21,069 bases of DNA from a virus (IMGVR_UViG_2630968342_000014); one strand, 5' to 3'; counted from the stretch's first letter, positions 1 through 21,069 are shown. The notes: generated by a model not told the origin, from the sequence alone. Made by a program: numbers and translations.

Positions 1-74
1 TCCGTAACGCCTCTGCCACGCGCGTAACGTGACAGGGATTAAGGGTAAACTAACTGATTTTACAAGTTTTTATT

Positions 75-1361
75 TTACCCCACTTTCTTATGGGGCATAC
101 ATGGGACACTTTCAGATAGTCTTTTGTTAAGGAGTTCTATCTGTTCGTGATTGTTGTCTTTCATCCATGCTCCGTAAACATTGAATACCATTTGTGCGTT
201 TATGTGGCCCATCTGGCTTGCGATAAAACTAGGATTAGCTCCAGCGGCAAGTGACCAGCATGCATAAGTATGCCTGGATTGGTACGATTTTCTGTGTCTC
301 AGACCTGCGCGTTTTAAGATACTTGTCCATGACTCCCTGATGGAGTCAACCTTGTAGTGAGGTCCGGACAACTGCTGCTGTTTTGTTACCTGAGGACTAA
401 AAACAAAAGTGCATTTATGCACAGCAGTTCTCCCATATTCCCTCTGCTTCACCTCTACAGAATGTTGCTTTCCAAGCATGGTCATTTCCGCCTGGCTTTT
501 AAGAGCATCAATAGCTGGTTGAACCAGATGAATTGTCCTTCCGGTGCCTGCATCGGTTTTTGGTGGAGTGAATTCGCCAAGTTTTGTATAATTTCTACGG
601 ATGGTTATAGTCCTTGCTTTAAGGTCTATATCTTCCCATGCCAGCGATACCAACTCCCCGTGACGAATACCCGTGTATACAGCGAGAATCCACAGGTTTT
701 TTGTTTGTTGATGACGGCAAGCCTCAATAAAACGAATAAATTCGTCACGGGTGAGAGGATCTGGTTTTACCTTGGACTTTTTTAAGGGAGCCAGACCGTT
801 AAATGGGTTTCCTGAGGTATAACCATTATCTGTTGCAAATTGAAACATTCCAGCTATGGTTGTCATATAGTAGTTTACCGTGACCACTGAGCGCCCTTTT
901 ATGGAAGAAGTCTTTCCATTAGAAAGCTTTTGGTAACCGGTCAACAAATCTCTCCTTACGAAAAGTAAATCCTCTTTTGTTATGGATGAAACCAGTTTTT
1001 TTTCACCTAACATTGGTAACATGTTTTTAATTACTGACTGGTAACGGTTAAGTGCATTCGCACAAATCTCAATTTTCTTAAGGTCCAACCATTTTTCCGA
1101 AAGTGCCTTAACGGTTATCTCTCTTTTTCCCAGACCAAAGTGTTTCAGGTTAGGGGAATTAGGGAACTGCGCGGCGTAGTCGAAACTCCCCATTCTGATT
1201 GCAAAACAAACGGAAGTGCGAAGTTCACCAGCGATCTTCCGGTTTTTGGCTGTGTCAGGAACACCGAGGTTTTCTCTGACACGTTTGCCATTATAGTGAA
1301 ACCATATACGGAGTGATCCTCCATGGTTTTCAACGCCTGTCGGGTATGATGCGTTACTCAT
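75..1361 (-). CDS. int: Phage tyrosine integrase (site-specific recombinase)
   Basis: 428-aa ORF at the window edge. C-terminal catalytic region has conserved Arg in TGIRHGEL, an R-H-T-Y motif (SRHTYACW) and a Tyr near the C-terminus (NVYGAWM), typical of the lambda-integrase family. N-terminus is basic, as for an arm-binding domain. Sits next to a small excisionase-like gene. Confidence 0.9.
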   Translation of the reverse strand: MSNASYPTGVENHGGSLRIWFHYNGKRVRENLGVPDTAKNRKIAGELRTSVCFAIRMGSFDYAAQFPNSPNLKHFGLGKREITVKALSEKWLDLKKIEICANALNRYQSVIKNMLPMLGEKKLVSSITKEDLLFVRRDLLTGYQKLSNGKTSSIKGRSVVTVNYYMTTIAGMFQFATDNGYTSGNPFNGLAPLKKSKVKPDPLTRDEFIRFIEACRHQQTKNLWILAVYTGIRHGELVSLAWEDIDLKARTITIRRNYTKLGEFTPPKTDAGTGRTIHLVQPAIDALKSQAEMTMLGKQHSVEVKQREYGRTAVHKCTFVFSPQVTKQQQLSGPHYKVDSIRESWTSILKRAGLRHRKSYQSRHTYACWSLAAGANPSFIASQMGHINAQMVFNVYGAWMKDNNHEQIELLNKRLSESVPCMPHKKVG

Positions 1362-1394
1362 TAAACCTCCCAGACGTCCAGGAGCATTAACAGG

Positions 1395-1649
1395 TTAACC
1401 GGAACTTGCATTTTTGGCACCTGGTTGTTTCTGGTTTTCGATCCATCGCATAATTTCTTCGATGTTGTACAGGCATTCACTGTAGTGCCCCGGATCACCT
1501 TCTACAGCGTAATGGCGGTATTCTTTTCCCTGCATCCATGACTTTCTTCTTGCCCGCTCAATGGTGCCAGGCTTTAGCCCTGTTGATGCAATGAGGACTC
1601 TCTCCGTACACCATTTGCTGGGGGTTATCTGATAGATGATTGTCTGCAT
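1395..1649 (-). CDS. xis: Excisionase-like small DNA-binding protein
   Basis: 84-aa basic ORF immediately upstream of int on the same strand. ATG at 1649 with GAGG Shine-Dalgarno. Position and size fit a prophage excisionase; family assignment is from memory, not searched. Confidence 0.6.
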   Translation of the reverse strand: MQTIIYQITPSKWCTERVLIASTGLKPGTIERARRKSWMQGKEYRHYAVEGDPGHYSECLYNIEEIMRWIENQKQPGAKNASSG

Positions 1650-1667
1650 GCCAACCTCATAAAATTT

Positions 1668-1802
1668 TCATCCACGGCAGTGGCACCACACTTCAACCAT
1701 TCGCTTCACAACTTCACGACAGTAGAAGCCGTCAACATCTCGCGTCAGGTCATAGCGATTGCCGTAACGCTGGTGGACCCATCGTTCAAATGCTTTATTC
1801 AT
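1668..1802 (-). CDS. Small hypothetical protein (44 aa), not in the ORF track
   Basis: Translated by hand: MNKAFERWVHQRYGNRYDLTRDVDGFYCREVVKRMVEVWCHCRG. ATG at 1802 preceded by AAGGAAG Shine-Dalgarno that overlaps the stop of the upstream gene; fills the gap between the 1806-2048 gene and xis in operon-like packing. Confidence 0.35.
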   Translation of the reverse strand: MNKAFERWVHQRYGNRYDLTRDVDGFYCREVVKRMVEVWCHCRG

Positions 1803-1805
1803 TCT

Positions 1806-2048
1806 TTACTTCCTTTTTATGGCTCGTAATTTTTTCAGGTGCTTTTCCTGCTCAGTGTCCGCGAGAATTTTGCGGTACTCCTGGTGGTCAATATGTTCGA
1901 ACAGGCAGTTTAACTCACCAATGCGTACCCGCCCGGATCGTCCGTCCATCCGTCGAAAGAACACTGAGTGCTCAGTGATGCGAGTAATCACCACGGGGTA
2001 TCCAGCTCTGTCCGTGTATATCTGACCGCGTTGAATCAAAGCGAACAT
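1806..2048 (-). CDS. Hypothetical phage protein (80 aa)
   Basis: The track ORF 1806-2084 begins at a TTG. The in-frame ATG at 2048 (MFALIQRGQIYTDRAG...) is preceded by a GGGGAT Shine-Dalgarno, so the shorter start is preferred. No recognisable domain. Confidence 0.5.
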   Translation of the reverse strand: MFALIQRGQIYTDRAGYPVVITRITEHSVFFRRMDGRSGRVRIGELNCLFEHIDHQEYRKILADTEQEKHLKKLRAIKRK

Positions 2049-2132
2049 GTGGTTATCCCCATCGACAAATCGAGAACACAACAAACGCTGCTGCGAATAC
2101 CACCCCCAGAGTTACGATTGCATCAGGCCAGC

Positions 2133-2966
2133 TCATTGATTCACCTCCTGCGGCGGTTCTGGCAGCGGCATCCAGTGGGTTACCTCCTTGAGATACAGGT
2201 CTTCGCCATCACCGTCATCCCAAGTGGGCTTGCCATCATTAAACCAGTCGCCATATACGCCGACCTGAGTGTTGGGGATGTTTGGTGGGTAGTTGTTTTT
2301 AAAGTCAGCAGCTAACACATAGCATTGTCGCTCTCCCATTTCTGGCATTCGCTCACTACAGCTTATCCAACCATCCGGAGTTACCGGAAGCGAGAACGGC
2401 AGCACATCTCTGTGAACAAGTTTTTGCTGTGACAGGTTATCCAGAACTTTCTGTACTGCTGCATCACCGAATACACCAAGCGCATCTGCCATAACTCCTA
2501 CAACCTGATAAGCCTCAGCGCATACCGTGGATAAACCATCCGGAATTACCGGAGAGTTGCCGGGTTCTTTAATGTGCAAGCGAGGCTCACCATCTTTTGG
2601 CTCAGGCCACTGGCGCTCCATGTTGATCTTCAATTTATCTTCCATAGCAGCGGTAATTTCAGCATCGCTGATGCCAGCACGGCGCTGTGCATCCCACAAC
2701 AGAAACTGCATATCAGCCCACTCGCTAAGATCGTCTGGTTCGGCTGCGGCTTCCAGTGCCTCTTTTGAGAGGTGTTTCAGTGGACCAATGGGGCCAACGC
2801 AGCCAAATGTGGAGTCAGACCATTTGGCATGCTCGTGGCGAATCTGTTCGCGTTCCAGTGATGCCAGTGCAATTCGTGCCAGTTCCATTTGTTCGCCACG
2901 AGTAAGCCCGTTTTCAAGCGGATTTTTAATGAACAATTCAATACGTTCTTTGGTAATAGTGGTCAT
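2133..2966 (-). CDS. Phage protein with DUF550-like N-terminus and DUF551-like C-terminus (putative dATP/dGTP pyrophosphohydrolase family)
   Basis: 277-aa ORF with ATG at 2966 and AAGGTGA Shine-Dalgarno. C-terminal motif ...EVTHWMPLPEPP matches the DUF551 signature as I recall it; the N-terminal half is acidic and helical, as in DUF550 proteins that co-occur with DUF551 in enterobacterial prophages. Assigned from memory. Confidence 0.65.
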   Translation of the reverse strand: MTTITKERIELFIKNPLENGLTRGEQMELARIALASLEREQIRHEHAKWSDSTFGCVGPIGPLKHLSKEALEAAAEPDDLSEWADMQFLLWDAQRRAGISDAEITAAMEDKLKINMERQWPEPKDGEPRLHIKEPGNSPVIPDGLSTVCAEAYQVVGVMADALGVFGDAAVQKVLDNLSQQKLVHRDVLPFSLPVTPDGWISCSERMPEMGERQCYVLAADFKNNYPPNIPNTQVGVYGDWFNDGKPTWDDGDGEDLYLKEVTHWMPLPEPPQEVNQ

Positions 2967-2968
2967 AG

Positions 2969-3160
2969 CTATTTCACCTTAATCTCAACATTTCGCAGTT
3001 TTAGCTCCACTGGCAGTTCTGACTTTCCGGTTAAAGCTAATGCGAGATTTTCTGGAGTAATGAGAGCTGTTATTGTTCTCCCCATCGCCAGACGAATAAT
3101 CATTCGTATCTCGCGATCGTCACATGCTCCCGGTCGAACAATTGAGATTTGTCCGTTCAT
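2969..3160 (-). CDS. Hypothetical phage protein (63 aa)
   Basis: The track ORF 2969-3181 starts at TTG. The in-frame ATG at 3160 is preceded by a strong AAGGAG Shine-Dalgarno and directly follows the stop of the upstream gene. Confidence 0.5.
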   Translation of the reverse strand: MNGQISIVRPGACDDREIRMIIRLAMGRTITALITPENLALALTGKSELPVELKLRNVEIKVK

Positions 3161-3161
3161 C

Positions 3162-3923
3162 TCACTCTCCTTTGATGCCAATGTTTACAGCCTTGCAAGC
3201 CTCTTTGAGTACCCAGTCAACAGCGTCTTTCCATGCTCCGGTTTCGACTGGCGGATTTTCACGCTTAACCTGTTCATAGAAGCGCACTGCTTTAACCAGT
3301 CCTTCCGGTACTACTGGCGATGGCTGTTTAGCTTCTAAATCAGCAATTCTGTCAACCACGGCATCGACAGCATCAGAAAAGCCGAACCAGTTACTCCACT
3401 CCGGCCTATCCCCGGTTGCTGCAAAGTACATATCAGCTAAAGCAGACTCAGCATGGTCACGCTCATTAATGAGTTGCTCTTCGCTTTTCTCCAGTTCAGC
3501 AATGCGCTTACTCCCATCCGAGATAACACCTTCGTAATACTCACGCTGCTCGTTGAGTTTTGATTTTTCTGCCTCAAGCTCAACGCGCAGCTTCCCTACC
3601 GTTAGCGAAATTTCCTCGTTCTCCTGGTCGCGGCGTTTGATGTATTGCTGGTTCCTTTCCCGTTCATCCAGTAGTGCCAGCACGGTAGCCGGGTTAGCCT
3701 CTGCTATGAATTCAGCGTTTGCATAAGCCTGAGCATCTGTTTCAATCAGGCAGTTAATATGACATTCCGCAATCACGCCACCGGGTTCTCCTTTCCATTT
3801 TTGGCAAACAAAAACTCCTGTTAAATTGCCGTGCTGGTTAACAGATGTATGCCCTACGATGTAGCTTCCTTTAGTTGCTTTCTCTGCCTTTTCACGCAGT
3901 ACCTGATAGTTAATGTTGCTCAC
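3162..3923 (-). CDS. Ead/Ea22-like protein
   Basis: 253-aa ORF. GTG start at 3923 with AAGGAGG Shine-Dalgarno 6 nt upstream. Central coiled-coil-like acidic region (ELEAEKSKLNEQREYYEGV...) and overall architecture resemble Ea22-family early-left proteins of lambdoid phages; from memory. Confidence 0.6.
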   Translation of the reverse strand: MSNINYQVLREKAEKATKGSYIVGHTSVNQHGNLTGVFVCQKWKGEPGGVIAECHINCLIETDAQAYANAEFIAEANPATVLALLDERERNQQYIKRRDQENEEISLTVGKLRVELEAEKSKLNEQREYYEGVISDGSKRIAELEKSEEQLINERDHAESALADMYFAATGDRPEWSNWFGFSDAVDAVVDRIADLEAKQPSPVVPEGLVKAVRFYEQVKRENPPVETGAWKDAVDWVLKEACKAVNIGIKGE

Positions 3924-3935
3924 TGGTTGCCTCCT

Positions 3936-4160
3936 TTACGGATCTGCGCTGCGATGCCACGAAAAAAAAGACTTTCGCGTATGACTGTTAAGAGCTGGCG
4001 CGAACGCCGCGTTAAGAACGGCGGCATCACAGCCGTCATCGATATAGAGCGCAATTTTTTTCTCCAGGCGTGCTTTGGCTTCCTGCAACTGCATATCCCG
4101 GCACGCACGCGGGATATACTCAGCAATTTGAGCGATAGATTTTTCGTTCTGTTTAAACAT
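3936..4160 (-). CDS. Hypothetical phage protein (74 aa)
   Basis: ATG at 4160 with GAGGTGA Shine-Dalgarno; ATGA-type overlap with the upstream gene. The overlapping track ORF 3920-4273 in another frame is Arg-rich and looks spurious. Confidence 0.55.
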   Translation of the reverse strand: MFKQNEKSIAQIAEYIPRACRDMQLQEAKARLEKKIALYIDDGCDAAVLNAAFAPALNSHTRKSFFSWHRSADP

Positions 4161-4356
4161 GCTTCACCTCGATAGGCTTGATGGTATCGATCAGCAGTCG
4201 GCGGCGAGTATTTTCTGCAAAGTGGCGGCGTCCGGTTTCTTTGTGGTAAAACTCGTTTTTTCCGACGACCCACATCCGCTTTGTCTGGTGCAGTTTTTTT
4301 ACCTGCGGACCGTCTCGGGTGATAACAATTCCTGTATGAGTTTTTATCACGCTCAT
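4153..4356 (-). CDS. Hypothetical small phage protein (67 aa), possibly YfdT-like
   Basis: ATG at 4356 overlaps the stop of the upstream gene (translational coupling). Position after the YfdS-like gene mirrors the CPS-53 yfdS-yfdT order. Confidence 0.5.
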   Translation of the reverse strand: MSVIKTHTGIVITRDGPQVKKLHQTKRMWVVGKNEFYHKETGRRHFAENTRRRLLIDTIKPIEVKHV

Positions 4357-4715
4357 TTTTTATTCTTCGGTGCTTTCGGCATTACTGCCCAGTGAGTGAT
4401 ATTGACGTTTTCAAGGTCCCCGACCTGAAATGTCCACTGCCATTCTCCGGTTTCTTTTTGTCCCCAGGTGTACCAGAGAGAACGCCAGCCAATTAGCCAG
4501 CCTTCTCCGTTAGCATCAAATAACAGAACACTTTCATTTGCTGGCGGCAGTTCAGCTGACACTGGTATTATTTTGTTTTCCAGTGCCGCACATTTAGCTT
4601 CAAGCGCATCGAATTTACGTACCAGGTACTCAGCATTTGTTTCATTCACTTTCAGATCTCGTGGTACACATTTCCCGCGAAGAAACCCTTCCATTTCGAA
4701 AACATTCATGCGCAT
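4353..4715 (-). CDS. YfdS-like phage protein (120 aa) with DUF551-like C-terminal motif
   Basis: ATG at 4715. Predicted coiled-coil N-terminus; C-terminal ...NITHWAVMPKAP resembles the HW-x-PLP signature seen in the 2133-2966 protein. Same size as E. coli CPS-53 YfdS as I recall. Confidence 0.55.
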   Translation of the reverse strand: MRMNVFEMEGFLRGKCVPRDLKVNETNAEYLVRKFDALEAKCAALENKIIPVSAELPPANESVLLFDANGEGWLIGWRSLWYTWGQKETGEWQWTFQVGDLENVNITHWAVMPKAPKNKK

Positions 4716-5242
4716 TTGCGTAACTCCGATAACTCGTTAAAACGTTCCATAAACATCCCGTAGGCATGGCCTGGTGACAGTGGAATAACTTTGAACATCT
4801 CTGTCGCCGGGATACCTTCCAGTACAGGCCAGAAAGAGCCATCATCAAGCCCGAGATCGCGACGTTCGGTTGCCAGCATAATGAGATCGGCATATTTCAC
4901 AGGCGTGCTCATAACAGGAGGTAACCCGTATTTCTCACGGATTACGGCGTCTATTTTTTCTTCCATCCGTTTATAGTCAGGAAGAAGGCGTTTCAGTGGA
5001 GCTGGGATGTCCTGGCAATACGCTTCTGTTGCATCATGCATTAACGCTTCAAAAGCAAATTCCTGCGGTACCAGCTGGCTGCAAAGCACCGCATGTTGGG
5101 CGACGCTGTAGAAGTGTGAAAGATGTCCTGCAAAGCGACAGATATTTGAAAGGGAAACCGCGATATCGTTAATCACGATGTCGTCTTTATTTATCCTGTC
5201 ATAATAAAAATGCTTCCCGGAAAAAGTTTTAATAAATGACAT
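4706..5242 (-). CDS. HD-domain phosphohydrolase, YfdR-like 5'-deoxynucleotidase
   Basis: HD-superfamily metal-binding motifs: His in HFYSVAQHA and His-Asp in EALMHDATEAY. The track ORF extends to 5305, but the in-frame ATG at 5242 (MSFIKTFSGK...) is preceded by GGAGAA Shine-Dalgarno, giving about 178 aa, the size of E. coli YfdR. Confidence 0.75.
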   Translation of the reverse strand: MSFIKTFSGKHFYYDRINKDDIVINDIAVSLSNICRFAGHLSHFYSVAQHAVLCSQLVPQEFAFEALMHDATEAYCQDIPAPLKRLLPDYKRMEEKIDAVIREKYGLPPVMSTPVKYADLIMLATERRDLGLDDGSFWPVLEGIPATEMFKVIPLSPGHAYGMFMERFNELSELRKCA

Positions 5243-5370
5243 TTTGTTCTCCACTTTATATGCGCTGCACCGCGCTGAATTTTGGTTAAAGAAAACCCTC
5301 GCCATCAGGCGATTATTGAGTCAATTATGTTTCCATAAATGCCCCCGCAGGGGCATTTGCAGTAATGAAA

Positions 5371-6195
5371 TCAGGCGGTGAAAGTACCAATAAAGGTTTC
5401 TGCTTTGCTGTCTTTAAATTTCTCAACAAGCAGATCACGAAATTCGTTAGCCATTTCTTCCTGCACTGCTTCCAGCTGAATAATGCGCAGAACCAGTACA
5501 GGACGATCGCCAGTGATAATGCTGAGGCGTAATTTAAACGGACGTTCTTTCAGGCCTTCAAACGGAACGCATTTAAATTCAAATGCCACTGGCATAATGT
5601 CTTTGGTCTTCGCTTCGACAGACTCCATCAGGGAGCGTTTGCCGCTGAAGTCATTATCTTCAAAATCAGCGGTCTGGTTTGCTTCAATCGTGATTTTACG
5701 GACTACCGCAGCCGCTTTTGTTGCCTTAATAGCGTCACCATTAGCATCAAAGCCCACAAGATAGTCGGCCCAGTCTTCAATCCATTCTGCCAGTGACTTC
5801 TGGGAGTTACGCTCGCCGTTAACAGACAACAGAGCAGAGAACGGTGCTGTCTTTTTCAGTTTGAGTGTGGCGGTGTTATCTGCGTGACCTGGTTCACCAA
5901 TAGTACCCAGGTTAAGCACACTGACGGCACGCATATTATCAGCATCGATAAAGCAGCGGGTGCCTTCATCTGCAAGATCTTTAGAATAACGGGTAAAGTC
6001 ATCGATGCTGGCAGTGGAAAGCGCACCACGGAAACGGAAGCGATTTAAATTAAATTTTTCCAGATCATGAATGCGGAAATTCTCAGGCAATGCCACAGCA
6101 TCGGCACCAATCTTACTGATAATTTCATTAACACCCTGAGCAGAAATAAGGGCATGGATTTGATTAATTGCGGTTGCGTCTAAGTTCTGAGACAT
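5371..6195 (-). CDS. YfdQ-like protein (DUF2303 family), function unknown
   Basis: 274-aa ORF, ATG at 6195 with GAGGA Shine-Dalgarno. Size and gene order (P-Q-R-S-T) match the CPS-53 yfdQ position; family name from memory. Confidence 0.6.
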
Positions 6196-6260
6196 AATAA
6201 GTCCTCACTATATTAAGATATTCAGTGATGAGATAAATAATCAGTTAATTAAGAACGATA

Positions 6261-6623
6261 TTAATGACCTGCTGCGCGGAGTTTTCCGTCAGGTTCACCG
6301 GCAAGAGTCAGTAATTGTCCCTGGTCTTCCTGCAGAATAGTCAGGCGACCACCGCGATTGACATACATCGGCGTTTCGGTGGTGTCTTCTTCGGAAATTT
6401 TCCCGCGGTTAGTCGGACGAACATATGAGAGTTTGTGTTTTATTTTCACACGGTTCTCATCAAACGGTTCGATTTCCAGGTTGAGCGAGACCTTCCCTTT
6501 GGTTTTCGTGTTCATCACACCTGAAGCGACTTCACTGAGAACAGCGCCGATTTTGGTTTCAAATACGCCGCCGTCCAGCTCCCCGATAAATGCCTGCACA
6601 TCAGTACTGCGTTCGCTAGCCAT
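6261..6623 (-). CDS. YfdP-like small protein (120 aa), first gene of the early-left operon
   Basis: The track ORF 6261-6809 begins at a TTG with an implausible Cys/Arg-rich extension. The in-frame ATG giving MASERSTDVQAFIGELDGG... is preceded by GAGGAG Shine-Dalgarno. Start coordinate derived from ORF-track frame arithmetic (codon 63 of the track ORF). Confidence 0.6.
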   Translation of the reverse strand: MASERSTDVQAFIGELDGGVFETKIGAVLSEVASGVMNTKTKGKVSLNLEIEPFDENRVKIKHKLSYVRPTNRGKISEEDTTETPMYVNRGGRLTILQEDQGQLLTLAGEPDGKLRAAGH

Positions 6624-6760
6624 TTTGCTGCTCCTCATCATATCGACCCTGCAAGGTCGGTTGGTTTCTCCACAAAACAGAGAAGAACACCTGCGGTGGC
6701 AGCCGCCCGGATGGATTGGGTTATGAGCCCGTCGTCCGGTGATGCTCTTCTCTGTTTTGT

Positions 6761-6806
6761 AAAAAGAGCGGTACCAGCCGGAAGCAAGTGTACAAACTGG
6801 TACCGC
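6761..6806 (-). terminator. Candidate intrinsic terminator in the leader of the early-left operon (tL-like)
   Basis: Minus-strand RNA: GCGGUACCAG, 19-nt loop, CUGGUACCGC, then UCUUUUUAC. Perfect 10-bp GC-rich stem (plus 6768-6777 and 6797-6806) followed by a U-tract. The plus orientation has no U-tract. Confidence 0.45.
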
Positions 6807-7094
6807 CAAAGCAGTGGCTGTTGTGGTGACCGGTGCTGATCTCCGGCTTGCGGTTATTTCAGACTCTCACGGGCGTTTAATTGCCCCGCCGAACAGCTCT
6901 TTTCCGCAATAGCTGCAATGTCTTTCGCGCATCAGCCTGCGCATTCACCACAACTCTAAGGATTCTCTCTGGTTGAAAATACTTAGCTGTTATGTGCCTG
7001 CTTTTAGCCACATCAGGCGAGGTGGACCTGGTTATTCCCCAACAACAAGGATTCGGTTAATCTGGTTATCCCCAACAACGCAAAAGGAAAAGAA

Positions 7095-7529
7095 ATGTCC
7101 GGTAATATCTACACGTTGTACAAATCCCACTGTGAAAATGTTGGAAAGTATCGGGGCATTGAAATCAGTGGGATAGTGTCATCAGTCGAAATAAGCAAAG
7201 TGGAATCAAGGGCAACATTACTTACTCTTCTGGATCTTGTCTTACATGAGCACCGGAAGAAATTCGGCACTCCCTATAATCAGTTGAATGGGAAAAAGGC
7301 TCTGGTTCACCTTATTCTGATGAAGCATCACTGGATGCCAAAACAGATTAATGAGATGAAATTTGATGAACTTCTTCTTTCAATTCAGGATGAACTCACA
7401 CTTGATAAAATAAGCGTAACCGCCCAGAAATTTTTAGATTATCGAGACTGGAGATCACAAATTCATCACTTTGATGATTTTGACGAAAATGAATGGGATC
7501 CTAATTTGTCTGCACAATATCTAAAGTAA
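7095..7529 (+). CDS. Hypothetical accessory protein (144 aa), no recognisable domain
   Basis: ATG at 7095 with AAAAGGAAAAG Shine-Dalgarno. Visibly more AT-rich than flanking phage genes. Opposite orientation to the surrounding early-left genes; two 18-19-bp direct repeats lie just upstream and a plus-strand intrinsic terminator lies downstream. Confidence 0.55.
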   Translation: MSGNIYTLYKSHCENVGKYRGIEISGIVSSVEISKVESRATLLTLLDLVLHEHRKKFGTPYNQLNGKKALVHLILMKHHWMPKQINEMKFDELLLSIQDELTLDKISVTAQKFLDYRDWRSQIHHFDDFDENEWDPNLSAQYLK

Positions 7530-7765
7530 CATCCTGTGATAAAACCGTGATTTCCTGATCCAGTTTTTTTAAGGAGTCTATTGTTTCCTGTCGATAAGAC
7601 AGCACTTCACGAAGCTGGTTTATAGCTGCCAGCTTCTTTGTCATCCACTCATAAATTTACTCATCTGTGTAGCTAGGCGCGACGATTTTGGGTTCTGTTT
7701 TGTGCATTTCACACCTCCTCAAGTTATCAGTTACTTGTTGATGGGGACCAGATTGTTAAAGAGCT

Positions 7766-7789
7766 AAGCGTCCTGTAGGGCGCTTTTTT
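7766..7789 (+). terminator. Intrinsic terminator downstream of the 144-aa gene
   Basis: AAGCGTCC-TGTA-GGGCGCTT followed by TTTTTTG: 8-bp stem including one G-U pair, tetraloop, T-run. Oriented for plus-strand transcripts only. Confidence 0.5.
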
Positions 7790-7874
7790 GTTGCTAACGA
7801 ATCATCCTGGACTTCATATGCCCCAGGCGGCTACTTCGTGGGTGTCCTGCCTGTTCGTTGTCTTAACACCTTTA

Positions 7875-7915
7875 AGTTGTAATTTAGTTGTGGTTTTGAA
7901 TGTTGTCAACAACTT
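7875..7915 (-). promoter_or_regulatory. PL-like leftward promoter overlapped by OL-like operator motifs
   Basis: On the minus strand: TTGACA (complement of 7904-7909), 17-bp spacer, TAAATT (complement of 7881-7886). Flanked and overlapped by the operator motifs found between cI and cro (ACAACTTTATG at 7909-7919 and 9562-9572; AGTTGTGG at 7886-7893 and 9595-9602). Confidence 0.5.
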
Positions 7916-7972
7916 TATGTGGTTTGAACGAGTAGCCAAGGAGTGCAAGGATTATCAAAAAAAGGAGGTTGT

Positions 7973-8863
7973 ATGGAAGACGCGCTTTACGCTTTTAATT
8001 ACACACAGAACCGGGACAAGTTATTTGCTAACTTGATTAGCATCATTGATGGAATCATTGCAGATGGAGTTGTCCGTGAAGAGGAGGTTCTTTACTTAGA
8101 TACATGGTTACTTGAAGCAAAGCAGATTATCAATAATGGAGTTATAAAAAGTCTATCTGCTCGGGTGTCGGATATTCTTGCGGATGGAATAATCACATCA
8201 GAAGAACGTGATGACCTTAAAAATAGCCTTCTCCAAATACAGAGGGAAATTCTTGATATCCCTGAAATTGATTTTTACTCCAAGGATGTAGATGTCCATT
8301 TACTTAATGGACTATGTAAAGGATTAATTGCTGATCGGAACTTAACTCAAGAAGAAATAAGATATCTTAATTGGTGGCTTGAGCAAAATGGAGCTTTGAA
8401 GAACAACTACCCAGGAAAAAAACTTTATGCACTTGTAAAGGAAATTCTTAAAGATGGTGTTATTACTGAAGATGAGAGTTTAACTCTACATAAGGCATTA
8501 GTAGACTTCACAGGATGTGACTTGGAAAGTGGGGTGGTGGATGGTTTGGCGACCAGGCTGCCTATTGATGTAGGGGCTTCGATAGAGTTAGAGGGTAAAA
8601 CCTATTGTCTTACAGGCACTTTTGTTGCAGGAAAGAGAGCCGTAGTTGAAAATTTGATTAAAAATGCTGGTGGGAACATCAGTAGTGGAATTACTCAAAA
8701 GTTGGATTTTTTAGTAATTGGGACGCTTTCCTCCCGTGATTGGAAATTCTCTAGTCACGGAAGGAAGATCGAAAAGGCTATATCTTATAGGGATGATAAT
8801 GGTGCAAAACTTAAAATTATTTCTGAAGAAATGCTTTTCGATGCATTACCAAGTTCGCGATGA
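7973..8863 (+). CDS. BRCT-domain protein with four N-terminal ~40-aa helical repeats (accessory gene)
   Basis: The track ORF starts at GTG 7943, but the ATG at 7973 has an AAAGGAGG Shine-Dalgarno. C-terminus (GKTYCLTGTFVAGKRAVVENLIKNAGGNISSGITQKLDFLVIGT...KLKIISEEMLFDAL) has the pattern of a BRCT domain like the C-terminus of NAD-dependent DNA ligase. N-terminal half carries four repeats of the form L-x-x-ILADG-x-IT-x-EE-x-x-L. AT-rich. The 3' end overlaps the cI 3' end. Confidence 0.7.
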   Translation: MEDALYAFNYTQNRDKLFANLISIIDGIIADGVVREEEVLYLDTWLLEAKQIINNGVIKSLSARVSDILADGIITSEERDDLKNSLLQIQREILDIPEIDFYSKDVDVHLLNGLCKGLIADRNLTQEEIRYLNWWLEQNGALKNNYPGKKLYALVKEILKDGVITEDESLTLHKALVDFTGCDLESGVVDGLATRLPIDVGASIELEGKTYCLTGTFVAGKRAVVENLIKNAGGNISSGITQKLDFLVIGTLSSRDWKFSSHGRKIEKAISYRDDNGAKLKIISEEMLFDALPSSR

Positions 8864-9532
8864 CCAGAATACCCTACCTATAACATGAATTCTGGCTCGT
8901 CTATCTTCAAAGGTGAGTATTTCATCTGGGTACTCATCTTTGTTGAAGCTTCTAAGAATCAAGCCACCGTCAGGTAAGTTGATAAGTATTTTAACCCTTA
9001 GCAATACACCATCTCGTACGGCATAAAGATCGCCATCACGAATAGGAACGGTTTGAGAAATATCAACGGCAACAAGATCTCCATTATTGAGAACCGGTAA
9101 TAAACTGTTCCCCCATATTTGTACGATCTTGGCATTAGATGCACATACGCCAGATTTTCTCAAATCTGCTCTTCTTAACGGAAACCAGTCAATAGCTGAT
9201 TCAACTATTTCAGCCAGACATCCGTTACCTGCCGATAACTCGACATCTAAAACAGGAATGTTTACGAAAATATCGGGGTCTAATGCGGTGCTTTCTGCTT
9301 CTTTTACAACAAGATCAGGTATGGATGCGTTGTCTTCAATACCAAGTTGTAACCACTTTTGTGATACACCTAAAACTTTTGCAATTTCTTTAATTTTGCG
9401 CGGTTGTAGAGTTTCGCCATTCTCTATTTTGGCTACAGATTGTTGTGAAAGTCCAATTTTTTCAGCTAGTTGAGCTTGGCTCATGCCAGCTTTCTCTCTA
9501 CCTATCTTTAATCGTTCTGCCAGTGTTTTCAC
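8846..9532 (-). CDS. cI: cI-like prophage repressor (HTH_XRE N-terminus, S24 LexA-like autopeptidase C-terminus)
   Basis: N-terminal XRE-type HTH (LAERLKIGREKAGMSQAQLAEKIGLSQQSVAKIENGE). Probable Ala-Gly cleavage site (ELSAGNG). Catalytic Ser (WGNSLLP) and Lys (LLRVKIL) in the C-terminal domain. GTG start at 9532 with AGAGGGA Shine-Dalgarno. Divergent from a Cro-like gene. Confidence 0.9.
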   Translation of the reverse strand: MKTLAERLKIGREKAGMSQAQLAEKIGLSQQSVAKIENGETLQPRKIKEIAKVLGVSQKWLQLGIEDNASIPDLVVKEAESTALDPDIFVNIPVLDVELSAGNGCLAEIVESAIDWFPLRRADLRKSGVCASNAKIVQIWGNSLLPVLNNGDLVAVDISQTVPIRDGDLYAVRDGVLLRVKILINLPDGGLILRSFNKDEYPDEILTFEDRRARIHVIGRVFWSSRTW

Positions 9533-9559
9533 AACATATCCCTCTCTTTTTTGATGAGG

Positions 9560-9645
9560 TTACAACTTTATGTTTTAGCTTTCCAACATCTAAAAGTTGT
9601 GGTAAAAGTTGTTAATGTTGTATTCTTGCAGCTCGTAACAACTTA
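9560..9645. promoter_or_regulatory. OR-like operator/promoter region between cI and cro (divergent promoters)
   Basis: 136-bp intergenic region with at least four copies of the half-site ACAACTT/AAGTTGT in both orientations (9562, 9594, 9606, 9638). The same motifs recur near 7870-7920. Confidence 0.6.
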
Positions 9646-9667
9646 ACTACCAAAAAAGGAGAAAGCT

Positions 9668-9916
9668 ATGACACCTGAGCAATTAGCCTTATCGGAGGCA
9701 ATCGCTCTGGCTGGTGGTCAATCAGAATTGGCTCGGAAGCTCACAGCCAGCAGCGGTCATTTAGTAAAGCAACAACATGTCTGGAACTGGTTGAACAGAG
9801 AAAAGCGTCCCCCTGCAAAGCTTTCGATATTCATTGAAAAGACCACTGGCATATCAAAAGAAAAATTACGTCCAGATATTTTTCAAAAGATTAAAGATTC
9901 ATCAGATGAAAAGTAA
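9668..9916 (+). CDS. cro: Cro-like / YdaS-like small HTH regulator
   Basis: 82-aa ORF divergent from cI. ATG at 9668 with AAAAAGGAGAAAG Shine-Dalgarno. HTH-like segment (GGQSELARKLTASSGHLVKQ). First gene of the rightward operon. Confidence 0.65.
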   Translation: MTPEQLALSEAIALAGGQSELARKLTASSGHLVKQQHVWNWLNREKRPPAKLSIFIEKTTGISKEKLRPDIFQKIKDSSDEK

Positions 9917-10496
9917 CCACAGTTTTAAGGAGATAGCCGTGGGTAAGCATCACTGGAAAATAGAAAAACAGCCTGAGTGGTACGTGAAAGCTGTCAGAAA
10001 AACTATCGCGGCGTTGCCGGGGGGTTACGCTGAAGCCGCTGACTGGCTGGATGTAACAGAGAACGCTTTATTCAATCGCCTTCGTGCCGATGGCGATCAG
10101 ATTTTCCCGCTGGGATGGGCAATGATTTTACAACGTGCTGGTGGAACTCACTTCATTGCTGACGCTGTGGCGCAGTCTGCAAATGGCGTCTTTGTGTCTC
10201 TTCCTGACGTCGAGGATGTGGACAACGCCGATATTAACCAGCGTCTGCTGGAAGTCATTGAACAGATCGGCAGTTATTCCAGACAGATTCGTTCAGCAAT
10301 CGAAGACGGTGTAGTGGAACCGCATGAGAAGACAGCAATTAACGACGAGCTGTACCTCTCAATTTCGAAGCTCCAGGAGCATGCAGCACTGGTCTACAAA
10401 ATCTTCTGCGCTCCAGAAAATAGTAACGCCCGCGAGTGTGCAGCTCCGGGCGTCGTGGCGTCGATTGCTTCTGGTTGTGGAGAAACTAACGCATGA
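9906..10496 (+). CDS. CII-like regulatory protein (YdaT / phage CP76-type, by position and size)
   Basis: The track ORF starts at TTG 9834; the in-frame ATG at 9906 (MKSNHSFKEIAVGK...) overlaps the cro-like stop. About 196 aa. Immediately downstream of cro as in YdaS/YdaT-type immunity modules. Family assignment from memory. Confidence 0.5.
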   Translation: MKSNHSFKEIAVGKHHWKIEKQPEWYVKAVRKTIAALPGGYAEAADWLDVTENALFNRLRADGDQIFPLGWAMILQRAGGTHFIADAVAQSANGVFVSLPDVEDVDNADINQRLLEVIEQIGSYSRQIRSAIEDGVVEPHEKTAINDELYLSISKLQEHAALVYKIFCAPENSNARECAAPGVVASIASGCGETNA

Positions 10497-10641
10497 ATAG
10501 TTTAACGGCAAATAACCGTTTGTCGCAACAGCTGGTGGTCAGCGTCGCTGAACACCTGTTGTTACGGCATGAATGCAGATTACCAAATCACCTGGCTGTA
10601 AGTAACCACAGAGAACTTTACCTGACTGTGGGGGGCGAGTT

Positions 10642-10821
10642 GTGCAGGAACTTAACCGCTGGTTTCGTGACGGAAGAGGACTTTATGTTCATGTTATTCG
10701 TTGGGAGCCAGAAACACAGCGCGTTATCTATCTTCGCAAAGACTACCCGCATGAGTGCTTTAGTCCTTTGTGGAAATTCAGGCGTGATTTTGTTGAGTGT
10801 GAAGGACCACCAGCATATTGA
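10642..10821 (+). CDS. Possible small ORF (59 aa, GTG start), not in the ORF track
   Basis: Hand translation: VQELNRWFRDGRGLYVHVIRWEPETQRVIYLRKDYPHECFSPLWKFRRDFVECEGPPAY, read from GTG at 10642 with a G-rich Shine-Dalgarno (GGGGGG at 10630-10635). Lies in a 600-bp gap that the track covers only with an implausible N-terminal extension of the rha ORF. Confidence 0.3.
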   Translation: MQELNRWFRDGRGLYVHVIRWEPETQRVIYLRKDYPHECFSPLWKFRRDFVECEGPPAY

Positions 10822-10907
10822 TTCTGCCATTTCGGGACGTTACACTGTCTCTGCACCTTATAAAGCGGGTGCCGGGATTGGCGTCCTGAAATTGATTACT
10901 GAGCATA

Positions 10908-10928
10908 ACCGCGCTCATGCGGTTTTTT
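10908..10928 (+). terminator. Candidate intrinsic terminator (tR1-like position)
   Basis: ACCGC-GCTCAT-GCGGT followed by TTTTTT: 5-bp GC-rich stem, 6-nt loop, U-tract. The reverse strand lacks a U-tract after the stem. Confidence 0.4.
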
Positions 10929-11098
10929 CGTGTCATGAGCATTGCTACGCCCAAATTATGGTGGGGCGTACAGGGCCGACTTCGGTCGGGCCGGGTTCGG
11001 TAGTCTCCGGTAACGCCAACCCTGTACGTCTCACCACCTCTGTGATTGGCGTCCCATGTGGTGAGTTTTCTAAAAAACTGACTACCGGGGCTGTCACT

Positions 11099-11656
11099 AT
11101 GACTACTCTCCCAACCCTCTCTCAACCTGAAATTGCCATCGTTGATGGTCAGGCTGTTACATCTTCTTTGGCTGTTGCTGACTTCTTCTCTAAACGTCAT
11201 GACGATGTTCTGAAAAAGATCCGCATTTTGGATTGTTCTCCAGAGTTTTGTGCCCGCAATTTTGCGGAGACATCAATTTTGGTACGCCAGCCCAACGGCG
11301 GTACTCGCAAACTACCTTGCTATCAAATAACCCGCGATGGCTTCGCGTTCCTTGCTATGGGCTTCACGGGTAAACGTGCTGCCCAGTTCAAAGAGGCATA
11401 CATCAATGCCTTTAACCAGATGGAGAAACAGCTTTCAAATCCCTCTGTACTGAGCGACGTTGCACATAACGCCAGCGTTCTCTATTCCTACATTTCATCA
11501 ATTCATCAGGTCTGGCTGCAGCAGCTTTATCCCATGTTGGCAAAAGCCGAATCCCCGCTGGCTGTAAGTCTGTATGACAGCATCAACGACGCGGCGCTAC
11601 TGGCCAGTCTCATAAATTTGTCGCTGAACCCTTCAGAGGTAAGGGGGCGCAAATGA
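11099..11656 (+). CDS. rha: Rha-family phage regulatory protein
   Basis: The N-terminus from the ATG at 11099 (MTTLPTLSQPEIAIVDGQAVTSSLAVADFFSKRHDDVLKKIRIL...ITRDGFAFLAMGFTGKRAAQFKEAYINAFNQME) matches the Phage_pRha domain pattern. The track ORF 10493-11656 fuses it to an upstream extension that looks non-coding. Confidence 0.8.
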   Translation: MTTLPTLSQPEIAIVDGQAVTSSLAVADFFSKRHDDVLKKIRILDCSPEFCARNFAETSILVRQPNGGTRKLPCYQITRDGFAFLAMGFTGKRAAQFKEAYINAFNQMEKQLSNPSVLSDVAHNASVLYSYISSIHQVWLQQLYPMLAKAESPLAVSLYDSINDAALLASLINLSLNPSEVRGRK

Positions 11657-11877
11657 TCCGGAATATTTTCAAACGGTTTACCAATCAGACTTTCCGTTGT
11701 CCTCGTCCTGGTCAGTGGTACACCACGCCTGCAGGGCATGTTCTACGTGTTAGCCTGGTTGACCGTGAATGTCAGAAGGTGGTTTGTGAACCGCTGGGCC
11801 GTAATTACCGCGTCAGTATGCCGCTTATAGCCTTTTGCTCCGGAAAAATGTTTAAGCGTCTGGGAGGTGTGGCGTGA
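11653..11877 (+). CDS. Hypothetical protein (74 aa)
   Basis: ATG at 11653 overlaps the rha stop (ATGA) with a GGGGG Shine-Dalgarno. No recognisable domain. Confidence 0.5.
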   Translation: MIRNIFKRFTNQTFRCPRPGQWYTTPAGHVLRVSLVDRECQKVVCEPLGRNYRVSMPLIAFCSGKMFKRLGGVA

Positions 11878-12173
11878 ACTGTTTTCAGTTTGTGTGCGGA
11901 TGTGCTTTCGATAACCCGATTCAGCGCCTGATTATGTTGCGTGTTTTGATGTCGGGTTCTTCAGACGGTGAAGGCGAGAGAGTTATTGATCATCAGGTGC
12001 TTGCTGATTTCTGCTGTTGTTCTAAGCAAGCGATATTCAGGGAAACCCTGGCACTGGAAAGAGCTGGTTATCTTCATATCCGAAAAATTGCAACGCTTAC
12101 TATTGATGCAAAAGCCAGACTACAACCTGCGCGTGGCTACACAATTCTCATGCTGCGGAAGGAGGTTGTATGA
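11874..12173 (+). CDS. Hypothetical small protein, possible winged-helix DNA-binding fold
   Basis: GTG at 11874 with GGAGGTG Shine-Dalgarno; alternative ATG at 11934. The 3' end overlaps the start of the replication gene. Fold guess only. Confidence 0.45.
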   Translation: MNCFQFVCGCAFDNPIQRLIMLRVLMSGSSDGEGERVIDHQVLADFCCCSKQAIFRETLALERAGYLHIRKIATLTIDAKARLQPARGYTILMLRKEVV

Positions 12174-13177
12174 GCCGTTACGCCCCCACACCGGAAGTTA
12201 TGGCTATTGGTCAAATTAATATTTCCGGCAATGTTACACCTGCGACCTGGTGGAAATATATTCGACTACCCAGTGGGCGTCCGGATGCGACGGCTATCGC
12301 TCTGCTTTCAGAGATCGTTTACTGGTACCGCCCGACAGAGGTCAGGGATGAGCACACCGGAGCGTTGCTGGGATATCGCAAGCGTTTTCAGGGCGACAAA
12401 CTGCAAAGAAGCTACCAGGCGTTTGCTGAGCAGTTTGGTTTCGGGAAAAGGGAAACCGCAGATGCGCTGAAGCGTCTGCGCGATGCAGGGTTTATTACTC
12501 TGGATTTACGCACGGTGGAAATGCTCGATGGGGTGAAATGCAGCAATATTTTGTTTGTCGGGATCAACCCACAGGCAATTGCGGCCATCACCACACCTTC
12601 TTCTGTTTCGCCAGAAAGTAACAGCAATAATGCAATCAGCGATACAGCTATTACGTTAAAACGGAACACCCCCCGACGTCATAACGGAACAGGGGATACG
12701 CCGAATGTTGATACAAATACAGAGATTACTACAGAGATTACTACAGAGATTACTACAGAGATTACAACGGAGACTAAAAACACTATTGGCGCATCCGCTG
12801 ACGCGTCTGCACCAGCGCGTTCTGCCCGACAGGAATATTCACCGGAATTTGAACAGGCCTGGCAGGAATATCCCAAACGTGCTGGTGGTAATTCAAAATC
12901 CGCCGCTTTTAAAGCCTGGAAAGCCCGAATCAGGGAAGGTGTGACACCCGAAACCATGCTCGACGGTGTGAAACGCTATGCCGCCTGGGTGCGTGTCTCT
13001 GGAAATACCGGTACCCAGTTCGTGAAGCAGGCGTCGACGTTCTTTGGTCCGGATCGTCATTTCGAAGAATCCTGGGAAGTTCCTGCGGTATCTGCAGTCA
13101 GACGCGAGGACCCGTACTTCAAAGCCAGTTACGACAACGTGGACTACAGCCAGATCCCGGCAGGATTCAGGGGGTGA
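12170..13177 (+). CDS. Phage replication initiation protein (O-like / replisome organiser) containing origin-like iterons
   Basis: ATG at 12170 with GGAGG Shine-Dalgarno. N-terminal DNA-binding-like region and C-terminal FEQAWQEYPKRAGG...AAFKAWKARI motif typical of phage replication-initiator C-termini. Four tandem 12-bp repeats inside the coding sequence, as in lambda O where ori lies within the gene. Confidence 0.7.
   Translation: MSRYAPTPEVMAIGQINISGNVTPATWWKYIRLPSGRPDATAIALLSEIVYWYRPTEVRDEHTGALLGYRKRFQGDKLQRSYQAFAEQFGFGKRETADALKRLRDAGFITLDLRTVEMLDGVKCSNILFVGINPQAIAAITTPSSVSPESNSNNAISDTAITLKRNTPRRHNGTGDTPNVDTNTEITTEITTEITTEITTETKNTIGASADASAPARSARQEYSPEFEQAWQEYPKRAGGNSKSAAFKAWKARIREGVTPETMLDGVKRYAAWVRVSGNTGTQFVKQASTFFGPDRHFEESWEVPAVSAVRREDPYFKASYDNVDYSQIPAGFRG
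12719..12775. repeat. Tandem 12-bp direct repeats (ACAGAGATTACT x4 plus a degenerate fifth): candidate ori iterons
   Basis: Read directly at 12719-12766 with a partial copy to 12775; encodes EITT-EITT-EITT-EITT in the replication protein. Position and periodicity are analogous to the lambda ori iterons within O. Confidence 0.7.
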
Positions 13178-13179
13178 GC

Positions 13180-13668
13180 ATGAGTCTTTTGAATGACGTT
13201 CAGAAATTCATTGAAGCCCATCCGGGGTGTACTTCCGGAGACATTGCGGATGCTTTTGCTGGTTACTCACGGCAGCGCGTTCTGCAGTCAGCAAGCAAGT
13301 TACGTCAGAGTGGGCGTGTGGCTCACCGTTGTGAAGGAGATACACGCAGACATTTCCCACGCCTGACTGAGAGAGCGCAGGATCCGGAACCACAACCAGT
13401 TCGTGAAACCAGACCTGTGCGCAATTTCTGTGTCGGCACTAACGACCCGCGGGTGATTTTGTGCCTGACCCGCCAGGCGGAAGAACTGGAGTCCAGGGGC
13501 TTATACCGTCGTGCTGCAACGGTGTGGATGGCGGCATTCCGTGAAAGCCACTCCCAGCCAGAACGAAACAATTTTCTGGCGCGTCGTGAACGGTGTTTAC
13601 GGAAAAGCAGTAAGCGGGCTGCATCAGGTGAAGAGTGGTATCTCTCAGGGAATTACGTGGGGGCTTAA
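13180..13668 (+). CDS. Hypothetical protein (about 162 aa), Arg-rich C-terminus
   Basis: The track ORF starts at GTG 13174; the ATG at 13180 has an AGGGGG Shine-Dalgarno. Occupies the position where lambdoid phages carry P/helicase-loader-type genes but is too short to be a DnaC/P homologue. No confident family. Confidence 0.45.
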   Translation: MSLLNDVQKFIEAHPGCTSGDIADAFAGYSRQRVLQSASKLRQSGRVAHRCEGDTRRHFPRLTERAQDPEPQPVRETRPVRNFCVGTNDPRVILCLTRQAEELESRGLYRRAATVWMAAFRESHSQPERNNFLARRERCLRKSSKRAASGEEWYLSGNYVGA

Positions 13669-14321
13669 TGAGTAATAAATATTGCCAGGCGCTGGCGGAA
13701 CTGCGGAACAAACCAGCCCATGAACTGAAGGAAGCGGGCGATCAGTGGCGCACGCCGGACAACATTTTCTGGGGAATTAACACTCTGTTTGGCCCGTTTG
13801 TTCTGGATCTGTTTACTGACGGTGATAACGCCAAATGTGCTGCGTATTACACGGCGGAAGACAACGCGTTGGCGCATGACTGGTCAGAACGCCTTGCGGA
13901 GCTTAAAGGTGCTGCCTTTGGTAATCCCCCATACAGCCGCGCCAGTCAGCATGAGGGGCAATACATCACCGGCATGCGTTACATCATGAAGCATGCCAGT
14001 GCCATGCGTGATAAAGGCGGGCGCTATGTTTTCCTGATCAAAGCTGCCACCAGCGAAGTGTGGTGGCCGGAAGATGCAGATCATATTGCTTTTATTCGCG
14101 GGCGTATTGGTTTTGAACTGCCTGCCTGGTTTATCCCGAAAGACGAAAAGCAGGTGCCAACAGGTGCTTTCTTCGCTGGTGCTATTGCTGTTTTCGACAA
14201 GACCTGGAAGGGAGCGGCAATCAGCTACATCGGGCGCGATGAACTTGAGGCATGTGGTGAGGCATTTCTGGCGCAGGTTCGCCAGCAGGCGGAAAAACTG
14301 GTCAGGGAGATGGCGGCATGA
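13668..14321 (+). CDS. Phage DNA N6-adenine methyltransferase (Dam-type)
   Basis: The ATG at 13668 overlaps the upstream stop (TAATG). Contains the N6-MTase catalytic tetrapeptide NPPY (AFGNPPYSR). The track ORF starts further upstream at 13635. Confidence 0.8.
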   Translation: MSNKYCQALAELRNKPAHELKEAGDQWRTPDNIFWGINTLFGPFVLDLFTDGDNAKCAAYYTAEDNALAHDWSERLAELKGAAFGNPPYSRASQHEGQYITGMRYIMKHASAMRDKGGRYVFLIKAATSEVWWPEDADHIAFIRGRIGFELPAWFIPKDEKQVPTGAFFAGAIAVFDKTWKGAAISYIGRDELEACGEAFLAQVRQQAEKLVREMAA

Positions 14322-14644
14322 CGACATTAACTCAATGCCAGCAGCAGGTGCTGGATATGCTGATTTCTTATCAGAAAGAACGTGGCTTCCCGCCAACCAA
14401 TCAGGAGGTGGCAACCATGCTGGGATACCGTTCGGTGAATGCAGCGGTGGAGCATCTTCGCGCACTGGAGAAAAAAGGTGTCATCACGATAAAGCGTGGC
14501 GTGGCCCGGGGTATCACTCTTCATACCGCGGTGAAGGACGACGACAGCGAGGCGGTCGGGATTATCCGCGCCCTGCTTGCCGGTGAGGCAAACGCCAGGC
14601 TGCGTGCAGCCCACTGGTTACATGAGAGGGGCCTGAAAGTATGA
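14318..14644 (+). CDS. LexA-like protein consisting only of the N-terminal DNA-binding domain (no S24 peptidase domain)
   Basis: 108 aa; LTQCQQQVLDMLISYQKERGFPPTNQEVATMLGYRSVNAAVEHLRALEKKGVITIKRGVARGITL aligns residue by residue with the E. coli LexA N-terminal winged-HTH as I recall it (LTARQQEVFDLI...[36 protein letters not shown]...SRGIRL). The ORF ends after the linker, so the autocleavage domain is absent. Confidence 0.75.
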   Translation: MTTLTQCQQQVLDMLISYQKERGFPPTNQEVATMLGYRSVNAAVEHLRALEKKGVITIKRGVARGITLHTAVKDDDSEAVGIIRALLAGEANARLRAAHWLHERGLKV

Positions 14645-15036
14645 AGCTAATACTGCCTTTTCCGCCCAGCGTGAACACGTACTGGCGACACCCCAACAAA
14701 GGGGCGTTTGCTGGTAAGAGCCTGATAAGCGCGGCGGGGCGAAAATTCCAGAGCGCGGCGTGTGCAGCAATAGTTGAGCAGTTACGTCGTCTGCCGAAAC
14801 CAACGTCGGCACCTGCTTCAGTGGAGATCGTGTTGTTTCCTCCGGATAACCGGATCCGCGATCTGGACAACTATAACAAGGCGCTGTTTGACGCCCTGAC
14901 CCACGCGGGTGTGTGGGAAGACGACAGCCAGGTGAAAAGAATGCTGGTGGAGTGGGGACCGGTTATCCCGGAAGGGAAGGTCGAGATCACTATCAGTAAG
15001 TACGAAAAAGCGAGTTGCAAATTAGCAACTCGGTAA
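14641..15036 (+). CDS. rusA: RusA-type Holliday junction resolvase
   Basis: 131 aa; the N-terminal LPFPPSVNTYWRH and central RDLDNYNKALFDALTHAGVWEDDSQV match RusA signatures (compare E. coli RusA LPWPPSNNRYY...[26 protein letters not shown]). ATGA overlap with the upstream gene. Confidence 0.85.
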   Translation: MKLILPFPPSVNTYWRHPNKGAFAGKSLISAAGRKFQSAACAAIVEQLRRLPKPTSAPASVEIVLFPPDNRIRDLDNYNKALFDALTHAGVWEDDSQVKRMLVEWGPVIPEGKVEITISKYEKASCKLATR

Positions 15037-15081
15037 CGGAATTGAGCAACACCCTAAATTTGGGTATTACCTCGTTAAAGA

Positions 15082-15101
15082 TACTGTATTTATGAACAGT
15101 G
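15082..15101. promoter_or_regulatory. Consensus LexA (SOS) box upstream of the KilA-N gene
   Basis: TACTGTATTTATGAACAGTG read directly: CTGT (15084-15087), 8-nt AT-rich spacer, ACAG (15096-15099), matching the CTGT-N8-ACAG SOS-box consensus. Lies about 100 bp upstream of the ATG at 15199. Confidence 0.7.
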
Positions 15102-15198
15102 TATCCTTGATAACTATTAAAAATCGCAGTAAGTTCATCCTGCATCAACGAAAAGGGAGTGCAGTCCCGCTCGTGGATAAAAATTTGTGGAGAAACCA

Positions 15199-16014
15199 AT
15201 GAATCAGTTGCTTGTAATTGATGGCGTTTCTGTGCGCCAGTACTTCGAATCTAACTACTGTCTTAACGACCTTCAGAAAGCTGCTCTTCTTGCCGCTGGT
15301 GAGAATCGCTCCTCCCGTTCGCTGGAAGTTCACGAGTTTATGCGTCGTCCTGAAACGAAGGCTCTTGTGGAATTATTGGAAGAAGAAACTACGGGAGATT
15401 CCCGTAGTATTCCTGTCATCACCATTCAGGGGCGCAATGGTGGGACGTATGTCTGTAAAGAGCTGGTCTATGCATATGCAATGTGGATCAGCCCGGCATT
15501 CAGCTTAAAAGTGATACGTACTTTTGATGCGCTTCATAATTCATCACCAGAAGAAACCACATCCGACAAAATTAAATCCGGGGTCATTCTGCTTGAATCA
15601 GCAGCAAAGACTCTAAATCTGTCAAACTCCTCGAAACTTGGTGCATACCAGAAATTATCAAAGGTAGCTGGTCTTCCTGAACTTATGCCGATCTATGCCA
15701 TTGATGCACCTGCTGATGCGCCAGATGGTTCAAGCCGCCCTACGCTGTCGCTGAGTGCACTGCTGAAGCAGTATGGTATCCGCCTGACGGCTAATCAGGC
15801 ATATCACCAGATGGCGAAGCTGGGGATCGTTGAACAACGCGAACGATACAGCCGTACCGCGATTAACAACATCAAAAAATTCTGGTCGCTGACAGCGAAA
15901 GGCTGCATGTTCGGCAAGAACATCACCAGTCCTGCAAATCCGCGCGAGACGCAGCCGCATTTCTTCGAATCCCGATTCCCTGAGCTGTTAAAGCTGCTCG
16001 ATACCGTTCATTGA
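15199..16014 (+). CDS. KilA-N domain protein (antirepressor-like)
   Basis: The ATG at 15199 has a GGAGAAACC Shine-Dalgarno (the track starts at GTG 15187). The N-terminal region (IDGVSVRQYF...GTYVCKELVYAYAMWISPAFSLKVIRTFD) fits the KilA-N DNA-binding domain pattern. Confidence 0.7.
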   Translation: MNQLLVIDGVSVRQYFESNYCLNDLQKAALLAAGENRSSRSLEVHEFMRRPETKALVELLEEETTGDSRSIPVITIQGRNGGTYVCKELVYAYAMWISPAFSLKVIRTFDALHNSSPEETTSDKIKSGVILLESAAKTLNLSNSSKLGAYQKLSKVAGLPELMPIYAIDAPADAPDGSSRPTLSLSALLKQYGIRLTANQAYHQMAKLGIVEQRERYSRTAINNIKKFWSLTAKGCMFGKNITSPANPRETQPHFFESRFPELLKLLDTVH

Positions 16015-16015
16015 G

Positions 16016-17011
16016 GTGACCGTGAGAGCACTACTGACCCCTGAAATCGCCCCGCGTATGGGGATCGTATTGTTCAGGCCAGGTTCAGAGCTGATGCCCC
16101 TGTTTATGCAGGGGCGTGTCCTGCTGGAGCCTGAGCCGGAACGTTATTCATCTTTTGCCAGTGGTGCCGTTCCGGCAGCATCACAACCGCTGGCGGATGA
16201 TCCTGCCGTTCGGGCCGTGTTCCGCCATGAGGCGGTGATCCGTCGTGCTGGTGGCGTGGAATGCCTTGAGAGCTGGTTACTTCGTGAAAAGGGCTGTCAG
16301 TGGCCTCATTCCGACTGGCACAGCGAGAACATGACCACAATGCGGCACGCGCCAGGCGCAATCCGTCTGTGCTGGCACTGTGACAATCTTCTCCGTGACC
16401 AGTTCACGGAACGGCTGGAAGCAATGGCAACGGATAACTGTGCCCGCTGGGTGTTGTCTGTTGTGCGCCGTGATCTTGGTTTTGATGACAGTCACGTTGT
16501 GACAATGCCGGAACTGTGCTGGTGGCTGATTCGTAATGACCTGGCGGATGCCTTACCGGAAAGTGCAGCCCGTAAGGCACTGAGATTACCGAAGCCTGTT
16601 GTGCCGTCTGTCACCCGGGAAAGTGACCTTGTGCCTTCGGTTCCTGCCACCAGCATCATCCAGGATAAAGCGAAAAAGGTGCTGGCGCTGAAAGTGGATC
16701 CGGAGTCGCCGGAGTCTTTTATGTTACGCCCCAAACGTCGCCGCTGGGTTAATGAAAAGTACACGCGCTGGGTTAAGACGCAGCCGTGTGCATGTTGTGG
16801 AAAGCCTGCTGATGATCCCCACCATCTGATAGGCCACGGTCAGGGGGGAATGGGTACAAAAGCGCATGATCTCTTTGTGTTGCCTTTGTGCAGAAAGCAT
16901 CACGACGAGCTGCATGCGGATACCGTGGCATTTGAAGAGAAGTATGGCTCCCAGCTGGAGTTGATATTTCGTTTTATCGATCGTGCGCTGGCAATTGGTG
17001 TGCTGGCCTGA
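16016..17011 (+). CDS. DUF968-like protein with C-terminal HNH-like Cys/His zinc-binding motif
   Basis: C-terminus CACCGKPADDPHHLIGHGQGGMGTKAHDLFVLPLCRKHHDELH resembles the DUF968/HNH-like motif of Nin-region proteins in lambdoid prophages. Start uncertain: GTG at 16016 or 16022 after a GAGGTGA Shine-Dalgarno. Confidence 0.6.
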   Translation: MTVRALLTPEIAPRMGIVLFRPGSELMPLFMQGRVLLEPEPERYSSFASGAVPAASQPLADDPAVRAVFRHEAVIRRAGGVECLESWLLREKGCQWPHSDWHSENMTTMRHAPGAIRLCWHCDNLLRDQFTERLEAMATDNCARWVLSVVRRDLGFDDSHVVTMPELCWWLIRNDLADALPESAARKALRLPKPVVPSVTRESDLVPSVPATSIIQDKAKKVLALKVDPESPESFMLRPKRRRWVNEKYTRWVKTQPCACCGKPADDPHHLIGHGQGGMGTKAHDLFVLPLCRKHHDELHADTVAFEEKYGSQLELIFRFIDRALAIGVLA

Positions 17012-17028
17012 TTTTGTGGAGAAAGTTG

Positions 17029-17385
17029 ATGCGTGATATGTATGAAGTAATGGATCGTTGGGGAGCTTGGGCTGCTTCAGACAATAGCGGAGTGGACTGG
17101 CAGCCGATAGCGGCTGGTTTCAAGGGACTTTTACCTCATGGCAAAAAGTCACGGATTCAGTGTGATGATGACGAAGGCATCATGATAGACAGTTGTGTGG
17201 CTCGGTTGAGAAGGTATAAACCAGAGGAATATGAGCTCATCATCGCCCACTTTGTTATCGGTATCTCATTACGTACTATTGCGAAGAAGAGAAAATGCTC
17301 TGATGGCACAATTAGGAAGGAACTGCAAACTGCAATGGGGTTTGTTGACGGCTGTTTAGCAATGTTAGCTTATAGTATGGCATAA
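17029..17385 (+). CDS. Q: Late-gene antiterminator Q (small Q family)
   Basis: The ATG at 17029 has a GGAGAAAG Shine-Dalgarno (the track starts at TTG 17014). Motifs MDRWGAWAA, IAAGFKG, QCDDDEG and KCSDGTIRKELQ match the small Q-antiterminator family of phage 21/Rac-type prophages as I recall them. Confidence 0.8.
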   Translation: MRDMYEVMDRWGAWAASDNSGVDWQPIAAGFKGLLPHGKKSRIQCDDDEGIMIDSCVARLRRYKPEEYELIIAHFVIGISLRTIAKKRKCSDGTIRKELQTAMGFVDGCLAMLAYSMA

Positions 17386-18579
17386 AAAATAAAATAGATT
17401 TACTGCCGATTTTTCAAAAAAGACTGGGAACTGTTTATATCCAACGTAAATAAGGCCTCCATAAAACATGGCTGATGCGAGATATTTAACAGTTCTCATC
17501 CTTTTTTTAGCTTTATCAATCAAACCTGTAATGCTACTCTTAATACTATCTGCATTATCTTTGATTTCTTTATTTTCTTCAAACTTTAAATACTTATCGA
17601 AAGCGGACTCCACTCGAGAACGTAAGTTGTCGAATGTTTCATTGAATATCTCAATAGAAATGTAATTGACTTTTTTTATCATCCAAAGTCCTGCGATAAT
17701 CAATATTGCTTCGGTTGTTTCATTAGCCTTCACTAAGCCACCAGCAGCTATTAATGCACCGGGAATAGTCAATGCTTTTGTCTGATTAGATGATATGAAT
17801 TCGTTAATTTTACTCGTGAACTCAAGATTTTTCTCATCGAGTTCGTTAAGAATTTTATTTACAGAAAACCTCTTTGTGTAAATCTCATATAGTTCATCAT
17901 ATTTTTTCCTGACGAGTTCAGTAGAGTTAAGCAAGTCAAAGAAATTGAACGTACCATTTGCTTTAAATACTTCGTTTATGGCTGAGCGTATAACGAGCTT
18001 GCGCTCGCTTTTGTGTAAATCATTGATTTTTATTGTGTCGAGAAGCTCCTTTATAATTTCATATTTAAGAGACGAGTTCGATAAGCGATTAATCTCGCTA
18101 TATTGTAAAAAATGCGTGAGTTCGACTGTATAACTTTTGTCTTCATTGGTGAAAAATAAGACAGAGCAGTCACTGTTATGATGATCAGCAATTAATGAAA
18201 GGATATCTTTCCACATAAAGAAAATATGGATTTTTTCGATGCTTTCATTCTTAGAAGTAGGGAGTATTAACGGCGTTCCGATGATATAATTTTTCGGAAG
18301 AGCGTTTTGGGTGTTTACTCTAGACCAAAAAGACTCAACATTCTCATAAATTATAGCGTCATCCCAAGATGAAGCTTGGCGATCTAGCCAAATTTCATTA
18401 TTTTCGATGCAGGTTGTTGCCTTTTTATAACCTATAGATTGTAACAGTCTAATTATTTCAGAACTATTTACAATAACAATGCTTTCTTCAAGACTTATGA
18501 CAGTGTAGTAGCCCTCAACTCTGCTTGAGGCTCCGTTAATAATCTGCGCTAATCTTGATAAGTCATCAGCAATTGTCAT
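17365..18579 (-). CDS. Membrane protein (404 aa): about 265-aa soluble N-terminal domain plus C-terminal transmembrane segments; second gene of the AT-rich cassette
   Basis: The ATG at 18579 lies 2 nt after the upstream stop (coupled). Hydrophobic stretches ALTIPGALIAAGGLV, AILIIAGLWMI and YLASAMFYGGLIYVGY near the C-terminus. AT-rich. The 3' end overlaps the 3' end of Q by 21 bp (convergent). Confidence 0.65.
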   Translation of the reverse strand: MTIADDLSRLAQIINGASSRVEGYYTVISLEESIVIVNSSEIIRLLQSIGYKKATTCIENNEIWLDRQASSWDDAIIYENVESFWSRVNTQNALPKNYIIGTPLILPTSKNESIEKIHIFFMWKDILSLIADHHNSDCSVLFFTNEDKSYTVELTHFLQYSEINRLSNSSLKYEIIKELLDTIKINDLHKSERKLVIRSAINEVFKANGTFNFFDLLNSTELVRKKYDELYEIYTKRFSVNKILNELDEKNLEFTSKINEFISSNQTKALTIPGALIAAGGLVKANETTEAILIIAGLWMIKKVNYISIEIFNETFDNLRSRVESAFDKYLKFEENKEIKDNADSIKSSITGLIDKAKKRMRTVKYLASAMFYGGLIYVGYKQFPVFFEKSAVNLFYFLCHTIS

Positions 18580-18581
18580 TA

Positions 18582-19757
18582 TTAGCTGTCTCTATATCTT
18601 TTGAGTTCATCATAATTTGCCTGACTCAATTTTATCACAATTTCGCATTTGTTGTCAGTGAGAATTACAGGCTTATTTGACTTTTCGTCTCCAATAGCTC
18701 CACGCATTATTTTCAACTTAAAATTATTGTCGTTATCTGCCACTTCAATTGTAAGCGCGCTTTCAGCTGCTTTAGGAGTTGGTTCAAATTGAGGGTCAAT
18801 CTGGAAACCATTAAGATTAACAAAATCGACAAACGTTCCCTTACATTTGTGTGAATCAGTCAGGCATGAGTCAATTATTTTTGAAATATCCTCTATCTTA
18901 ACGGACTTATTTCCGTGTTTATCTTTTGATTTTTTTTCCAGTAAGGATTTAACTTCATTGTCAATAGTATCACGCAGTACACGACCGAGTGAGTTTTTAC
19001 TAGCAAAAATATCTATAGCACTGAATAATTGCTGAATGCTTCTTTTATTGTCCGAATCATGTCGGCAACCTAATGAGTCTTTGAAAAAATCGCTTTTAGA
19101 TTTACCTTGCAAGAAATGTACATATGAGTCACCCTTGTTTTCTGGATAACTGGCTTCGAATAAAGTTAAATCGAACATCGCAGCCTGCCGTAAGGCATCG
19201 GTATTAATTGGATTTAATCTTGTTGGGGTCAACTTATCCGAATCAAAGTCATAGGCGCTTTGTTTATCAACCATTACGATTAGAAGTTTCCCCAAATCCT
19301 CTGGTTCGGTAGACTTATAGTGGATGAAAACAACGCTCCCCCCCTGAAGTTGGGCAACTCTCGATTCGTTATTAGCATTATGTTTAAGCTTCTCTATTAT
19401 AGCTCTAGATAAATCAATGAATTCATTATTTTTATTAATGTATTTTTTTAGGATCGTAGGAATGGATGAAGGGTTGTGATCTGAGTCTAGGAAGTTATGA
19501 AATTTGTTTTTTCGGCTAAATTTTTTCTCAATTCTGGTTATGAATTCAGATGTGACTTCATTTTTTAGATCCCAAACTTCACCTAATCGATAATCAAATG
19601 CTCTTGAATCATTTTTTTCAAGATTTGCTGTTACAGCACCAATAGGAAAGTACGATTGTTTGCCCAGCACTACAACATGAGGCGTGGCACCGCATTTATC
19701 GCAAGCTACAGTTGGGTCGTCAAGAACATTGCCACATTCTAAACAAGTTATATCCAT
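18582..19757 (-). CDS. Zinc-ribbon plus NdpA/YejK-like (nucleoid-associated protein family) domain protein; first gene of the AT-rich cassette
   Basis: ATG at 19757. N-terminal C-x2-C-x12-C-x2-C zinc ribbon (CLECGNVLDDPTVACDKCG). Central region GGSVVFIHY...LLIVMVD...YVHFLQGKSKSDFFKDSLG parallels the E. coli YejK/NdpA blocks GGFVLFCHY...YLTFLKG...DFFMDFLG, recalled from memory. Strongly AT-rich with A/T-ending codons. Confidence 0.65.
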   Translation of the reverse strand: MDITCLECGNVLDDPTVACDKCGATPHVVVLGKQSYFPIGAVTANLEKNDSRAFDYRLGEVWDLKNEVTSEFITRIEKKFSRKNKFHNFLDSDHNPSSIPTILKKYINKNNEFIDLSRAIIEKLKHNANNESRVAQLQGGSVVFIHYKSTEPEDLGKLLIVMVDKQSAYDFDSDKLTPTRLNPINTDALRQAAMFDLTLFEASYPENKGDSYVHFLQGKSKSDFFKDSLGCRHDSDNKRSIQQLFSAIDIFASKNSLGRVLRDTIDNEVKSLLEKKSKDKHGNKSVKIEDISKIIDSCLTDSHKCKGTFVDFVNLNGFQIDPQFEPTPKAAESALTIEVADNDNNFKLKIMRGAIGDEKSNKPVILTDNKCEIVIKLSQANYDELKRYRDS

Positions 19758-19875
19758 TATATATCCCGAATTATAAGAATGAATTTTTATGTGGCTGAAA
19801 ATTCTATCAAAACACTAACGCGTACGCAAAAAGTATTGTATTGTGTTAAGAGTGGTTACTTCGCCACACAACTTA

Positions 19876-19899
19876 AACCCGCCACTGAGCGGGTTTTTT
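19876..19899 (+). terminator. Intrinsic terminator (plus-strand orientation)
   Basis: AACCCGC-CACTGA-GCGGGTT followed by TTTTTTG: 7-bp stem, 6-nt loop, run of six T. The reverse orientation has only a 3-U tract. Confidence 0.6.
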
Positions 19900-20023
19900 G
19901 TACCTGTAAACTTGGTGCAGTACAGTAAACACGCTGGTGGTCGTGAATACTGGCTTTTTATCTTGCTGGCTTTTTAGACAAGAGTTATTGGTATGTCACG
20001 TTAACCGGAAAGGGTAAAAAGAC

Positions 20024-20221
20024 ATGCTGAAACAGCAGGATATGACAGAAACCGCCAGAGTTGTGTTTGATGAATTAAGCGTTACCGAACCGGCGACAGT
20101 CGGGGAGATTGCGCAGAATACTTACCTTTCACGCGAACGCTGCCAGTTAATACTGACCCAGCTTGTTATGGCGGGTCTGGCAGACTATCAGTGCGGTTGT
20201 TACAGACGCCTTCAGTCCTGA
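20024..20221 (+). CDS. Small winged-helix-like regulator (65 aa), possibly PapI/FaeA-like
   Basis: ATG at 20024. TVGEIAQNTYLSRERCQLILTQLVMAGL resembles small wHTH regulators. A stem-loop with T-run (GCCTTC-AGTCCT-GAAGGC-TTTTTATTT, about 20207-20234) overlaps the stop. Family guess is low confidence. Confidence 0.45.
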   Translation: MLKQQDMTETARVVFDELSVTEPATVGEIAQNTYLSRERCQLILTQLVMAGLADYQCGCYRRLQS

Positions 20222-20355
20222 AGGCTTTTTATTTGTGGTGAATGGGCGGCTGGTGGGGGGGCGACACCTGTCAGTCCTTTGCTTATGTGTTGATGATAAT
20301 TTACCTTTTGGGGCTATAATTGAGCTAACCAATTGCTAATGAAAGTAAAATTATA

Positions 20356-21069
20356 ATGGCTGTTGTCTGTTCAGTTATCATGGTTTGCTCCCCAATTAAT
20401 ATTTTTCTTGAAAAGGATACGTTGTCACTTAAGCCAGGCTCAGTTGTTCTGGCCACCAAATGCATCAGGGAGCTTTTCCTTATGCATTATGGCAAAGTTA
20501 AAATTGTCGATATAAGCGAATCCGTCGTAAGTCAATATCTGGAAAGTCAGCATAAGCTGACGAGGACTCGTCTGACTGACATTCCGCTTTACCTGTTGCT
20601 GGAACCCAACAATCCTGCGTTGGCTGCGGCTTTAATTACCAGCCAGGGATTTTCCGGAGAGGCCACGGATATGTTTCTTATGATGGCCTGCCTGTCTCTG
20701 TTTGAAACAGATGAACGGATGTCATTGTTTTTAAGTGGATGTTTATCCAGCATAAGTGCCAAAGTCAGGGCGATAATTCAGACAGATATATCAGCAAGCT
20801 GGACGCTTGGTGCGATTGCTCTACAGTTGCATATGAGTGAGAGTTTGTTAAAGACAAAACTGAAAAATGAAGGGGGCATGTTCAGTCGCTTGTTGCTGGA
20901 AGAGCGGATGCGTGTTGCTGTAAATATGTTATGTTCCCGGCATGGATATGGACAGGCTATAGCAGAAAAATGCGGTTATTCAAGCAGGTCCTACTTTATT
21001 TCTGTATTTCACCGCTATTATGGCTTCCCGCCAGACAGATATGTATCCAGGCAAGGGCTTGATTATTGA
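20356..21069 (+). CDS. AraC-family transcriptional regulator, EnvY/AppY-like
   Basis: C-terminal double-HTH: RAIIQTDISASWTLGAIALQLHMSESLLKTKLKNEGGMFSRLLLEERMRVAVNMLCSRHGYGQAIAEKCGYSSRSYFISVFHRYYGFPP closely parallels EnvY/AppY as recalled (IIQSDIQHYW...LLKKKLKNE...CGYSSTSYFISVFK). N-terminus MAVVCSVIMVC parallels AppY MDYVCSVVFIC. Stop codon at the window end. Confidence 0.8.
   Translation: MAVVCSVIMVCSPINIFLEKDTLSLKPGSVVLATKCIRELFLMHYGKVKIVDISESVVSQYLESQHKLTRTRLTDIPLYLLLEPNNPALAAALITSQGFSGEATDMFLMMACLSLFETDERMSLFLSGCLSSISAKVRAIIQTDISASWTLGAIALQLHMSESLLKTKLKNEGGMFSRLLLEERMRVAVNMLCSRHGYGQAIAEKCGYSSRSYFISVFHRYYGFPPDRYVSRQGLDY

Follow-up and report, generated by a model that had tools for sequence, protein, structure and literature searches.

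The larger of two genes at the end of the window, by which we mean the whole 21,069-nt stretch of viral DNA analyzed here (IMGVR_UViG_2630968342_000014), is, judged by the protein that it encodes, a prophage regulator of a kind already described, namely a near-identical copy of PsrB. PsrA and PsrB are the prophage-encoded secretion regulators of Escherichia coli O157:H7; regulators of this kind are established prophage cargo that rewires the GAD acid-resistance circuit of the host and indirectly represses type III secretion, and the window adds one more psrB allele to them. We assign a probability of roughly 0.85 to the reading that this gene is a psrB allele that encodes a GAD-type activator and forms a self-contained cassette in the second of two cargo slots, that the 65-aa open reading frame (ORF) upstream of it is a backbone gene, and that an 11-base direct repeat in the leader arose by slippage or duplication. 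An earlier note on this DNA had placed a small ORF at 20024-20221 and an AraC-type gene at 20356-21069, had described them as a cargo regulator pair downstream of Q, and had suggested a lysogenic-conversion regulator; both ORFs are present as placed, a cargo position in the late region was borne out for the larger gene, and a role in lysogenic conversion is plausible.

The psrB-type AraC/XylS regulator gene (20356..21069, + strand) starts with ATG and encodes 237 aa, and the window ends at its stop codon. Residues 155-230 of the protein, with two helix-turn-helix motifs, match the Pfam families HTH_AraC (2.4e-13, in two stretches) and HTH_18 (5.8e-10); the protein falls into PHROG_1450 (1.5e-98), and the solved DNA-binding domain of GadX (3mkl) matches residues 134-233 (7e-19). 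The protein shares an N-terminal VCSV motif with YdeO, AppY, GadW, and PatE (TCSV in PatE), which supports the start codon that gives 237 aa. The best NCBIfam matches were YdeO (4e-31, full length, residues 1-229) and then GadX (1.2e-24), with scores of 108.5 and 87 bits against equivalog cutoffs of 348 and 500, respectively; as these cutoffs lie far above its scores, the protein is, on this profile comparison, not an orthologue of either. The cluster names retrieved for the protein were generic only, and the label "PsrB" was not found among them. The copy in the OI-57 prophage of O157:H7 strain ATCC 43894 shows 98.7% aa identity over 237/237 residues; just three residues differ (A103V, H196Y, and I202V), all of them conservatively, and nucleotide identity is 99.2%. 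Sakai ECs_1087 (PsrA) shows 90.7% aa identity, likewise over 237/237 residues, and identity between the two O157 copies is also 90.7%, for which the published figure is 90%. PsrB (z2104, OI-57/CP-933O) and PsrA (ecs1087, Sp4) are both 237 aa long, as is the window protein, which we regard, from these identities, as a Psr-family regulator that is essentially PsrB and belongs to the group of GadW, YdeO, AppY, and PatE.

PsrB was mapped through the landmarks of OI-57, i.e., ydfJ and three nleG genes, and PsrA by its locus tag in Sakai, psrA being ecs1087 of prophage Sp4 (PMC13502914). The prophage of ATCC 43894 adjoins ydfJ and has three NleG/DUF1076 genes at its end, in agreement with the description of OI-57 as carrying PsrB (z2104) plus NleG2-3/6-2/5-2 (PMC8565820, PMC10877973), and its AraC-type copy was thus read as PsrB; this assignment presupposes that ATCC 43894 is colinear with EDL933, and the copy is the sole AraC-family gene in the part of OI-57 that was compared, which lies to the right of the leftmost 45 kb. 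The literature is inconsistent on the location of psrA, which reviews give as z1789 in OI-50 and another study as ecs1087 in Sp4 (PMC13502914). Since reviews place psrA in OI-50 and no AraC gene was found when the OI-50 region of ATCC 43894 was examined, the A or B label of the window protein is less certain than its membership in the Psr family. Copies of the gene with at least 99% nucleotide identity are carried by 595 complete E. coli records, among them O157:H7, O145, O111, and O104:H4, the last with an identical psrB-type gene. Overall, the gene occupies at most 1444 places in 830 E. coli genomes (1443 of the 1444 chromosomal), with two places in typical O157:H7 genomes.

Between yecE and yecD, E. 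coli FORC_069 has a lambdoid prophage to which the window is 100% identical and which carries int and Q as well as genes for lysis and tail; this setting agrees with the carriage of Psr regulators exclusively by lambdoid prophages. In FORC_069, tRNA-Ile, tRNA-Arg, and tRNA-Arg begin 28 nt past the AraC gene and are followed by a SASA-family esterase gene (nanS-p type), lysis genes, and head and tail genes; in the annotation of this prophage, including its tail-fibre end, no stx, T3SS effector, or pch genes were found. At the other side of the locus, the Q antiterminator gene (17014..17385, + strand; 123 aa) matches PHROG_79, "anti-termination protein Q-like" (3.3e-50), and is named "antiterminator Q family protein" in RefSeq. 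The earlier note's phrase "downstream of Q" holds only in a loose sense: the two genes are not adjacent to Q, as a 2.4-kb cassette on the reverse strand (17365..19757) stands between Q and the late leader. This cassette consists of the two genes of a DS-1 anti-phage system, both with NCBIfam scores over cutoff (DS1_2, 2.8e-112; DS1_1, 2.1e-135), and has a GC content of 0.31-0.36 versus approximately 0.5 in the flanking phage genes; PADLOC had a model for none of the four proteins compared. Other prophages with the same Q type hold other genes at the place of the DS-1 cassette. The locus makes it clear that, from Q to the lysis genes, a conserved leader is flanked by two exchangeable cargo slots, slot 1 holding defense genes and slot 2 psr or, usually, a methylase gene, and in this modest respect the locus is of value beyond the new allele. 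The proposed order runs from Q through slot 1 (DS-1), the candidate pR' and tR', the small ORF, a terminator, and slot 2 (psrB) to the tRNA-Ile/Arg/Arg genes, nanS-p, and the lysis genes. The loci of PsrA and PsrB share this arrangement (small ORF, terminator, psr, and tRNA-Ile/Arg in a lambdoid late leader); unlike the psr loci described, the window's prophage occupies the yecE/yecD site, lacks stx and T3SS effector genes, and has a DS-1 cassette after Q.

With regard to function, reviews and other published accounts describe PsrA and PsrB as inducing gadE and yhiF, with hdeA as a further target, and as repressing LEE type III secretion indirectly, through GadE and YhiF; direct binding to the gadE and hdeA promoters and higher acid resistance are reported there for PsrB of O157:H7 (PMC10877973, PMC8565820). 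AppY, PatE, and PsrB have been grouped as prophage AraC regulators that feed the AR2 acid-resistance system (PMC10057817). The near-identity of the 237-aa protein to the PsrB of these reviews suggests that it would, likewise, activate gadE and hdeA and raise acid resistance. PatE (z0321, CP-933H/Sp1; ECs_0287), which activates gadE and hdeAB and is likewise an AraC/XylS protein of a prophage with homology over its full length (37% identity), represents a distinct subfamily, and its gene is found beside an IS element at the distal end of a degraded prophage rather than in a late leader. GadW, GadX, and YdeO of K-12 have the family and domain plan of the window protein (34-37% identity), but are chromosomal rather than phage-borne. 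Tree et al., as cited in a later account, described an association in which psr loci share their prophages with T3SS effector loci and Pch regulators (PMC10877973). As this association is a trait of the prophage and not of the protein, its absence from the FORC_069 prophage does not exclude Psr membership. The O104:H4 lineage is not known to carry LEE, so that the LEE-repression arm of PsrB would find no target there; in LEE-negative hosts, the acid-resistance arm may be the only one that matters. Given that the identical psrB-type gene is carried by stx-negative, effector-less prophages and by O104:H4, its selective value in these settings would have to lie in acid resistance and not in control of secretion. 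The sole link of the HnrS sRNA paper to this locus is psrA, which appears there among the responsive genes.

The late leader upstream of the two genes contains, at 19877..19902 (+ strand), an intrinsic terminator formed by CCCGCCACTGAGCGGG and a run of six T residues (-20.1 kcal/mol, z=-3.5). Its stem is conserved and its loop variable in 7/7 aligned prophages, and it coincides with the annotated rho-independent terminator of SfV, 107 nt downstream of Q. Based on the strong fold, the conserved stem, and the SfV alignment, we read this hairpin as the equivalent of tR', which is established in the late leader of lambdoid and Stx phages (PMC7547250). Directly upstream of it lies a Q-family-specific block (19815..19876, + strand), which aligns only with loci of the same Q family (Sakai Sp4, Stx2a_1447, and phiP27); the motif GTTAAGAGTGGTTA is present in 4/4 loci with this Q family and absent from all compared loci that have another Q. 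These approximately 60 nt upstream of tR' are likely the region of pR' and of the Q-utilization site (qut). In the stretch from the DS-1 cassette to the small ORF, a scan for the sigma-70 consensus found no promoter and a manual search for -35/-10 pairs gave weak candidates only, so pR' was placed by comparative evidence alone. Further downstream, a block of 35 nt (GACAAGAGTTATTGGTATGTCACGTTAACCGGAAA; 19977..20011, + strand) is invariant in nearly all columns across seven prophages; it is kept even in CP-933N, which is without the small ORF, and its exact pattern occurs in at least 120 IMG/VR contigs. A structured RNA was considered for the leader and dropped, as the predicted fold of 19905-20023 was no better than that of shuffled sequences (z=-0.23) and Rfam, searched with the whole window (gathering thresholds) and with 19700-21069 (E<=1), gave no RNA family for the region under study; sub-threshold matches to STnc130 and P9 fall on the terminator hairpin only. 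A second intrinsic terminator (20208..20235, hairpin 20208-20225, + strand; GCCTTCAGTCCTGAAGGC followed by TTTTTATTTG) overlaps the stop codon of the small ORF, and its stem is conserved and its loop variable in 6/6 aligned loci, both AraC-type and methylase-type. The upstream region that the earlier note had assumed to be shared by both genes is thus not shared, because this hairpin and its T run separate the small ORF from the AraC gene.

The small ORF itself (20024..20221, + strand) starts with ATG, encodes 65 aa, matches PHROG_331 (6e-37), and is annotated by PGAP as a "TrmB family transcriptional regulator". Its homologues (77-98% identity) span six genera of enterobacteria (Escherichia, Shigella, Salmonella, Klebsiella, Citrobacter, and Buttiauxella), and 25 alignment columns are invariant, a pattern of conservation that marks the ORF as a real, conserved protein. 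PHROG_331 is a family without assigned function, and a search of the literature found no description of what the module that contains the ORF does; by its distribution, the ORF is a common backbone gene of lambdoid and Stx late leaders and the first gene there. L23 of phage P27 and the Stx2a_1447 copy, both of PHROG_331, show 94-97% aa identity to it, and orf47 of Shigella phage SfV, where the order is Q, terminator, orf47, orf48, and S/R/Rz, shows 87% nucleotide identity, a figure that applies to the whole module. Both L23 and SfV orf47 occupy the same position, directly after the post-Q terminator; they show no notable difference from the 65-aa ORF and are annotated as unknown or hypothetical. 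Similarity to regulators of the winged helix-turn-helix (wHTH) type, which the earlier note had proposed for the small protein, is faint: Pfam TrmB reaches E=0.003 with 17.8 bits, below the cutoff of 25.6; DprA_WH, MarR_2, and HTH_20 match weakly (E 0.03-0.06); no NCBIfam match was found; and a profile search of PDB sequences gave nothing below E=0.1. An AF2 model (pLDDT 81) has helices at residues 4-18, 26-32, and 37-49 and a fourth helix (53-60) where a wing would be expected, and the best Foldseek matches, i.e., the wHTH proteins AF1382, PefI, MarR, and PcaR, gave TM scores of 0.55-0.66 with non-significant E values (E>=0.4). A winged-helix fold is plausible, but it is not secured, and the proposal of the earlier note stands as weakly supported.

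The ORF is part of a module of approximately 440 bp (terminator, leader, 65-aa ORF, and second terminator) of which there are 5343 copies across the complete E. coli genomes; 2853 of these 5426 genomes (53%) carry it, with up to 8 copies each, and it is also present in many Stx phages. A DNA methylase gene, not an AraC gene, follows the module in phages P27, Stx2a_1447, and SfV. Among the matches listed for IMG/VR loci anchored on the invariant leader, the small ORF is followed by a methylase gene in approximately 75 of 89 and by an AraC gene in 6, and in a few the small ORF runs directly into TerB or nanS-p. Possibly, though we regard it as distinctly unlikely, the PHROG_331 protein and the 35-nt block at 19977-20011 could form a late-leader control device that gates transcription or translation of cargo in lysogeny; the cargo under such a device would comprise psr, the DNA methylase gene, and the ileZ/argN/argO tRNA genes, as well as stx in P27, Stx2a_1447, and phiSTEC1575.

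Beyond the second terminator, homology between the window and the methylase loci ends between approximately 20272 and 20295, and the 5' part of the AraC cassette that follows is AT-rich (GC 0.40). Inside this psr-specific part lies a predicted promoter-like site, ATGATA-16-TATAAT (20293..20320, + strand), which matches the consensus at 10 of 12 positions, is kept in 4/4 psr loci, including those of PsrA and PsrB, and is missing from the methylase loci; the scan of the region gave 14 promoter-like sites versus 12.6 expected, and 20293-20320 is to be read as a consensus match only. We propose that psrB is a self-contained cargo cassette with its own promoter-like site in slot 2 of a lambdoid late leader. 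Because two terminators lie upstream of it, psrB would be transcribed from its own promoter in the lysogen, while after induction RNA polymerase modified by Q would pass through both terminators, such that psrB would be co-transcribed with the late genes. The psrB promoter may also drive the downstream tRNA genes, since the 28-nt gap is too short for a terminator.

Two other accounts of the larger gene differ in what they predict for the host. The earlier note had called it an EnvY/AppY-like regulator of host envelope, acid, and anaerobic genes; in a narrower form, it would act on envelope, porin, and anaerobic-respiration genes of the hya, app, and ompC/F type rather than on GAD. Similarity to both namesakes is detectable in K-12 by tblastn, with AppY matching over its full length (E 4e-27 over 236 aa; 29% identity) and EnvY, which is also an AraC/XylS protein, matching in its C-terminal half only (E 1.5e-21; 40% over 138 aa); a lack of any similarity to EnvY/AppY, which the earlier note had named as a refutation, was thus not observed. 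AppY is, moreover, prophage-borne (DLP12), shares the VCSV motif, and activates gadE and acid-resistance genes as well, such that the regulons of the group overlap (PMC10057817). The description as a prophage-borne AraC/XylS regulator therefore stands. However, AppY (29%, the lowest of the relatives tested) and EnvY (32%) are among the most distant relatives, below PatE (Sakai ECs_0287; 37%), GadX (37%, C-terminal), YdeO (35%), and GadW (34%), and far below the 98.7% and 90.7% identity to PsrB and PsrA, whose published targets, in the accounts cited above, are gadE, yhiF, and hdeA. The AppY/EnvY-type assignment was dropped on these identities, and regulation of envelope and respiratory genes instead of GAD is extremely unlikely. 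AppY also lies beyond the tail-fibre genes of its prophage and not in a late leader, and envY of K-12, which the earlier note had listed among prophage-borne regulators, lies outside the annotated DLP12 boundary. A second account accepts a psrB gene but takes it to be silent in the lysogen, both terminated and xenogeneically silenced, and to be a Q-dependent late passenger with little effect on the host. The position of the gene beyond tR', within the transcription unit that holds stx in the related phages P27, Stx2a_1447, and phiSTEC1575, is consistent with this, as cargo downstream of tR' needs antitermination by Q (PMC7547250), and so is the AT-rich 5' part of the cassette. By contrast, the conservation of the promoter-like site within the cassette argues for expression of its own, and psrA deletion phenotypes and a regulated psrA transcript have been reported in uninduced O157:H7 (PMC10877973, PMC8565820, PMC13502914); we thus consider a silent passenger unlikely.

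Whether the two genes belong together, and whether the repeats upstream control them, are linked questions, as the earlier note had described a regulator pair with the repeats as its possible regulatory sites. A functional pair, in which the small protein would control psr or act as a co-regulator, could draw on the finding that the module and the AraC gene are contiguous in 726 of approximately 727 records of complete E. coli genomes with a psrA/B-type gene (at least 80% identity), as well as on the conservation of the small protein, whose closest, non-significant structural matches include PefI and other small wHTH regulators. A fixed insertion slot, however, accounts for this adjacency; the small ORF is approximately four times commoner without the AraC gene, mostly before the DNA methylase gene and also directly before nanS-p, and a conserved terminator stands between the two. 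In Sakai Sp4, the small ORF upstream of psrA is frameshifted at codon 50 by a 1-nt deletion, yet the psrA transcript is still regulated there, and a Psr homologue with 60% identity in strain 2014C-4135 lies downstream of the tRNA genes, apart from the small ORF. This evidence points to neighbors brought together by a fixed insertion slot, and a regulatory pair is improbable. As to the repeats, two exact copies of CTGGCTTTTTA are indeed present on the + strand, at 19950..19960 and 19966..19976, but the perfect repeat that the earlier note took for regulatory sites is not conserved in relatives. Copy 2 is conserved as CTGGCTTTTT[A/C], is kept in 6/7 aligned loci, and is nearly invariant among the IMG/VR matches listed, whereas copy 1 reads CCGGTCTTTCA, CTGACCTTTTA, CAGGTCTTTCA, or CGAGGCTTTCA in relatives; among the same listed matches, the forms CTGACTTTTTA or C[CT][GT]GTCTTTCA of copy 1 are commoner than that of the window, whose exact repeat is a minority allele found in 8 leaders. 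An operator pair for the small ORF, the AraC gene, or both would fit the exactness of the copies and the near-invariance of copy 2, which adjoins the 35-nt block; the spacing of 16 nt from center to center, approximately 1.5 helical turns, would place the two on different faces of the helix. Against operators, one unit has been lost in a Stx2a phage (Stx2a_1447) through a 10-nt deletion that removes copy 2, as slippage would give, the T-rich repeat resembles a terminator tail (19933-19954 plus TTTTTATCTT scored as terminator-like), and the repeat is set apart from the AraC gene by a terminator and a separate promoter. A first-order Markov model predicts 0.14 occurrences per window of an exact 11-mer repeated within 11-30 nt, and one or more turned up in 9.8% of the simulated windows; given this chance expectation and the variability of copy 1, paired regulatory sites are not supported, and we regard an operator pair as very improbable. 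Local duplication or slippage within the conserved leader is the most likely origin of the 11-base repeat. A second, unrelated 11-mer repeat is present elsewhere in the window, at 16742/16766.

Directly after the antiterminator gene Q (17014-17385, + strand) and before the late leader, the window carries a two-gene DS-1 anti-phage system on the reverse strand (17365-19757), which was identified by NCBIfam matches with E-values of 2.1e-135 and 2.8e-112 and pairs a YejK/NA37 nucleoid-associated protein with a partner protein; no model for this gene pair is present in PADLOC 2023. The cassette has a GC content of only 0.31-0.36 and its 3' end overlaps the stop codon end of Q by 21 nt. In the RefSeq record of E. 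coli FORC_069, whose prophage is 100% identical to the window, the intact 391-aa DS-1 ORF has been divided into two overlapping CDS. Related prophages carry different genes at this position, including a CAAX protease in Sakai Sp4 and unknown reverse-strand genes in Stx2a_1447, so this position appears to be a slot in which cargo or defence genes can be exchanged.

Further downstream, a block found only with this Q family is combined with a strong terminator (19815-19902); if the late promoter pR' lies in this region, a lysogen should yield a short terminated transcript of approximately 45-60 nt, which would be the counterpart of StxS, an sRNA of Stx phages. The late leader also includes a 35-nt block, GACAAGAGTTATTGGTATGTCACGTTAACCGGAAA (19977-20011), which is essentially unchanged in seven divergent prophages, one of which lacks the small 65-aa PHROG_331 ORF (20024-20221) found in the window, and which is present in at least 120 IMG/VR contigs. 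For this block, the RNA fold was not significant, and neither an Rfam family nor a clear promoter was found.

With regard to the AraC/XylS-type psr regulators, published locations of psrA disagree; reviews place psrA at z1789 in OI-50 (CP-933N), whereas a 2026 paper (PMC13502914) assigns it to ecs1087 in Sp4. No AraC gene was found in the OI-50/CP-933N prophage of ATCC 43894 (1626000-1675000), and a 237-aa ORF is present at ecs1087 in Sakai Sp4 (1165000-1205000), where the annotation, using a later start, gives only 195 aa. A 241-aa Psr homologue (60% identity) in E. coli 2014C-4135 (3386441-3395140) is located downstream of phage tRNAs, where Stx phages carry stx, and its neighbours are the remnant of a methylase gene and a gene resembling tolA; Psr-type genes therefore use more than one late-region slot.

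Outside the late region, gathering-level Rfam matches to the Hfq-binding RNA isrK (10853-10929, + strand, 59 bits) and to C4 antisense RNA (10954-11041, + strand, 82 bits) both fall within a Rha/Ant-like ORF (10493-11656); with the 10853-11041 region, a lambdoid prophage would thus carry an immunity module of the C4-icd-ant kind known from P1/P7. In the replication region, approximately four copies of the 12-nt tandem repeat TACAGAGATTAC (12718-12766) lie inside an ORF annotated as a helix-turn-helix protein (12170-13177) and look like origin iterons within a replication initiator gene.
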